Shown in pieces: positions 1 through 64,000 of a stretch of DNA of 64,000 nucleotides. The notes beneath the pieces are model-generated. The model worked only from the letters and a program-made list of their open reading frames with translations, did not search any database and was not told the origin of the DNA. Position 1 is the first letter of the stretch; the number at the start of each line of letters is the position of its first letter. The translations under genes and the position numbers were made by a program. The stretch covers positions 1-64,000 of the IMG/VR virus record IMGVR_UViG_3300032295_001098; one strand, 5' to 3'. The stretch is from a virus. Lineage: Duplodnaviria > Caudoviricetes.

Positions 1-41
1 ACTCCAGGTTTGATGCCTTGTGTCGTAGCAGAAATAGTCAT
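1..41 (-). CDS. 5' end of a fibre/appendage-family gene running off the window (MTISATTQGIKPG...)
   Basis: ATG at 41 overlaps the stop of 41..625; IKPG resembles the LKPGV preceding the CTSTTRP module in the neighbour. Confidence 0.5.
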   Translation of the reverse strand, partial: MTISATTQGIKPG

Positions 42-625
42 TAGCCAGCAATCTCCATCAAAATCATGTATGAATCACTACCGTTCCCCTGCACTTCTGC
101 CAACGATGCAGCAATAAAGTTTGCATATTGCACCTTGTAAGTAACAGCAGAAGAAGTAGACGGAGAATCCAAGTAAAGAAGTGGAACAGTTCCAACGATT
201 GTCTCGTTTGTCCCAGAATACAAATTTGCATACGAAGTTGTAATTGTTGTGGAATCTCTCACAATTCTTAAGTTAACTGCGCTGCCAGCGTTTGTAGATG
301 TCTTGGCACATGGAACAGACGCGTATACAAGAATCTTGCTAGAAGTAGATTTAGGCGTAATGGAAGCGGACAAACCTGTATCAGAAAAAGTTGTACTAGA
401 TGTTTGCAAAACACCAGTGCCAGTATCAGAAACAACTTGTAAAACAGTTCCGTTAGTTGGCGTTGTAGCGGCAATATAACGCCATGCAGAACCGTTCCAA
501 ATAGCAACCATGTCAGTGTCGGTTTCGTAAACCATCTGACCCTCATAAGGGCTGGCAGGGCGTGTAGTACTAGTGCACACCCCAGGCTTCAATGAGCCAA
601 TGCCATAACCTTCAGTAAATGGCAT
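41..625 (-). CDS. virion fibre/appendage protein
   Basis: N-terminal CTSTTRPASPYEGQMVYETDT module plus Ser/Thr-rich beta domain ending ILMEIAG; tail-gene context. Confidence 0.6.
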   Translation of the reverse strand: MPFTEGYGIGSLKPGVCTSTTRPASPYEGQMVYETDTDMVAIWNGSAWRYIAATTPTNGTVLQVVSDTGTGVLQTSSTTFSDTGLSASITPKSTSSKILVYASVPCAKTSTNAGSAVNLRIVRDSTTITTSYANLYSGTNETIVGTVPLLYLDSPSTSSAVTYKVQYANFIAASLAEVQGNGSDSYMILMEIAG

Positions 626-963
626 TAGGCAGTCTGCTTCTCCCAGCCAACGGCGGTTACCGTGACTTTGGCGGCTGTGTCTGACAATCCTTGTAATGTC
701 TCACCAGCGGCTAGAACAATAGCGGTATCCCAGACCATGAGATCGTTTGCGCCAATAGGGAGCGCCGACATGATGCGGTTAGCGGCTGTAGCCGCAGACC
801 CAATAGCCAACGTCACAGTACGGTCAACCGTATCCGTGTTTGCAATGATTATTTGCTTAATGATGTCAGCGTACCCAGTTGCGGCTGTAACAATTGTGGT
901 CGTAGATGTGCCTAATTGAACTGGGCCACCAAGCCGTGCTTCGTTTCTGTCTCCGATTGCCAT
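625..963 (-). CDS. small virion structural protein
   Basis: 112 aa beta-rich Ala/Thr protein translationally coupled within the fibre cluster. Confidence 0.55.
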   Translation of the reverse strand: MAIGDRNEARLGGPVQLGTSTTTIVTAATGYADIIKQIIIANTDTVDRTVTLAIGSAATAANRIMSALPIGANDLMVWDTAIVLAAGETLQGLSDTAAKVTVTAVGWEKQTA

Positions 964-1434
964 TTACGCTCCTATGGTCATAGTCATAATTGCACCTTCT
1001 GTAGTGGTTGAAAGACCACCAGACGGAGGGATGATTGACCATTTTACACCCGAAGTGGTAGACGAGTCAGCGGTCAGAACGTAGGCGTTAGATGCTCCAG
1101 CCGCTAGTTTTGCCGCCGTAATAGCGTTTGCGGCTATCTTTGCTGTAGTAACTGAATCACTAGCAAGTTTGGCATCAGTAACGGCAAGTGCGGCTATTTT
1201 TGCAGTAGTGACTGCATCAGTAGCAAGTTTTGTCTCCGTAACGGCGTTTGCGGCTACTTTTATAGCAGTAACTGAGTCCGTAGCAAGTTTGTCAGCGGTT
1301 ACTTCGCTATTGGCAATAACATACGTTGCTGGGGTACTTAGGATCCAAGCAGAGCCGTTGTAGACCCAGCGCTTACCCCCAGATACAAAAGCGTCATTAG
1401 TTGACGGGCTGTTAGGAAAGTCAATTGCTGGCAT
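964..1434 (-). CDS. fibre protein with VTxAKLAxDS decapeptide repeats
   Basis: AIDFPNSP N-terminus shared with 1480..2178; about 7 ten-residue repeats. Confidence 0.6.
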   Translation of the reverse strand: MPAIDFPNSPSTNDAFVSGGKRWVYNGSAWILSTPATYVIANSEVTADKLATDSVTAIKVAANAVTETKLATDAVTTAKIAALAVTDAKLASDSVTTAKIAANAITAAKLAAGASNAYVLTADSSTTSGVKWSIIPPSGGLSTTTEGAIMTMTIGA

Positions 1435-1479
1435 TAGGACTCCAATTCATTTTTATTATAAAAAGTAATCATTTGTTAC

Positions 1480-2178
1480 CTATGCAGGTCCAATATCTTC
1501 AACAATAATTACGGATGGGTAATCGGATGCAGCCAATGTTGACGCAGAAGTAATACCTAAAAAGTTGCTTCTGACTTTTCGTGTTTGGCTTCCGCTGAGT
1601 CCAGTTGTATAGCCAGTTACATTGACGCTTGGGTACGATATAGCCGCAGCATATGTTCCGCCTTCAGCAACTCTCACCCCTGAACCGTCAGCAACAGTAA
1701 CAAATAAACTTCCAGTTCCTGCGCCAACAGAGAAATAAACAAAAGCAGTTGTTTTATACATACGACCAGAAATGGCAGTCCACGTAACAGAAAGACCAGT
1801 TACATCGGTGGATGTTGCGCTTAATGTAAATGCTGTTGAGCGACTTGCATAACCAACTTGCCCCCACGCACTATTCCAGTTTGCGTACCAAGCCGATCCA
1901 TTCCATACTAATGTTTTATCCGTGTCAGTCTCGTAAATAGATTGACCATCAAATGGCGATCCTGGTCTGGTAGAAGACGTGCAGATAGTAGTGCCTGACA
2001 AAGTAGATGCTAACTTTGCTTGAGTTACAGCATTATTGGCAAGGTCTGTAGTCCCTACTGTTCCAGCGCCAACCGCACCACTTTTAAGTTCCCAAATCGT
2101 TCCAGTCCATGTCCAAGTACGTGAACCTACCGTGTAGGTGTCATTTGTGGCAGGGGAGTTAGGGAAGTCAATTGCCAT
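1480..2178 (-). CDS. virion fibre/appendage protein
   Basis: MAIDFPNSP module + CTSSTRPGSPFDGQSIYETDT module + C-terminal IIVEDIGPA domain. Confidence 0.6.
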   Translation of the reverse strand: MAIDFPNSPATNDTYTVGSRTWTWTGTIWELKSGAVGAGTVGTTDLANNAVTQAKLASTLSGTTICTSSTRPGSPFDGQSIYETDTDKTLVWNGSAWYANWNSAWGQVGYASRSTAFTLSATSTDVTGLSVTWTAISGRMYKTTAFVYFSVGAGTGSLFVTVADGSGVRVAEGGTYAAAISYPSVNVTGYTTGLSGSQTRKVRSNFLGITSASTLAASDYPSVIIVEDIGPA

Positions 2179-2444
2179 TATGCCTCTGCAATACTCGCTT
2201 CTATTTCTGCTTGTTTCTCTGCGGCAGATTGAATATTTGCGGCAAGAACTACAGCGTCACGGTCAGCAGGGATTTCTGTAATGGTAGGGTCAGACAGCAT
2301 GCGCTGTACTTCTGCTTGGAAGATTTCCTCTATTGCCAAACGACAGCGTTCTTTTACCGCATTGTCAATCCAATCTTGTGGGTCAACAGCAATATAAGCA
2401 AGTGCCTTGTTTTCTGCTTCAGTGAGTGTGATTGTGTAATTCAT
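2178..2444 (-). CDS. putative tail fibre assembly/chaperone protein
   Basis: small acidic helical ORF directly downstream of the long fibre gene. Confidence 0.45.
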   Translation of the reverse strand: MNYTITLTEAENKALAYIAVDPQDWIDNAVKERCRLAIEEIFQAEVQRMLSDPTITEIPADRDAVVLAANIQSAAEKQAEIEASIAEA

Positions 2445-2452
2445 AAAATCTC

Positions 2453-5400
2453 CTAACCTATTAAATAACCAGAAAAGTTGCTGTAATTACCGTCAGTGTA
2501 CATTACGCCAGCACCAGACTCATAACGAAGCGTTACATAGTCGTTAGCCGCTAAATAAATAACACCATAAGCGTAAGTTGACTGCCACCCAGCCGCATCT
2601 TTGAAAAAGATAAACCGCAACCCACCAACGCCACCGCCGTTTTTGTACAATGCATGTCTGTACTCGCCCGTGTTTCCGTTTTGTTGTAGACAATTATATG
2701 CAAACCAGTAAGAGCCAGCAATAGGTGCAGTAAATCTTCCGTTTGATGTGTTGTAACAACTACCAGCGTTTACGGTTGTAGTTGCAAATACAAGGTCTTG
2801 ACCAGCGCTTGCGGCGTTAACATTGTATGATGAGAACGATGGGTTATATGGAGTAGTCACCCAACCAGTGCTACTGGCATTTATTCTGTCAAGTCCAGCA
2901 GTTCTAAGACTTATCCCACCAGTATTATTAATCAGATAACTGTTAGTGTCGGTTGCATGACCTAATAGTAAAAAAGTATTATTAGTGCCAACTCCACGAT
3001 AAGCAGAACCACCAGTCCAATCACCTAGCCAAACATTACCGCTAGCATTTGTTGCCGTGATTCTTCCTGGACCAGCCACATCGCCTGTAAATGTTGGTGA
3101 TGCTGTCGGGGCTTTAGCATTCAACTGTGTCTGGATAGCAGAAGTGACTCCATCCACATAACCCAATTCAGTAGAAGTAATTGTGCCGATAGAAGTTGTT
3201 GAAGGAAGAACTACTGTTCCTGTAAACGTAGGCCCTGCTAATGGGGCTTTAGAATCCAACTGTGTTTGAATTGCCGAAGTTACTCCGTCTACATATCCGA
3301 TTTCGGTAGAGGTAACAGTTCCAATTGAGGTCGTAGAAGGGAGAACTACGGTTCCTGTAAAAGTAGGTCCTGCGGCTGGAGCATAAGTAGGGGTGATCCA
3401 CTCAACCCCATTTGTTGCGGAACTGTTTGCTTGTAGCAATTGACCGTTAGTACCAACTGCTTGGCGAGCCAATGTGTTATCGGCGGTTCCTAAAAGGAGA
3501 TCGCCTTTAGCGTCAACAAGGTTAAACACCGTGTTTGCGGCTACTGCACCTACTTCAATCCATGCTGAATCGTAATAAACGTAGGTACCACCTGTAGAAC
3601 TATTAAACCAAAGTTGTCCAGTTACAGGTGATGCTGGGGCGGCATCTGCGGCTATTGCCGCCATACCTGCCGCACCTACTTCTACCCAGAATGAGTCGTA
3701 GTAAGCAAAGGTTTGGGCAGTATCGGATTTAAACCAAAGTTGACCTTCAAGTGGTGTAGATGGGGCCGTTTCACTGACATACATCTTTGCTCCACCAGAT
3801 GTTCCACCGATTTCAACCCAGAACGAATCGTAGTAAACGTATGTTTTAGCGGTGCTGGAGTCAAACCAAATGCTTCCAGATTCTGGAGAAGATGGTGGAG
3901 TTGTAGAAGCAGTAACTGTAGATCCACCACTAGCCGCTGATGCGGCTGTCCATATAGAGCCGTTATATGTAAGGACATCTCCAGCGGAAGCGCCACTTGT
4001 ATTGACGTCATAAATATCGTCAAGAACAACACTTGCCATTGCTGTTGAGTGGTCAAGGGCGTTATGGCGAGCGTCGGTTAAGTACTGGGTATGGTCATCA
4101 TCTGCAAGACCCGTCATTGACCCGTGGTCAGATACTGGAGTTGATGGGATTGCACTGCCATTGGAGGACACACGGCGCAAGTCATAAATACCACGAATAG
4201 CGGCATTTACGGAGTTCGTGAATGAATCGGTTCCTTGGAATACAACCTTGTGCAGTGGGCGGAATTCAACAATTGGGAAGCCGTCAAGGTTGAGGTCTTC
4301 CCAGGCAGCGGCTTCTGCTTCACCAATAGTTAGATATTCATCTTGGCCCATGATTGCAATAACGGGTTCGTTTAGGTTATTTGTTGCAATAATCCATGAA
4401 ATCGCAAACTTATTATTAGCAATATCTACTGTTGACCAGTTCGGCGAAGAAAACAGGTTGTATTGAGGGCGAGATGTTCCCTGTTTAAATGCAAATTCTG
4501 TTGCAGTATCTTTTTTCCAATGATTGTTTGTTCTGTAAAATACTGGAATTTCAGCATTACCCTCAAGAACCTGCTCCCATGTATTTGCCGTAGGCGTATT
4601 TGAGTGCACAATATCAACTTGTAGGTCTTCATCAAAGAATGTTCCGCCAGCAAGGTCAAACTTGGCATGAGTATCCGACGAACCGTTGCCATCAATTGAA
4701 TAGTTTGAAACTCCAAAACCGTTGGCTATAGCCGCACCACGGGTTCTGTGGAGATACTCATGGGTTGCCCAGTCAAGCGTTATACCATGACGCTCATCAG
4801 CAAAGAAATACGCTTTGTTGTCTACTTCGTTCCAGTAGATGTAAGCAGTTGGAGCGTCTGTGTCCCAAACAAAATAACTGGTGCGATATGAGAGCACACC
4901 CGAGGAACTGAAGTAAATATAGTAGAGACCTGATGTATCAGGAATCTCAACAGTTTCCGTACCCGTTTTTACAAAACGCTTTCCAGCACACCATACGGTG
5001 TAAGAAGTAGATGCTGGAGCAATAGAGAATGTCCTAGTTCCTTCATTAAAGGAAATTACGCTGTCGTCTTTGTTCTCGTGACCCATCGGTTCATTTGATG
5101 GGCGAACTGTGTTAACCCAGTTTGTTCCGTTGTATACAAGTATTTGACCATTGGTTGCTGATGTAATGGTAACGTCAGTAAGACCATCAAGGTTGGTAGC
5201 ACCAACAGTTGAGGAAGCAACGTTTACCCATGCTGTTCCGTTCCACTGGATTAGATCACCGTTTGATGGAGAAGGTGCGGTTACGTTTCCAATGTCATCA
5301 AGTGTTGCAACGCCACCAGATGCACCTACTTCAACCCATGATGAGTCATAATAAACGTATGTCCTAGCATTAGAAGAATTAAACCAAAGGTCACCTACTT

Positions 5401-5767
5401 CTGGTGATGCAGGCGCTGTATCTGAAACAGTAAGTGAGGCACCACCTGATGCGGCAACATCTCCTGGAACAAACTTGACACCGTTAAAGACAAGTGCTTG
5501 AGTTGTTGTCGCACCTGTAGTGTCAATTTCAATGTTGTCTACAAACAGAGTTGGTGTTTTAAAAGTGTCGTCTGTTTGTAATACATCAGCAGATGCACGA
5601 TAAAGGTTTACGTCCCCAGCAGATGCGCCAGAACCCCAAGTAAGACGACCACCTGCCTCAACTTTTAGGCGAGAAAAGGTATCTTGGTCAACATAAACGG
5701 TGACAGCATCAGAACCAGCAGACGCAAGTTGCTTGACAGTAATAGGTACTGTAAATTTCTGTGCCAC
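2453..5767 (-). CDS. long tail fibre with C-terminal C1q/TNF-like domain
   Basis: 1104 aa; repeated GxLWFxSxxAxTYVYYDSxWVEVG modules; C-terminal NGRFTAPIAGSYWF...NFSGYLIG C1q-type signature. Confidence 0.75.
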   Translation of the reverse strand: MAQKFTVPITVKQLASAGSDAVTVYVDQDTFSRLKVEAGGRLTWGSGASAGDVNLYRASADVLQTDDTFKTPTLFVDNIEIDTTGATTTQALVFNGVKFVPGDVAASGGASLTVSDTAPASPEVGDLWFNSSNARTYVYYDSSWVEVGASGGVATLDDIGNVTAPSPSNGDLIQWNGTAWVNVASSTVGATNLDGLTDVTITSATNGQILVYNGTNWVNTVRPSNEPMGHENKDDSVISFNEGTRTFSIAPASTSYTVWCAGKRFVKTGTETVEIPDTSGLYYIYFSSSGVLSYRTSYFVWDTDAPTAYIYWNEVDNKAYFFADERHGITLDWATHEYLHRTRGAAIANGFGVSNYSIDGNGSSDTHAKFDLAGGTFFDEDLQVDIVHSNTPTANTWEQVLEGNAEIPVFYRTNNHWKKDTATEFAFKQGTSRPQYNLFSSPNWSTVDIANNKFAISWIIATNNLNEPVIAIMGQDEYLTIGEAEAAAWEDLNLDGFPIVEFRPLHKVVFQGTDSFTNSVNAAIRGIYDLRRVSSNGSAIPSTPVSDHGSMTGLADDDHTQYLTDARHNALDHSTAMASVVLDDIYDVNTSGASAGDVLTYNGSIWTAASAASGGSTVTASTTPPSSPESGSIWFDSSTAKTYVYYDSFWVEIGGTSGGAKMYVSETAPSTPLEGQLWFKSDTAQTFAYYDSFWVEVGAAGMAAIAADAAPASPVTGQLWFNSSTGGTYVYYDSAWIEVGAVAANTVFNLVDAKGDLLLGTADNTLARQAVGTNGQLLQANSSATNGVEWITPTYAPAAGPTFTGTVVLPSTTSIGTVTSTEIGYVDGVTSAIQTQLDSKAPLAGPTFTGTVVLPSTTSIGTITSTELGYVDGVTSAIQTQLNAKAPTASPTFTGDVAGPGRITATNASGNVWLGDWTGGSAYRGVGTNNTFLLLGHATDTNSYLINNTGGISLRTAGLDRINASSTGWVTTPYNPSFSSYNVNAASAGQDLVFATTTVNAGSCYNTSNGRFTAPIAGSYWFAYNCLQQNGNTGEYRHALYKNGGGVGGLRFIFFKDAAGWQSTYAYGVIYLAANDYVTLRYESGAGVMYTDGNYSNFSGYLIG
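3087..3383 (-). repeat. in-frame tandem duplication (45 codons x2 plus partial third) in tail fibre
   Basis: APxAGPTFTGTVVLPSTTSIGTxTSTExGYVDGVTSAIQTQL twice, then APTASPTFTG; ends approximate. Confidence 0.8.
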
Positions 5768-5815
5768 GACCTCAATCGCTTCCTATGTTGTGACCCCTCA
5801 AGGTCTATTTAATTA

Positions 5816-7114
5816 CTAACCTACTACAACAATAGTGTAATCGTTAGCAGAGATGGTGCCGTACAAGACAACTGAGAGAGTGTCTCCGTTAGAGCGAGTC
5901 ACATCTCCAATAACTGTTGCACCACTTGATACTTCGTAAATCTGCACGTTTACATCAGTTGTTCCAAAGTTGTGAGTAACTGTAGTGGTTGAAACGCCTG
6001 TGCTACTTGCGGCACAACCTTGCTTGGCAATACGAGCAAGTGCTGAAGTAGTTGTTGTAACTGCGCCAGCAGTCGTCTTGATACCAAGGTTCGTACGAGC
6101 AGTTGCCGCATCACTTGCGCCAGTACCACCGTCTGTAACAGCAACATCTGTACCGTTCCATACACCCGTGGTGATCGTACCAAGGGTAGTGATGCTGGAT
6201 TGACCAACATAGTTGGCAGAAATGTCTACAGCATCAGAACTGACAGAAATACGGTCAGTGGTTCCGTTTACATTGAGGGTGTTACCAGTCTTGGTAAGAC
6301 CGTCGCCAGCAAAAATAGATCCAGCAACCGAGAACAAAGCCCATGTTAGACCCGTTACACCTACGTTGATGGTTCCGTTGGTGGTGAGAACCCAACCGCT
6401 GTCTGCGTTAAGTGTTCCTTCTTCAACAAAGGTGAATGCACCAGGGGTTACTTCTGCGTTAGAGTCAAAGTCTGTTGCACGAACTGCGGCACCCGAAGCC
6501 TGCACAACGTAGATACCGTTCTCAGATGCAGTGCTCTGATCTTTAACGAGAACACGGTCACCAGTAGCAAGAGTTACGTTGGTATCAAGGGTGTCACCGT
6601 TTTCAAGGTCTGACGCAAGGTTGATTGGCGCTGTTGTGGCGGCACGAACCGACGCTTTAACATCAAGACCTGAGCGAGCGGCGTCTACATAGCCCTTAGT
6701 TGCGGCATGTGCATCATCGGTAGGGGTGCCAAACTTGGCTTGACCGTTAGCGTCACGGATAACCAACTTGTTGGCGGTTGCTTCTGAAGTAGCATCTGCC
6801 AACTTTGAGAAGTCTGAAGCCGATAGAAGACCAGCACTTGCTGAAGTAGCAAGGTTTGGTGTAATGGTAATAGCACCATTAGATTCACTAATAGTAAGGG
6901 CGGTTGACTGGGAACCAGCAGAGGTAACCCCAGTGATCATCTTTCGCCATGCAGAAGCGGTAGCGTCGTAAACCTTAATAGTACCTTCAGTGCTATTAAA
7001 GATCATGCGACCATCAAAGTTGCCCGTGTTAGGGTCGGTGCCTACAACCTCAAACGTGCCGTTAAGCAGTTGATTCTGATTGAGGTCAATATTAGTTAGA
7101 AACTTTTGAGCCAT
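5816..7114 (-). CDS. tail fibre/collar-type structural protein
   Basis: AATKGYVD...LDVKASVRAATT...GDRVLVKDQSTASENGIYV motif typical of phage fibre proteins. Confidence 0.7.
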   Translation of the reverse strand: MAQKFLTNIDLNQNQLLNGTFEVVGTDPNTGNFDGRMIFNSTEGTIKVYDATASAWRKMITGVTSAGSQSTALTISESNGAITITPNLATSASAGLLSASDFSKLADATSEATANKLVIRDANGQAKFGTPTDDAHAATKGYVDAARSGLDVKASVRAATTAPINLASDLENGDTLDTNVTLATGDRVLVKDQSTASENGIYVVQASGAAVRATDFDSNAEVTPGAFTFVEEGTLNADSGWVLTTNGTINVGVTGLTWALFSVAGSIFAGDGLTKTGNTLNVNGTTDRISVSSDAVDISANYVGQSSITTLGTITTGVWNGTDVAVTDGGTGASDAATARTNLGIKTTAGAVTTTTSALARIAKQGCAASSTGVSTTTVTHNFGTTDVNVQIYEVSSGATVIGDVTRSNGDTLSVVLYGTISANDYTIVVVG

Positions 7115-7123
7115 TAAGATTCC

Positions 7124-7555
7124 TTACGTGAGGTAGGCATAGCCAGAGAACGCTGATGTAAAGTTTACTACAACTTGTGTGGTACTTGAGTAGGTAACTT
7201 CCCCAATAACTACTGTTTTGGCGCTATCCACAATGGAGACCGAAGGGTAGCCACCTAAAGCATGGTTAATTGTCCATGTTGTGGCAACTGTTCCTTGAGT
7301 GTGGACATGGCGAACAGATGCGGGGTAAACAAGGTTTAGTACTTGATTTGGAGAAATACCCGTAATACTGGCGCTTGCTGTTTCGGCAACAGTAACTGTT
7401 CCAATAGTCAGATTGTTTGCAGGACCAGCGACACCTGGGTCATGAACTTCAATTACTTGGTCAGCAGGGTCTGTGACAACAGAAACCGTCTTCTTCTGCG
7501 TTACCGTAACGTACTTGTTCGGTTGCTTTGTTACCTCAACGGTATTGGTGGTCAT
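7124..7555 (-). CDS. virion structural protein
   Basis: likely start ATG 7555 overlapping upstream stop; C-terminal WTINHALGGYPSVSIVD...FSGYAYLT module. Confidence 0.6.
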   Translation of the reverse strand: MTTNTVEVTKQPNKYVTVTQKKTVSVVTDPADQVIEVHDPGVAGPANNLTIGTVTVAETASASITGISPNQVLNLVYPASVRHVHTQGTVATTWTINHALGGYPSVSIVDSAKTVVIGEVTYSSTTQVVVNFTSAFSGYAYLT

Positions 7556-8268
7556 GCGGGCGGTGCGGAGATAGAGGCTTCTACAACAACAGTTCCAGAT
7601 GCCAAACAATCCCAATCACCAGCCGAGTCCTGAACAAACAAATCAAAGTTGTAACTACCTGCGGCAATTGTGTTTTTGTCTGAAATATGCATTTCTAGTG
7701 TCGCACCAGCAATTGGAGCAAGATAACCACGGCGCTCCGCAGGGAGTGCAATGACGGTCGCTTCTGATGGGGTAGACGAGTACCAGCGCAAGTCCAGCAC
7801 AGTGGTGCCTGCGGTGTCCTTTGCCTGCATGTAGGCGTTCTGAACGGTAAGGACGTCGCCATCGGCGTCTTTCCATGTAAATGTGCGACGGAAGTCCACA
7901 CGTTGCTTGAAACGGATTTCCATTGCCTGTGAGTCCTCCATCGGGGTTATATTGTCAAGAGCCGACACAACGATTGTACCCCGTGCAACAGGGCGCTGAA
8001 TATCGTCAATAGTGGCGAGGACGTCATACTCAAGTTCTCCTAGAGGGAGGTCTTGGGTCTCTTCGGCGCTCAAGTAGAGCATAATGCCATTTGCACTTGT
8101 TATTTCAACAGTCAACTCTTTTTTAGCCAAACTCGTTGTCTGGATAAACGACCGAGCCTCAGTAGGCTTTATCTGCTTACGGGTGCGGCGATCCTTGACA
8201 ATGATCAAACGCTCCCAAGGTAACCCACGGACAATTGAATAATTAATGGTGTGGGAATTAGTGGTCAT
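7552..8268 (-). CDS. structural protein with duplicated domain
   Basis: two similar halves (YDVLATID...ARGTIVV / FDLFVQD...ASGTVVV). Confidence 0.5.
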   Translation of the reverse strand: MTTNSHTINYSIVRGLPWERLIIVKDRRTRKQIKPTEARSFIQTTSLAKKELTVEITSANGIMLYLSAEETQDLPLGELEYDVLATIDDIQRPVARGTIVVSALDNITPMEDSQAMEIRFKQRVDFRRTFTWKDADGDVLTVQNAYMQAKDTAGTTVLDLRWYSSTPSEATVIALPAERRGYLAPIAGATLEMHISDKNTIAAGSYNFDLFVQDSAGDWDCLASGTVVVEASISAPPA

Positions 8269-8277
8269 GTTATAAGT

Positions 8278-8451
8278 TTACTCTACGGAGTCGTCACCTT
8301 TTAGAAGGGCGCCAGCGAGGTGTATCACCAAGGAGGCGATTGTAATCCAAATACCCCATTTTAACGTCTGACCGCTAAGGGTGATTAGGACCATGCCCGT
8401 ACCACCCAGCGTCCAAGCCAGAGCGTGCATTTCATTAATAAGTTTCTTCAC
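8278..8451 (-). CDS. small two-TM membrane protein (57 aa, holin-like), not in ORF track
   Basis: AGGAG SD, GTG start; MKKLINEMHALAWTLGGTGMVLITLSGQTLKWGIWITIASLVIHLAGALLKGDDSVE. Confidence 0.6.
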   Translation of the reverse strand: MKKLINEMHALAWTLGGTGMVLITLSGQTLKWGIWITIASLVIHLAGALLKGDDSVE

Positions 8452-8478
8452 AGGTCTCCTAGAAAAAGGTCAGATGGG

Positions 8479-10536
8479 TTATCTACGTCTAGAAACGACT
8501 GGTGCAGGCAATATAAATGATACCGTAGTTACGGCAATGATAACTCTGCGTCCACTGACAGGTATCCCTGATCCAATTGCGGTATAGGTGTCAAAGACAC
8601 CCTCGTAGATATTTAATTCTTCTTCAAAAGATTCCTTAACGGGTTCTGGGGCATCTTGCACAGCGTCAACAATGGCAAGACCATCCTCTGGGGTTACAGC
8701 CGAAGCCACAATCGCATCAAACACCTCAGCCGCTTGCTCTCCTGAAACGCTTTCCAGCACTTTGGCGCTCGTAGCCAGTTCGGTGGCTTGTCCTTCACTT
8801 ACTCCACCTTCTTGAGAAATGACCAAATCCACTACTTGAGCAACCTGATCGTTTGTAATGGTGTCATTTTCAAGGATATTTACTACTTCCTCAAACTTAC
8901 TGTCCGACAGTTCAGGAGTTAAAATGGCATCAAAAGTTTGTGTCAAAACCTCATCAGACACTTCTTCGTCAAAAATGGCATTGATTACCGTTGCAAACTC
9001 GTTGTCATCAAGTGGGCTACTAAGGATCTCTTCAACGAGGGCAACAGTTGCCTCATCGGCTAAGTCCCCGTCAAAGGCAGCCGTAAAGACCGCTTCCAGT
9101 TCTGCCAAAGAAAGGTTAGAACCCAGCAAGTTCTCAACAATTGCTCCCATCTCTTCTACGCTTGCTTCTGCGCTAAAGACGGTATCCATCACAATTGTAA
9201 GTTCTTCGCCTGAAAGATTAGAACTCAACAAAGAAACTAAGACTTCAGACACTTGCTCGGTATCAGTCGTATCAGCAAGTACGGCATCCATTACGGCAGT
9301 AAATTGTTCAGTAGAAAGGTCAGCGCTCAGAATCTCATCAAGTGCATCCGTTATCTCTTCGGTAGAAGCATCGGGGGTAAAGATGTTCTCAAGGATGTCT
9401 GTCAATGGCTCTAAATTTGGCTCTAAATTTGGCTCTAACGTTGTTGTTGTATTTTCTTCAAATGTAGTATCGGGGGGTGCTTCAGTTGTTATGGTTTCTG
9501 GTTCAGTGGTCTCTGGTTCTGGTTCAGTTGTTGTGGTTGTTTCTTCAGGAAGCGTCTCTTCTGGCATGGGTTCCTCTACTACTGTCGTTGTGGTGCCTGT
9601 CGGCACTTCTACGATCGGTTCAGGTTCAGGTTCAGGTTCAGGAGCGGGAGGAATTGTAGATGTTGTGGTTGTGGTTGTGGTGGTTGTTGTGGTTTCTGGC
9701 ACTGTCGTTGAAGTTGACGGTACTGGTGGGACTGTTGACGTGGTTGTGGGAGGATTTGAAGGGATCGTGGTACTGGAAGAAGAGGTCGTGGTAGATGTCG
9801 TCTGAGGTACGGTACTCGTTGTGGATGTCGTCGTCGTCTGAGGTTGAGTACTTGTGGTGGTCGTGGACTCTGTGGTCGTTGTCGGCGGTATTGTTGTTGT
9901 TGTTGTGGATGTTGTCGTCGTCGTTGTGGAAGTGGTGGAAGAAGAAGTAGTAGTTGTCGTAGAGGTGCTAGTAGTAGAAGTGCTAGTGCTAGTGCTAGTG
10001 CTAGTGCTAGTAGTAGAAGTGCTAGTGGAAGAAGTAGTCGTTGTTTGTGAAATACCGTTCCACAAAGACAAATTACTAATTGTAAGATGACCAGGTTGAC
10101 AACAGGTGTCTATTGAGTATTGACGGAACGTGAAGATATCGCCCTCATTAACGGGTACAGATAGCGAACCTGTCGCATTGTTCTGTTGTGTAAGCAAGGT
10201 GTACACGCCATTAACTGCGTACTGCGGTGGATCATAGACCCAACCATCATTGGTTTGATATGACCAAGTGAAATCTATTGTGTCTACATCTGCGGGAATT
10301 GTGGTCTCAATTTTGACCCAATGCGCTCCCCCACAAGGTGATCCTTGCGGCGCTAATTGATTATCAGGACCATGCAGAGTTATGGCGTCGTTTACGACTT
10401 CAATGTATCCACCACAATAAGTAGACTCACTGTATGTCCATTCACCGAGAGCGTCTGCTTTAACAGAAGTGATTGGCGAAATCCAAGCAAATAGCGCTAC
10501 AGGGAAGTAGATCCAAAAGCCTTTACGAAATCTCAT
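8479..10536 (-). CDS. secreted, membrane-anchored Thr-rich (mucin-like) surface protein
   Basis: AAGGAGG SD before ATG 10536; signal peptide, Cys-containing beta domain, long poly-Thr/Ser linker, acidic helical repeats, C-terminal hydrophobic segment followed by RRR. Confidence 0.65.
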   Translation of the reverse strand: MRFRKGFWIYFPVALFAWISPITSVKADALGEWTYSESTYCGGYIEVVNDAITLHGPDNQLAPQGSPCGGAHWVKIETTIPADVDTIDFTWSYQTNDGWVYDPPQYAVNGVYTLLTQQNNATGSLSVPVNEGDIFTFRQYSIDTCCQPGHLTISNLSLWNGISQTTTTSSTSTSTTSTSTSTSTSTSTTSTSTTTTTSSSTTSTTTTTTSTTTTTIPPTTTTESTTTTSTQPQTTTTSTTSTVPQTTSTTTSSSSTTIPSNPPTTTSTVPPVPSTSTTVPETTTTTTTTTTTSTIPPAPEPEPEPEPIVEVPTGTTTTVVEEPMPEETLPEETTTTTEPEPETTEPETITTEAPPDTTFEENTTTTLEPNLEPNLEPLTDILENIFTPDASTEEITDALDEILSADLSTEQFTAVMDAVLADTTDTEQVSEVLVSLLSSNLSGEELTIVMDTVFSAEASVEEMGAIVENLLGSNLSLAELEAVFTAAFDGDLADEATVALVEEILSSPLDDNEFATVINAIFDEEVSDEVLTQTFDAILTPELSDSKFEEVVNILENDTITNDQVAQVVDLVISQEGGVSEGQATELATSAKVLESVSGEQAAEVFDAIVASAVTPEDGLAIVDAVQDAPEPVKESFEEELNIYEGVFDTYTAIGSGIPVSGRRVIIAVTTVSFILPAPVVSRRR
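9960..10040. repeat. (GTGCTA)n/(GTA)n microsatellite encoding poly-Thr/Ser
   Basis: GTGCTA x5 at ~9980-10010; also (GGTTCA)4 at ~9617 encoding EPEPEP. Confidence 0.8.
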
Positions 10537-10652
10537 GTCCCTCCTTAGACACGAAAGACGGGCCGCCCGCAGGCAACCCGTCCTCGTTGAGTCTCGGTAA
10601 TACATTGTACTACATTTGTAACAACGTACTTATAAAATAGTTTGGAAAACAC

Positions 10653-10796
10653 CTAATATACCCCTTCACAGCAGGCGTCTCTGGATCCGCACTCAGGGCA
10701 ACGGTAATGGGCATGTTCTGGGCGCATACGAGCGCCGCACCGAACACACTGCTCGCTACAGTCGGTTACTTCAGTACTTGGAGTTTTACTTCCCAT
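10653..10796 (-). CDS. small zinc-ribbon protein (47 aa), not in ORF track
   Basis: MGSKTPSTEVTDCSEQCVRCGARMRPEHAHYRCPECGSRDACCEGVY; two CxxC. Confidence 0.55.
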   Translation of the reverse strand: MGSKTPSTEVTDCSEQCVRCGARMRPEHAHYRCPECGSRDACCEGVY

Positions 10797-10924
10797 GCAC
10801 CTGCTCCTACAGACCGAATGTTTAATAAAACAGACGACTTGTAGCCATGAGCCTTAGCAAGACGCATTGCTTGATCAATTGCGTCCTGCATAGCAGGGGT
10901 GTGTATCGGGTAAGTAACAATCAC
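10766..10924 (-). CDS. hypothetical protein (52 aa), leaderless, not in ORF track
   Basis: TAGACT-N6-GTG; MIVTYPIHTPAMQDAIDQAMRLAKAHGYKSSVLLNIRSVGAGAWEVKLQVLK. Confidence 0.5.
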   Translation of the reverse strand: MIVTYPIHTPAMQDAIDQAMRLAKAHGYKSSVLLNIRSVGAGAWEVKLQVLK

Positions 10925-10940
10925 ATGTATAGTCTACATC

Positions 10941-11705
10941 ATGGATTTATCTGACCTGACTATACCTGCACCGCTTCCTGGTCCTGCTGATTGGAATGAT
11001 GACGGCTTTGTCATTAAAAAGGGACTGTTGCCAGAAGACTTAATGCAACAGTATGAACAATGCTGGATTGAACACAACTTAGAGCGACCTGGTGGTTGGC
11101 CTGACTGTACTCCGTACCGTCGTCACCCAGAAGTATTAAATATTCTTACCCATCACATGATTAATGACACGATGGAACAATTGATTGGCGAACCTGCCGC
11201 TGTTCACTTAAACCTAACTGGTTGGGTTACTACTCGCCGTAACTGGCATCAAGACACTTATCTCAATCCATCACACGTTGGTGACTACTACGTTGCAATT
11301 TGGATTGCACTGGAAGACATCCATCCAGATTCTGGTCCATTTCAATTTGTTCGTGGATCACACAGGTGGCCTACGGTTACAAGAGAAAAGATACTTAACG
11401 CATTAGACCCATCTGAGCGTGACCATACATGGCCTAAGCACAGTGAGCGCTTGCTCACTCCGTTGTTTGAAGCCGAGATTGAAAAGCGTAATGCGGAAGT
11501 AATCACATATCTTCCAAAACGTGGAGATGTTTTGTTCTGGCATGGTCGTTTGCTACACCGTGGTTCTGAACCAAACGTTCCTGGAATGCAACGCAAATCA
11601 TTAATTGCACATTACTCAGGAGTTAATCACCGAGAAGATATGCCTACTGCTGTACCCCATGGTAGTGGTTGGTACTTTCCAATTGATGGAGGAAATGTTC
11701 AATGA
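10941..11705 (+). CDS. phytanoyl-CoA dioxygenase-family 2OG-Fe(II) oxygenase
   Basis: WHQD, IWIALEDIHPDSGPFQFVRGSH, GDVLFWHGRLLHRG motifs. Confidence 0.85.
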   Translation: MDLSDLTIPAPLPGPADWNDDGFVIKKGLLPEDLMQQYEQCWIEHNLERPGGWPDCTPYRRHPEVLNILTHHMINDTMEQLIGEPAAVHLNLTGWVTTRRNWHQDTYLNPSHVGDYYVAIWIALEDIHPDSGPFQFVRGSHRWPTVTREKILNALDPSERDHTWPKHSERLLTPLFEAEIEKRNAEVITYLPKRGDVLFWHGRLLHRGSEPNVPGMQRKSLIAHYSGVNHREDMPTAVPHGSGWYFPIDGGNVQ

Positions 11706-12283
11706 AACTTTTAAATGTTGGTTGTGGAACACACTACGCACAGGGTTGGGTAAACGCAGATACATGGGAAACAGATGACACTAAACCAGATGTCAAAGTA
11801 ACTCCTGGTGAACCATACCCTTTTGAAGACAATACGTTTGATGCCATCTATATGGGACATGTATTGGAGCACATTCCTTGGTTAGAAGTATCTACATTCC
11901 TTAAAGATATGCAACGCATTGCTAAACCTAATGCACCGATGCTTATTGTTGGACCAGACGTCCATAAAACTATTAAGCGATGGAAAGACGGACAAGAGCC
12001 GTGGTGGCTAGTTGAGTCAGTTATGGAGCATTTAGATGTTCCCGACACACATGTCCCTGGTTTGGAATGGTGGGATGGTGCACACCACCATTGGAACTGT
12101 CACGAGACAAGAGTTGAGAAGTTATTGACTTCGTTGGAGTTCAATAACATTGTTAATCAGTTTGATGTAATACCTAATGATCCAAACGGTAAATCATGGT
12201 TTGACGCAGACAATCAGATTGAATGGCCTGTGGTTGGTAAATACTTCTGGCAATTAGCCTTCAGTTGTAAAAACCCTAGTTAA
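11702..12283 (+). CDS. class I SAM-dependent methyltransferase
   Basis: LNVGCG motif I; YPFEDNTFDAIYMGHVLEHI. Confidence 0.8.
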   Translation: MKLLNVGCGTHYAQGWVNADTWETDDTKPDVKVTPGEPYPFEDNTFDAIYMGHVLEHIPWLEVSTFLKDMQRIAKPNAPMLIVGPDVHKTIKRWKDGQEPWWLVESVMEHLDVPDTHVPGLEWWDGAHHHWNCHETRVEKLLTSLEFNNIVNQFDVIPNDPNGKSWFDADNQIEWPVVGKYFWQLAFSCKNPS

Positions 12284-12884
12284 TCCAAATACCAAGTCTT
12301 TCAACTTCATTACCACTGTCACTAACAAATTTAAAACCTTCTGGCATAGGGTCTGCTTCGTCAAACCATACAGGGATCATGCAAGTGTTACCGTAAGCAA
12401 AGTCAGGATTACCTCTTAAATGAACTTCTATAAGTTTGCCATTAATAAATTCACAATTTATAGTTTTGTATTTAGTGGTTAGATGTTTTAAGAAGGTAGG
12501 TAATGGGTAAGTCTTACTGGTCTTCTCCCAGTAGATAAACCTGCTGTACGGGTGTTCTGAATGCTTGACACCAACAACAGACAGTATTGGCTTACCTAAC
12601 TCGTAATCAATGCTTAAATGCTCACCTGTAAAGATTTCACACCAAAACTCACCTGGGTGTAGATGATTCGTACTATCTGTGAGGTGTTCAACACGTGCTT
12701 TAGCACCCATGCCATTAATGTTCATAACAGGCTTAACAAAGTAGTCATCAGGTTTTGGAACTGTCACACCTGCGGGACCACAAATATGACCAGCATGTCT
12801 TGCAACGATTAATTTATCAAAGACCCATAAGTCTTCGTTAGATACAAATGCACCCCACGCAATGGCGTCTAGGGATGGTTGCAT
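12276..12884 (-). CDS. ATP-grasp-like protein
   Basis: YFVKPVMNINGMG, WCEIFTGEHLSIDY, NCEFINGKLIEVHLRGNP. Confidence 0.55.
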   Translation of the reverse strand: MQPSLDAIAWGAFVSNEDLWVFDKLIVARHAGHICGPAGVTVPKPDDYFVKPVMNINGMGAKARVEHLTDSTNHLHPGEFWCEIFTGEHLSIDYELGKPILSVVGVKHSEHPYSRFIYWEKTSKTYPLPTFLKHLTTKYKTINCEFINGKLIEVHLRGNPDFAYGNTCMIPVWFDEADPMPEGFKFVSDSGNEVERLGIWIN

Positions 12885-12885
12885 A

Positions 12886-13167
12886 CTATTCTTGGTCGTC
12901 AGGGATCCCGTTACCGTCTTTGTCTTCACCGTTACGTCCTGTGGAGATCATTAGACCTGCCAACGTACCTGTGATAAAAGTTGCTACGGAAGAAAGAACA
13001 CCGAAGAACATCTTGTCGTTTTCGGCTTGAGCACCAATTGGCTGTGTTACGAATACGAGTGCCCAGAGAACACCAATAGTTGTAATCATGAGAACGAAAC
13101 CAAGCATGCATCCGATAACAAACTTAAGGCGAGCATCTAGTTCTGCTGGTGTCATACGCTTTTTCAT
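12886..13167 (-). CDS. two-TM membrane protein
   Basis: two hydrophobic helices; DKDGNGIPD tail. Confidence 0.6.
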   Translation of the reverse strand: MKKRMTPAELDARLKFVIGCMLGFVLMITTIGVLWALVFVTQPIGAQAENDKMFFGVLSSVATFITGTLAGLMISTGRNGEDKDGNGIPDDQE

Positions 13168-13388
13168 GGGGCAACTGTCTCCTCTGTAGGAACGGTGTCA
13201 ATAAATAAAGATCCTGAAAGCGGATCAAAGCCGAGCAATACGTCGGGGCATGCTCCATCTACTTCACATGCTGGTCTTTGGCACTGTGGCGCTTCCCAGT
13301 TTTCTGGGTCTTGGCACTCATAACGGTAATTACCGTCATAGCCACAACTTGCAAGCAAAACAACAGAAATAAAAAGTAGTTTCTTCAC
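13164..13388 (-). CDS. lipoprotein
   Basis: signal peptide with LASC lipobox; four further Cys. Confidence 0.6.
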   Translation of the reverse strand: MKKLLFISVVLLASCGYDGNYRYECQDPENWEAPQCQRPACEVDGACPDVLLGFDPLSGSLFIDTVPTEETVAP

Positions 13389-13405
13389 CTACCAATTATA
13401 GATGA

Positions 13406-13615
13406 TTAGACCTTAGAGCGCCTCTTGAAGTCCGTGTGGGTACCAAGGTATGAGTAAGTCTCATACTGTGGTTCCTCTTTAGGGGATGGTGAACCGTATT
13501 CGTAAGATTCTACAGCACGCATAACAAAACGATGAAATGAACGGACAACGAATAGAACGATGGCGGCAATAAAGAAGGTAGTCATAAGGGGTTTAAGTAT
13601 AACCGATTTGGTCAT
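13406..13615 (-). CDS. small membrane protein
   Basis: GGAGG SD; N-terminal TM. Confidence 0.45.
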   Translation of the reverse strand: MTKSVILKPLMTTFFIAAIVLFVVRSFHRFVMRAVESYEYGSPSPKEEPQYETYSYLGTHTDFKRRSKV

Positions 13616-13618
13616 GAT

Positions 13619-13792
13619 TCATCCTCCATTGGAATAAAAGCCACGACCGACCAGATTGACGGCTGGAGAGAAGTAGACAGGGCGTAACTGCTCACCGCAG
13701 TCTGGACAATTGATTACTTGTTGTTCGTCATAGATACTGCGGGTTTCTTCATGACGGTGGTCATTCCCGCATTTGTAAGCATATGTTGGCAT
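13619..13792 (-). CDS. FmdB-type zinc-ribbon protein (57 aa), not in ORF track
   Basis: MPTYAYKCGNDH...CPDCGEQLRPVYFSPAVNLVGRGFYS. Confidence 0.75.
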   Translation of the reverse strand: MPTYAYKCGNDHRHEETRSIYDEQQVINCPDCGEQLRPVYFSPAVNLVGRGFYSNGG

Positions 13793-13801
13793 GACAAAAG
13801 T

Positions 13802-14170
13802 CTAGTCGTATTGAACGGGGATTTCTGAACGTGGGTTGATGTCATTGGCAACCGCAATGCGGTGGTGCCCATCTTCAATGACAGGACCTTTGTAATCGGC
13901 TCCAGGAAAGTAATCGTACATACGACCACGAACACTGAAAGGATGTTGACCTATTGTGATTGGGTCTTGTACACCTTCACTCTTAATTTCATTGTACAAA
14001 CCTTCAGTTTTTGCTTCTTGTACTTTACGAGAAGTTACTTGAGGAAGATCTTTGTACTTTTGTGGTTTATCAGTTTCTGGCTGATCTAGTGGAATCATGT
14101 CCATCAACTTATGTGCAGGGATGAACATAGCCAATTGGGCTTCGTTCAGGACGTGCTTCTTTTTACCCAT
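13802..14170 (-). CDS. stand-alone ParB/Sulfiredoxin-domain protein
   Basis: LYNEIKSEGVQDPI...IEDGHHRIAVA. Confidence 0.75.
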   Translation of the reverse strand: MGKKKHVLNEAQLAMFIPAHKLMDMIPLDQPETDKPQKYKDLPQVTSRKVQEAKTEGLYNEIKSEGVQDPITIGQHPFSVRGRMYDYFPGADYKGPVIEDGHHRIAVANDINPRSEIPVQYD

Positions 14171-14182
14171 TAGGTAATTAGT

Positions 14183-14413
14183 TTAGTATTCTGATCCTGG
14201 GTTCATGACCATATGTGCAATGTCACGATAATCACAGCAACGTGGGCAACCACAGTCACCTGCTACTGCACCAAGGAACGCCGCCTGACGCATAGGTCGG
14301 GTTGTTGGGTTTGGCTGGTCACTTGCACCGATGCGCTGTCCAGAAATGCTTGGAGCGCCCTCACTTGGAGAACTTGGATCAGGGTTGTTTCGGTTTACTT
14401 TGCGTTTTGCCAT
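14183..14413 (-). CDS. hypothetical protein with Cys cluster
   Basis: TACAAT-N6-ATG; CGCPRCC. Confidence 0.5.
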   Translation of the reverse strand: MAKRKVNRNNPDPSSPSEGAPSISGQRIGASDQPNPTTRPMRQAAFLGAVAGDCGCPRCCDYRDIAHMVMNPGSEY

Positions 14414-14558
14414 GTACCGATTGTACAACTAAACAAAATTACCCGCTCACCCCAAAAGTATCACTGATGTATACGAGTTGTCAAGACCTTTTAGCGAAAA
14501 AATACACATGTATATTTCGTACACATGTCAGATGGCAGTTAAACTAAGTGTGTAAAGG

Positions 14559-14885
14559 CTAGTAAGCCTCTGGATTAGTGCCCCAATCCACAATCTTTCC
14601 TGGTTTAAAACCTTTTTTAGAAATATGGGTGGTTACACCGTAAGGATGGCGTGTTTTTTCTTCAGGATCAACGGGTGTGACCTCATAAACAGGTGCAAAC
14701 ATCTGCCCAGTACGCTTTGCCGCTAGTCCACCAAAGTATTTAGCATCAATTTGTGACTCTGTAGCAAAGGCATGCACACCACTTGGGCTGAGTGTCTCCA
14801 TTTTTGGCTCAATAATGTCCCCTTCACCAAAAAAATGTGCTGAACCGTGGAACAACTTAGGACTTAAATGCTCATGTGCCGCCAT
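14559..14885 (-). CDS. Arr-like ADP-ribosyltransferase-fold protein
   Basis: LFHGS...GDIIEP...HAFAT...VYEVTP resembles the Arr ART pattern (FHGT..GDL..P, YFT, YxVEP). Confidence 0.6.
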   Translation of the reverse strand: MAAHEHLSPKLFHGSAHFFGEGDIIEPKMETLSPSGVHAFATESQIDAKYFGGLAAKRTGQMFAPVYEVTPVDPEEKTRHPYGVTTHISKKGFKPGKIVDWGTNPEAY

Positions 14886-15217
14886 TATTCGTAGTTCCTT
14901 ACAGGGACTTCCATATTGGGGTTGGTGTCATAGGCGGCGGCAATACGGTGATGTCCATTTAAGATGACACTGACTCCACGTTCGTCATATTCTGCGATAC
15001 TGACTGGGCTAACCACACCATGTCTAGCCACACTCTTATTTAATGATTCTCGTCCCAGGGATGCTTCGGTGTTCTCTTGGCGTTTCTGACGTAGTAAACC
15101 GTGGGATTCGGAGTAGGTTGAGGCTAAGCGGTCATCTTCGTTAACATCGGTGGGTACGAACGACATGAGTTCATGTGCGGGAATGAACATGCGAAATTGG
15201 TGGTGAGATAACGACAT
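14885..15217 (-). CDS. stand-alone ParB/Sulfiredoxin-domain protein
   Basis: LNKSVARHGVVSPV...ILNGHHRIAAA. Confidence 0.7.
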   Translation of the reverse strand: MSLSHHQFRMFIPAHELMSFVPTDVNEDDRLASTYSESHGLLRQKRQENTEASLGRESLNKSVARHGVVSPVSIAEYDERGVSVILNGHHRIAAAYDTNPNMEVPVRNYE

Positions 15218-15723
15218 TACTTCTTCTCTTTCCCTATTTCACCTACATACTTCACACGACCTGTACCAACTTCAGATTTAGGGATCATGTACGAGATGCT
15301 TCCCTCATCTTCTCCTTTATTTCTGTACGGCTGTACACGACCATGTTCTAAAGTTTCCATACCTGTACTTGGGACAGACTCCCACAAACTCTGCTGTGCG
15401 CCTTCCATCCTTTTTTTAAACTTTTGAGTTTCACCTGTATAAGAAGCGTCACCATAAGTTACTGGGGACATCTCACGAGTGTCTACATCATACACATGCA
15501 TGTATTTGCGAATACCCCCACCAATTTCTTTTGCGGATTCATAGGTGCCAGCGTGAATAATATCTGGGTGAGTATTGTTATGTGATTCCTTTGTACTCAT
15601 TGTTTTTTTAAGGTCCCTTAATTCATCAGCATACTTAGGTTCTACCTCGTGCGGCGGAGTCTCTTCACGAGACGCATGGTAGACACGCATGATGTGGTCA
15701 CCGACATGGTCTGACGCCGCCAT
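15217..15723 (-). CDS. putative ADP-ribosyltransferase-fold protein
   Basis: VYHAS, IHAGT, YRNKGEDEGSISY pattern (H/H-G/E). Confidence 0.4.
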   Translation of the reverse strand: MAASDHVGDHIMRVYHASREETPPHEVEPKYADELRDLKKTMSTKESHNNTHPDIIHAGTYESAKEIGGGIRKYMHVYDVDTREMSPVTYGDASYTGETQKFKKRMEGAQQSLWESVPSTGMETLEHGRVQPYRNKGEDEGSISYMIPKSEVGTGRVKYVGEIGKEKK

Positions 15724-16571
15724 TATTTGTCTTCCATGCCTGGCAACTGTGGCTGGCTGAACTGGTTACTCAATGGTTTAGGAGTGTTTTTACCAATACC
15801 ACGGAGTTCCTTGTAATGTTGTTTTGCCGAACGCATGGTTGAATCAGGTATTTGAGTCCATCCTGACTGCTTTTTTACTGATTTAAGGTGACTAGAAGAC
15901 ATAGTCATGTCTTCGTCCTCAAAACTGTAGTTGTTGGTGACGTCTAGGTCTTCATTTTCTCTATGGCGGGACACAGGAAGACCCAGTTTTTCTGCATGTT
16001 GGGTCATTCGGACGCTGTGTTCTGACAAATCTGCATCTGCGGTTAAAGAACCATACTTTTGATGAAAATATGACGCCATCATAGGCACGGTATGGCGCAT
16101 TGTAGAGTGAGAAAACGCTCCTGCTACGTTTGTAGAAGCAGGATCAGGGGTAAACATCTGTGATGTACCCTTGCGAATGGTTCGTATTTCTTTTGCATAC
16201 GAAATACCTGTATAACGGCGGTATTGTTTGGATTCAGGATGGTCAGGATTGTCTCTGTACTCTTTGAGTCTTTCGGCATGGCGTGATGCGTATGTGTGAT
16301 CCCACCCAAGGTTTCCTGCAAGTTCGTGGTAATCGTAACCTGTGTCGTTGTAAACCTTTTGTTCTCCGTGAGTTCTATCGCTGTAATTCCTATTAGCAAT
16401 AGTAGGGTTTTCTAGTTGATTAAAGTTTTCACGTTCTTCTGCGGGCCTGTGGCGCACAGTCATTTTTGCTACTTTATGCTCACCCTTAGCGTTAGGCTTA
16501 TCGTTGACGGCTACAACTTCTTCATAGGTGTCATTCCCATAGCCGCTTTTATCTGAATAGTACTTAGCCAT
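15723..16571 (-). CDS. hypothetical protein, His-rich, with C-terminal LSNQF tag
   Basis: 282 aa coupled ORF. Confidence 0.55.
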   Translation of the reverse strand: MAKYYSDKSGYGNDTYEEVVAVNDKPNAKGEHKVAKMTVRHRPAEERENFNQLENPTIANRNYSDRTHGEQKVYNDTGYDYHELAGNLGWDHTYASRHAERLKEYRDNPDHPESKQYRRYTGISYAKEIRTIRKGTSQMFTPDPASTNVAGAFSHSTMRHTVPMMASYFHQKYGSLTADADLSEHSVRMTQHAEKLGLPVSRHRENEDLDVTNNYSFEDEDMTMSSSHLKSVKKQSGWTQIPDSTMRSAKQHYKELRGIGKNTPKPLSNQFSQPQLPGMEDK

Positions 16572-16906
16572 TATTCGTCCTTTGTAGGGAACTGTTGGTT
16601 GGAGAGGTATTCACGCCTTCTCTTGGTGTTTCTGTATTTTACTTTTGGTAATGTGATGTCACCAGAAGCCAGCCCGTGTAAGTAATCTTCTTGGGCGGAT
16701 TGGATATAATCGCCCCATTCAGCCTGATTAGGGCGAATACGACCCATATTACGGGGACCCATTGAGATATCGCCGTATTCTTCCTGCTCTACATCGTCTG
16801 TATATCTGCCCATAGGCTTACGAGGCTCTGAATCACCTTTTAACGATGTGTAGTTAGTTACACGCTCTTTAGCCCGAGGCGGAAGTGGTTTACGAGGGTC
16901 TTGCAT
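16571..16906 (-). CDS. hypothetical protein with C-terminal LSNQQF tag
   Basis: TATAAT-N6-ATG leaderless start. Confidence 0.55.
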   Translation of the reverse strand: MQDPRKPLPPRAKERVTNYTSLKGDSEPRKPMGRYTDDVEQEEYGDISMGPRNMGRIRPNQAEWGDYIQSAQEDYLHGLASGDITLPKVKYRNTKRRREYLSNQQFPTKDE

Positions 16907-16948
16907 TTACCAATTATAGACGGTTGTCACCGAAAAAATATGCAGATA

Positions 16949-17203
16949 CTACTTCATACTCCTACGGATTTGACCCATCTTGTAGTCAGCAATACCTGAC
17001 TGGATGGTGTTCCAGTTCTTTTTAGCAAATTCAACATGTTTTGAATCTGCATCAGGCCATTCATTCCATGAGTCGCCGTTCTCTGGGGTCACAATAGACC
17101 ATGCATCGTCTCCAGGACCATTCACTGCGTCACGTGGGGCTTTAGCAATACGGAACGCTTTACCGTAGTGCTGGTCCCAATTAATGGATTCATGTGCTGC
17201 CAT
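16949..17203 (-). CDS. hypothetical protein (MAAHESINWDQ)
   Basis: coupled ORF with shared N-terminal tag. Confidence 0.55.
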   Translation of the reverse strand: MAAHESINWDQHYGKAFRIAKAPRDAVNGPGDDAWSIVTPENGDSWNEWPDADSKHVEFAKKNWNTIQSGIADYKMGQIRRSMK

Positions 17204-17361
17204 TACTTAGTCTTCCGTTCCTGTTTCTGCTTATTCTTCTCTAGCAGGTACTCAGGGTCACGCTTAGTAAAGCCAGCGGCCTTGTGGATCTCTTCACGGG
17301 CGACAGGTTCACCGTCTACCCACACATAGTCATTGAATTGCTGTCCGTCTAGGCGAGGCAT
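17203..17361 (-). CDS. hypothetical protein (52 aa, MPRLDGQQF...), not in ORF track
   Basis: TAATG overlaps with both neighbours. Confidence 0.6.
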   Translation of the reverse strand: MPRLDGQQFNDYVWVDGEPVAREEIHKAAGFTKRDPEYLLEKNKQKQERKTK

Positions 17362-17663
17362 TACTTACCCTTATCCACATCTCTGATAGGTATCTTGTCT
17401 ATACCTAGGTCACGGGCAATGACCGCCCTGTGGTGACCATCATAGAGCATGTTGTTTCTGAGGGATACGTTTAACGGTGTCTTTATACCCTCTTTTTTGA
17501 TGGAAGCGTGTAGTTCGTGGTAGTCATAGTCGTCGTCTGGGTGAAAGACGTTATCCGCATCTAAATTACCAACAGTGTAGTTGTTTTCTTCAAAATGGTC
17601 ATAGAAGTCGTTAGCAAACATTCCACGCAACTGTTCCTGGTTGATGTGCTCGTGAGCGGGCAT
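17361..17663 (-). CDS. stand-alone ParB/Sulfiredoxin-domain protein
   Basis: LHASIKKEGIKTPL...LYDGHHRAVIA. Confidence 0.75.
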   Translation of the reverse strand: MPAHEHINQEQLRGMFANDFYDHFEENNYTVGNLDADNVFHPDDDYDYHELHASIKKEGIKTPLNVSLRNNMLYDGHHRAVIARDLGIDKIPIRDVDKGK

Positions 17664-17981
17664 TTATTGACCCATCTTCTTTTTCCAGTTTTCACCTTCA
17701 TCCGATGAGGTCGGACCAATATCAATTGGACCATAGTGTGACTCGGCGGCGTTGAACATGGCTGTGGCTACACCTCTGTTTTGATACCGTTTGTTCGTAG
17801 CAATACCGAACACCACGTGCTCACGCTCTTGTCCAGAATTAAAACCGAGCATCACGCCTAAACGACCAGTCGTGGTCTTGCCACTGCGTGCCTCCACGTC
17901 CCCAAACGGGTTCGTACGGATCGTGTGCTCTTTACCACGCTTGTCTATGAACTGGTGGCTAAGGCTCTCATATGCTGCCAT
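17664..17981 (-). CDS. GNAT acetyltransferase-like protein
   Basis: IATNKRYQNRGVATAM acetyl-CoA motif A. Confidence 0.7.
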   Translation of the reverse strand: MAAYESLSHQFIDKRGKEHTIRTNPFGDVEARSGKTTTGRLGVMLGFNSGQEREHVVFGIATNKRYQNRGVATAMFNAAESHYGPIDIGPTSSDEGENWKKKMGQ

Positions 17982-18355
17982 TAGTGATCCCTCGGATGGG
18001 TTACAGAATATGTTACAGGTATTTCGGTATCTGGGTTGATGTCATGTGCCGCTACGAGTCGGTGTTGACCATCCCATATTTGTGTACCGCCACCACGTTG
18101 GGCTGAGTGGAGCCGCAGGTGTACAGGGATTTTAACCCCTTCTTTTTTAATACTGTCGTAGAGACTGTCTTTGTACCCCCCATAAGGGTGTCCCTCTTTA
18201 GATTCTCGCAATTTCCTAGCACGGACATTAGGAGACTCAGTCATAGGAAGGTAACCTGAACTAGAGGTTTCTTCATCTCCTGCGGGGTATTTCATAATCT
18301 CCCGTGCAGGGAGAAACATGGACAGTTGACCACTGAGGTGCTCTTGTGCTGGCAT
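17981..18355 (-). CDS. stand-alone ParB/Sulfiredoxin-domain protein
   Basis: LYDSIKKEGVKIPV...IWDGQHRLVAA. Confidence 0.75.
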   Translation of the reverse strand: MPAQEHLSGQLSMFLPAREIMKYPAGDEETSSSGYLPMTESPNVRARKLRESKEGHPYGGYKDSLYDSIKKEGVKIPVHLRLHSAQRGGGTQIWDGQHRLVAAHDINPDTEIPVTYSVTHPRDH

Positions 18356-18371
18356 TTATCTAGTATAGATG

Positions 18372-18650
18372 TTAATTAAACCATGAGGAATACGTTTTTT
18401 GAGTATTCCTGCGGTTAGTAAAGCCGCCCCTGATGAGTTGACTTTTACCAAAACCGTCATCTGAAGACATATGCATGTCAACCATGCCTATGGCTTGATC
18501 ACGACCATCCTGCAACAGTTCTACAGGGTGTGTAGGAGTGCCTTCACCTGTCAACATCCCTGCATACCGTGTTGCCCAGTTCCGTGCATACGACTCTCTG
18601 AGCCGTGGATAAGGATGCTTCACCGAAAATTGTTCAGGGTTTAGCGACAT
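18372..18650 (-). CDS. hypothetical protein (MSLNPEQF)
   Basis: coupled ORF with shared tag. Confidence 0.55.
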   Translation of the reverse strand: MSLNPEQFSVKHPYPRLRESYARNWATRYAGMLTGEGTPTHPVELLQDGRDQAIGMVDMHMSSDDGFGKSQLIRGGFTNRRNTQKTYSSWFN

Positions 18651-18832
18651 CAGTCGTTGTCAGCCGCACGAGGGCGCTGTCTCAACCTCTCCTCTAGATC
18701 CCTGTCATAGAGTGATGAAGTGTTAGGTGTGAACCCTGACGCTTTACGCTGTTCTTTTAACTCTGCAAGGAGTGGGTGACCCCGACCAACTTTACGGTTA
18801 AGATTATGTGCTTCGTTTTTGCCTCGTGCCAT
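18650..18832 (-). CDS. small basic hypothetical protein
   Basis: TATACT-N6-ATG leaderless start. Confidence 0.55.
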   Translation of the reverse strand: MARGKNEAHNLNRKVGRGHPLLAELKEQRKASGFTPNTSSLYDRDLEERLRQRPRAADND

Positions 18833-18849
18833 TTATCTAGTATAGATGG

Positions 18850-19155
18850 TTACTTACGTGGGGTAATACGTGGAGGAAGTGGGTCACCCGTAGATTTAGC
18901 CCAAGCGTCGCCTTCTACAGTGCGAATTGGATTATGTTGGGGCGGTGCTACATCGTCAAATTGGGTAGAAATGTGCTGGGCATGACGGTACATTCCTGTA
19001 GCGATACCTTTCCTACGGTGGTTTTCTTCAACAAAGACATTTTCAATCTGTGGGTGCCACGATAAACGACCTACAACTTTGTTATCCTCTTTCGCAATGA
19101 CTTCATGTGGCACATCTTCGTCAGACGGGCCGTACTGAAAGGTGTACTCAGGCAT
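18850..19155 (-). CDS. GNAT acetyltransferase-like protein
   Basis: VFVEENHRRKGIATGMY motif A. Confidence 0.75.
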   Translation of the reverse strand: MPEYTFQYGPSDEDVPHEVIAKEDNKVVGRLSWHPQIENVFVEENHRRKGIATGMYRHAQHISTQFDDVAPPQHNPIRTVEGDAWAKSTGDPLPPRITPRK

Positions 19156-19292
19156 ATTTCAAGTATAGGGCTATTTGGGCGAGTTGGGTGGTCGGTCGGA
19201 TTTTTGGATGGGGCTATTGAGCCGTGGAGCATTGGGTGGGGCCTGTTGTCTACCCCCCGCCTCCGCTTGCCCCCTCACTTAACCATGGGGGG

Positions 19293-19392
19293 TTATCCAC
19301 AGCCCGCTCCATGCCCTGTATGGCTCTGCTGGGTTATCCACAGGTACCCCTGTGTACAGCCTGTGGATACTGTGGAACATCTCTGTGGAACA
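19293..19392. promoter_or_regulatory. DnaA-box cluster
   Basis: perfect TTATCCACA at 19293 and 19334; inverted near-matches at 19351, 19362, 19371, 19384. Confidence 0.7.
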
Positions 19393-19399
19393 TTGGGGG

Positions 19400-19413
19400 C
19401 GAACACCCGTTTG
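19400..19413. promoter_or_regulatory. LexA (SOS)-box-like site
   Basis: CGAAC-ACCC-GTTTG versus Gram-positive CGAAC-N4-GTTCG. Confidence 0.4.
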
Positions 19414-19478
19414 TGTGTCGTTCGTCACAGTGTGACCATCGTCACATGGATTGTTCCAATCGTGTGACATTCGTCACA
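19414..19478. promoter_or_regulatory. three CRP/GlxR-type sites
   Basis: TGTGT-cgttcg-TCACA 19414-19429, TGTGA-ccatcg-TCACA 19431-19446, TGTGA-cattcg-TCACA 19463-19478. Confidence 0.7.
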
Positions 19479-19959
19479 AACCCTTGACAACTCGCAATTG
19501 GCACGAGACGCACCACAATGCGTTCTCAGAGGAGGAGGGAGGGATGTAAGGGGTCAAGGCGGGCAGTGGTACAAAGTACCCTCAGAGAGGCTGTTGTGCG
19601 TCTACGAATGGGGCTATGAGCCTTGCTGGGTAAGGGTTTGCGGGGTATGGGTAGGTTACGAAGTACTCGCCACAGCGCCCCAATTGCTATCCACTGCACC
19701 ATCGCTCCATATCGGCACCTGCACGCACCACAGAGCCTCCTAGGCACCTCTCCTGCCATCCTGCGGTATTCATTGATTAATTGAATTCTCTGCCGATTCG
19801 CACCTGCATCTCCTCCATGCCTCCCTCTATCTCCTCCTCCATCCGATGGATGGCTGGTCGTTGGGGGCGCCCAATTCCAGCCCTGTCCCCGCCGTCCCGA
19901 GGCTCCAGCCCATACGGGGCATGGCTCAGAAGAATTCAGAAGAATTGTTTAATTGGGGG

Positions 19960-19989
19960 TTGACAGATGTACTCAATCCATGATTGAAT
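19960..19989 (+). promoter_or_regulatory. candidate early promoter
   Basis: TTGACA at 19960, 18 nt, TG-a-TTGAAT (imperfect -10). Confidence 0.35.
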
Positions 19990-20113
19990 TGGGGTGGAGG
20001 GGGATGCGTCCCCCGCCTCGGTTCCTTGACAAGTGGCAGGTACGGCACGCAGGCTTCGCCCTGCGCATTTTGCGTTCCTGCCCTCAGAATCAAACATGGT
20101 TCAAAATTCCTCA

Positions 20114-20204
20114 GCGTCACGGGCTGGCTTCGGCTGGCTCGTGGCGCTCAATGAGGGCTGGAGGCATTCCCCCTGCTTCAGCCCTGATTGAGCGCACAGC
20201 GCTC
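20114..20204 (+). ncRNA. triple overlapping-hairpin element B, copy 1
   Basis: GCGTCACGGGCTGGC-TTCG-GCTGGCTCGTGGCGC; long H2; GAGCGC-ACA-GCGCTC. Confidence 0.65.
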
Positions 20205-20244
20205 CATTGGCACACTGCCAATGCAGTCTTGAGGGAGACACACC

Positions 20245-20763
20245 ATGAAAGCAACACGACAGCAACTACTCAATCTCGGAGCCAGCATCCTGAGCACTGC
20301 CTACGAAGGCGGATCTTGCGGAATGGCTTCTTGGGCAGTTTCCAACGGCACCTACAAGTGGGGCACGGAGAAGGGCGAAGGCGAATTGCACGGCAACGAG
20401 CACTACGCATCAGTCACCGTGTACGACACCGAAGCGTGCGAGTTGGTGGAAGACGAAGCCGAGTTGGCAAAGTTGACCGATGACGATGGCTTTGGTGGTT
20501 GGGGCGGGTTCTACCGCTTCGGCAAGCCACTCGTGATCAATGAGTCCATCATTGCTGACTTCATTGAGAAGATCGGCACGGGTGAGTTCAATCAGGACAG
20601 CGTTCCTGACTACGGTCAATTGTCAATCAAGCGAGTGAGTGCCCTAGCAGGGTGCTACCTCTTCGGTGAGGACGCCATTGACGAATTTGAGTCCGACAAT
20701 GACTGCATCGTGTCTGACACCATCGTGCAGTTCATCCTGCTCGGTGAGGTCACATACGGCTGA
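20245..20763 (+). CDS. hypothetical early protein
   Basis: GAGGGAG SD; ends DTIVQFILLGEVTYG. Confidence 0.7.
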   Translation: MKATRQQLLNLGASILSTAYEGGSCGMASWAVSNGTYKWGTEKGEGELHGNEHYASVTVYDTEACELVEDEAELAKLTDDDGFGGWGGFYRFGKPLVINESIIADFIEKIGTGEFNQDSVPDYGQLSIKRVSALAGCYLFGEDAIDEFESDNDCIVSDTIVQFILLGEVTYG

Positions 20764-20766
20764 TCA

Positions 20767-20828
20767 TTCCCCCAGCGCCTAGGGCGTGCCCGTTCAATCG
20801 GGACTGGGGACTACTGGCACACGCCAGT
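20767..20828 (+). ncRNA. T-loop element A, copy 1
   Basis: CCCCAG[CGCC-TAG-GGCG]TG[CCCG-TTCAAT-CGGG]A-CTGGGG-ACT + ACTGGC/GCCAGT hairpin. Confidence 0.7.
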
Positions 20829-20851
20829 TACAACTGCCTAGAGGAGGCACC

Positions 20852-21109
20852 ATGGATACCACTACAGATGCAGTGCAGAACTACATCGCCACGAGACGGC
20901 GTGCACAGGAGGACATCATCGTGGGGCTGGTCAAACGGCTCAACGATGGATTCTCAGACATGGACGGCGCCGTGAGCAATCTAGGGCTGTTTCATCAGGC
21001 ACATCACATCTTCAAGTCACAGACCAACTGGATCGGTCAACTGGGCGAAGCATTCGCCAAGTACGAGTCACTGGCTTACCTTGAGGATGACTTCACGCCG
21101 AGTGAGTGA
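20852..21109 (+). CDS. hypothetical early protein
   Basis: CCTAGAGGAGG SD before ATG 20852. Confidence 0.65.
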   Translation: MDTTTDAVQNYIATRRRAQEDIIVGLVKRLNDGFSDMDGAVSNLGLFHQAHHIFKSQTNWIGQLGEAFAKYESLAYLEDDFTPSE

Positions 21110-21113
21110 GTGT

Positions 21114-21175
21114 TTCCCCCAGCGACTAGGTCGTGGCTCTTCAATGAGCACTGGGGACTGTGAGCAACCGCTCAC
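21114..21175 (+). ncRNA. T-loop element A, copy 2
   Basis: CCCCAG[CGAC-TAG-GTCG]TG[GCTC-TTCAAT-GAGC]A-CTGGGG-ACT + GTGAGC/GCTCAC hairpin. Confidence 0.7.
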
Positions 21176-21203
21176 TACAAATACCTTGAGGGAGGTATTC
21201 ACC

Positions 21204-21755
21204 ATGAAAACATCAGACATCAAGCAGATTCTTGCCAAGGATCCAAATGCAGTGTTTCTTGTCAGTCAACGGCACCGCACTTACTACGCCACAATCGTTG
21301 AAGTGGTGGAGCGTGAGGTGCCTGTGTATGACAACTACAGGCAGACGGGTACACGCACTTCGGTGTACTTCAATGTGCTCGGCTCGGTTTACAAGCACGG
21401 CATACAAGCCGACAAGTACCGAGAAGAGCGTGTGCCTTCGTACACCTTGGAGAAGAGTCACTGGATCAAGCCACGAGACATTCAGAGTCAGTTTGACTTC
21501 GGCACTGGTGAGACACTTCAACAGTGGATCGCCAATGAAGACCGTCAAATGAAGACTGACTGGCAAGCCAGCAAAGATGAAGAAACTGCGAAGTCGGATC
21601 AAGTGAAGGCAATCGTTCGCAAGATCAGTAGCCCGAAGGTCACCGACAGAGAATGGGACGAACTGAGTGATGAACTCAGCCGACTCAGTCTTCAGACACT
21701 GAAAACACTCAATGAGAAGATCAACCCGCAGATCGGTTTCGTACGATCAGCGTGA
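21204..21755 (+). CDS. hypothetical early protein
   Basis: GAGGGAGG SD before ATG 21204. Confidence 0.65.
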   Translation: MKTSDIKQILAKDPNAVFLVSQRHRTYYATIVEVVEREVPVYDNYRQTGTRTSVYFNVLGSVYKHGIQADKYREERVPSYTLEKSHWIKPRDIQSQFDFGTGETLQQWIANEDRQMKTDWQASKDEETAKSDQVKAIVRKISSPKVTDREWDELSDELSRLSLQTLKTLNEKINPQIGFVRSA

Positions 21756-21765
21756 GGTGAGCGAC

Positions 21766-21829
21766 TCCCCCGTGCACTTTAGGTGTGGCGTTCAATCGCA
21801 ACACGGGACTAGCGACATGCGAATGTCGT
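21766..21829 (+). ncRNA. T-loop element A, copy 3
   Basis: CCCGTG[CAC-TTTAG-GTG]TG[GCG-TTCAAT-CGC]AA-CACGGG-ACT + GCGACAT-GCGA-ATGTCGT. Confidence 0.7.
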
Positions 21830-21858
21830 GAATACAAATACCTAGAGGAGGTATAGCC

Positions 21859-22545
21859 ATGAATACAGAAGCAATCTACGACAAGGTGCAGGCAATCCTT
21901 GATCGTGCCAATCATCCGAACACGCCACAAGCGGAAGCCGAGACGGCTCTCGCCATGGCACAACGGCTCATGATGAAGCACGGTCTTGAAGAGTCCGCAT
22001 TCGCCAAGGCTCAAGATCGTGACGAGAACATCGTTACCGATCAGATCCCAATCAGTGGTCAATGGCAACTTCGCCGTCTCGGTCTTGCTGGTGCAATCGC
22101 TAGTGCCAACTCTGTTGCCAACTACCGCTCCAAATCGTGGGCGGATGGCAAGAAGTCGTTGGTGTTGGTGGTGTACGGCACTGCTGGTGACATCTTCGCT
22201 GTCAAGACACTGTTCGCATCGGCAGACTTGCTCGCTTCTCGTGTGATCCCAAAGGGTGATCGGTCATTCCGCAATGCGTGGTGGCTCGGATTCTCCTCGG
22301 GAGTGCGTGAGGTGTTGCGCAAGTCCAAGAACGAAGTGATCGCAGAGCAAGGTGTGGGCACTGGGTTAGTGCTCGCTGACAAGTTCAAGCGTGCAGACGC
22401 TGAGATGCGTTCAAAAGTCAAACTCAAGTCCAGTGGGTACTACAGGTACTCATCGGGTAACGGTTACAACGCTGGTCGTTCTGCTGGTCGTTCGTTCAAC
22501 ACTGGTGGCATCGGTAACGGTGTCGCTGGAGCGCTCGGACGATGA
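21859..22545 (+). CDS. DUF2786-domain protein
   Basis: KVQAILDRANHPNTPQAEAETALAMAQRLMMKHGL. Confidence 0.8.
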   Translation: MNTEAIYDKVQAILDRANHPNTPQAEAETALAMAQRLMMKHGLEESAFAKAQDRDENIVTDQIPISGQWQLRRLGLAGAIASANSVANYRSKSWADGKKSLVLVVYGTAGDIFAVKTLFASADLLASRVIPKGDRSFRNAWWLGFSSGVREVLRKSKNEVIAEQGVGTGLVLADKFKRADAEMRSKVKLKSSGYYRYSSGNGYNAGRSAGRSFNTGGIGNGVAGALGR

Positions 22546-23018
22546 GCATCCATGCATACATGGAGGTAGTGCGGGAGGGCGTTGCAAAGCGCTCTCCCAA
22601 AATGCCCGAACATCAAGCCACGGTGTATGCGATTGAGAATGTGGTGGAGCGTCACTTGCCATCGCAAGTGATCGCTACCAAGAACGCATTCGCTTGGCTG
22701 GATCGTGTGTGTGAGACCGAAGGCTGGGACACGCCGATGGTTGATCGCATCCGATCCACCAAGTGGGCAGGTGTCGCTAGTGCCGAAGGCAATGTCATCG
22801 GCATCAGTGGCTCCAGCACGACAGCACTGGTACTGGCTCACGAACTCGCTCACATCGTGTGTGGCGAGCGTGGTCACAATGAGTGTTGGCGTAATGCGTT
22901 CGTGAACATCGTCCGAGATCACATCTCGGTACAGCATGCGTCACTCCTGCATACCTTGTACGAGCGTTTCCAACTTCAATCAGGTCAGTGGAGACTGACC
23001 GACACATCACGAGTGTGA
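22542..23018 (+). CDS. SprT-like HEXXH metallopeptidase/metallohydrolase
   Basis: VLAHELAHIV...GHNECW; coupled to the DUF2786 gene. Confidence 0.7.
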   Translation: MSIHAYMEVVREGVAKRSPKMPEHQATVYAIENVVERHLPSQVIATKNAFAWLDRVCETEGWDTPMVDRIRSTKWAGVASAEGNVIGISGSSTTALVLAHELAHIVCGERGHNECWRNAFVNIVRDHISVQHASLLHTLYERFQLQSGQWRLTDTSRV

Positions 23019-23083
23019 ACTCGTGGTGCTGTCATGGCTCATCAGCGCAAGTTGGTGAGTCATGACAGCATCATCCGATGCTG
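23004..23083 (+). ncRNA. element B, copy 2
   Basis: CATCACGAGT-GTGA-ACTCGTGGTG; 24-bp H2 with GCAA loop; CAGCATC-ATCC-GATGCTG. Confidence 0.65.
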
Positions 23084-23109
23084 AACCAAATGCCTAGAGG
23101 AGGCAAACC

Positions 23110-23433
23110 ATGAGTTATCAACTGACAGACTGGGATCTAGAACAGATCACTGACACACTGGACATGTACGAGGCGGGTTCCGTAATGGAGTACTCGGGTC
23201 GTGCAATGTACGGCGCTCAATGCCTTGGCATTGTGACACCTGATGTGGCATCAGCATTCATGATCCTCGGATCGGCACTCGCTGATTTGGGCAATGACGG
23301 TAATGCATTGACGAGGAAACTTCTTCGTGAAGTGCGCACCGACAGCATGGGTCGTGACGAGACAGTTGTCTACTTCCCATCCATCACAATGCCAGCAGGC
23401 TATGTGGAGGAGGACGAAGACAGCGACAACTAG
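23110..23433 (+). CDS. hypothetical early protein
   Basis: YSGRAMYGAQCLGIV...DSMGRDETVVYFP; strong SD. Confidence 0.7.
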   Translation: MSYQLTDWDLEQITDTLDMYEAGSVMEYSGRAMYGAQCLGIVTPDVASAFMILGSALADLGNDGNALTRKLLREVRTDSMGRDETVVYFPSITMPAGYVEEDEDSDN

Positions 23434-23447
23434 TCGTAAGTGATAGT

Positions 23448-23530
23448 CGGGAGCATCACGGCGTAAGCCGTGGTGCCCTCACAGTGCATCGGCGTTGTGT
23501 CGGTGCATTGTGAGGGCATACAATTGCCCG
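23448..23530 (+). ncRNA. element B, copy 3
   Basis: GCATCACGGC-GTAA-GCCGTGGTGC; long H2; GGGCA-TACAAT-TGCCC. Confidence 0.7.
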
Positions 23531-23556
23531 TTCAATTAACGCCTAGAGGAGGCACC

Positions 23557-23814
23557 ATGGATGCAAGTATTCACAAAGTAACTGGGCTACGGATTGAGCG
23601 ATCCGATGACTCACGACTCAACACAATTGATCTCGTGATTCAGTACGAGGACTTAGCCTTCAGCCGTCCCCAGTGGGTTGACTACGACAAGGAGTCATTC
23701 GGTTACGCAAAATTGGAGACCACGATCACTCTCTTCATCAGTGATGAGGTGAACATGGACACAGTGTTGTGGCAAGCAATTGCAGATGTCACTTCACAAC
23801 TCTCCAAAGTGTGA
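23557..23814 (+). CDS. hypothetical early protein
   Basis: CCTAGAGGAGG SD before ATG 23557. Confidence 0.65.
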   Translation: MDASIHKVTGLRIERSDDSRLNTIDLVIQYEDLAFSRPQWVDYDKESFGYAKLETTITLFISDEVNMDTVLWQAIADVTSQLSKV

Positions 23815-23825
23815 GTAATGAGCAA

Positions 23826-23904
23826 TGGGCAGTCATGGCGTGAGCCATGGCGTGCTCGGAGTGCACTGATCCCCCATCGGTGCATTCCGAGGACGCAAGT
23901 CCAT
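23826..23904 (+). ncRNA. element B, copy 4
   Basis: GTCATGGC-GTGA-GCCATGGC; long H2; GGAC-GCAA-GTCC. Confidence 0.7.
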
Positions 23905-23943
23905 AGTTAGAAAAACAAAACAGAATCAGAGGAGGTTCTTACC

Positions 23944-24669
23944 ATGGGTGCAATAACACCAAAACAGCAAGCGTTCATTCGCACAATGCTTCTTGAGCGT
24001 GCTTCAACACTCGGTCTTGATGAGGCTGGCGTTGATCAGTACATCATTGATCAGAAGGTGAATGAGTTGTCAAATAAGTCAGCGTCCACCGTCATTGATG
24101 CAATCAAGAAGATTGAGATCAAGCGTGTGGGCACCGATCACTTGCCGAAGGCAGAGCGCAACATCGTCAACAAGTATGCGAACCCGTGCACATTGTGCGG
24201 GCATCCTGTGCCTGTCGGTGCTGGTCATGCGTTACTGATCAACAGCAAGTGGCAGACATACCACGCTCTCGGACAGTGCTCAACAGAGCCTGCCGTACAG
24301 CCTGAGCGTGTGAGCAATGAATTGTTCGGGACATTGCCTGATGGCTTCTATGCAATGAGGTCAACGGGCACGAACGATCTCGTGTTCTATGCGGTGAAGA
24401 CAAATAAGGGTTTTCATAACCCTCAGTTCAAGGGTCACCGCTCCATCTACTTAGTTGTGGGTGGTCACGATGACGAGCGACTCACTGGTGAGCGTGGCGT
24501 GAACGCTGTGAAGCGTCTCGTAACACTCACTGATGAACAGCGTGTGCAGGCACGAGCACTGTACGGTCAAGAGATCGGACGGTGTGGTGTGTGCGGACGG
24601 CACTTAACTGACGAAGTCACACGCAAGCGTGGCATCGGCAATGACTGCGCAAGCAGGTTGGGCATCTAG
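23944..24669 (+). CDS. DUF6011-type zinc-finger protein
   Basis: C-terminal CGVCGRHLTDEVTRKRGIGNDCA; second CxxC..H..C motif. Confidence 0.7.
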   Translation: MGAITPKQQAFIRTMLLERASTLGLDEAGVDQYIIDQKVNELSNKSASTVIDAIKKIEIKRVGTDHLPKAERNIVNKYANPCTLCGHPVPVGAGHALLINSKWQTYHALGQCSTEPAVQPERVSNELFGTLPDGFYAMRSTGTNDLVFYAVKTNKGFHNPQFKGHRSIYLVVGGHDDERLTGERGVNAVKRLVTLTDEQRVQARALYGQEIGRCGVCGRHLTDEVTRKRGIGNDCASRLGI

Positions 24670-24674
24670 CCCGA

Positions 24675-24748
24675 GGGCGTCATGGCGTGAGCCATGGCGT
24701 GCTCACAGCACATGGGTACGCTCATGTGTTGTGAGGACGCAAGTCCAT
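24675..24748 (+). ncRNA. element B, copy 5
   Basis: H1 and H3 identical to copy 4; H2 differs in sequence but still pairs. Confidence 0.7.
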
Positions 24749-24773
24749 AACACTTACCTGAGGAGGTAAATAT

Positions 24774-26312
24774 ATGACCATGAATACACAACTAGGAGAA
24801 CTAAGCGCATTGCTTAGTCGTGTTGAGCGTGTAGCGCCAGCCATCACGGCTGACCCTGCGCTCCATGCGTTAAGTAGTGCTCACGATGGCGAAGTCGCTG
24901 TAGACCTCGCCCAGCCTCTCTTCCCATTCCAGCGTGCTGGTGTGGCGTATGCTCTCAAGCAACGCCGTGCCATCATCGGAGATGAGATGGGGCTGGGTAA
25001 GACTCCACAAGGCATCGCAGTAGCAGTGCACGCACACAAGGAGGGACACAAAGTCCTCGTTGTAGTGCCACCATCGCTCCGCATCAACTGGCAACGCTCC
25101 TTCGCACTGTTCGCACCGTGGCTGACAACAGCCATTGTGTCGGGCAACAAAGTGACGGCTCTTCCCAAAGCAGATGTGCTCATTATTGGTGACAGCATCA
25201 TTGACACTTGGTCAGTGAGGCTTGTCAATGCCAAGTTCGGCGCACTGATCGTGGACGAGGCGCATCGTGCGAAGAATGCAAAGTCAGGACGCACCAAGGG
25301 CATCGCACATATCGCTAAGTCAATCCCGACTGAGGGTTATGTGACGCTCTTGAGCGGAACGATCATCGTGAACCGTCCGAACGAATTGGTCTCGCCACTG
25401 TCAATCATTGGCAGACTTGACCGAGTGTTCGGTGGTAAGTCAGCGTTCCTGTTTCGTTACTGTGACCCGATCCACAATGGTTGGGGTTATGTGTACAACG
25501 GAGCAACCAACACCACTGAGTTGAACGACAAATTGCGTGGCACCTGCTATGTGAGGCGTAACAAGTCAGATGTGTTGAAGGAACTACCTGCCAAGCGCCG
25601 TGCTCAGGTTGCTACCGAGATCAGCAACACCGATCTCGTGGCATATCGCTCTGCTGAAGAGAACTTCCGTGACTTCGTTATCGCCAACGGCGGTGTTGAA
25701 GCATGGCAGAGAGCCTCTAAGGCTGAAGTGATCACACGCCTGAATGCATTGCGCAGGTTGCTCGGTATCGCAAAGATCCCGTATGTGGTGGAGCATGTAG
25801 AAGAACTTGTCGCACAAGGCGAGAAGGTCATCGTGTTCGCACATCACAAAGAAGTCATCGCACAACTAAGCAGTGCTCTGCATGAGCATGGCGTAGTCAA
25901 GGTGGCTGGCGGACTCAGCGATACACAGAAGCAGGAAGCAGTTGACGCATTCCAAACTGGTAGCGCCAAGGTGTTCATCGGACAATTTCAATCCGCTGGT
26001 GTTGGTCTCACATTGACCGCATCATCGCATGTCGTGTTCGCTGAATTGCCATGGGAGCCAGCCTCCGCAGTGCAAGCCGAAGACCGTGCGCATCGCATCG
26101 GTCAAGACAACGCTGTGGTCGCATGGTGGCTACTGGCTGTAGACAACACAAGCGAGATCCCAACAGTGGACGATCGCATGTGGGCGCTACTGAATGCCAA
26201 ACACGAGACAGTTTCGGCTGTCTTGACGGGGCACGGTGAGGACATGGGCGCCGAGGGTGCGACAAGCATCACTCAATCGCTCATTGAAGGCATCATCGGC
26301 AACGGAGGTTGA
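24774..26312 (+). CDS. SNF2/HARP-like DEAH helicase
   Basis: GDEMGLGKT, DEAH, SGT, QAEDRAHRIGQ. Confidence 0.9.
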   Translation: MTMNTQLGELSALLSRVERVAPAITADPALHALSSAHDGEVAVDLAQPLFPFQRAGVAYALKQRRAIIGDEMGLGKTPQGIAVAVHAHKEGHKVLVVVPPSLRINWQRSFALFAPWLTTAIVSGNKVTALPKADVLIIGDSIIDTWSVRLVNAKFGALIVDEAHRAKNAKSGRTKGIAHIAKSIPTEGYVTLLSGTIIVNRPNELVSPLSIIGRLDRVFGGKSAFLFRYCDPIHNGWGYVYNGATNTTELNDKLRGTCYVRRNKSDVLKELPAKRRAQVATEISNTDLVAYRSAEENFRDFVIANGGVEAWQRASKAEVITRLNALRRLLGIAKIPYVVEHVEELVAQGEKVIVFAHHKEVIAQLSSALHEHGVVKVAGGLSDTQKQEAVDAFQTGSAKVFIGQFQSAGVGLTLTASSHVVFAELPWEPASAVQAEDRAHRIGQDNAVVAWWLLAVDNTSEIPTVDDRMWALLNAKHETVSAVLTGHGEDMGAEGATSITQSLIEGIIGNGG

Positions 26313-26391
26313 TCGTGGGCGCTCGGCGCCTCATGGTCGGCGCCCGTAGCGACAGACGATGTGTTCTTGTCCTCACGGGAACCATCACAGT

Positions 26392-26472
26392 GCATCACGG
26401 GCGCAAGCCCGTGGTGTTCTGACAGTACATCGGCACACCGCTGGTGTACCGTCAGAACATCACCCGATGTTC
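26392..26472 (+). ncRNA. element B, copy 6
   Basis: GCATCACGGGC-GCAA-GCCCGTGGTGT; long H2; GAACATC-ACCC-GATGTTC. Confidence 0.7.
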
Positions 26473-26495
26473 AAACAACGCCTAGAGGAGGCACC

Positions 26496-26711
26496 ATGTA
26501 CAACTTAAATGTAAATCTCAGCGGAGGCATTGATCGCCGTGGATCCGAACTGGACATCCTGTACCAGTTAGTTGAAGAGGGCATGGAAGCCATCTACAAC
26601 CGACTTGGTGACGATGGCATTTATCCATGGGGAACTGTGGAGCAATATGTCGCTGTACAGCAGAAGATTCAAAATGCTCTCGGAGAGATCTGTTCTAAGA
26701 ACGGTTTCTAG
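26496..26711 (+). CDS. hypothetical early protein
   Basis: CCTAGAGGAGG SD before ATG 26496. Confidence 0.6.
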   Translation: MYNLNVNLSGGIDRRGSELDILYQLVEEGMEAIYNRLGDDGIYPWGTVEQYVAVQQKIQNALGEICSKNGF

Positions 26712-26715
26712 AGAG

Positions 26716-26776
26716 TTCCCCTAGCGCTTTAGGCGTGGCGTTCAATCGCAACTAGGGACTGTGAACACCCGTTCAC
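26716..26776 (+). ncRNA. T-loop element A, copy 4
   Basis: CCCTAG[CGC-TTTAG-GCG]TG[GCG-TTCAAT-CGC]AA-CTAGGG-ACT + GTGAAC/GTTCAC hairpin. Confidence 0.7.
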
Positions 26777-26805
26777 TATAAGTAAACAAAGCCTGAGGAG
26801 GCACA

Positions 26806-27042
26806 ATGAAAGTAAGCCATGCAATTAAATTATTGAGTGAGATCAATCCTGACGAAGAGATATGTATCTCTTGGTGGGAAGCAAATCTGTTTACTGACGA
26901 ACATGATGAAACATTGTCGGCAGACTCAGAGGGATGGCTAAGGGCAGTTGCCGATTTTACTTCTGCGGATGGTTATGCAACCATCAACAGTCAAATGTGG
27001 GATTTTCTTTGGTATTCAATTACAGAACAAGGAGAGTTCTAA
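26806..27042 (+). CDS. hypothetical early protein
   Basis: CCTGAGGAGG SD. Confidence 0.6.
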   Translation: MKVSHAIKLLSEINPDEEICISWWEANLFTDEHDETLSADSEGWLRAVADFTSADGYATINSQMWDFLWYSITEQGEF

Positions 27043-27344
27043 TGACAATCGGAACACCAATAGGTGCGTGGGCAATCATTCAATGGAAGGACACGCAAGA
27101 TGAAAGCGAGGTGTATTTCTCGTTTGGCACATGGAATGAGAACGAGTGGGGCGGTGAGTTTGACTCACTGGGCAACAAAGACGATGAGGTTTTCTTTTAC
27201 TGCGAAGGCGGAGAAGAAGAACTCAAGTCGCTCGTAGGCAACAACGGCGAAGACTTCAATGTCTTGTCGTATGACATTGACTACAGCGTTCCACTCGTGC
27301 TCGCTGACATGGACGAGCCAGTATTCAAGGAGGAAGCACAATGA
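27042..27344 (+). CDS. acidic hypothetical protein
   Basis: AAGGAG SD, TAATG coupling. Confidence 0.6.
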   Translation: MTIGTPIGAWAIIQWKDTQDESEVYFSFGTWNENEWGGEFDSLGNKDDEVFFYCEGGEEELKSLVGNNGEDFNVLSYDIDYSVPLVLADMDEPVFKEEAQ

Positions 27345-27604
27345 TCGGTACAAAGAGTTGGCTACTGACAGGTTGTTATGTAGACGGCACACACGGCGTC
27401 TACAGCGCCATGGAAGCGTGCAGGATCGCACGAGAACTCGGATGGGATGGGCAACAGCCCACAGACATTGAGGACTCGTGGTACCAAGAAGAGGTAGCCA
27501 CGGAATGGCTGAACAAGGTGATCGCTGACGATGGTCACTCGTTCGGTTGGCATGACGCCGAGTACTTCTACATGCCACAAGCATGGTGGGAGGATGTCGC
27601 TTGA
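27341..27604 (+). CDS. acidic hypothetical protein
   Basis: AGGAGG SD, ATGA overlap. Confidence 0.6.
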   Translation: MIGTKSWLLTGCYVDGTHGVYSAMEACRIARELGWDGQQPTDIEDSWYQEEVATEWLNKVIADDGHSFGWHDAEYFYMPQAWWEDVA

Positions 27605-27605
27605 T

Positions 27606-27687
27606 CGGGAGCATCACGGGCTACGGCTCGTGGTGTCCTCACAGCCCATAAATCATATTTGTGGGTTGTGAGGGCACTCAGTGCCCG
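27606..27687 (+). ncRNA. element B, copy 7
   Basis: GCATCACGGGC-TACG-GCTCGTGGTGT; long H2; GGGCAC-TCA-GTGCCC. Confidence 0.7.
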
Positions 27688-27723
27688 ATAAATTAATTAA
27701 TCCCTATGACCTGAGGAGGTCTT

Positions 27724-28083
27724 ATGTTAGAGCCAGTAATCACGATGACCGTTGAGCAATGGGAAGAGCAATACGAACCCTTTGTCAATCACCTAGATGC
27801 AGATGCATCATGGGCAACCGATGACGCCAACGGCATCATGTTTGAAACATACGGTGCCGAAGTTGATTATGTGTATGCCCGACCACTCAACCACACATGG
27901 ACATATGTGGATGGCGAAGAGGGCACATACATTCTTGCTGGACGCCATCTCGTAAATCGCATCGGTTACTTCGTAACTGCGGTGCCATGGAAGGATGACT
28001 TCAACACCAAGTATGAAATTCAAGTAAGTGCCAATGATGATTATTACCAAACAGTGTTAGACCTTGAAGGAGGCAACAAATGA
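27724..28083 (+). CDS. hypothetical phage protein
   Basis: MFETYGAE...WTYVDG...GRHLVNRIGYFVT; strong SD. Confidence 0.7.
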   Translation: MLEPVITMTVEQWEEQYEPFVNHLDADASWATDDANGIMFETYGAEVDYVYARPLNHTWTYVDGEEGTYILAGRHLVNRIGYFVTAVPWKDDFNTKYEIQVSANDDYYQTVLDLEGGNK

Positions 28084-28289
28084 AAACAATCAATGTGAAA
28101 GCAGGAGACGAGGTAGAAATTCTTGTGCAGATCTATCAGAACGAGACCTTTGAATACACAGGAATCGTTTCAAATATCAGCGACACCGAGTTGACATTGT
28201 GGACTGAAGACAGCCCACACTTTGACACTGGTGTTGAGCGTGAGATTGACATCCCGCTCAACAAGATCCTTGAAGTGGACATCTTTTAG
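28080..28289 (+). CDS. small SH3/Sm-like hypothetical protein
   Basis: beta-rich 69 aa; SD. Confidence 0.5.
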   Translation: MKTINVKAGDEVEILVQIYQNETFEYTGIVSNISDTELTLWTEDSPHFDTGVEREIDIPLNKILEVDIF

Positions 28290-28341
28290 TAAGAAGCAAC
28301 CCTGTAACACCTATCAACAACAATGATCTGAGGAGGTCATC

Positions 28342-28587
28342 ATGAAAAAATGGAATGTAAGTATCTCGCTCCAAACGGGCGTGTATCTAGAAGAGGTCAG
28401 TGCAAAGGATCCATTGGCGTTATACGAGGGAGACCTCAGTTACAACGCTGTGGTCACAGCATTGATTGATCAATTGCAATCAGGTCAAGCAACACTTGAC
28501 TGGGTTGTGGAGGAAGTGGAGACACTGGACGGCGTCACTGTATGTCGTGACGATGAAGACCGTGTATGGCTGGGAGATGCAGTATGA
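28342..28587 (+). CDS. hypothetical protein
   Basis: CTGAGGAGGT SD. Confidence 0.55.
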   Translation: MKKWNVSISLQTGVYLEEVSAKDPLALYEGDLSYNAVVTALIDQLQSGQATLDWVVEEVETLDGVTVCRDDEDRVWLGDAV

Positions 28588-28790
28588 GTAAGGGCTGGGT
28601 CACACAGATCGTCATGCTTCTCGGTGTTACAGAGATGGAAGCCGAGCAGATTGACAAGTACGCCCTTGAAGAAGGGCTGTACAACGAGATAGACAGCAGT
28701 GAAGCCACTGTGGCAGAACTTAAAGGGTTCTACGCAATGGTTAGCGATGAGTACCGAAGAGCAAACAACATTGAAACAAAGAGCCTTTAG
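28584..28790 (+). CDS. hypothetical protein
   Basis: ATGA overlap. Confidence 0.5.
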   Translation: MSKGWVTQIVMLLGVTEMEAEQIDKYALEEGLYNEIDSSEATVAELKGFYAMVSDEYRRANNIETKSL

Positions 28791-28801
28791 GAGGGCACAA
28801 C

Positions 28802-29098
28802 ATGGGAACAATTAATGCACTAGGCATGGCGGAAGCCGTGGAAGACGGAATGATTGAACTGCGTCAGGCGCTCGCATGGCACCTGCAAAGCAATCACTAT
28901 CCAGCAGTACCACTGAACATGGTTGATCCATGTGTTATTGCAATTCAGTTAGTCACCGAAGGTGAGCACGACAGCAATGTCTCGCTTCCCGATGGGATCT
29001 TGTGGCGAGGTCAGCCAGTTGCTCCAGCGTGGGCAGTTGTAGACGCACACCACCTTGAATCATTCATTGACATCAGCGAAGAGGAATGGGGTTTCTAA
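28802..29098 (+). CDS. hypothetical phage protein
   Basis: WHLQSNHYPAVP...VDAHHLESF; AGGAGG SD. Confidence 0.65.
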   Translation: MGTINALGMAEAVEDGMIELRQALAWHLQSNHYPAVPLNMVDPCVIAIQLVTEGEHDSNVSLPDGILWRGQPVAPAWAVVDAHHLESFIDISEEEWGF

Positions 29099-29649
29099 TG
29101 AGCGAAGACACAGAGAACAAGTGCTGTGAGTGCGAGGAGATCGTGGACACCGAAGGTGACTACGGCTGGAGCACCGTCAAGGAGGAATACCTCTGCTGGG
29201 GTTGCTACGAGTCAGATCAGAACCACGCTTCAACTCTCCATGTCATTGACGATGGTGCAGTACTCAAGTATTACATCGGAGATCATGTACGCATGGACGA
29301 GTACGGCGATGACATGTTTCGTACCAACATCACGGTCAACCGTGAGTATGTGCACTCCAGTGCATGGCGTGGTTACTTCAACACCACGATTGAAGGCTGG
29401 ACACAGGTCATGGACGGTTGGACTACGGGTGGCTGGGGTGACCCAATCGCTCAACGCAAGCAGACATTCAATGAATGGGCTGAGTCACTAATGACAGGTG
29501 AACTGGTACCACCAGTCCCTGTAGCCATCGTGGCTGACCCAACGAGCAATGTGTTCAGCATGGGCATCTCGGTGCTCACACCTGAACCAAACAGGCTCAA
29601 GGAGTGGATCAACGGAGACTTTGATGCACTCTACGGAGCGCTGTCATGA
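29098..29649 (+). CDS. zinc-finger hypothetical protein
   Basis: CCECE...CWGC. Confidence 0.6.
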   Translation: MSEDTENKCCECEEIVDTEGDYGWSTVKEEYLCWGCYESDQNHASTLHVIDDGAVLKYYIGDHVRMDEYGDDMFRTNITVNREYVHSSAWRGYFNTTIEGWTQVMDGWTTGGWGDPIAQRKQTFNEWAESLMTGELVPPVPVAIVADPTSNVFSMGISVLTPEPNRLKEWINGDFDALYGALS

Positions 29650-29930
29650 GGGACTACACAGAGTTCAATCGCAGAGTGACTACGGGGTTCTTCGTATACC
29701 TCGCAGTCCTTGTGTCAGCGTTTGTAGTGTTCTTGTTCCGAGACTATGCACAACGCATGGACTTGTATGTCTGCAACACAAAGCAACACATCGTGACATA
29801 CGGGGAGAGCCTGTGGGAGATCGCTCAGAGCAACTGCTCAGGCAATATCCGATCAGCCGTAGATGACCTCGTAGACACCTACGGGTCAACCATCCAAAAC
29901 GGGCAGGTCATTGACCTCCCCACAAAATAG
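29646..29930 (+). CDS. membrane-anchored LysM protein (YneA/ChiZ/DivS-like architecture)
   Basis: N-terminal TM then HIVTYGESLWEIA...IQNGQVIDLP LysM. Confidence 0.7.
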   Translation: MRDYTEFNRRVTTGFFVYLAVLVSAFVVFLFRDYAQRMDLYVCNTKQHIVTYGESLWEIAQSNCSGNIRSAVDDLVDTYGSTIQNGQVIDLPTK

Positions 29931-29939
29931 AAATAGAAG

Positions 29940-29968
29940 TTGCAATTCCCAATCCACGGAGGTAGTTT
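29940..29968 (+). promoter_or_regulatory. sigmaA-type promoter
   Basis: TTGCAA-N17-TAGTTT upstream of the DUF932 gene. Confidence 0.55.
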
Positions 29969-30019
29969 TATCTCAGTGGTACAACAAATCAAATAAGTCA
30001 AACAACAAGGAGAAATATC

Positions 30020-31045
30020 ATGTCAAGAGAAACCAGCCAGTGGCTCAACCAGAATGTTCTGGTGGGCTTTACATCCAAGCGTGGAAACGCATGGCACTAC
30101 AAGGCAACTGAACAAGGAACCGAGCCAAACCATTATGAGCAGGCGATCCCTGTTGAAGATGTGCGTAGGCGTTTGTTCAACTGGCAGGCTGTTGAAGCCC
30201 CAGTGTTCGTTCAAGTTCCTGACAACGCTGGAGTCAATCGTTACATTGAGCAGAGTGACCGCAAGGCAATTGTTCGTAACGACACTTATGAGACTCTCGG
30301 TCTCTTCAAGGACTCGTATCAGATACACCAGTACAACGAGTGGTTGATCGGAACCATCAGCAACATCATTGATGACAGCAACTTGCAGATCGGATCTGCG
30401 GGCTTGCTCCGCAACGGTGGAGTTGCTTGGGTCAGCATTGAGATGCCTGAGACAGTTCAGACCAAGGCGGGATTTGAGTTCCGTCCACACCTACTCGGAA
30501 CCACGAGCCACAACGGCACACTTGCCACCACCTTCAAGCGCACAGTCACCGCCGTGGTGTGTGACAACACACTTGCTGGAGCACTTGGTGAGAGCGGATC
30601 AGAGTTCAAGACCCGTCACAGCAAGTTCAGCAACGGACGCATCCAAGACATTCGTGATGCTCTCGGAATCATCCACACCATGGCAGACGAAGTCAGCCTT
30701 GAGATTGAGCGCTTGTCATCATTGACAGTCACCCAGTCTGAGTGGGACGCCATCGTTGACCGCTTGGTACCAGTTGGTGTCGGTGAAGAGGCTCGCCCTC
30801 AAGCCGTGAGCCGTGCTCAGAACAAGCAGGAGTTGATCCGTCACCTCTACAAGAATGACCCACGCTGTGCTCCATGGGTTGGTACACAACTCGGAGTGTT
30901 ACAGGCATTCAACACATGGACTCACCACTTCAGTGGCAAGGACGAGTCCCGTGTAGAGCGCAACGCAATGAATGCACTCAACGGCAAGACCGATGAGTTT
31001 GACCGTCAGGTGCTTCGCATCATGAATGATGTGGTACTCGTATGA
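30020..31045 (+). CDS. DUF932-family phage protein
   Basis: SAGLLRNGG..W, TTSHNG, VVCDNTL, KTRHS motifs. Confidence 0.8.
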   Translation: MSRETSQWLNQNVLVGFTSKRGNAWHYKATEQGTEPNHYEQAIPVEDVRRRLFNWQAVEAPVFVQVPDNAGVNRYIEQSDRKAIVRNDTYETLGLFKDSYQIHQYNEWLIGTISNIIDDSNLQIGSAGLLRNGGVAWVSIEMPETVQTKAGFEFRPHLLGTTSHNGTLATTFKRTVTAVVCDNTLAGALGESGSEFKTRHSKFSNGRIQDIRDALGIIHTMADEVSLEIERLSSLTVTQSEWDAIVDRLVPVGVGEEARPQAVSRAQNKQELIRHLYKNDPRCAPWVGTQLGVLQAFNTWTHHFSGKDESRVERNAMNALNGKTDEFDRQVLRIMNDVVLV

Positions 31046-31434
31046 CCGAAGCGCTGGTGGGGGAGCAATCCCCCACCTATGCTCGGGACACCGAATACAC
31101 AGCCTTACCATTCCCCGAAGTGATGGCGGAATGGAGATCGCAAGCCAAGTGCAAAGATGAAGACGGATCACTGTGGTTTGCCAGCAAGCCGAAAGGCATT
31201 AACAACTCATCCATCAAAGGAAGAATTGTTAACAGCCGTAGGAAGCGGGCACAGCGTATTTGTAAAGTGTGTCCTGTTCAGTATGAATGCCTGCGCTACG
31301 CCGTCTTGAATGACTTCAGGGATGGCATATGGGCTGGTTATGAAATGGATGACCTCACACATACAGACCGTCAAGTACTTCGTCAGCGTATTAAACGAGC
31401 AGAACGAAAGTTAAATAAGACTGTCAACAAGTGA
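31042..31434 (+). CDS. whiB: WhiB-family transcription factor
   Basis: W...AKC...CKVCPVQYECL...GIWAG. Confidence 0.85.
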   Translation: MTEALVGEQSPTYARDTEYTALPFPEVMAEWRSQAKCKDEDGSLWFASKPKGINNSSIKGRIVNSRRKRAQRICKVCPVQYECLRYAVLNDFRDGIWAGYEMDDLTHTDRQVLRQRIKRAERKLNKTVNK

Positions 31435-32484
31435 ACTGAGGCGGTGTGCTCCGAGGCTGATGTCTCGTGAGCGCACCGCTTCTAGTAAAGCCTCTCCCTC
31501 GTCTGCTCGCCTGACTGGATCCCGAAGATCCTTCAGATGTTTGAGCCACTGCGATGGTTTACTCGCAGTACGACCAATCCCCCAACTCTTACGCAAGCCC
31601 TCATACGCTGATAGCGATGAACCAATCCATGGAATGCCCGAGGCTGAGTACTCCAGCAACTTGATGTCGCTCTTGGCATGGTTGAATGGTGTGTCACGCA
31701 ATGGTGCGATGCCCACGTCCATGGTCAAAAGAGATGGGTAATCCCTAGCGTCTACAGCGTCTAAAACACTTACTTGATCTTCGTGAAGTCCAAGTTTGCT
31801 GGCAACAGATACTGCATGTGAATAGTGACCACTGTGTTGAAACTTAATATCGTTATTAGCAAGCAAAGGGTTGATAACCCCCTTCATGATCTCTAAGTCA
31901 CTGGAGCGATGGCTCGTGGCTCCCACCCACCCAACTACAGGAACAGAACTATCGGTGTGCACATGCGGAGTAAATCGTGCGATGTCTACGGTGTTTTCCA
32001 GCACGATGATCGGACAATGCACAAAGGACTTAATGCGATCAGCGAGGTACTGCGTAGACACTGTGACCATATTGCTGGAAGCAATCACCTTCTTGTAATG
32101 GTCTCGGTTCTCTCTTGGGTTTGTCTTTGGGTGCGATGAACTGAATGCGTCATTGGCTGGGTCAAGACCCCAGTACCAATCGTCTAGGTCATTCACTACT
32201 ATCTGACCAACGGAACGAGCCTTATAGATGTGATCGGCAAGCGAATCGTGCATGAGGCGTTGCATGATAATCATGTCAACTTCCTGTAGTTCTTCGTACT
32301 GGTCACGAATGAGGAAGCGATTGTCCTTCCATGTCAGCACGCCTGTAAACACTTCTTTCTCCAAGTGCTCTAACCATTCAACGTACTGACCAAAGCGTGC
32401 CCATCCCGAGCCACCCCAATGCTCTAATCCATCTTTGGATTTCAATGCTGGCAGGTAGTCTCCGCTAGCAAACCCAACCCTCAC
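31411..32484 (-). CDS. GT-B glycosyltransferase
   Basis: DLDD, GWVGATSH, DVGIAPLRDTPFNHAKSDIKLLEYSASGIP. Confidence 0.85.
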   Translation of the reverse strand: MRVGFASGDYLPALKSKDGLEHWGGSGWARFGQYVEWLEHLEKEVFTGVLTWKDNRFLIRDQYEELQEVDMIIMQRLMHDSLADHIYKARSVGQIVVNDLDDWYWGLDPANDAFSSSHPKTNPRENRDHYKKVIASSNMVTVSTQYLADRIKSFVHCPIIVLENTVDIARFTPHVHTDSSVPVVGWVGATSHRSSDLEIMKGVINPLLANNDIKFQHSGHYSHAVSVASKLGLHEDQVSVLDAVDARDYPSLLTMDVGIAPLRDTPFNHAKSDIKLLEYSASGIPWIGSSLSAYEGLRKSWGIGRTASKPSQWLKHLKDLRDPVRRADEGEALLEAVRSRDISLGAHRLSSLVDSLI

Positions 32485-32618
32485 TTCTTCTCCACCATTT
32501 CAATAGTGATACTGCTGTGTTTGTCAGGGTTAGTGCATGTTGGTGGTACCGATGGCTTGACATACACGGTGAGCACCTTCCCACATTGTGGGCATTCGTA
32601 GTGTCGCTTGTCGCTCAT
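32481..32618 (-). CDS. small zinc-ribbon protein (45 aa), not in ORF track
   Basis: MSDKRHYECPQCGKVLTVYVKPSVPPTCTNPDKH...; overlaps both neighbours by 4 nt. Confidence 0.55.
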   Translation of the reverse strand: MSDKRHYECPQCGKVLTVYVKPSVPPTCTNPDKHSSITIEMVEKK

Positions 32619-32824
32619 TGTTGTGCCACCTTCCATGGACGCCACTCAGCAAGGAATGCCTGAATGTCACGCTTATCCCAAATTGGTGTTGATGCCAAGT
32701 TTGCGATTGGTTGTGGAAACTTCTTCTGCTTACGCAGTGCATGGATGCGCTGTTTGGTTACTCCAAGAATTACAGCGATCTCGCTAGTGCCTGCTAAGTG
32801 TTCGGGTTGTAGTTGGTTTGTCAT
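32615..32824 (-). CDS. AlpA/excisionase-like HTH DNA-binding protein
   Basis: GTSEIAVILGVTKQRIHAL...FPQPI...PIW. Confidence 0.75.
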   Translation of the reverse strand: MTNQLQPEHLAGTSEIAVILGVTKQRIHALRKQKKFPQPIANLASTPIWDKRDIQAFLAEWRPWKVAQQ

Positions 32825-32856
32825 GTTTACATCCTACCTTGTTGTGTACGTTGTTG

Positions 32857-33354
32857 CTACAACCTCCAGTGACCAAGTCCTCCGTTGTCATACAGATACT
32901 TCGCTACCGACAAGTTGCAATCCACATTGAATAATCCTTTTATTTCTGTCCCGCAGATGTTCCTCGTGACCGTTTTCCATGAGGAATTAATCTGTACGAG
33001 TCCAAGGTCTTGTGAGCCGTTTTTGTTTAGAGTGCGGTTCCAAGCATTTACGTTGCACCGACTTTCTCTGTACGAGATGTACGAGAATGCAACTACTGGC
33101 AAGCCATACTCACGGAACTTGGCTTCCCATTGTGGGCATCTCTTTGTCTTATCTTTCGGTATTCCTTTAGGCACTGCCATGGCTTCGGGTGCCAATTCCT
33201 TTGCATTTACTACCTCAAGTGATACCGATTGCACTAGAGGGGTTAACTGAACTGTTGTTACTTCGGGCGTTGGTGATTGTGAGGAGATCCCAAGTACCAA
33301 TGTCATTATTGAGTACAGGACTGTCCCCGCTACTACTAGCGTGCGATCTAACAA
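32857..33354 (-). CDS. secreted lytic transglycosylase (SLT)
   Basis: N-terminal TM; RESRC, DLGLVQIN, CNLSVAKYLY, GLGHW. Confidence 0.8.
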   Translation of the reverse strand: MLDRTLVVAGTVLYSIMTLVLGISSQSPTPEVTTVQLTPLVQSVSLEVVNAKELAPEAMAVPKGIPKDKTKRCPQWEAKFREYGLPVVAFSYISYRESRCNVNAWNRTLNKNGSQDLGLVQINSSWKTVTRNICGTEIKGLFNVDCNLSVAKYLYDNGGLGHWRL

Positions 33355-33443
33355 TATTCTTCTCCTTGATAGGCGGATAAAGCAAAACGCCCACAGGATT
33401 CTGTGAAGAACTCTATGGGCGTTACCCTTCTAGTTTACAGGTG

Positions 33444-33860
33444 TTAAGGCTGAATCAACCTAAACTTAAGCATCTCTAAATCAATCTCTTTGTCACCCAT
33501 CTTGGGAATCTCTTCAATATTTATTTTATTAATCTCTGCTGACTCTGCTTCCGCACACTCATTACAGCGACAACCTTGTCTGTAACGCACCCATGTGCCA
33601 TGTTGACGCATGATGCTTGCTTTAGGATGCTCTACAGTGAGCGCTGTTCGTTCTTGTGGTGTGAGACCGCCCCACATTCCCCACTTCTCTTCCACTCCAT
33701 CGTCTAAACATTCTTTCCACACAGGACATTGACGACATACTGCTTTAGAAATTATGTAGTAATTATCTGGTACGTCAGTGTCTAATGGCGGATACCAAAG
33801 GTCAATGGCTCGGTCTTTGCAAAGGGCATCAACACGCCAGTCCTCTGCGAACTGTGGCAA
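33444..33860 (-). CDS. whiB: WhiB-family transcription factor with extra C-terminal Zn motif
   Basis: CRQCPVWKEC, GMWGGLTPQER; HGT..RY..GCRCNEC. Confidence 0.85.
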   Translation of the reverse strand: MPQFAEDWRVDALCKDRAIDLWYPPLDTDVPDNYYIISKAVCRQCPVWKECLDDGVEEKWGMWGGLTPQERTALTVEHPKASIMRQHGTWVRYRQGCRCNECAEAESAEINKINIEEIPKMGDKEIDLEMLKFRLIQP

Positions 33861-34295
33861 TTAAAACTCTTCCGTTGGAACTTCATCGTGGATGCGCTTG
33901 TCACGAATCGGACGAATGGTGTTTTCAATAGCGGTGTATATCGCTGTACTCATGCGCTCTACTTGCTCATTCATCTTTTCAATCTGTCCGAGAAGGGCAA
34001 CAACCTCACCTGACAGGCGTTTGTTTTCTACAGCCAATTGAAGGATGTTGTCCCAGTTATCTAGCAAAATCTCTGCCATGGACAACTCAGCCTGAGCCGA
34101 GAACTCTTCCAATGTAGGTGTTGTTTCTTGCTTTACAATCTGTGGAATCATGCTGAGGGCATAAGACATGCGCTTGCGCTCACGCTCTAACTCCTGTTGC
34201 ATCGTCCAATGGTTTGGCTCACTGGGGTTGTATATGTAGCGTGGGTCTTTATTTGACATCCACTCATTGTAATAGTCGTGGTTGTTGTACATCAT
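33861..34295 (-). CDS. coiled-coil hypothetical protein
   Basis: coupled ORF. Confidence 0.5.
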   Translation of the reverse strand: MMYNNHDYYNEWMSNKDPRYIYNPSEPNHWTMQQELERERKRMSYALSMIPQIVKQETTPTLEEFSAQAELSMAEILLDNWDNILQLAVENKRLSGEVVALLGQIEKMNEQVERMSTAIYTAIENTIRPIRDKRIHDEVPTEEF

Positions 34296-34609
34296 TGAAG
34301 ACCCTCTTCCTGCACTTCGCAATCCCAACCGCAGGCGCCATAACCAATAGCGTCAGTCCAGTGGTCACGCTTTTCAGGAGTCCATGAGAGTCGGGCGATC
34401 TTGAGAAGCATCATCATGACAGCCACGTCATGTGGTTTGATCTGCACTTCTTGACGGCGGTCAATAATGCGCCGAAGGTAAGTGCTCCACAAGTCTCCTG
34501 TGGTGGCAAAGTCATCAATTGGATCGCCGTAGTCGGCGTCTCGGACACCATTTACTAGGTGATCGGCTTCCGCCAAGATGTTGGTACGGTTGGTGGGATT
34601 ACTAGTCAT
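34292..34609 (-). CDS. DUF6378-type protein
   Basis: RDADYGDP...DVAVMMMLLKIAR...DHWTDAIGY. Confidence 0.7.
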   Translation of the reverse strand: MTSNPTNRTNILAEADHLVNGVRDADYGDPIDDFATTGDLWSTYLRRIIDRRQEVQIKPHDVAVMMMLLKIARLSWTPEKRDHWTDAIGYGACGWDCEVQEEGLQ

Positions 34610-34662
34610 GGTGCACCTCGCTGTTGGGTTGCGGGAATTATAGAGGTGCGTGAGCGGTTCTG

Positions 34663-36099
34663 TCAATTATCTTCGGATAGATCCAAGATATCTGAGTACA
34701 TGGAATTGGTCGCATTTGGTCCCATTCCGCCACCTTCTAGCATGCGATTGGATTCTCCAGCCTTGGCTCCAAATAATCTAGATAAAACTCCGCTGGATCC
34801 TCGTGCTTCCATCTCTAAACGGATGGTGTCACGGGTGTCTGAGATGTTCTTGAAGCGGTCAATCAAGTTGAACAAGCGATCCATTTCGTTGGACAACGCT
34901 GGGTCAAGACCTTGACCTTCTAGTTCTTCAGCAAAGCGAGCGAACATCACACGACCTACTTGCATCTCTAACAGGGCACGCATCGCCGCCTGTAATTGAT
35001 CCTTTGTGCGGATCTCAATCGGCAAGTTAAATGCACATTCTGTGTTTTCTTTAAATGAAGGACATCTACTGCTCAAATAGCAATTATTGCATTGGCGTAA
35101 AGGGTTCGCATTGTAACGAATTACGTTCACTTTTTCAGGGTCAATTTCTATTGATTCCCCTTGATTATCAACGGTTTGCGAGCCAAAGGAGGTGATTGTT
35201 TCCATACCCATTACTGGTAGCAATACACGGTCACTCTCGTGCCGCTTGTTTGGTACGTTGATAGCAATAGATGACCCCCCTGAAACCGCTAAAGTGGGGG
35301 TATGTGGTTTAGGGTCAATAGCAATTATTGACCCATCTTCAGTACTACTGATCTCTTGCTCGTCATCGTCATTCATAGGGTCATAGCCCCCAAAAGTATG
35401 GGTCTCCCACTGGCGCCATGAAGCGATAGCGAGGGTACCGATTGCGGATACGTTGTCATCCATTACAGCATCAAAGTCAATACCGAGTCGGATGATGTCC
35501 GCTCGGTGCTTCTTTCGTGAAGACTCTTTCTGTTGTGCTGGGTATCGGCGCAAGCCGTGACCGTCCCACACCTGTGTCTCGCCGTAACGGATAGCGCTCG
35601 TCCATGATCCCACGATTACGGTGTCCCATGGGATGCGCTCAATCAGATCGGGCTTAGATGTAATGCCGACTAACTTGGCACTCCAGCGCTGTTGTATGGA
35701 CGCTATGCGCCCCACATTGCGTCCTGTGACCGCCTTGTCGCTGATCGCAGCACGACCGTACTTCTGGCACAGCCATGTCAGGCGCTCCAGATCTTGCTCG
35801 TCATTCCATAGCGGGTAGTACTTATCACCCAGCCATGTCCCGTCATACTCAGGACGACCAATTACAATATGTATATTATCTGCGTGATCCCGTACGAACT
35901 GGTCAAATCGGCTTGTGTCCTCATCGTTCTCGGATGTGTACACAATGACCTCGCCACCTCCGAAGAGCACGCTGAGGTCTAGTTCTTTCTTCTTGGGGAT
36001 CGGAAAGTGGGTCAGGTTGATGGCATGACGCTCTACCCCAGCGTCAATGAGCATCTTCCGATACGTCCCCTTTTCCGCTCCGCCAAAGAAGACTTTCAT
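34663..36099 (-). CDS. hypothetical phage protein with C-terminal Cys cluster
   Basis: 478 aa; CNNCYLSSRCP..C. Confidence 0.65.
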   Translation of the reverse strand: MKVFFGGAEKGTYRKMLIDAGVERHAINLTHFPIPKKKELDLSVLFGGGEVIVYTSENDEDTSRFDQFVRDHADNIHIVIGRPEYDGTWLGDKYYPLWNDEQDLERLTWLCQKYGRAAISDKAVTGRNVGRIASIQQRWSAKLVGITSKPDLIERIPWDTVIVGSWTSAIRYGETQVWDGHGLRRYPAQQKESSRKKHRADIIRLGIDFDAVMDDNVSAIGTLAIASWRQWETHTFGGYDPMNDDDEQEISSTEDGSIIAIDPKPHTPTLAVSGGSSIAINVPNKRHESDRVLLPVMGMETITSFGSQTVDNQGESIEIDPEKVNVIRYNANPLRQCNNCYLSSRCPSFKENTECAFNLPIEIRTKDQLQAAMRALLEMQVGRVMFARFAEELEGQGLDPALSNEMDRLFNLIDRFKNISDTRDTIRLEMEARGSSGVLSRLFGAKAGESNRMLEGGGMGPNATNSMYSDILDLSEDN

Positions 36100-36350
36100 T
36101 CGTTTGAAGGAAGTTCTTCCCAGCCAGCCTTACGCCATACTGACGGGCTGTGGTTCTGCTCTACGAGCATCGCCTCAAGATCGTCTACATAAAGACGCAA
36201 GATATGAATGCAAGGGTCATCGCCCTCGTCCCATGCGCTGTCTTCGTCCTCGGTGGATGGTAACCCATCATGTGTTGAACACACAGGAGGACCGACCCAC
36301 TTATTCTCTAATCCCATTTTAAGCCATGAGTCAAAATCCAATTTAGACAT
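36096..36350 (-). CDS. hypothetical protein
   Basis: GPPVCSTHDG...DDPCIH. Confidence 0.55.
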   Translation of the reverse strand: MSKLDFDSWLKMGLENKWVGPPVCSTHDGLPSTEDEDSAWDEGDDPCIHILRLYVDDLEAMLVEQNHSPSVWRKAGWEELPSNE

Positions 36351-36825
36351 CGCCCCAATTCCTTTCCGCTCTTGCAAGAGCCTGCTTCTCAGTTTCTTCT
36401 ACAATCTCGCCCCACTCTTTCTTAAAGCGGGACTCAGACCATTCAGGTCTAACGGTGTGTGGCACCGTCATTAGCAGTGTAGGGATTCCGTTATGGGCTA
36501 CACGGGCTATGACATTTGGGTCAACGTCAATGTACCAGTTGATGCGTCCATAAACAGCGTGCAGATTACTAATTCTTGCAACCTTGGCTTCAACAGTGTT
36601 TTCAGGAATAAAATCAACCGTTGATGCTTTAAAGTTTTCACGCTTCAACCAACTAAGCAAACCCTCTTGGTTTTCTACGCCATGAGCAAACACCACCATT
36701 CGTCCGCTGTATGCAGGGAACAATGTGTTCCATAGTTTCCGACCCTCAGGTGTTGGTTGCCTTGCTCCGACATCATCACTTACTGGGCTAGGTACCGAAA
36801 GGACATCTAGCGACAGGATAATCAT
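36343..36825 (-). CDS. HAD-fold-like protein
   Basis: N-terminal ILSLDVL, later YIDVDP; degenerate HAD motifs. Confidence 0.45.
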   Translation of the reverse strand: MIILSLDVLSVPSPVSDDVGARQPTPEGRKLWNTLFPAYSGRMVVFAHGVENQEGLLSWLKRENFKASTVDFIPENTVEAKVARISNLHAVYGRINWYIDVDPNVIARVAHNGIPTLLMTVPHTVRPEWSESRFKKEWGEIVEETEKQALARAERNWGDV

Positions 36826-37289
36826 CAGTCGTAGAGACCCAACTCAATTCGTTGACGGTGCGTGTAGTACTCGGCGGCTGGGCAGTACATGCAAAGATAC
36901 TGGCGCTTATCTTTAGGGACACCAACCTTGCGACCGACTGTCTTGTCGTCTGCACACCAGTCAAGACAACCTTGCTTAGGACGGTTATGTCGGTTAAAGC
37001 ACTTGAGTGCATCTACCTTTAACTCGTCACGAGTGTCACGGATGTAGACGTCATTCTTTTCTAGTTCACTCTTGACGGCTGTCTCGGTGTCTAGTTTCTT
37101 GGCGGTCTCTTCATCTGTGCGGAAGATAATGGCGTTGCAGTCTTGTGGGTTTGGAACCTGTGCGTTGTGACGGTCACAGAGTTCACGCAACTCTTGGTCA
37201 TACTCCGCAGGTCCGTCATACGGCTTCATCTTGTACATGACACCGTGTGTTTTGCATACCAAAAGACGATGCGCTTGATCATTGGACAT
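36825..37289 (-). CDS. Cys/His-rich hypothetical protein
   Basis: AGGAG SD; CKTH, CFNRH, CMYCP. Confidence 0.6.
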   Translation of the reverse strand: MSNDQAHRLLVCKTHGVMYKMKPYDGPAEYDQELRELCDRHNAQVPNPQDCNAIIFRTDEETAKKLDTETAVKSELEKNDVYIRDTRDELKVDALKCFNRHNRPKQGCLDWCADDKTVGRKVGVPKDKRQYLCMYCPAAEYYTHRQRIELGLYD

Positions 37290-37330
37290 GTTGTGCTCCT
37301 AACTTCGGTCTAGCCGAAGCCTACTATAAA

Positions 37331-37516
37331 TTATTCCGTGTCTGTTCTGCCGTACAAAGGTTGCATAGTCAACAAGCCATCATTGCATGATTTACACAAA
37401 TGGGCTGTGAGATGCTCAGGGCTTTCTTGCTCTGTATCGCAGTGGACACAGGTGCGCTTATAGTCCTTCTTGTTGACCGAAGGGTTGCCTCTAAACGCCC
37501 GATAGTCGGGACGCAT
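37331..37516 (-). CDS. small zinc-finger protein
   Basis: two CxxC. Confidence 0.5.
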   Translation of the reverse strand: MRPDYRAFRGNPSVNKKDYKRTCVHCDTEQESPEHLTAHLCKSCNDGLLTMQPLYGRTDTE

Positions 37517-37517
37517 G

Positions 37518-37721
37518 TTATTGGTGCAGGTGTGCTTCGGGAGCGTTAGCCAAAGGGGTGCGCTCTACTATGCCGTATTGTGCTTGGAGTTCCATAGCAC
37601 GCACTGAAGCGTCAGTTGGATCAAGGTCACCACCACGGTCTGGTGTGGTGCTCTTAAACTTACCGTCCTTGGCGCCGAGGCGAAGGTCGTTGTTCATTGA
37701 GCGGGTTTCGTTTACAGCCAT
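37518..37721 (-). CDS. hypothetical protein
   Basis: TAGGAT-N7-ATG leaderless start. Confidence 0.55.
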   Translation of the reverse strand: MAVNETRSMNNDLRLGAKDGKFKSTTPDRGGDLDPTDASVRAMELQAQYGIVERTPLANAPEAHLHQ

Positions 37722-37740
37722 AGTATTAATCCTATCATTT

Positions 37741-38436
37741 TTATTTAAGAAAATCTGGGGTGTTTTGTTCGTTTAGTGATTGACGAATCCTGTTAATAGC
37801 CTCTGTGCCCATTGTCCTACGTTGTGAACGGGTCTTTGCTGGAGTCTTAGACGTTGCTGTAGGTGTTGGTTGACGTGCTGCTTTCATCTGAGCCACTCCA
37901 GCAACAGCACTTTGTTGCAGTGGAGTCAATGGTGGGCGGGCAGGTGCAGGAGTTCCTGGTGCTGGGAATGCTTGGTTCTGCGATGGAGTTCCAAATGGCT
38001 GTACTCCTGGCGCTGGTGGTGGCATTGCTTTACTAGGCAATGCTGGTGCAGGGGACTTTTGAAAAGCGGCTTGATATTGTGCTCGGTTAGCAAGTCCTAC
38101 ATACTGACTATAAAAGTTCTGACCAGCCTGTTGACTCTGTTGAGCCTTCTGTGCTTGTGCTTGACGGTTCAGGTTTCGGTTAACAAACCCTTGTCCAATT
38201 GCATTAACAGCATCGGCAGTAGCGCCTGGTTTGGTGCGGGTGTCACGAATTTCTCCACCACGCCACGCCTGTTGTACGCCAGCATTTGGTGCTTGATACT
38301 TGTTTTGCGAAGTACGATTACCCTGCTTAAATTCGCCCTGCATCCATGATGGTGTGCGGTTTAGGTAACTCGCATTCATTGACTGCCAGCGAGAGGTGCT
38401 TAAGTTACCAATGTAGTCACTGTCATTGTCAGCCAT
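37741..38436 (-). CDS. Gln/Pro/Ala-rich disordered protein
   Basis: 231 aa coupled ORF. Confidence 0.55.
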   Translation of the reverse strand: MADNDSDYIGNLSTSRWQSMNASYLNRTPSWMQGEFKQGNRTSQNKYQAPNAGVQQAWRGGEIRDTRTKPGATADAVNAIGQGFVNRNLNRQAQAQKAQQSQQAGQNFYSQYVGLANRAQYQAAFQKSPAPALPSKAMPPPAPGVQPFGTPSQNQAFPAPGTPAPARPPLTPLQQSAVAGVAQMKAARQPTPTATSKTPAKTRSQRRTMGTEAINRIRQSLNEQNTPDFLK

Positions 38437-38438
38437 AG

Positions 38439-38756
38439 TTACATCCCCAAACTTTGCATTGAATAGCGACTAGAACCTGAGAAGTTGTCTTCCATGAATG
38501 TACCATCACGGAACATTACAGGAGCGCCAGAAACCCATGAACGGTTTGAAGCCGCATAACGGTCAATGTTCAGTACATCCATGATGCCCATTGTTTGTTT
38601 TTCAAAACCACGGTTCTGCGGGAACACTTGCTGTGGGTACACAGGGCGAATCTTGCGAATGGTGTCTGGATCAGATATGGCGTTCTGCAATGCCATGTCA
38701 ACGAGCATCTCGGTGTGAGACTGCCACGGGCGTGAAGGTGGGACTTGTTGAGCCAT
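38439..38756 (-). CDS. hypothetical protein
   Basis: coupled ORF. Confidence 0.55.
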   Translation of the reverse strand: MAQQVPPSRPWQSHTEMLVDMALQNAISDPDTIRKIRPVYPQQVFPQNRGFEKQTMGIMDVLNIDRYAASNRSWVSGAPVMFRDGTFMEDNFSGSSRYSMQSLGM

Positions 38757-39079
38757 TATTTAATCGGTTTTCCTCTGAAGGATGGATTGTTGTTTTCGTC
38801 CCATGAGAACATTGGCTTCTTGGCAACTTGTCCAGTGCCACCCTTGGCTTTGTCAATCAAGTTGCGTGGAGCAAGGTCAGAGATGCGTGCTACTTGACCT
38901 GTGTACTCAGGTGTATTTGGGTCATCCAAGTCTGGGTTTGCTGGACCGCCAACAATGGCGTCCTTGATGCGACTAACGCCCTTTTTCATGCCACCAGAGG
39001 CAGGGTGGTTGCGCATCTTGTATGCATTCATGTCAACAATGCGTGCACCGTTGCGTGATTCGTCATTACCTTTTGCCAT
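38756..39079 (-). CDS. basic hypothetical protein
   Basis: coupled ORF. Confidence 0.55.
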   Translation of the reverse strand: MAKGNDESRNGARIVDMNAYKMRNHPASGGMKKGVSRIKDAIVGGPANPDLDDPNTPEYTGQVARISDLAPRNLIDKAKGGTGQVAKKPMFSWDENNNPSFRGKPIK

Positions 39080-39081
39080 GG

Positions 39082-39573
39082 TTATTTCCAGTTCGGTGCT
39101 AGGGATTTGAGTTGAGAACGGCGTTGAAGGCTGATTTCTGTAGCCTCGTCACGCTTTTGGTCTCGTGAAATACCACGAGGACCGACCTTGCCATCATTAG
39201 TAAGACGCACAGGCTCTGCACCAGTTGGCGCAAACTTCAAACCTTGTGCTTGATACTGAAGAGCAGTATAAAGGTTGAACTCATCGGGCCAAATGTAATC
39301 GCCCGCATTAATCCGTTCACCTTTATGCACACCACGTGAGTACTGGCGAGCATTCATTCGGCTGAGTGAGCCGAGGATCTTGTCTTGACGGCGGTTAGCC
39401 GACATGGTGCCAAGGTATCCGTCTGGATACTGGGTGTCAGCGCCTGTCTGGTAACCAGATAGCGCTAAGTCTTTGGCGTTGCGGAATACTGGGCTAGGAC
39501 CAAAGTCGGACTGCGTGCCTACACCGTTTTGCGCCGCTGGAGTCATCCATGATGTAAAAGTGTTTTTGCTCAT
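39082..39573 (-). CDS. hypothetical phage protein
   Basis: YPDGYLGT..RRQDK..YSRGVHKGERI. Confidence 0.6.
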   Translation of the reverse strand: MSKNTFTSWMTPAAQNGVGTQSDFGPSPVFRNAKDLALSGYQTGADTQYPDGYLGTMSANRRQDKILGSLSRMNARQYSRGVHKGERINAGDYIWPDEFNLYTALQYQAQGLKFAPTGAEPVRLTNDGKVGPRGISRDQKRDEATEISLQRRSQLKSLAPNWK

Positions 39574-39737
39574 ATGCCCGTTTGACCTTGTCCGCTCGGA
39601 CTGAGCAGACCACCCATTATACCGCCACCTAGAGGTGAGATTGGGCGTATTGCATAGCGGGCACCGCCACGCTCACCAGTCATAGATGCAGGAGTCCTAC
39701 CAATAGTAGGTTTGCGAGGCTTCTTTTTGGAAGCCAT
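39570..39737 (-). CDS. small basic protein (55 aa, MASKKKPRKP...), not in ORF track
   Basis: fills the gap, ATGA overlap downstream. Confidence 0.5.
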   Translation of the reverse strand: MASKKKPRKPTIGRTPASMTGERGGARYAIRPISPLGGGIMGGLLSPSGQGQTGI

Positions 39738-39739
39738 AA

Positions 39740-40366
39740 TCACATCTCGTTAGGTTTTTTGGCTTTAGGGTTAGGAATTGTTGCCTTCGGGTAAGTCTTG
39801 TTGGCAACTGAAGGTGCATCAATGCGCTTAGTGCGCTTGCTAGGTTTGTCGTTAGGCAACAATGCCATGCGCCGTTCACGCTTTGCTTTACGGGTTGCAT
39901 TTAGTTTTTCTGTAGCCATTGCTTTAACAGTTGCATTGCGCTCTTCAACATACTTGTCTCTGCCAGCCATATACTCATCATGAGTAGCAGGAGCGCCTAC
40001 CGTCTTACCCAGTAAGCGTGGATGGTTCTTTTCTAGTTGCTCAGGTGACGCTGTTTTACCTGTTGACTCAAGTCTTTCAACTGTCTGGGTATTTGGGTCA
40101 CGCAAAGCAATGCGAACGTTTCCTACATCACCAATGTGGCTTGTCTTGGTTGAAATGTTGCGCTCAATTTTAATACGGTTAGTCCACTTGACTGGATACC
40201 CAGCATCGTCTGGACCAAGTGTCCCCGCTTCACGAGCAGGGGTATGGATCATAGGGACAACAGTTTCAGTAGGTTCTTCTGAAGACTTAGCCGTATTTGG
40301 TAGATCCCATATTTTAAATGGAGACTCTGAACCAGCGCCAGATGCGAAGTGGTCTTTACGAGCCAT
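39740..40366 (-). CDS. basic hypothetical protein
   Basis: coupled ORF. Confidence 0.55.
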   Translation of the reverse strand: MARKDHFASGAGSESPFKIWDLPNTAKSSEEPTETVVPMIHTPAREAGTLGPDDAGYPVKWTNRIKIERNISTKTSHIGDVGNVRIALRDPNTQTVERLESTGKTASPEQLEKNHPRLLGKTVGAPATHDEYMAGRDKYVEERNATVKAMATEKLNATRKAKRERRMALLPNDKPSKRTKRIDAPSVANKTYPKATIPNPKAKKPNEM

Positions 40367-40617
40367 TAACGACCAGATACATCGTATGGTTTGGCGTACC
40401 CGTTCTTCATGCCCCAGTCTTTATCCATCTCTGACAATCGTGCATCAACTTGTGCAGTTGTCATTGCTGGCTTACCGCCTGATCCCAGTTTTCCTTGGGC
40501 ATCAAGTTGTTTAGGAGAGCCAGTTGGACGAGTCTTTACCCACGATGGTGGCTCAGGTGGAGCGCTACGCATACCACGATGTGGCTCGTTGTTTGAAATA
40601 CGGCTGTGGATGCTCAT
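40366..40617 (-). CDS. hypothetical protein
   Basis: coupled ORF. Confidence 0.5.
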   Translation of the reverse strand: MSIHSRISNNEPHRGMRSAPPEPPSWVKTRPTGSPKQLDAQGKLGSGGKPAMTTAQVDARLSEMDKDWGMKNGYAKPYDVSGR

Positions 40618-40622
40618 GGCTG

Positions 40623-40928
40623 TTAATAACCTAGTTCTTTCAACCAACTGTCGTCTTCTGGAGCGCTTGACTGAGGTTCAGGTGCTTTAGCAGGAATTGC
40701 TTTACCCCATACGTCTGTTTTTGCCTGCCCAAACTTACCTTGTTCGTAAGCCCTGTTTTGAGGAGCCATAGGCTTATCGCCAAAAATCCCTCTAGATGGT
40801 TTGTAACCAGCGGATGAAAAATCGTTAACTGCACCTGGAACGTACGCTTGCCCTGGTTGGCTAAACTGTTTCTTCTTTGGTGGGTACTCAGAGTATGAAC
40901 CACCACGAATCTTGTTAAAAATGCCCAT
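40623..40928 (-). CDS. hypothetical protein
   Basis: coupled ORF. Confidence 0.5.
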   Translation of the reverse strand: MGIFNKIRGGSYSEYPPKKKQFSQPGQAYVPGAVNDFSSAGYKPSRGIFGDKPMAPQNRAYEQGKFGQAKTDVWGKAIPAKAPEPQSSAPEDDSWLKELGY

Positions 40929-40930
40929 AG

Positions 40931-41137
40931 TTAGTCTTCTACTTTCGTCAAAAAGGATTTAGAGGAATCATAATCAGGATGCTTTTCCATACCTGCTGGC
41001 ATGTCAAGATCATCACTGTCTTGTGTTACGCCGTGAGGGTCATCCCCACGACCTGCGTTGTAAGCACGATGGTGCACCATTTTTGAACGGGCAGCGGCTG
41101 GAAGAGTGCCTCGCAATTTTGGGCTGATATCTGCCAC
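40931..41137 (-). CDS. hypothetical protein
   Basis: GAGG SD, GTG start. Confidence 0.5.
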   Translation of the reverse strand: MADISPKLRGTLPAAARSKMVHHRAYNAGRGDDPHGVTQDSDDLDMPAGMEKHPDYDSSKSFLTKVED

Positions 41138-41139
41138 GA

Positions 41140-41430
41140 CTACCTCACAATTGGTTTGAAGGAGATAGCCGAAATGGATTCTCCGTTATCACCAATAATA
41201 TCATCAAACCCAATAATGTAAGTAAGATCAACACCACGTGGGGCAACAAAGCCTCTGGCAATTGCGGCGGCTTTTGCGGCTTGGTTAACAGCACTAGCAC
41301 CGATTGCTCGCATCTTTGGCGCTTGCCCTGCGTTCACTGCACGGGCAAGAATGGATCCAACGCTCTGTGGGTTGCTGGAACCCGAGACTTTAAGGACGTC
41401 TTCAATTGGGGAATTAAGTTCTTGTGACAT
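41140..41430 (-). CDS. spoVS: SpoVS-family protein
   Basis: VLKVSGSSNPQSV...RAIGASAVNQAAKAAAIARGFVAP.G.DL. Confidence 0.9.
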   Translation of the reverse strand: MSQELNSPIEDVLKVSGSSNPQSVGSILARAVNAGQAPKMRAIGASAVNQAAKAAAIARGFVAPRGVDLTYIIGFDDIIGDNGESISAISFKPIVR

Positions 41431-41474
41431 GTTTGTACTCCTAGTAGAACAATGAATTAAATTGTTCCCAAAGT

Positions 41475-41840
41475 TTAGAAGTACTCTGCCTCTTTCAAGA
41501 GTTCTATCAGGTCATCTAGCCTCATCACAGCGTACGACTCACCCAACGCTTTTTCCCCTTTACCTTTCCTCTTCACTACCAACGCAGGAACGCCATCACC
41601 TAGACGATCCGCCTGCTCTACAGTGTCATTGAGCCACCCACTGATATTGAATGACTTGTCGTTCTTGCACTGGATCGCAACCTCTCGTTCGGTCACACGG
41701 CGCACAATGCCATTGATGTCACCTGTGTCCATGGCTCCAGCAAGGGCTGTTCTGCGGGCGTTCTTAAACCCTGCACTAATCAAGTACTCCTTGACCAAGG
41801 TCTCAAAGGCTGTCCCTTTGGCTTTATGTTTATTTCCCAT
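41475..41840 (-). CDS. Holliday junction resolvase (PD-(D/E)XK)
   Basis: KAKGTAFE, DTGDI, IQCKN. Confidence 0.75.
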   Translation of the reverse strand: MGNKHKAKGTAFETLVKEYLISAGFKNARRTALAGAMDTGDINGIVRRVTEREVAIQCKNDKSFNISGWLNDTVEQADRLGDGVPALVVKRKGKGEKALGESYAVMRLDDLIELLKEAEYF

Positions 41841-42237
41841 AACCCAAACTTTCTAAGGCATCTCTACCTTTAAAACTAATCTTGTATATACCTTGTGACC
41901 CCCCAGCACGGCTTAAGCGCTTTCTAAAAGTGTCAGTAAGGTACCCTTCTTCTTTAAGATGTGACACCAATACCCACCAACCATGTGCGGTCTGATCTAG
42001 CCCTGTGTACTCACCCATTTCATCTGTAGTCATATCTTTATGTTCGGCGTAAGCACTAAGGATTGTGTAATACCTGTTACCTTCAACGAGTACTACTTTT
42101 TCTTTGTCATCCTTCTTCTTAGTAGAGACTTTGGCTTCTTTAAGTAAAGTTGTAAGTCTTTCAATTTCACTAGCGGCTTCTACACAATCCGCTTTTTTAG
42201 GGAAGTCAGAACGAAGTCTTTCTATTAATGTAGGCAT
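41830..42237 (-). CDS. winged-helix-like hypothetical protein
   Basis: SHLKEEGYL...GIYKISFKG. Confidence 0.45.
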   Translation of the reverse strand: MPTLIERLRSDFPKKADCVEAASEIERLTTLLKEAKVSTKKKDDKEKVVLVEGNRYYTILSAYAEHKDMTTDEMGEYTGLDQTAHGWWVLVSHLKEEGYLTDTFRKRLSRAGGSQGIYKISFKGRDALESLGYGK

Positions 42238-42246
42238 GTTATTCCT

Positions 42247-43032
42247 TTACTTATACTTTGTGATGACAGGGTACCCAGTTAGTGGGCACATTTCTAAATC
42301 TGGCGATACTGGGCTGGTGTAACTGCGGACAAGCAAACGCTGAACCCAACGGTCGGTCCCGTCATAACTGGCTTGGAATGGCTTACGACCATGGACGGTG
42401 TTGGAGTTATCAATAATCAAAAGATCACCTCTAGTTAATGCTATTTCGTTAGTGTGCTTTTCTATTGCACGACCAAACTCTTCTAGAGCCTCTTGAGCCG
42501 CCACTGTAGTGCCACGCATGACGGACTTGTCGTAGCACATGGTGCTACGCCCATCCTTAACTCCTAATACAGAAGTTGTAACAACAGTGTCAGGTTCTCC
42601 GTTCGTCCTAAAACTGTCATCAACAGTTGTTTCAAATAGAGGCATTGACAACAGCGCAATACAAACATCATCTAACTCAGGCAAGATGTTTTGCAACTGC
42701 GCATAAGTTGTAAAGGCTTGTGGATCACCACGTAGGCACAGCAACATAATGTAGTCAGGCTTGTACGGGTGGAAGGCTGTCTCAGTATGGAGCGCCAAGG
42801 TTGTTTTAGATGACGAAGATATCTGTGAGTACTCAGTCTTTGGGTTGGGCACAACGTTTTGAATCAGTCTGCCGTTTTGTTCTTGTTTGTACCCTACTGG
42901 TACGCCAAGGTTCTTTGCGTAATGAAACAAGGTGTCACGAGCAATAGGACAAGTATCCTCGGATATGTGTGGTGTAATTGGGGTCGTTGGAATCGGACCA
43001 ACAGGAACGTCTTTAAATAGAACGATGGTCAT
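42247..43032 (-). CDS. TauD/clavaminate-synthase-like 2OG-Fe(II) dioxygenase
   Basis: LHTETAF, PDYIMLLCLR, GDLLIIDN..VHGR, RWVQR. Confidence 0.85.
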   Translation of the reverse strand: MTIVLFKDVPVGPIPTTPITPHISEDTCPIARDTLFHYAKNLGVPVGYKQEQNGRLIQNVVPNPKTEYSQISSSSKTTLALHTETAFHPYKPDYIMLLCLRGDPQAFTTYAQLQNILPELDDVCIALLSMPLFETTVDDSFRTNGEPDTVVTTSVLGVKDGRSTMCYDKSVMRGTTVAAQEALEEFGRAIEKHTNEIALTRGDLLIIDNSNTVHGRKPFQASYDGTDRWVQRLLVRSYTSPVSPDLEMCPLTGYPVITKYK

Positions 43033-43553
43033 GGGTTATATCGTGCTTGTCTACGCTCCTGCGGAGCAATGCTGATACGGCGACTAAGTTCTCGGGACAA
43101 CACCTGTGCACCACGCTCACAGCGCTCAAACACTGAGTCCACCATCTTGCGGTATGCACGAGAGTTCAAGTGTTCTTCCTGCTGTTCAATAACGTCAGGG
43201 TCAACATCTCGGCGGGCTTTAGCCAAGGTCACTGTGTCACCTTTAGCGGTGTCACTCCATTGACCGATCAAGCAACGTGCTTCAACGATCCGACAATTGT
43301 TTGCTTGTCGTTCTTCGTTGATTTCTGCTTCAACTAATTCTGCTTTGGCATATGACACCCATGCCATGAACTCTCCGTAGAGAGACATGAGTTCAGCGTC
43401 TGATAACTCGTCCAGATACTGAGGTACCTGTGGCATTTCCCCCGCTGGTCGTGGGGGCATCGTGAACTTCTGATTGAACCTCTCCCTCACTGAGGAGTTG
43501 TCCTGTGAAGGGCTTGTCATTGTCATCGGTTCTGGTCGCAGTATTGTTCGCAT
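43029..43553 (-). CDS. helical hypothetical protein of the recombination module
   Basis: AAGGA SD; ends LSRELSRR. Confidence 0.6.
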   Translation of the reverse strand: MRTILRPEPMTMTSPSQDNSSVRERFNQKFTMPPRPAGEMPQVPQYLDELSDAELMSLYGEFMAWVSYAKAELVEAEINEERQANNCRIVEARCLIGQWSDTAKGDTVTLAKARRDVDPDVIEQQEEHLNSRAYRKMVDSVFERCERGAQVLSRELSRRISIAPQERRQARYNP

Positions 43554-44421
43554 CGTTTTCCTTCCAGCATGTGTTTTTAAATGGGCATTGCTTGCATGTC
43601 TTATGTTCTGAGTCCGTTACCCACGCTGGACGCATGGGTGGGACTGATGAATCTAGCGCCCGAACTACTGTTTCGCAAGCGCTAAGAATCGGATCAACTA
43701 GTTCCTGTTGGAACTGGACTACGAACTCTTTTACTTCTTGGGTGGCTTTCCATTCGTAGATAAACACCATGGTATGAATGCCTGTGCAGTACATGTACAG
43801 CATGGCTTGACGGACATGAGACTGAAACGGTTGACGGATGCGTTTCCACATCTCATCAGGTTTACCTTCAGACTCTTTAAATATGTCATAACTCTCAAAA
43901 CGGATGGTGCCAGCGCCAACACTCTTAATCTCAATAAGAAATGGCTCTTCTTTCCCGTTGTTGACAATACCGTCAGCATGCCCAAGGATATGAAATTGAT
44001 CGTTGGTTACAGGAACTTCACGATAGATAGGACCAGGGGTCCCGCATGATGGGCACTTTTGTGGACTCAAATCTACCCATTTGTGACTACAAATATCGTT
44101 CTTGCACTGCCACGTACCGTGAAGAACGCCTGCGTCACGAAGCCACCCTTGCCACTTGGCATGAATAGCGTGACCTTCTGCAAAGACGTTCAAGCGTTGA
44201 AACGCAAACTTCTCGTCTTCTTTCTCATAACCCTTGATGGTGTACCAAGACGAACGAGGGCACCAATCCTTTTTAGCAATCTCGCTTGGGTGTAGGTGAG
44301 CAGTGTCTCGTGTAGATGACAAGCGCTCTTTGATTAACTGAGCCTGCACAATAGGAATGACCTTACCTTTACTGGTACGAGCCTTCTTATACTCCTGTAA
44401 GTGCCATGGTGTTTCAGTCAT
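43393..44421 (-). CDS. Cas4-like PD-(D/E)XK exonuclease
   Basis: HPSE..WCPR, GHADG, IEIKS, QAMLYM, CKQCPFKNTC. Confidence 0.85.
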   Translation of the reverse strand: MTETPWHLQEYKKARTSKGKVIPIVQAQLIKERLSSTRDTAHLHPSEIAKKDWCPRSSWYTIKGYEKEDEKFAFQRLNVFAEGHAIHAKWQGWLRDAGVLHGTWQCKNDICSHKWVDLSPQKCPSCGTPGPIYREVPVTNDQFHILGHADGIVNNGKEEPFLIEIKSVGAGTIRFESYDIFKESEGKPDEMWKRIRQPFQSHVRQAMLYMYCTGIHTMVFIYEWKATQEVKEFVVQFQQELVDPILSACETVVRALDSSVPPMRPAWVTDSEHKTCKQCPFKNTCWKENDANNTATRTDDNDKPFTGQLLSEGEVQSEVHDAPTTSGGNATGTSVSGRVIRR

Positions 44422-44749
44422 CGTTTATCCCGCTCATCTCTAGAAAATCATCTTCAGTAATTATTACGTACCTACGGTTGTTAAGGTCAAACTGAAGTAC
44501 AGGAAGGCGATCTTCCAAAATGGCACGTTCAACTAACTCTGATAGATCTTTATGTTTAATGGTGATTTGTTTGGTGTTGGTGGTGAACTTGTTCTCAATC
44601 AAGATGTCGGCAGTGCGTACGTCATTCTTACGCAACCAACCTGAGCCTGACCCAGCATTGCGACTTCCTTTGTAGGACTTAGCGCTTCGCTGTTCCTGTT
44701 TCTTGGATGTCTTATTAATGGCTTTGCGGTCATCACCACCAAGGATCAT
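44414..44749 (-). CDS. small PD-(D/E)XK nuclease/resolvase
   Basis: QE...GSGS...KNDV...IENK. Confidence 0.65.
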   Translation of the reverse strand: MILGGDDRKAINKTSKKQEQRSAKSYKGSRNAGSGSGWLRKNDVRTADILIENKFTTNTKQITIKHKDLSELVERAILEDRLPVLQFDLNNRRYVIITEDDFLEMSGINDD

Positions 44750-45762
44750 TCAAGACCAAACTTTGCAAACACTTCTTTAGTGATCTTGTCTCTCAGGTCA
44801 AGGTCTTCACGAACTGCTTGAAGCACTCCGTCCTTACCTTGCCACTTCTGGTCTCCGTAGGAGTAGTAGGCACCTGCACGGGTAACCAACTCATATGCAA
44901 TTGCAATGTTGACAACGTCTTTTACAGTGTCATACTCACCACGATTGAATCCAGGAGTATCTGCAAAGTAGTAGTCAACTACAGCAACTTGCTGTGGTCG
45001 GTACGTCTTGTTCTTCATGGTACGAGCCTTAATGGTTTGACCTACGGTCTCGTCCTTGGCTTTGATCCACTCGTCACGCTTTACTTCAACACGGCAGAAG
45101 TAATGGAAGTTCTTAGCCTTACCACCTGGGGTAGTGCGGTTGTCTCCCCACATCACACCAATCTTCTCACGCCACTGGTTGATCATGATGCCTGTGCACT
45201 GGCGCTCGTCATGTATCAGTGAGCGCTTCTGTGACTTAGAAGACTTGCGGAAGAACTTACCTGTGAGGCGAGCACCAAGACCAACAGTGAACTCTTCCAT
45301 CATCTTTTCTGACTCGTCACTTGGTACGAGAGCAGGGAGTGAGTCAATCACGATCATGTCAACGGCACGGTTGTCCAGTGCTTTAATGACAAGGTCATAA
45401 ACCTGTTCCATGATGTTGGACTCAACGACCCACAAACGGTCAAGGTCTACGCCAATGCTCTTGGCATAGTCAGGTACGTACTCTTCAGCCGCAATCCAAA
45501 GCGCTGTAAAGTCTGGGTCAAGTGCTTGGTTAGCCGCAATGGTCTTGTATGCAAGTGCAGTCTTACCTGAAGACTCTTCACCGATGATTTCACTCCACTG
45601 GTTAGCAGGCCAACCTCCACCAAGCATGAGGTCATAGGCAAGGATGCCCGTGGTGATGCGAGGCATTAACTCACGAACGGAACTGCCCTTAACGAGCGTG
45701 CCGTCTCCGTACTTCTTGTTCATCGCATTGATGATTGAATTGAGTGATTCGTAATCAGTCAT
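44746..45762 (-). CDS. recA: RecA recombinase
   Basis: GEESSGKT, IVIDSLPAL, INQWREKIGV, TTPGG. Confidence 0.95.
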   Translation of the reverse strand: MTDYESLNSIINAMNKKYGDGTLVKGSSVRELMPRITTGILAYDLMLGGGWPANQWSEIIGEESSGKTALAYKTIAANQALDPDFTALWIAAEEYVPDYAKSIGVDLDRLWVVESNIMEQVYDLVIKALDNRAVDMIVIDSLPALVPSDESEKMMEEFTVGLGARLTGKFFRKSSKSQKRSLIHDERQCTGIMINQWREKIGVMWGDNRTTPGGKAKNFHYFCRVEVKRDEWIKAKDETVGQTIKARTMKNKTYRPQQVAVVDYYFADTPGFNRGEYDTVKDVVNIAIAYELVTRAGAYYSYGDQKWQGKDGVLQAVREDLDLRDKITKEVFAKFGLE

Positions 45763-46152
45763 TTATACTCCCCAACTAGATCCGTCGCCTTGTGAAAACC
45801 TACCGTTCCAACCACACGCATAACAACGTGGTGCTGGCTGTGCTCCGTTGATCATACTGTTTGATCCTCGTCCTACACGGCTAAATACATAAATACTTCC
45901 GCATTCAGGACAAGTTGAGTTTCCTTCTTTACGAGCCGCTTCTCCACCTTTCCACAAGCGAATTGCATCACTCATGTTTAGTTGGTCAGTCGGTAAACGA
46001 TTAGGGTCTAACAACTCTTGGTTACCTTGTTGTACTTGTTGTTGCGGTTGTGCAACAGGGAAATTTAGAACAGGAGAAGTCGGAGGTGTTGCGTACGTGC
46101 GAGGTGTTGTTGGCTTCTCCCCTGCAATCTTTTTACTCCACCAGTCACTCAT
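45763..46152 (-). CDS. zinc-ribbon protein
   Basis: CPECGS...CYACG. Confidence 0.6.
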   Translation of the reverse strand: MSDWWSKKIAGEKPTTPRTYATPPTSPVLNFPVAQPQQQVQQGNQELLDPNRLPTDQLNMSDAIRLWKGGEAARKEGNSTCPECGSIYVFSRVGRGSNSMINGAQPAPRCYACGWNGRFSQGDGSSWGV

Positions 46153-46498
46153 CGTCTTCTTCCTCCATCAGGTTGTCTAACATTATTAAAATTCTCTCTG
46201 AGTCCGCAAGTTTGTTAACTGCCGCCATACCGAACACTGTCAATATGGCAACAATCTCATCTTTAGGGGACACTAGTTTATCCGATTTCTCTAGTAGATC
46301 AGCAAACCAGTTAGCGCCTTCTAAGATTTCATTGTAAATGTCAGTAGCAATAAAGACGCCCCATCGGGACAGTACATCTGCGTATTCCACTTCTCTTACA
46401 TCTTCTGATGGTGGTGAAAACCCCATAGTGCTGGCGTAGTCCTGCCCGTCAGGGACAGACAGCATAAGGTAGAAGTTACGCTGTTCTATTTCCTGCAT
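46145..46498 (-). CDS. hypothetical protein
   Basis: coupled ORF. Confidence 0.55.
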   Translation of the reverse strand: MQEIEQRNFYLMLSVPDGQDYASTMGFSPPSEDVREVEYADVLSRWGVFIATDIYNEILEGANWFADLLEKSDKLVSPKDEIVAILTVFGMAAVNKLADSERILIMLDNLMEEEDDE

Positions 46499-48579
46499 TA
46501 CTTAGCGTCTGCCCAGTTGTGCGCAACATTGCAGGACACCTTGAGTGGCACACCACGCAAGATAACACCGTCACCCATGGCTTCAATAAAACGTGGCATG
46601 ATTTCCTCCCAAGAGTTCTCTGGTACAGCGGTCACGATTTCGTCATGGACCTGTACCAACATCCTAGTGTCAGTTCCTTGGAGGGCTTTTTCAATGTCAA
46701 TCATGGCAATCTTGCAGATGTCAGCCGCACTGCCTTGGACCACGGCGTTAATAGCCTGTCTCTCTGCTCTGGAGCGCTTCTCATCGTCTGTGGACTTGAT
46801 ATCGGGCAAACGGCGTCTGCGCCCCGTCAGAGTCGTTACGTAGCCTTTGGCACGGGCTTGGGATACAACATGGCGCTTCCACTGGGTTAGCCCTGCAAAC
46901 TGCTCGTAGTAACGGTTGATCATGTACTTGGCACGGTCCTCAGGGATCCCTGTGGTGCGAGCCAGTTTCATGTAACCACCGCCGTAGGCAGTGAGGAAGT
47001 TCACTCCCTTTCCGATCTGGCGCTCTTCACTGGTTACCTCTGAAACGTCCTTGCCAAACAACAGAGCAGCAGCACCTGCGTGAATGTCAATGTCATTATT
47101 GAAGATGTGGATCAACTCAGGATCCTTAGAGAACATCGCCATGACTCGGAGTTCAATCTGGTCGTAGTCAGCCACCATCAAGGTGTAACCCTCGGGAGCA
47201 ATGAAGAGACTACGAATACTGGACTCACGAGGAATGTTCTGTAGGTTCGGATTAGAAGCAGACAAACGACCTGTAGCAGTTCGGTGCAGGTTGTATGACG
47301 GGTGCAAACGACCCTTGGACAACTTAGGCAACAGTCCGTCAACATAAGTTGATTTAAGTTTCTGAGTTTCAGACCATTGCAAGAGCAACGTAATCGCTGG
47401 GTGCTTGGATTCCAGGCGCTTCAATGACTCTTCGTCTACTGATGGCGCTCCACCTTTGGTCTCCTTGAATGGTTTTAGTCCCAAACCACCTTCACGCTTC
47501 TTGTTAAACAAGAACGCTTGCTTGTGCTTTGTGGAGTCAGGGTTAAACCCAATTGGTGCGTACTTGGACAACTCCAACAGAGTGTCTCGCATCTTCCCGT
47601 CTAGTTCCTTACCAAGAATCTTTAACTGGAGATGGTCTACTGGGATGCCTTCGTTCTCCATCTGCATGAGGACACGAAGCACTGCGGAGTCTTGTTCAAC
47701 AACTCGGGTCAGGTCATTATGGTGCTGGAGGTAATTAGACAGACGCTCATAAAGCATCCATGTCCAACGGGCATCAAGGTGTACATAACGAGCCGCTGAA
47801 TCAAATGGAACCTCATCAATGATCTTGCCCAACTTACCTTCACGGGAATAGGCGTTGTGCTTGTCATAGTTATGTTGGATCAAACTTTCAAGTGAATAAG
47901 ACATCAAGTTCTCATTGATGGCGTGCTGTAAGAGCATGGTGTCCCTGAATGGATTAGACGGGACTTCGTTGTAGTACTTGCTCAATGAGCGAGCATCAAA
48001 CTTCACGTTGTGCCCAACTTTAATCAAGTCACTAAAAAACAAAGGGCGCAACTCTTCAAGTACAACGGAGCGAGACAGTTGCTCAGGTACTGGTGAGTAT
48101 TGCGCTGGTATGTGGTAACGAGCCTTAGCGGTGGACTCTTGACCGCTCTTAAGAACTTTGCGGTAACCCTCAGGTGGGACAGTAGTACCGTCACCAATCT
48201 CCTCGGGTACCAAGATGGAACCACGACTGTGCCCCATAGGGATTGCCCATGAGTGTCCTTTAGTAGCGATACCTAACCAAAAGACTTCGTTGCGCAAAGG
48301 ATCAAGCGCAAGCATCTTGCGGTAATCGCCTTCTATTTTCTCCCGTGCTTTACGAGCGATGTCGGGGGAAGGGTTCTTGAGTTTTGCGACATGCGCTTTC
48401 CATTCCTTTTCAATGTGTTCAAGAAGGTCGGGATGGCGATCAAGGATTCCACGGGACTCAATGTCAAACGCAAAAGCCCCAACGTTTTGGATAACTTTGA
48501 TGATTTCATGTAGTTCTGCGATGGTAGACACAACATGGGGCGCTTGGCGCCCCATGTCATTGTCGTTAGTTGTGGTCAC
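46498..48579 (-). CDS. polA: family A DNA polymerase with 3'-5' exonuclease
   Basis: FDIE, GHNVKFD, TGRLS..PNLQNIP, DYDQIELR, KGVNF..YG, VHDE. Confidence 0.95.
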   Translation of the reverse strand: MTTTNDNDMGRQAPHVVSTIAELHEIIKVIQNVGAFAFDIESRGILDRHPDLLEHIEKEWKAHVAKLKNPSPDIARKAREKIEGDYRKMLALDPLRNEVFWLGIATKGHSWAIPMGHSRGSILVPEEIGDGTTVPPEGYRKVLKSGQESTAKARYHIPAQYSPVPEQLSRSVVLEELRPLFFSDLIKVGHNVKFDARSLSKYYNEVPSNPFRDTMLLQHAINENLMSYSLESLIQHNYDKHNAYSREGKLGKIIDEVPFDSAARYVHLDARWTWMLYERLSNYLQHHNDLTRVVEQDSAVLRVLMQMENEGIPVDHLQLKILGKELDGKMRDTLLELSKYAPIGFNPDSTKHKQAFLFNKKREGGLGLKPFKETKGGAPSVDEESLKRLESKHPAITLLLQWSETQKLKSTYVDGLLPKLSKGRLHPSYNLHRTATGRLSASNPNLQNIPRESSIRSLFIAPEGYTLMVADYDQIELRVMAMFSKDPELIHIFNNDIDIHAGAAALLFGKDVSEVTSEERQIGKGVNFLTAYGGGYMKLARTTGIPEDRAKYMINRYYEQFAGLTQWKRHVVSQARAKGYVTTLTGRRRRLPDIKSTDDEKRSRAERQAINAVVQGSAADICKIAMIDIEKALQGTDTRMLVQVHDEIVTAVPENSWEEIMPRFIEAMGDGVILRGVPLKVSCNVAHNWADAK

Positions 48580-48582
48580 GGC

Positions 48583-49305
48583 TTATTTGTCAAAGCCGAG
48601 TTCTTCTGATGCAATCTGCATCAAATCACGCTTAGAAGGGACCTGAATGATCTCCTCGGTGTATGCACCCTCTGTAAGTTCAGCGAGTTGCTCAGGTGTA
48701 ATCACTGCAAGACCCCACTCTTCAAGGTCAGCCGCTTTGACCATCTGAAGCAAGGTGGACGATGTTGCGCCCTTACCTGTGCGTGAGATAGCCCAGTAGT
48801 GCTTATCAAGAGGACCAGTGCGGTCACTGTTGTGGAAATTCTTCAACTGGTCAATTACTCGTGGACCAATCTCCAATGAACGGAGCGCTGGCTCTTCACC
48901 TTCGGTAAGAAGTGCAACGTTGAAATTGTGACGCTTGGATGGGCGACTGCCTGCTTTGCAAAGTGGGCAATCCTCTCCGATACAAACGAATGACTTCTGA
49001 CCAGAACGCTCAAGCCAGTGCTGACCATACGAAGCGTATGGGGCATCACCAATGAAGCGAATGATCTGAGTGTCTTCGGTCAACTTAAGACGGACGGCGT
49101 AGTTGCTGTCGCCTGTCTTTACGGAGTCAACACCGCTCCAACCACTGCGGACAACACGGCGTGCTTTTGGAGCATCGTCTTCGTCTGCAACACGGGCTGG
49201 TCGTGGCTTGGCTGTAATCTCATCGTCATCGTTTGAGACGATTGGCTTCTTACGAACGACAGGTTGAAATTCCTGCTCGTCATCTTCAAATTCATTAAAT
49301 GGCAT
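48583..49305 (-). CDS. single-stranded DNA-binding protein (gp32-like)
   Basis: IIRF...HW...CIGEDCPLC, ISRTGKG; adjacent to polA. Confidence 0.7.
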   Translation of the reverse strand: MPFNEFEDDEQEFQPVVRKKPIVSNDDDEITAKPRPARVADEDDAPKARRVVRSGWSGVDSVKTGDSNYAVRLKLTEDTQIIRFIGDAPYASYGQHWLERSGQKSFVCIGEDCPLCKAGSRPSKRHNFNVALLTEGEEPALRSLEIGPRVIDQLKNFHNSDRTGPLDKHYWAISRTGKGATSSTLLQMVKAADLEEWGLAVITPEQLAELTEGAYTEEIIQVPSKRDLMQIASEELGFDK

Positions 49306-49323
49306 CGTTTTTCTTTCTATGAG

Positions 49324-49758
49324 TTATTTTGGATAGTTTTTTGATGTGTGATTTGCAAACCCTGCCCAGTCTGCTTGCGCAGTATCTAGTTTGAAGGTTT
49401 GTATTGCATCAAGTAGAAACTCTACCTGTGCTCTGCTGTAAAGCCTACGACCTTTTACAGATTTATTAGGAATCTGTGCAGTCTTCGGAGCGGGAGTGCG
49501 ATAGGTGGCTTTAGGTACCCACCCACGTGTTTCCCACATACGAATTGTTACGGGCTTTCGGTTTACAGCAATTGCTAACTGACCAATAGTAAACATTTGC
49601 ATGTCTTCTCCATTGATCCGATAGACCTTGTAGCGAGCGCCATTAAAGCGATCACTTAATAATGAGTTTTGTTTCTTAGAAGAGGGGCGGTTCTTAGGAA
49701 CACGAGAACCTGGGAAGTCAGGCAGGTCGCCAAACATCTCAAGTGCTTTGTCGCTCAC
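49324..49758 (-). CDS. MerR-like HTH protein
   Basis: FTIGQLAIAVNRKPVTIRMWETRG...RRLYS. Confidence 0.75.
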   Translation of the reverse strand: MSDKALEMFGDLPDFPGSRVPKNRPSSKKQNSLLSDRFNGARYKVYRINGEDMQMFTIGQLAIAVNRKPVTIRMWETRGWVPKATYRTPAPKTAQIPNKSVKGRRLYSRAQVEFLLDAIQTFKLDTAQADWAGFANHTSKNYPK

Positions 49759-50189
49759 GCTTTGAATGCCCACGTTTCTTTCTCAACATAGAACGAAGTA
49801 ACAGTCTCTTCATGGTCTTTGTGTTCCCATGCAAACTTAACAAGGTTGTCCTCGTCTACGACTTCTACAATTTTCTTGATGGTGTCCCAATAACCATTGG
49901 AACGTGCCCACTGCTCTACAGCCATGACGTCCAATGAACGGGAGATACGGCGTTCACGCTTCAATTCAAATGAACCAACTTTGAGCCATTGATGACCCTT
50001 GTCATCGGTGTAACCGAAAACGGTAACAGCCTCGGCAAGTTGCTTCTTCATATCACCTAGGCGCTTTTCAAGAATGTCAATAGTCTCTTTGGACTTCTTG
50101 AACTCTTCAGCAAGGCGCTCTAAATGCATTTCATCAAAATCTTTGATGATTGATTCTTCTGCTGGTTTTTCTCTTTTTACTGTTGCCAT
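49755..50189 (-). CDS. coiled-coil hypothetical protein
   Basis: AAGGA SD. Confidence 0.55.
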   Translation of the reverse strand: MATVKREKPAEESIIKDFDEMHLERLAEEFKKSKETIDILEKRLGDMKKQLAEAVTVFGYTDDKGHQWLKVGSFELKRERRISRSLDVMAVEQWARSNGYWDTIKKIVEVVDEDNLVKFAWEHKDHEETVTSFYVEKETWAFKA

Positions 50190-50198
50190 CGTTTTTCC

Positions 50199-51746
50199 TT
50201 ATAGTTGTGATGTTGATATGAAGTCAGACAAGGTACCGATTGTTAATTCAAACTTACCTTGGCTGTCGTAGTTTCCGTCAATAAAAGCCTCATTGATGCC
50301 ACGCTTCTGTTGAAGCATTTCGTACTGGCGTTCCTCAATTGAACCTTTCATAACGAAGGATGCAACTGTAACGTGGGGGTGTAACGAAGACAACCTAATG
50401 ATGCGAGCCTCTCGTTGATCCAGTTTCCCAGCGCTCCATGGCAGGTCGTAGGAGATGAGGTAGTTGGCATTTGGCAAATCCACGCCATAACCACCAGCGT
50501 CTGACGATAAGAAGATACGGGTATTTGGGTCTGTAGCGAACTGTTGTTTAGCGGCGTCCCGTTCTTCGGCAGTCATGCCACCCATAAAAAGAACACTATT
50601 AGTCTGAGGTTTAAAAGCCGTTTGCAATAGTCGTAGGTTCTGTTTAAAGAATGAGAATAGAACAACCTTGCTATCAGGGTCACCCGACAAAATGTCAGTC
50701 ACATACTCAATGACTGATGCCATCTTTGGCGCTTTGGCAGTTTCTGATAACCAACCAGCCTTGATGATCTTGTCTGCATACTGGCTTCCATCTTTGCCTT
50801 GTGTCTCTCGGAACTTACGAGCAGAGTCATACACAAGGGCTGGGTTGTCACACAGCATGCGCAAGATAGTTAGGCGGGACATGATTTGCCCCTGCGCTTC
50901 TCCGCCACCGTCTCCACCGTTGTAGTGGGACCATAGATCAAAACCACGTCCATGTGTTGCAATGGCATTTGCTATCTCTTTTAGAAGATCTTTAGCAATT
51001 GCTTCGTAGGCAACTGCGCCAGCGTTATCAAAAGACACAGGTATTACTTGATGTATAACTTTTGGCAACTGATCTGCAATGTCTGCCCGTGTCTTACGAA
51101 CCATGGACTCAGTGAGACTGTCTTGTAGTTGCTTAAGGTTTCGGTAGCGGACTGGCTTGCCGTAGTGATCACGGACAATAAAGGTGCGGTCAAAGATGTC
51201 AAAGCGACCTAGCACTCCCTTATCTACGAACTCCATGATGGAAAATAACTCTTCTGGTTTGTTCTCAATTGGTTGACCTGTTAGAGCGAAGCGGTAGTGG
51301 CACTTAGAGCCAAGTCGCTTGAGCAACTTAGAACGCTTTGCTCTAGGAGACTTGATGATGGTTGCCTCGTCTATGACCATGGCGTCAAACTTAAGTGCAA
51401 GAAACTCTTTCTCGTCTTTTACCAACATCTCAGGGTTGACAATAACGTAACGACAACGCAAAGCATTGCGCCACAAAGGTGCACGAGCGGCTTTGGTACC
51501 GTCAATGACAATTGCTTTTGAGTTAGTGAACTTCTTAATCTCACGTAACCACTGGAACTTAAGTGATGAGGGAACTACTACGGCTACACGATCAATCTCC
51601 CCGTCATCAAACAGTCGTTCAATAGCGGCAAGTGTTGTTGGTGTTTTACCAGCACCCATGACCATGGCAAGCATCATCTGCCCACGATCAACCATGCGTT
51701 CCATGGCTTCCTGTTGGAATGGATAGAGGGTGCCGTTAAAAGTCAT
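50199..51746 (-). CDS. SNF2-family helicase
   Basis: MGAGKT, IDEAT, LTGQP, QREARIIR. Confidence 0.9.
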   Translation of the reverse strand: MTFNGTLYPFQQEAMERMVDRGQMMLAMVMGAGKTPTTLAAIERLFDDGEIDRVAVVVPSSLKFQWLREIKKFTNSKAIVIDGTKAARAPLWRNALRCRYVIVNPEMLVKDEKEFLALKFDAMVIDEATIIKSPRAKRSKLLKRLGSKCHYRFALTGQPIENKPEELFSIMEFVDKGVLGRFDIFDRTFIVRDHYGKPVRYRNLKQLQDSLTESMVRKTRADIADQLPKVIHQVIPVSFDNAGAVAYEAIAKDLLKEIANAIATHGRGFDLWSHYNGGDGGGEAQGQIMSRLTILRMLCDNPALVYDSARKFRETQGKDGSQYADKIIKAGWLSETAKAPKMASVIEYVTDILSGDPDSKVVLFSFFKQNLRLLQTAFKPQTNSVLFMGGMTAEERDAAKQQFATDPNTRIFLSSDAGGYGVDLPNANYLISYDLPWSAGKLDQREARIIRLSSLHPHVTVASFVMKGSIEERQYEMLQQKRGINEAFIDGNYDSQGKFELTIGTLSDFISTSQL

Positions 51747-52660
51747 TACATCCACCAAGGAAGCACTGATGCGTGCTTGATTGCATAATCTACTTCTGCG
51801 TCAGTCATGTCACCAATGTCTTTGGCGTCTGTCTTGCTGTAATCAAGGAAGAAGATACCGTCACGAAAACGTGGCAATGCTTTTAGCAAAGTCTTAGCGG
51901 ACTCAATTCCTGCTTTGTCGTTATCCATTGCAATGATCACTCGCTCTGCTGATTCAGAAAGCAAAGTCATTTGCTCGTGACTTACATGGGCACCAAATGT
52001 GGCGAGTGCTTGCATACCCCCGAATGATGATGCAAACCTCACCACATCTAGTGGTGACTCAACAAGCACAGCAGTCCTTGATTGAAAACGTTCAATACCA
52101 AAAAGAGTCCTGCTCTTCTTTATCCCAACTGGGTTGTTGTTGAAGTACTCAGGACCTTTTTCTTGCCATCCCATTAGTTCACCTAACGGAGAGACAATAG
52201 GAATTACCCATGCTTTCTTAAGCGTGTTCCATTTGATACCGTGCACTAGTGCAACGTCAGCGTCAAGGTGTCGCTTTACTAACTCTCTGTGAGGCACCTG
52301 TTCAAAGCGACTGTACGAAACCCAATCAACTTCTGGCTGGTACTCAACACGTTCTGGAGCAGTGAGACGATTGATACCTGTCTCAATCAACAACTGGTTA
52401 ACAGCCGAAACACTGTCAGGGTTACCTGTCAACTCTGAAACAAGACCAGCAAGTGTTCCACGAGCGCCACATGAGTGACAGATCCACAAACCGCTCTCTG
52501 CATTCATTGACCATGAAGGAGAACCATCTGCACGACCAGTGCGCTTCTCATGTACAGGACAGCATCCTGAAATCTCACGACCACTTGTTCGGCGTACATC
52601 TACGCCAAGTTCTATAAGAACATTAGAAAGATCAGTAGTACCAGTTGTCTGTGTCGCCAT
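51746..52660 (-). CDS. dnaG: DNA primase (CHC2 zinc finger + TOPRIM)
   Basis: CPVH...CHSC; VESPLD; MDNDKAG. Confidence 0.9.
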   Translation of the reverse strand: MATQTTGTTDLSNVLIELGVDVRRTSGREISGCCPVHEKRTGRADGSPSWSMNAESGLWICHSCGARGTLAGLVSELTGNPDSVSAVNQLLIETGINRLTAPERVEYQPEVDWVSYSRFEQVPHRELVKRHLDADVALVHGIKWNTLKKAWVIPIVSPLGELMGWQEKGPEYFNNNPVGIKKSRTLFGIERFQSRTAVLVESPLDVVRFASSFGGMQALATFGAHVSHEQMTLLSESAERVIIAMDNDKAGIESAKTLLKALPRFRDGIFFLDYSKTDAKDIGDMTDAEVDYAIKHASVLPWWM

Positions 52661-53888
52661 TGTCATTTTCATCAACCTCCGTAAAGTTCATATTTTCCCA
52701 ATCCCATTTAATTCTTACTTCACCCTTAGGTGATGACCGAGACAAGATAACTCTGATGATTGCTTGGTTATCTACGTCAGGATCTGATTCCACACCGAGC
52801 ACAAGGTCTGAGTCCTGTGCGAACGATGATGTGTAACCAATTGCTTCCGCCGTAATCTGTCGTGACTTCTTGTTTCCAAGTTTCCACGACAATACTTGTG
52901 TTGTCCCGATGATAGGGATATCAAAGCGCTGTGCCAACCTCTTAAGCGAGCGTGTGATATTTGTCAATGCTTGTGGTGAACCCTTTGGTTCTCCTTGCTC
53001 ATCGTCCATGAGGTATACACCGTCAACGATAAGCAAACGTGGTCGGTGTTGTTGCACCTTTCCAGCAAGTGCACTTACTGTTGTTAGAGAGTGCGTATCT
53101 TCGGTCATGATGAACGGGTGCATGTTCTTGCGAAGTTTCAGCGCTTTTGAAATACGCTCCATGTCTTGCGCAGTCAAATCACCTCGGATGATGCGTGTAT
53201 GTGGCACTCCTGAAATGATGGCGTCATAACGAGCCGCTTGCTCTTCAATACTCATTTCAAACGAAACATACATTGGCGTGATGCCGTGGCTGTGAGCCGC
53301 ATCAGCCATGATCAAGGTCATTAATGATTTACCTTTTTTCGCTTCACCAACGAATGTAACCAACTGCTGAGGCCGAAGACCAGCAGTGATCCGATCAAGA
53401 CCCAAGAAGCCTGTCGGAATGCCACGTAGACCGTTCGGGGTGTTACGCATTTCTTCATACTTTGCTAATCGTCCTTCCCATGATTCCATGAGGTCAATGT
53501 CTCGGAGTCGTGCAACTTCTACTGATGCCTTCTGTAGACCCTCGGAGAGTTTGTTAAAGGCTTCTTCAGTCTCGTTGTTATTAAGCGATGGGAGCGCAGA
53601 TGTAATTGCGCTGACCAAGTGCTGGTGTTTGTAAGCAATATAGATTTCGTCAATGAGCGCTTGAAATGGTTCGTTCTCAGCGTTGAGCAAACGTAGGTCT
53701 GCGTACTGTTGCTTGAACACACGAGCGCTTGGCACCACGCTGTATTCACGCCAGTAGTCAAGAACCCATAGCCAGATGTCAGACCATTCACCACTGAAGT
53801 GATCAGGGCGAAGTCCACCGTCAATGATCTCGCTGAGGTCAGCAGTCTGAATAACCTTGCTAATTAAGAGATGTTCAGTTGATGCCAT
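52632..53888 (-). CDS. dnaB: replicative DNA helicase
   Basis: GIPTGF, GEAKKGKS, SFEM, VDGVYLM, QDSDLV. Confidence 0.9.
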   Translation of the reverse strand: MASTEHLLISKVIQTADLSEIIDGGLRPDHFSGEWSDIWLWVLDYWREYSVVPSARVFKQQYADLRLLNAENEPFQALIDEIYIAYKHQHLVSAITSALPSLNNNETEEAFNKLSEGLQKASVEVARLRDIDLMESWEGRLAKYEEMRNTPNGLRGIPTGFLGLDRITAGLRPQQLVTFVGEAKKGKSLMTLIMADAAHSHGITPMYVSFEMSIEEQAARYDAIISGVPHTRIIRGDLTAQDMERISKALKLRKNMHPFIMTEDTHSLTTVSALAGKVQQHRPRLLIVDGVYLMDDEQGEPKGSPQALTNITRSLKRLAQRFDIPIIGTTQVLSWKLGNKKSRQITAEAIGYTSSFAQDSDLVLGVESDPDVDNQAIIRVILSRSSPKGEVRIKWDWENMNFTEVDENDNGDTDNWYY

Positions 53889-54328
53889 TAGAAAACCCAA
53901 GCGCTTGTAGGAGATGAAACTGTCGCACGAATACCAAGCGCAAATGCTTGTTCTTGGTGCGGGACGAAGATTGTACGGACAGATCTCTTGAAACGCAAGT
54001 CGTATTCAAGTTCTCCTACATTTTTATAATAGAGAACAGGAAGAGACATTCCTTTACGTTGTAGCCAGTTGTCTACTGCTTCAACTGCGTCTATTGCCAA
54101 GAAGGTGTACACCTCTGCACCAATACCTAAACGATGCGTTGTGTCATAGAGCGACTTCAACGGAAGGTCGTGTGGCTCCCACAAGTTAAGAACACGGTTC
54201 CAGTTGTTGCGTGCTTTGTACAACGAACTACCAATACCTTTAAACCCTCCAGGAGGAGAAGCAAGTAGTTCTTCAAAGATAACTCCGTATCCAACATCAT
54301 CGTATGACTGAATATCGTTACCGAACAT
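53888..54328 (-). CDS. hypothetical protein
   Basis: coupled ORF in the replication operon. Confidence 0.6.
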   Translation of the reverse strand: MFGNDIQSYDDVGYGVIFEELLASPPGGFKGIGSSLYKARNNWNRVLNLWEPHDLPLKSLYDTTHRLGIGAEVYTFLAIDAVEAVDNWLQRKGMSLPVLYYKNVGELEYDLRFKRSVRTIFVPHQEQAFALGIRATVSSPTSAWVF

Positions 54329-54960
54329 TAGTGCTCCAACCTGTAGTCAGCACCAGTTACTCCCATAATGAAACATGATTGTTTGATAATGGAATGCACT
54401 CGTGGACTGTACAGAGTTGGTAACTTGTCGGGGTTGATTTCTGTTGTAAAGATTGTTGGCAGTTGCATGTCGTAGCGAGACTCAATCATGCTTGACACAG
54501 TCTTGGACATATATTCAGTCAAGCGGTCTGCATTCAAGTTGTCAACAACAACGATGTCATAAATGCGGCGCATGTACTTAAGCAAGTTTGGATCGCCATA
54601 CATCTCAGGAAGTTCACCATCGTTGTTGCGTGAGTCGTGCACCATCTCAACAAAGATGTCGTAGGAGATAAACAAACCACTGAGTTCGTTCTTTGAAACA
54701 ACTTCACGCAAAGCGGATACCGCCATGTGTGTTTTACCAAGACCTGTCTTGCCATGGATATACAAACCCATGCCGTCTTCCATTCGCTTTTCAATATTGT
54801 TTGTCCACTTGATGACAGCATCTTTGAATGCAGGAGAACCTTCGTTCTCGTCATAGTTTGCAAACGTGCTGTTCTTGTAGCGAGGTGGTATGCGCAGGTT
54901 ACGAACCCGTTCTTCAACGGGGCGGTTGCGCCAGTACTTTGAACTCTTCCAGTCAGTCAT
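54328..54960 (-). CDS. DnaC/IstB-like AAA+ helicase loader
   Basis: IPPRY..TF.NY, GKTGLGKT, VVDNL, PTIFTT, GADYR. Confidence 0.85.
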   Translation of the reverse strand: MTDWKSSKYWRNRPVEERVRNLRIPPRYKNSTFANYDENEGSPAFKDAVIKWTNNIEKRMEDGMGLYIHGKTGLGKTHMAVSALREVVSKNELSGLFISYDIFVEMVHDSRNNDGELPEMYGDPNLLKYMRRIYDIVVVDNLNADRLTEYMSKTVSSMIESRYDMQLPTIFTTEINPDKLPTLYSPRVHSIIKQSCFIMGVTGADYRLEH

Positions 54961-55067
54961 GCTTTTCCATTTTGTGAGGGGGTAACGATGATACCGCACA
55001 CCTGTGGTCTAAAAACGTAACTGCATCTAAAAAGTAAAGATCACAGCAAATACAATGTATATACGAT

Positions 55068-55475
55068 CTACTCTTCGGTAAGTCTTGGGTCAATTGAGAT
55101 TGAGGTCGGCTGATCGTCTTCTTTGACATAGTTTTCCTTTGCGTATTTATCTAAGTTTGCTAAGAATGCTCTCCACGGCGCAACCTCCACTGGTAACGGT
55201 CTCCGTGTTATCTCTTTTACAAACGCCATGATCATGGCACGTATCTGGTCAGTTGTAAAGCCCTTGTCGGTGAGTTTCTTGAAACCCTTCATCAAGGCGG
55301 GACCATTCACTGGGGCGGTGATTCTGTCCAGCGTCTCGGTCGGGAGACTGTCACGGAAGAAGTACACCAAGTTACCTCGGGAGTCCTGTCGGGTCTGTTT
55401 TGGGGCGGGTTCTTTTTTGTCGGGGTCTTCACCTAAGCCGACGCCCCAGTCGTCAGAAAGTTTCTTCATCTTCAA
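55068..55475 (-). CDS. hypothetical protein (possible initiator partner)
   Basis: overlaps the initiator 3' end. Confidence 0.55.
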   Translation of the reverse strand: MKMKKLSDDWGVGLGEDPDKKEPAPKQTRQDSRGNLVYFFRDSLPTETLDRITAPVNGPALMKGFKKLTDKGFTTDQIRAMIMAFVKEITRRPLPVEVAPWRAFLANLDKYAKENYVKEDDQPTSISIDPRLTEE

Positions 55476-55938
55476 GCCTCTGATCTACTTGTGTTGAAAT
55501 TTTCCCTTTCTTGTTAAATTTACTCTTGTTATATACTCTTGATTGGGTGTCACCCGTGACACTACTAGTGGTGTCTCCCGTGACACTACCTAGTGTCTCC
55601 ATGGACACTACTAGGGGTGACTCGTGTGACACTACTGGGTTGTTAAAATTGACGTAATAACGGTTCGTCAAGTTCTTGTTGTTACGGGTCACACGGTGCT
55701 GTTTGACGATCAAGCCAATCTCTTCTAGGCGCTTCATGGAGCGGATTACGGTTCGGCGGTCACAGCCCAACTGGTCAGCAATGTGCTGGTAGGAGGTTGT
55801 CAGTTCCTGCGTATCTGGGTGAAGGTACTGAAGCATGTGGTTCAGTACTGCATGCGAGATGTAGTCCGTAGAGATGTATGGAAGCACCCATCTCGGGACA
55901 GGTAAAAAAGGTCCGCTCAACTTATTGTTTCGTGCCAT
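55453..55938 (-). CDS. HTH replication-initiator-like protein
   Basis: SYQHIADQLGCDRRTVIRSMKRLEEIGLI..NRY; GAGGAG SD before ATG 55938; internal iterons. Confidence 0.75.
   Translation of the reverse strand: MARNNKLSGPFLPVPRWVLPYISTDYISHAVLNHMLQYLHPDTQELTTSYQHIADQLGCDRRTVIRSMKRLEEIGLIVKQHRVTRNNKNLTNRYYVNFNNPVVSHESPLVVSMETLGSVTGDTTSSVTGDTQSRVYNKSKFNKKGKISTQVDQRLEDEETF
55547..55635. repeat. four palindromic iterons GTGWC-N6-GACAC-TAC (putative origin)
   Basis: starts at 55547, 55571, 55593, 55617; AT-rich tract at ~55495-55545. Confidence 0.75.
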
Positions 55939-55990
55939 ACTGCTCCTCAGGTTGTTATCTAGGGTCGCCATGCTACACTCTCGCTAGTCG

Positions 55991-56021
55991 CTTTAGCACT
56001 TCCCTGATCGGGTGCTAAAGT
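55991..56021 (+). promoter_or_regulatory. inverted repeat CTTTAGCAC/GTGCTAAAG overlapping an extended -10
   Basis: TG-c-TAAAGT at 56013-56021. Confidence 0.5.
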
Positions 56022-56027
56022 GGGCAT

Positions 56028-56122
56028 AGTGTTGGGGGGAGGGCGACCTCCTCAGGAACTACAGAGCAAGGGTCTTTCCCTCCTTTCTGCCCTTGCCCTT
56101 GTTAACGGCCCTCCCTTCAACC
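56028..56122 (+). ncRNA. candidate structured sRNA with anti-Shine-Dalgarno segments
   Basis: 14-bp closing stem with G-U pairs; GCAAGGG/CCCTTGC hairpin with loop containing CCTCCTTTCT. Confidence 0.5.
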
Positions 56123-56136
56123 GCTAAACTATGTTC

Positions 56137-56301
56137 ATGGCATCTAAAAAAGAAGTATGGGATAAACCCAATCCAAAGAAGAAGTCAACCAAGTTGACAC
56201 CTGACCAGAAGTCAGAAGCAAAGGCTCGTGCTAAAGCCGCTGGTCGTCCATATCCAAACCTTGTTGACAACATGGCTGTCTCCAAGAAAGGTAAGAAATA
56301 A
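56137..56301 (+). CDS. small basic protein (54 aa), not in ORF track
   Basis: TAAACT-N6-ATG; MASKKEVWDKPNPKKK...AGRPYPNLVDNM. Confidence 0.7.
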   Translation: MASKKEVWDKPNPKKKSTKLTPDQKSEAKARAKAAGRPYPNLVDNMAVSKKGKK

Positions 56302-56570
56302 TGGCTGAGAGTAAGAAAGACCCACGACTTGCACGTGCAGGTGTGTCTGGTTTCAACAAACCAAAAGCAACACCTGACCACCCAACTAAGTCGCATGTTG
56401 TTGTTGCTAAAGAAGGCGACAACGTTAAGACCATTCGCTTTGGGCAACAGGGCGTCAAAGGTTCACCTGATGGTTCCGCACGCAATGCTTCGTTCAAGGC
56501 ACGTCATGCCAAGAACATCTCTAAAGGAAAGATGTCTGCCGCCTATTGGGCTGACAAGGTGAAGTGGTAA
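56301..56570 (+). CDS. small basic phage protein
   Basis: KSHVVVAKEG..IRFGQQG..FKARH..SAAYWADKVKW. Confidence 0.7.
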   Translation: MAESKKDPRLARAGVSGFNKPKATPDHPTKSHVVVAKEGDNVKTIRFGQQGVKGSPDGSARNASFKARHAKNISKGKMSAAYWADKVKW

Positions 56571-57392
56571 CTAAATAGTTGCACCGAAGCCAAACAACTG
56601 TTTGACTTCTTCCACGTTTGCAGGACGGCTCATGATCACTCCGCTAGGGAATGTTGCCGTAAGCATGCAGGTGTCATAAGAATTAGTAACTGCTCGGTCG
56701 TTTTGAGCACTACTTACAACATGGAATGTACCTAGATCAATAGGTGGCAAGATGTCTACTTCTTCTACTTCGGTATCTTCAATAATTGGGTCTGGCATCG
56801 TAACGTCATTGAGTATTGCATCAACGATTTGTTCTTTAGTCATGGTCGTTCCTACTTGGATACCTTGAGCCTTTGCGTTCTTGCGAAGGACACCAATAGA
56901 CATTGACAACATTTCAGCACGGCTAAATGGTTCAATCTCAACTTCTTCAGTAGGTACTGGTGTTGCTTTCTCTTCGTGTGTAATGTCCACAACAATTGGG
57001 ACCAATCCATTAGTCAAGTCCAGGATTGTTACACCAGCGTCAGCCGCATCAAAACAGATCTCTTCCATTTCAGGTACTAATGTGTCATCCCAAAGAAGCA
57101 AAAGAGTTCCTTTGGTCTTTGACAAATAGTGAATGATGTCCCTTGCTGGGTTTGCATCTAGTCGTTCAATTGAAGCCTTCTCAATAAACTCCGCAGGAGC
57201 CTTACCATTGTGGGTAAGCATGAAATCAACTTCCATGTCAATCAACCAGTTGATTACTCTTGACTCTGACTCTGATGGCTTGGCACCACAGGTAACAATA
57301 AAGTTGTTATCTACGCCCAGTTCATTAAGAGCATCTTCAATGATGTTCTTGCTGGTTCTACCTGTTCCTAAAATCCCATATTTCTTTAGCAT
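56571..57392 (-). CDS. hypothetical protein (Rossmann-like N-terminus, Rho-N-like motif)
   Basis: AGGAG SD; LRKNAKAQGI...TKEQIVDAIL. Confidence 0.55.
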   Translation of the reverse strand: MLKKYGILGTGRTSKNIIEDALNELGVDNNFIVTCGAKPSESESRVINWLIDMEVDFMLTHNGKAPAEFIEKASIERLDANPARDIIHYLSKTKGTLLLLWDDTLVPEMEEICFDAADAGVTILDLTNGLVPIVVDITHEEKATPVPTEEVEIEPFSRAEMLSMSIGVLRKNAKAQGIQVGTTMTKEQIVDAILNDVTMPDPIIEDTEVEEVDILPPIDLGTFHVVSSAQNDRAVTNSYDTCMLTATFPSGVIMSRPANVEEVKQLFGFGATI

Positions 57393-57401
57393 CGTTTTCT
57401 C

Positions 57402-57656
57402 CTATTTTAATGATTTGCGTTGTGACATGTCCCCCACAAGCGTAATCATTCGGAGTACACCGTGGCAGGCGCCAGCCAGTGTAGCGACAACAAGACCCGA
57501 AGTCCACATGTCTTCAATACTTAAAACAAAAGATGCGCCGTATCCAAATACAACGCCAGCAAGAATCTTGACCCAAGGCATCGCTTCCCTTGGAGTTAAT
57601 ACGTTTAGTAGTTGAACCAATTTGTATACCGCTAACCCAGCGATTATGTAGTTCAT
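57402..57656 (-). CDS. holin-like membrane protein
   Basis: three hydrophobic segments. Confidence 0.5.
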   Translation of the reverse strand: MNYIIAGLAVYKLVQLLNVLTPREAMPWVKILAGVVFGYGASFVLSIEDMWTSGLVVATLAGACHGVLRMITLVGDMSQRKSLK

Positions 57657-59275
57657 AAAGCCTTTCCAGGAATCCAATCAAACATAAGTTGATACTTAGG
57701 TTGCCCGCTCACGGTACCAAGCATTGTAACTGGAAGGATCTGGGGAAGCAAACGCTCAATTGCGCTTTGTGTCTTCTGACGGTTCGTTGTATAAATTGAA
57801 TAAGAAGCCTGTTCTGTACCAGACCACTTGTAGTCAGAACTAAAACCTTGGTACAAGAACCCACCAAAAACGGTATCCCCGTCAAAGAACTGCCCAACCT
57901 TATTTGGTTCAACCATCCAACGAGATAGTGTTACAGATTGATTAGCACTAAGTTTAAACAAAAATACAGGTCGGTTGCTTCCCGACGCCACTGACGTCAT
58001 TGGGTAGGCAACACGGTTAGCGGCGCTTACAGGGACGCTTGCCCCAGCAGTCGTGGCTGACCAATCTGACCATGAAGCACCAGACGACCAGTAACCACCA
58101 TAGACAACCTCTGGTGCTTGGCTAAATTCCCCAGACATGTAGTAAGTACGGGTTGCTTCCATAACCACTGCTGTCTTACACATAACAGCAACCTGGGTAG
58201 CAGTCGCACCAGCCGTTATTGTGATGCCTTCAGTAGGAGTGGTGCTAACTGTTACAGAGTTTTCAGAATAGACAGCCCATGTAGATCCCGAAGCACCCAC
58301 AAAACGTGGGTCGGCAATAAGGTTTGCTCGCTCTGCGTGTACTGCAAAGGTGTAATAAGGAGCGGATGCTCCAGTAAAGACAGTGACGTCTCCGCCACTT
58401 ACTGCTGTGACATAGTCTTTGGTTGCCTCAAGGGTTCCTTTGTTTTTACGAAGGTACCCAATGTCATGTAATAACGCACGAGTTCTTGATACACCGATGT
58501 CAGAAACACCAATCTCCAGACCAAGCATCTTTGCCAGTTCGTTAACTGCCTCGGCTTCAGCCAATAATGGGTCATACTGGACCATCATGGTGTCAATAAG
58601 CGTACGGCTTCGGTCTAACTCAAATCCAAAAGTATCAATAAAGCGTTCTAACTGTGTGTCATTTGCTTCATCCTGCTCACGGTAGTACTTAGGGATTCTT
58701 CTCCACATCTCATCCCGTGATCCATAATCTTTAGGAACAATTAGTTCAAGTTCAGACAGTAACTCATAGTGGTATGTACCGCTTGTTCCTTCAGTGTTGT
58801 AATAAACAAACAAAGAATAATACGCCCATTTACCAGTTGCTGGTTCATTTTCGTACACAATTCCTTGGTCAGTTGTGATCGCAATACTTTCTTGATGAAG
58901 GTAACTATTGTCAGTACCTTGGTAGATGAGTTTGCCATCAGTCACAGTTTGTGGGTAGCCAGTTTTTGAATAAACTATTGCAACATTAAGGATTCCAGAC
59001 TCACCAACACCAATATCAGCAAGTTCTGAATATGTCTCTGTCAATGTCCAATTTAAAAGAACAGCAGTGTACTCAATAGCAGTTGCTTCAAATGTTGATT
59101 CTGGAGTTGTTGGGATAACAGTAATAATGTCTTTTGAACGGATTGCCGAGTCTTGGTCAAACGACGATGCCCCAGCGGTTGCTTGAATATCGCTTGTACC
59201 TCTTACAAACGAACCAACACCAACGACGTCTCCAGAGACAATTGGACGCCTAAGTCTAAATGATTTGCGTGCCAT
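57653..59275 (-). CDS. baseplate wedge / tail protein I-like
   Basis: IPKYYR..LERFIDTFG..LAKMLG..KGT; follows baseplate J. Confidence 0.7.
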   Translation of the reverse strand: MARKSFRLRRPIVSGDVVGVGSFVRGTSDIQATAGASSFDQDSAIRSKDIITVIPTTPESTFEATAIEYTAVLLNWTLTETYSELADIGVGESGILNVAIVYSKTGYPQTVTDGKLIYQGTDNSYLHQESIAITTDQGIVYENEPATGKWAYYSLFVYYNTEGTSGTYHYELLSELELIVPKDYGSRDEMWRRIPKYYREQDEANDTQLERFIDTFGFELDRSRTLIDTMMVQYDPLLAEAEAVNELAKMLGLEIGVSDIGVSRTRALLHDIGYLRKNKGTLEATKDYVTAVSGGDVTVFTGASAPYYTFAVHAERANLIADPRFVGASGSTWAVYSENSVTVSTTPTEGITITAGATATQVAVMCKTAVVMEATRTYYMSGEFSQAPEVVYGGYWSSGASWSDWSATTAGASVPVSAANRVAYPMTSVASGSNRPVFLFKLSANQSVTLSRWMVEPNKVGQFFDGDTVFGGFLYQGFSSDYKWSGTEQASYSIYTTNRQKTQSAIERLLPQILPVTMLGTVSGQPKYQLMFDWIPGKAL

Positions 59276-59278
59276 TTA

Positions 59279-60853
59279 TTAGCCTCCTGAAGCGACAATA
59301 CCACCACTAGGTGTAATGGTAAAGGTTGAGGATGGAGCAATAGTTAGTAGCGATGTGCTTGGAGCAACAACTCCAGTAAACCCACCACTACTATCAATTA
59401 CGTTTCCGCTTGTTGTAGTAAACCTAGTCACTACTGCGTAGTCCACACCTGGAATGTCAAGAACAGTTCGGTACAAGGTACCAAGTGATACCCTGCTACC
59501 AAAGTCCATGTTGTCAAATGAGAATAATGCACGTATTGCCGTTTTTACATTGTCGTTTACTGCTTCTTGGATATACCCGTTTTGAACTTGTACGGTTGCA
59601 ACAACATTGACTTTTGTTAAACTAACTGAGGCTCCTACGTTTGAAGTAGCAAATACAATTTCACGTGGTTCTAGGTAGTCAATAATTTCTTGTTTTTTAA
59701 TTGTGTCAATTGCAACTGTTAGTGCAGAACCATAATCAGATGGTTCTTCCATAGCCAGAATTTGCACTACGTTACTACCGTCAACATAAGCAGTTGATCG
59801 TACAATTCCAGGAATACGCTTTACAATATCTTTGTAATCTTGCAAAGATACAGCACGGTCTTGTGTTCTAAAAGTTGTAGGGATGTTGGCTTTCAAAGAA
59901 GCCATTGATTCAATGTCAACACCACCAGCCGCCGCAGAAGTATTTGGGATCACAACTAACCCATCAAGAGATGGTTTACTTGGAACAGTGGTGCTTTCCA
60001 ATGTAGTGATTGAACCAACTGCTACGTTTCCAGAAGCACCACGACTACGTCGGTATTCAATAGTTATTGAAGAGTTAGTCGTTGGTATCTTTCCGTTAAT
60101 ACCATTTCCAAAAGAAACAATAGTGTAGTTATCGGCATCAATGTCAACAGTAAATATATTTGAACTACTACCTCCATCAATAATTCGTGAGGCATACGCA
60201 TAGCGAATATCTGATGAATCAGTACCTTCTCCAACGTTTACTACAATACTGGTAGTTACTACACCACTTTGACGTAAAGTGATTTGTTGACCAGAAAGAC
60301 CTGTAGCCGTGTATGTTTCTGTGAAGCGCTCACCTTCTGTAACACCAACAGAAACAGTTGTTGTCTTTGGGTATGTTACATACGTAACTCCATCAGAGAC
60401 TAAGTTTGCGCTTGCTCCAGATACAGTGCCCACAAAAGCAATTGGATTGTTTAAAGTAAAAATGACACTTGTTGAGGTGTCTACCAATGGGGATGCTACA
60501 AAGCGGGTGTACTGAGGGATATAAATTGGAGTTGCATCAGTGGCGGTTGTTGCCGAAGCATTTAATTGAATAACAGCCGTTGCTGAACGACGGCCCGATG
60601 GTACGTAGTCTAAAAGGTTGGCAATAGCCAAAACGCTTTCACGTTGTGTAGCGGTTCCAAGAAACGCTTCACCAGCCGCACGGTCCACATAAAAATGCAA
60701 AACGTCTCCCATGTATGACCATAGGTCAACCATGACCATACCGAAGTCTGAAGACTCACGTGATGTCCATTCAGGGATTTGTGTAGAAGCACGTGCAAGC
60801 AAGTCTGCTTGAATAGACGTGTAATCACGACTTGTGTAATCAAAAGTGGTCAT
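59279..60853 (-). CDS. baseplate J/gp6-like wedge protein
   Basis: DYTSRDY..IPEWT..DFG; GGVDIES; RAVSLQDY. Confidence 0.85.
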   Translation of the reverse strand: MTTFDYTSRDYTSIQADLLARASTQIPEWTSRESSDFGMVMVDLWSYMGDVLHFYVDRAAGEAFLGTATQRESVLAIANLLDYVPSGRRSATAVIQLNASATTATDATPIYIPQYTRFVASPLVDTSTSVIFTLNNPIAFVGTVSGASANLVSDGVTYVTYPKTTTVSVGVTEGERFTETYTATGLSGQQITLRQSGVVTTSIVVNVGEGTDSSDIRYAYASRIIDGGSSSNIFTVDIDADNYTIVSFGNGINGKIPTTNSSITIEYRRSRGASGNVAVGSITTLESTTVPSKPSLDGLVVIPNTSAAAGGVDIESMASLKANIPTTFRTQDRAVSLQDYKDIVKRIPGIVRSTAYVDGSNVVQILAMEEPSDYGSALTVAIDTIKKQEIIDYLEPREIVFATSNVGASVSLTKVNVVATVQVQNGYIQEAVNDNVKTAIRALFSFDNMDFGSRVSLGTLYRTVLDIPGVDYAVVTRFTTTSGNVIDSSGGFTGVVAPSTSLLTIAPSSTFTITPSGGIVASGG

Positions 60854-61263
60854 ATAAAAGACTCCTCAGTGAGGCCAGTGGGGGTTGCTATTTTAAAAGA
60901 AAAGATTCGGTTGCTAGACAAAGCCATACTGTATTGGACTTTGATTTCAATAACTACGGATGGGTCTTCATCTACATATGGAGTTTCTGCTGGCTGTATT
61001 AACATGTTTGTTACGTTAGCCATACTTAATTGTTTATTTAATTCCATTAATGCGTCTGTTTTAAACTCACCATAAACTAAATCGTCCACTGGCTCATAGA
61101 GTAACTGGGTGGCACCAGCACCATATGTTGGTCTCATGACTCGTTCAAATTTAGAGGTTGTTAGCACATCAATGATCTGCTGTTCCACAATTCGTTCAGG
61201 GGTGTTGGTTTTAGCAATTCTTCCTGAAGAATCAATTCTAAATGGTGTGTAAATGGATGGCAT
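60850..61263 (-). CDS. gp25/GpW-like baseplate protein
   Basis: LTTSKFERVMRPTYG. Confidence 0.85.
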   Translation of the reverse strand: MPSIYTPFRIDSSGRIAKTNTPERIVEQQIIDVLTTSKFERVMRPTYGAGATQLLYEPVDDLVYGEFKTDALMELNKQLSMANVTNMLIQPAETPYVDEDPSVVIEIKVQYSMALSSNRIFSFKIATPTGLTEESFI

Positions 61264-61265
61264 AG

Positions 61266-61556
61266 TTACCTAAATACTCCTAAAAAGAGGGCGTCTATTT
61301 GAGGTTGTAGAGCAGTTGTTGCTTCTGGGGAAACCTGTACCCAAAACACATTAGTAAGGTTAGCGTCGTCAGCAGTGACTACTATTTGTGAACCGATTGA
61401 TGGAACAGACCAGACTCCATTGTACGCTGTTCTACCGATATAGGAAATGGGTATGTTGCCACTAACGCCAGTAAGCAAAGGGACACGAACCTTGATTTCT
61501 CCAGTAGTACTATCAGAATATGTAACAGTTCCTCGGTATACAGGATGATCAAGCAT
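61266..61556 (-). CDS. gpV/gp5 OB-fold-like baseplate spike protein
   Basis: YRGTV..GEIKVRVP..VPSIGSQIVV. Confidence 0.65.
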   Translation of the reverse strand: MLDHPVYRGTVTYSDSTTGEIKVRVPLLTGVSGNIPISYIGRTAYNGVWSVPSIGSQIVVTADDANLTNVFWVQVSPEATTALQPQIDALFLGVFR

Positions 61557-62718
61557 AAACGTCCCCGTAAGCCTTAGAAGCCCTCCAAGTATTGTCAGAT
61601 AACGATGGGGTTGGGGGTTGGGTGTACGCCGATACGGGCTGTACTTCTGGGTTCATACCATTTGTAGAATCTGTGGAGATAGTCAATTCTGTAAGGAAGT
61701 TTGACCTAGTCACAGTATGTTTTACTGACCTTACAATCCAATACCCATCAAAGTTAGAGTCATAGTTGTCAATTTTGGCAATGGATCCAGGAACAGGGTC
61801 TGGGATACCAGTAACTGTAACTTTGGCGTTGTAGGGGTATCGTTTACGTACAGCAGCATTTGAAAACTTATTTAACATCTCTACTGAAGAAACGTTGGTA
61901 TGTACAGTAGTTGTATACCGAGATGGTACTACTTCACCTAACTTGCTGTAGTTAGTATCGTCAGTTGAGGCGGTTACGGGTTTACCTGAGGAATCAATAC
62001 CGATGTATTCAAAACGATTGGAGTTACCTTCTGGGGTTACATCACCAAAGGTCCCTGTGAATTCCATAATACGCCCTGGTAGGTACACAGGATCCCCCGA
62101 TGCCCCACGTACTGTAAGCAGTTCTACGTAAGGTAATTTACGACCAAGAGCCTTATAAGGATCATACACATGTATGTGCGTACCATTGGTCGTTATCGCA
62201 TAACCTAAAGATGTGCAGGTATCTTTAAGAAAAGCCCAGTCAGATTTTTGATTTTGCAACAACCTAGTCCATACAAAGTAATCAGATGGTACGGAATAAG
62301 AATAATTATAAGTAGAGGACAATGTTTCAACAATGTTAGGAATAGTTGCATTTTCCCAAACTTTGTTTTTATTATTAGTCATGTCGTAACTTGCGCCAAA
62401 ACAAACAACAGTTGCTGATTGCACTGGACTGTTATTAACAAGACCTTGTCGTGTAATCATTTCTGGTTCTACATATGTAACATACCCATAAAAGGTCGTG
62501 GTTTGGGCAGGACTAACTGCTATTGAAATATAAACAGGGGCACCAACATACTCAGTAATTGCTTTTGGCAAAAGCCCTACAAAATCAATAGTTGCCATAT
62601 CATGCTGGTTTTCACTAATATCAATAGATACCGTTTGAATAGAGGTGTAATCCACCGATACCCCGCTTAACACTACGGTTACGTCTGGGGCATTTGGAAA
62701 CTTATTCTTAAATATCAT
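61549..62718 (-). CDS. baseplate hub (gpD/gp27-like)
   Basis: QKSDWAFL, FDGYWIVRSVKH. Confidence 0.75.
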   Translation of the reverse strand: MIFKNKFPNAPDVTVVLSGVSVDYTSIQTVSIDISENQHDMATIDFVGLLPKAITEYVGAPVYISIAVSPAQTTTFYGYVTYVEPEMITRQGLVNNSPVQSATVVCFGASYDMTNNKNKVWENATIPNIVETLSSTYNYSYSVPSDYFVWTRLLQNQKSDWAFLKDTCTSLGYAITTNGTHIHVYDPYKALGRKLPYVELLTVRGASGDPVYLPGRIMEFTGTFGDVTPEGNSNRFEYIGIDSSGKPVTASTDDTNYSKLGEVVPSRYTTTVHTNVSSVEMLNKFSNAAVRKRYPYNAKVTVTGIPDPVPGSIAKIDNYDSNFDGYWIVRSVKHTVTRSNFLTELTISTDSTNGMNPEVQPVSAYTQPPTPSLSDNTWRASKAYGDVYA

Positions 62719-62963
62719 GACGGGATTCTAAGTTGAGTACCCACTGGTATTTCATTAGGGAACTTAACCTGAGGGTTAAGATTAGCAATACGCCAATATT
62801 GACGTGGGTCACGATAAATACGAGTAGCAATTGTATCTAATGTATCTCCCGCCTTAGACACATATGAAGTGTATCGCTCAGATGATATTGGTTTAGTTAC
62901 AGCAATGAGTACGGAAGTTGTTGGATCTTTATAAGTGGTGTAGCGAGATGAAGAATCAAGCAT
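62715..62963 (-). CDS. LysM / tail X-like baseplate protein
   Basis: GDTLDTIA..YRDPRQYWRIANLNP..GTQLRIP. Confidence 0.8.
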   Translation of the reverse strand: MLDSSSRYTTYKDPTTSVLIAVTKPISSERYTSYVSKAGDTLDTIATRIYRDPRQYWRIANLNPQVKFPNEIPVGTQLRIPS

Positions 62964-64000
62964 TGTTTCTTTCCTTTGCTATTAAATCATCATTCAAAAT
63001 TGCTGTTTGTAGATCCTTAGAGATATACCAAGTTTCATTAAAAGTAACAGTTTTATTTGCTTTTGCTATTTGGTTAGCATCTACATCTCCCCCAGAAGCA
63101 CCACTAAGATGATAAAGAATTTTAATGTCTATTTCATACTTAGCATTTGATGCTCTATCCAATAATTTACCAGGATCGGGTGTTGGGTTTGTTATGTTAT
63201 ATGTAACCGCATTTCGTCCATTTTTAATTTTAGACATATCAAAATCTGCATTAATGCTATCTCGGTGTACTACTTCATTTAATGTGTACCCGCCAGAAGG
63301 AGAGCCACTTGTCTTTCCTTTATAAGTAACAGTAAATTGTAAAGTGGAACTTACTGTTCCAAGATTACCTTTAGCAAAGTTCTTAAAGTTCTCAGTAGGT
63401 AAAAATATGATTTCTAAAGCAGACACCCCATCACCATCAATATCAAAAATACGATCAGGGTTTAACTTGTTTTTATCTATGTTGGTAATTAAAAAATCGC
63501 TAAATAAGTTATTACCATAACCCTTTAGTGCTTTGTTTTGAGCAACATCTCCTGCTACTGCTGTTATTCTTTCTTTTTCTTGGTCTTTAAACAACTGTGT
63601 TAAGTATGTGTCCTTATTAGCAAAGCCAATGTACATTGCTTGCATTTGTACATCAATCTGGCACTGCGTAGGGACCATTGATGCATTAAATTTATTAAAC
63701 ATAACTGTTGTGCTGGTAACAAAGCCTTCAACCATAAAACTTGAAGAGAATACTACACGTATTGGTTGTGCAACTAAAAATGCTGAGTTACCAATATTTG
63801 TTCCTAAGAACGTTGTTGCTTTGTTAAAGTCCACTTTAATTTCTTGGTCCGCTTGGTCTTTAGTTCCAGCATCCTCTGATACACCCCTGTTGTAAGCAAC
63901 CGTGGCTTCCTCTGCTTTTTTAATAATACTTTGAATGAGGTCTTTGTTCATACCTTGACCAATGATCTGATCAAAAACCATGAGGTCAGCCAGCACTCCA
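62956..64000 (-). CDS. tail tube initiator-like protein (probably 5'-truncated)
   Basis: RVVFS..VEGFVTS..F...MVP..C; position upstream of the LysM gene. Confidence 0.5.
   Translation of the reverse strand, partial: GVLADLMVFDQIIGQGMNKDLIQSIIKKAEEATVAYNRGVSEDAGTKDQADQEIKVDFNKATTFLGTNIGNSAFLVAQPIRVVFSSSFMVEGFVTSTTVMFNKFNASMVPTQCQIDVQMQAMYIGFANKDTYLTQLFKDQEKERITAVAGDVAQNKALKGYGNNLFSDFLITNIDKNKLNPDRIFDIDGDGVSALEIIFLPTENFKNFAKGNLGTVSSTLQFTVTYKGKTSGSPSGGYTLNEVVHRDSINADFDMSKIKNGRNAVTYNITNPTPDPGKLLDRASNAKYEIDIKILYHLSGASGGDVDANQIAKANKTVTFNETWYISKDLQTAILNDDLIAKERNNA

Follow-up and report, generated by a model that had tools for sequence, protein, structure and literature searches.

A conserved structured RNA element beside the replication initiator gene of an uncultivated freshwater actinophage, a candidate small RNA pairing with Shine-Dalgarno regions

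The immunity RNAs of phages P1 (c4) and P4 (CI) are small, structured molecules that act in trans through short loops on repeated targets, which for c4 cover ribosome-binding sites (RBSs). Phage T4 encodes RegB, an endoribonuclease that inactivates early mRNAs at GGAG Shine-Dalgarno (SD) sequences. In the actinobacteria Mycobacterium, Streptomyces and Corynebacterium, the 6C sRNA is described as a stable stem-loop RNA of ~100 nt that represses mRNAs by pairing its C-rich loops with G-rich RBSs, with neither Hfq nor any other chaperone, and its targets include the replication gene dnaB (PMC6486639). The OOP RNA of phage lambda is an antisense RNA that adjoins the replication genes (PMC12197685). 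The main text of the latter source, a 2025 review of phage sRNAs, makes no mention of Actinobacteria (PMC12197685); regulatory RNAs of actinobacteria-infecting phages appear to be almost unknown, and our literature searches found no phage mimic of the anti-SD sequence.

The window analyzed here, the whole stretch of 64,000 nt, covers the initial 64 kb of an IMG/VR virus record of 94,977 bp whose completeness is estimated at 99%, and it belongs to an uncultivated freshwater actinophage. Megablast of positions 40000-64000 against GenBank phages gave no match, and blastn of 55400-56700 against the same phages matched only the phrog_7595 gene (query 911-1172, 24 records); by these comparisons, GenBank phages hold no close relative of this phage. 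In PHROG and Pfam scans the window shows genes for baseplate and tail, a replication module oriented leftward and two regulators of the WhiB type. The two WhiB genes indicate that the host is probably an actinobacterium; whiB is reportedly mentioned in papers on freshwater actinophages. The RNA element lies in a divergent region, with the initiator gene on one side and two small plus-strand genes on the other:

Leftward replication module: HTH initiator, DnaC-like loader, DnaB-like helicase, primase, polymerase and UvsX-like recombinase (PHROG/Pfam scans)
55453-55971, minus strand: ORF of the HTH initiator, phrog_270 type (PHROG/Pfam scans)
31042-31434, plus strand: WhiB-like gene 1 (PHROG/Pfam scans)
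33444-33860, minus strand: WhiB-like gene 2 (PHROG/Pfam scans)
56137-56301, plus strand: phrog_34011 gene, encoding a 54-aa basic protein, the first gene after the element
56301-56570, plus strand: phrog_7595 gene, the second gene after the element, common to SIO1-like roseophages

Four 23-bp iterons are located inside the initiator gene, ~400 bp from the RNA element; the replication origin itself is probably elsewhere than at the element.

Judged by its predicted fold, the element has the features of a C-rich-loop base-pairing sRNA of the 6C kind, namely exposed C-rich strands in a stable structure and complementarity to G-rich RBSs. It differs from 6C in being phage-encoded, with no Rfam match at E values up to 10 and no cellular copy among the 80 matches listed, in holding one of its motifs in an internal loop and in carrying exact CCUCC anti-SD copies instead of runs of C. 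Compared with P1 c4 and P4 CI, it likewise has no Rfam match, its predicted targets are the dispersed starts of many genes, and no lysogeny module was seen nearby. With the countertranscript RNAs (CopA, RNAI and pGA1 ctRNA) and lambda OOP it shares a position beside and opposite an initiator gene and complementarity to that gene's start region. Those RNAs, however, overlap their target gene as cis-antisense transcripts, whereas in this phage a gap of ~35-75 nt, its size set by which 5' end is used, separates the complementary 9-mer from the predicted RNA gene, so that pairing would be in trans and short. The outcome would resemble that of T4 RegB, except that RegB is a protein nuclease and the RNA of this element would mask the SD by pairing. 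By analogy with these systems, the likely mechanism is of a known kind.

The element consists of a long closing helix, an internal loop and an inner hairpin:

56028-56125, plus strand: fold of the RNA element, closed by a helix of 17 bp and containing an inner hairpin of 11 bp
56028-56044, plus strand: helix 1, 5' strand AGUGUUGGGGGGAGGGC, pairing with 56108-56125; 17 pairs, 6 of them changed on both sides, 100% of cells paired
56108-56125, plus strand: helix 1, 3' strand GCCCUCCCUUCAACCGCU, the probable 3' end region of the RNA, with no U-tract after it
56045-56059, plus strand: internal-loop motif (i), GACCUCCUCAGGAAC, containing the invariant ACCUCCUCAGG; CCU and AGG could form a mini-helix of 3 bp
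56061-56072 with 56090-56102, plus strand: helix 3, 11 pairs, 4 of them changed on both sides
56073-56089, plus strand: loop (iii), 17 nt, holding CCCUCCUUUCU, with CCUCCUUUC invariant; as an exposed pyrimidine motif it is also written UUUNCCUCCUUUC

The sequence-only reading from which this analysis started had described 14-bp arms whose G-U pairs favor the plus strand, and both parts of that description hold: the arms GTTGGGGGGAGGGC (56031-56044) and GCCCTCCCTTCAAC (56108-56121) are 86% Watson-Crick over 14 nt, with G-T at the remaining two positions. The arms of the inner hairpin are AGAGCAAGGG (56063-56072) and CCCTTGCCCT (56090-56099), and its loop contains CCTCCTTTCT (56079-56088), the segment that had been likened to the 3' end of 16S rRNA. 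The plus strand has a folding energy of -44.1 kcal/mol (z = -3.17, matched by 0 of 200 shuffles), compared with -42.1 kcal/mol (z = -2.15) for the minus strand.

We regard covariation in relatives as the decisive sequence evidence that the fold is beyond chance. RNAalifold on a plain MAFFT alignment, a result independent of the covariance model, gives 31 pairs, of which 7 are compensatory. In the model-fitted alignment of 15 sequences, which leans towards that model, all of the 403 pair cells in the 13 distinct sequences are standard, and 10 of the 31 pairs (32 cells) are changed on both sides; 0 of 500 shuffles matched this, and slid-partner controls gave at most 2 doubly changed pairs. The wobble cells of the 13 distinct sequences comprise 28 G-U and zero A-C, identifying the plus strand as the folded strand and ruling out the minus strand in this role. 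While the stems covary, ACCUCCUCAGG and CCUCCUUUC are unchanged in 13 of 13 distinct sequences. The predicted probability of being unpaired is 0.99 for loop (iii) and 0.54 for motif (i), whose opening would cost 2.1 kcal/mol. One relative, L007, has a natural 27-nt deletion of the 3' arm. A small protein-coding ORF was rejected, since no reading frame is kept: 5 of the 13 distinct sequences lack its GTG (56029), and the central 30 nt goes out of frame through indels of 1 and 2 nt.

A search of the whole window with the 4227 models of Rfam 15 (including 6C, C4, ctRNAs, riboswitches, ribozymes and Y RNA) gave no match at the gathering score, and for 55900-56250 none appeared even at E values up to 10. 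The plus strand carries a conserved structured RNA element, as the covariation and the wobble pattern show, and its family is undescribed in Rfam. Relatives were reached via the initiator protein and further ones by motif scans, with a covariance model built on nine sequences; in the phage's own genome the model finds a single copy. The first motif scan gave 24 loci, from which 14 new ones were taken on, and among the resulting 29 sources (the window, L002-L015 and the 14 new loci) the model search detects the element in 20, one of which, L007, has it only partially. Two more motif scans brought 73 new loci with one member among them; a metagenome motif scan had 3 members among the 80 matches listed, 2 of which are contigs already in the set; and a scan of bacterial and archaeal genomes had none among the 80 matches listed. 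The family set thus holds at least 22 contigs and 13 distinct sequences. In L012-L015, an unfiltered model search gave one hairpin only, which is unrelated to the element (10.3 bits, E 0.47). No RNA run listed contains the region; the four wastewater runs that bear the RNA-Seq label consist of contigs that are probably DNA, the depth in X1 and X2 being even over the element and its flanks.

Promoter-like boxes flank the fold, and a further hairpin (H0) precedes it:

55971-55979, plus strand: P0, candidate extended -10 TGCTACACT, predicted start ~55986
55989-56022, plus strand: H0, upstream hairpin with arms CTTTAGCAC and GTGCTAAAG, a perfect 9-nt inverted repeat lengthened by a G-U and a C-G pair, enclosing a loop of 12 nt
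56013-56021, plus strand: P1, extended -10 TGCTAAAGT, with TTAGCA 17 nt upstream, predicted start ~56028
56125-56139, plus strand: P2, -10 box TAAACT, 6 nt and the ATG at 56137, the candidate leaderless start of the phrog_34011 gene

P1 is the extended -10 that had been noticed ahead of the fold; its hexamer TAnnGT is retained in all clades, 5-7 nt before the base of helix 1. Since TGCTAAAGT sits within the 3' arm of H0, the RNA may instead start at another promoter ~42 nt upstream. The P0 box (CATGnTACACTnTC, TGnTACACT) is invariant in 15 of 15 aligned relatives, and H0 is predicted on the plus strand in all 15 relatives despite their differing sequences, is more stable on the plus than on the minus strand in 14 of them and shows one G-C to A-U double change (L006/L010). 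The conserved hairpin and the invariant box together suggest that the RNA may start near 55986. The putative RNA may therefore be ~98-100 nt long from P1 or ~140 nt, including H0, from P0. P0 also overlaps a leftward -10-like TAGCAT (55975-55970), which would serve the initiator gene. A sigma-70 consensus scan reported none of P0, P1 and P2 (P1 has 8 of 12 matches); its criteria require a good -35, and actinobacterial promoters often have none. At the other end, a terminator scan of both strands of 56028-56135 found no terminator-like site, the 3' flank reading CAACCGCUAAACUAUG. An intrinsic (Rho-independent) terminator was rejected because no U-tract follows helix 1, and for the same reason we infer the 3' end of the RNA.

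The arrangement after the fold is conserved as well. A -10-like hexamer, exactly 6 nt and an ATG recur in every examined relative that has a coding sequence directly after the element, with the exception of L007, which has no box. In the clade of L098, L009 and L011, TGCTACACT/TGCTACAAT stands at the place of P2 and a different, SD-led gene begins ~50 nt further on, and across clades three different genes follow the element. Genome-wide, TANNNT lies 5-7 nt upstream in 15 of 150 first starts, with a spacing of 6 nt in 12 of these, versus 39 of 1520 internal start codons (p = 4e-5), which supports a class of leaderless-looking genes in this phage, as the earlier reading had already supposed. The downstream gene itself looks leaderless, with its own promoter, which argues that the fold is a separate unit and not that gene's leader. 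Also in favor of a separate unit, as judged from the alignments, are the conserved box-to-fold distance, the placement of P2 directly after the fold, the clade-variable downstream gene and the single copy in the phage's own genome. A riboswitch or other cis leader of the downstream gene did not fit, since this gene varies by clade and the next gene lacks any SD that could be sequestered.

To which RNAs the exposed motifs could pair is clearest for motif (i). GACCTCCTCAGG (56045-56056) has an exact reverse-complement match at 27710-27721, as the sequence-only reading had stated, and the two near-matches it listed (24757-24768 and 28327-28338) carry one mismatch each. Matches of GACCTCCTCAGG number 4 against 0.18 expected, a count reached by 0 of 100 shuffles, though this null ignores the enrichment of GGAGG in RBSs. 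Among 63,302 windows on both strands, the best four partners of motif (i) besides its own complement are starts of one block of genes (27710, 28327, 24757 and 26792), and three of these are the strongest predicted targets:

27710-27721, plus strand: predicted target SD hairpin GACCUGAGGAGGUC before gene 27724 (119 aa); exact 12-nt complement; duplex -26.1, net -11.5 kcal/mol
24757-24768, plus strand: predicted target SD hairpin UACCUGAGGAGGUA before helicase gene 24774 (phrog_62); 11 of 12 complementary; net -12.3 to -12.8 kcal/mol
28327-28338, plus strand: predicted target SD hairpin UGAUCUGAGGAGGUCA before the ATG at ~28346; 11 of 12 complementary; net -10.1 kcal/mol

The site at 27710 is identical in G001 (66533) and near-identical in G002 (27114). 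These sites belong to a plus-strand block at 20-31 kb, whose SD hairpins have the form NN-CCU-(A)GAGG-AGG-N'N'; ACCUCCUCAGG is exactly antisense to their loop and 3' arm. Across four genomes, all 36 such hairpins show one or more additional flanking pairs, with covarying letters (GA..UC, G..C, UA..UA, GU..AC), and 34 of them precede a start codon by 3-14 nt; the three occurrences that simply represent the RNA's own complement lack a flanking pair. The RBSs of the block are much stronger than those elsewhere, with a median net energy for the 16S tail of -6.1 (n = 18) versus -3.2 kcal/mol for the other genes (n = 132; p = 4e-4), and the G+C content of the block is also higher. The block is probably early, a timing that we infer.

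Net energies, which count the opening costs of both RNAs beside the duplex, are weaker at other sites: -5.9 kcal/mol for gene 26806, about -4.7 for the CCUAGAGG class and -4.3 for the initiator. On the start regions of 24774 and 27724 the 16S tail itself reaches about -5 kcal/mol (24774: -5.2). Motif (i) clearly beats the 16S tail at 2 of 150 called starts, with the site at 28327, outside the gene set, as a third, and at most block genes it binds no better than the tail. These energies give motif (i) a real predicted advantage over the ribosome at two or three genes only. In one clade a G-to-A change beside the motif (GCGACC to GCAACC) occurs with no compensation in the targets.

Loop (iii) behaves differently. 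Over 9-11 nt its motif is the same as the general 16S 3' tail sequence, in line with the likeness noted earlier: CCUCCUUUC is shared by 13 of 13 distinct sequences and ACCUCCUUUCU by 4 (L006, L008, L010, L084), with the GAUCA part absent. The tail GAUCACCUCCUUUCU is given for many bacteria (PMC6288834). Allowing up to 1 mismatch, the window contains neither another copy nor a complement of CCTCCTTTCT (1 match versus 3.39 expected). Loop (iii) pairs best with a start-stop site (19527-19549), with a duplex energy of -27.2 kcal/mol, but this site was rejected because it is absent in G001 and G002, and the genome-wide partner search together with the comparison of these two genomes found no conserved phage partner. 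As a copy of the 16S tail, loop (iii) would have no pairing advantage over the ribosome; its median in the block is -3.1, compared with -6.1 kcal/mol for the tail.

Based on the fold, its conservation and the predicted energies, our leading reading, to which we give a probability of roughly 45%, is that an sRNA acting in trans blocks a small number of phage mRNAs with strong SDs, and perhaps also the neighboring replication initiator. We propose that a structured small RNA would be made from the plus strand between the initiator gene and the leaderless small gene, and that its 17-bp closing helix and 11-bp inner hairpin would present two invariant single-stranded pyrimidine motifs. These would pair in trans with SD regions and keep 30S subunits off. 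Pairing of the internal-loop motif would extend over 10-12 bp at the 'CCUGAGGAGGU' SD hairpins that precede a few genes in the 20-31 kb block, best at 24774, 27724 and ~28346, and over 9 bp at the start region of the neighboring initiator; the hairpin loop, as a copy of the 16S 3' tail, could add generic affinity for strong SDs. This reading combines strong comparative support, clear candidate targets and a simple pairing rule, and the comparison also brought out covarying SD hairpins as a signature that marks an entire block of phage genes. Should the pairing be real, a phage would shut off a class of genes at the RBS with an RNA, as T4 does with the protein RegB, and the chaperone-free C-rich-loop mechanism of 6C would extend to viruses.

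Part of the same evidence could be read in cis or at the level of DNA. The fold lies directly upstream of plus-strand genes with no canonical terminator after it, and it could be a part of a longer P0 or P1 transcript that continues into the downstream genes, or a U-less terminator or insulator that halts P0/P1 transcription before P2, its motifs serving folding, such as alternative pairing with the G-rich 5' strand, and not targets in trans. Three CCUCC segments do compete for one GGGAGG strand, and an alternative GGGGAGG-GNRA-CCUCCUC hairpin, to which the sequence-only reading had drawn attention as a caveat, can indeed be drawn, its loop changing from GCGA to GCAA in one clade. That hairpin nevertheless lacks covariation, and a change of G18 to A in L006 breaks its closing pair and is compensated in helix 1. 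The downstream gene varies; the next gene, moreover, carries a -10 box of its own, 6 nt ahead of the ATG, and as it has no SD, a leadered copy would translate poorly. Insulation alone would also leave the invariant loops of 9-11 nt unexplained, and we consider a cis-acting role unlikely, although it deserves serious consideration. A palindromic operator, direct repeats (CTCCTCAGG at 55943 and 56048) for a DNA-binding protein or a single-strand initiation signal near the origin would suit the four iterons ~400 bp away, the perfect palindrome that H0 forms over the -35 and -10 of P1 and the palindromic CCTNAGG. Against such a DNA element stand the 10 compensatory pairs, the fact that every deviation is of the G-U type on one strand, the promoter-like boxes at conserved distance and the different sequence of the iterons, and we judge it very improbable.

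The remaining explanations turn on the resemblance to the ribosome. A mimic of its anti-SD tail could redirect the host's translation machinery: it could mask strong SDs wholesale, favoring leaderless or weak-SD messages, or serve as decoy for a host nuclease or other factor that cuts or reads the 16S 3' end in abortive infection; taken as one, this idea seems to us rather improbable. Its decoy form, in which the 16S-tail copy and perhaps the GGAGG/CCUCC helix would bind the factor that recognizes the anti-SD and so protect ribosomes, fits the constancy of loop (iii) in all distinct sequences, its near-certain single-strandedness and its want of a conserved phage RNA partner. MazF-type toxins of actinobacteria are endoribonucleases that cut the anti-SD and are a candidate for the decoyed factor, a ribosome-associated protein being another, and phage RNA mimics of antitoxin RNAs reportedly exist. 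The analysis turned up no partner protein, however, the GAUCA part of the tail is missing and motif (i) has clear RNA partners, so that a decoy likewise appears quite unlikely. A global sponge, an RNA abundant enough to occupy host and early phage SDs while leaderless phage mRNAs are translated, would make use of the two CCUCC motifs, the stronger SDs of the block and the enrichment of leaderless-type spacing at first starts. Yet because loop (iii) pairs no better than the 16S tail, such an RNA would need to be more abundant than ribosomes; outside the block, most phage genes use weak SDs and not leaderless starts; and strong binding of motif (i) is confined to the two called starts and the one site outside the gene set. 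We find a sponge very unlikely, and the global silencing of SD-led mRNAs that had been suggested from the sequence is poorly supported. What does stand of the proposed anti-SD action is the antisense relation of motif (i) to RBSs of the block and of the initiator, the latter limited to the short pairing given above.

Returning to the trans-acting sRNA, its possible action on the initiator can be examined at the start of that gene:

55936-55951, minus strand: initiator translation start, with SD region CCUGAGGAG (55951-55943) and the probable true ATG at 55938

Initiator relatives align from residue 12 of the long ORF, and TCCTCAGGTTG in the start region is invariant in 15 of 15 relatives. The 9-nt match to the initiator RBS that had been reported earlier is present: CTCCTCAGG occurs at 55943-55951 and again at 56048, the copies being 105 bp apart. 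The corresponding pairing of motif (i) is 9 bp, and the whole-RNA duplex with the initiator start region does not rise above shuffled targets (117 of 500). A cis-antisense countertranscript of the rep gene was rejected, since the initiator SD lies outside the fold and outside the P0 start at ~55986, and the aligned relatives show no conserved promoter that would fire leftward from the right-hand side of the element.

A sister phage, G004, has the same gene order and an initiator 49% identical, while the RNA and its motif are absent. It has 14 CCTGAGGAGG sites, 13 of them with a start codon close behind; since G004 keeps SD hairpins without the RNA, the hairpins exist for another reason. The same slot in G004 contains, in order, TGATACACT, a small hairpin, a copy of the initiator start, a 12-bp hairpin and a -10 box before the leaderless gene. 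The copy, which forms the 5' part of a different candidate hairpin RNA, matches 27 of 30 positions of the phage's own initiator start region in an orientation fit for an antisense RNA, and the predicted duplex of copy and initiator reaches -33.4 kcal/mol, a value attained by 0 of 500 shuffles. Covariation of the copy was not observed in the one further relative found, L472, where 3 changes in the initiator start region are unmatched in the copy. The antisense copy and its duplex energy suggest that this slot may encode an RNA directed against the start region of the initiator; in the family of the window, the complementarity to the initiator is down to 9 nt.

The long initiator ORF (55453-55971, minus strand) opens with its first ATG, at 55971, inside a promoter-like block. 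Relatives align from residue 12 of this ORF and ATG 55938 is preceded by a good Shine-Dalgarno (SD) sequence; the true start is probably ATG 55938, giving a product of 161 aa. The gene and its upstream edge carry two further elements:

55509-55635, within the initiator gene: four palindromic iterons, each ~23 bp and GTGTCACCCGTGACACTACTAGTG-like
55969-55979, in a single invariant 14-nt block: back-to-back, overlapping -10-like hexamers, TACACT (plus strand) and TAGCAT (minus strand)

The iterons, which are visible in the initiator protein as repeated peptides (VTGDT...), adjoin an AT-rich stretch, the same layout as in lambda O and its ori. RNA polymerase could probably use just one of the two hexamers at a time, and their overlap is a possible switch between the structured RNA and the initiator. 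In a relative's locus that carries the RNA only partially (L007:2828-2894), 27 nt present in the related locus L006 are missing, comprising the 3' arm of the RNA's closing helix and the -10 box that follows this helix; the gap reflects either a naturally occurring deletion or an error in the assembly. The slot beside the initiator in the sister phage G004 and the second of two small genes downstream of the RNA in the window are as follows:

L013:2826-2935, minus strand (sister phage): candidate sRNA, different from the window's RNA, in the same slot
56301-56570, plus strand (window): phrog_7595, an 89-aa protein

The sister phage's candidate combines three parts: a 5' mini-hairpin, a 27/30 copy of the initiator start region and a 12-bp hairpin. 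The copy would be antisense if transcription runs in the direction leading away from the initiator; the predicted duplex has an energy of -33.4 kcal/mol, reached by none of 500 shuffles. The phrog_7595 gene shares 65-81% DNA identity with genes of SIO1-like roseophages, Lentibacter and Celeribacter phages and one Synechococcus phage, and is a small, widely shared phage gene.

Two classes of translation start were distinguished:

20837-28338, plus strand: covarying SD hairpin NN-CCU-(A)GAGG-AGG-N'N' on genes of the plus-strand block, also found in the related genomes G001 and G002 and in G004
13388, 13792, 16906, 18355, 18832 and 19155, minus strand, and 56137, plus strand: examples of leaderless-looking starts

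Each of the 36 SD-hairpin sites in these four genomes is extended by one or more additional flanking pairs, and at 34 of them a start codon lies 3-14 nt downstream; the most frequent 10-mer of the sister phage is CCTGAGGAGG. The hairpin may serve as an operator or enhancer of translation. Genes of leaderless appearance (TANNNT, then 6 nt, then ATG or GTG) were sought in the whole genome, where the pattern is more frequent (p 4e-5) at first starts (15 of 150) than at internal start codons (39 of 1520).

Between divergent modules lies a G+C-rich non-coding region containing several motifs:

19160-20000: the 850-bp region
19293 and 19334: two perfect DnaA boxes, TTATCCACA
19362, minus strand: DnaA box with one mismatch
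19420-19480: GTCACA/TGTGAC repeats
19530-19549: start-stop mini-ORF with a very strong SD ahead (AGGAGGAGGGAGGGATGTAA)
near 19961: promoter-like site, TTGACA...TTGAAT

DnaA-box matches are not enriched across the whole window (15 versus 17 expected).
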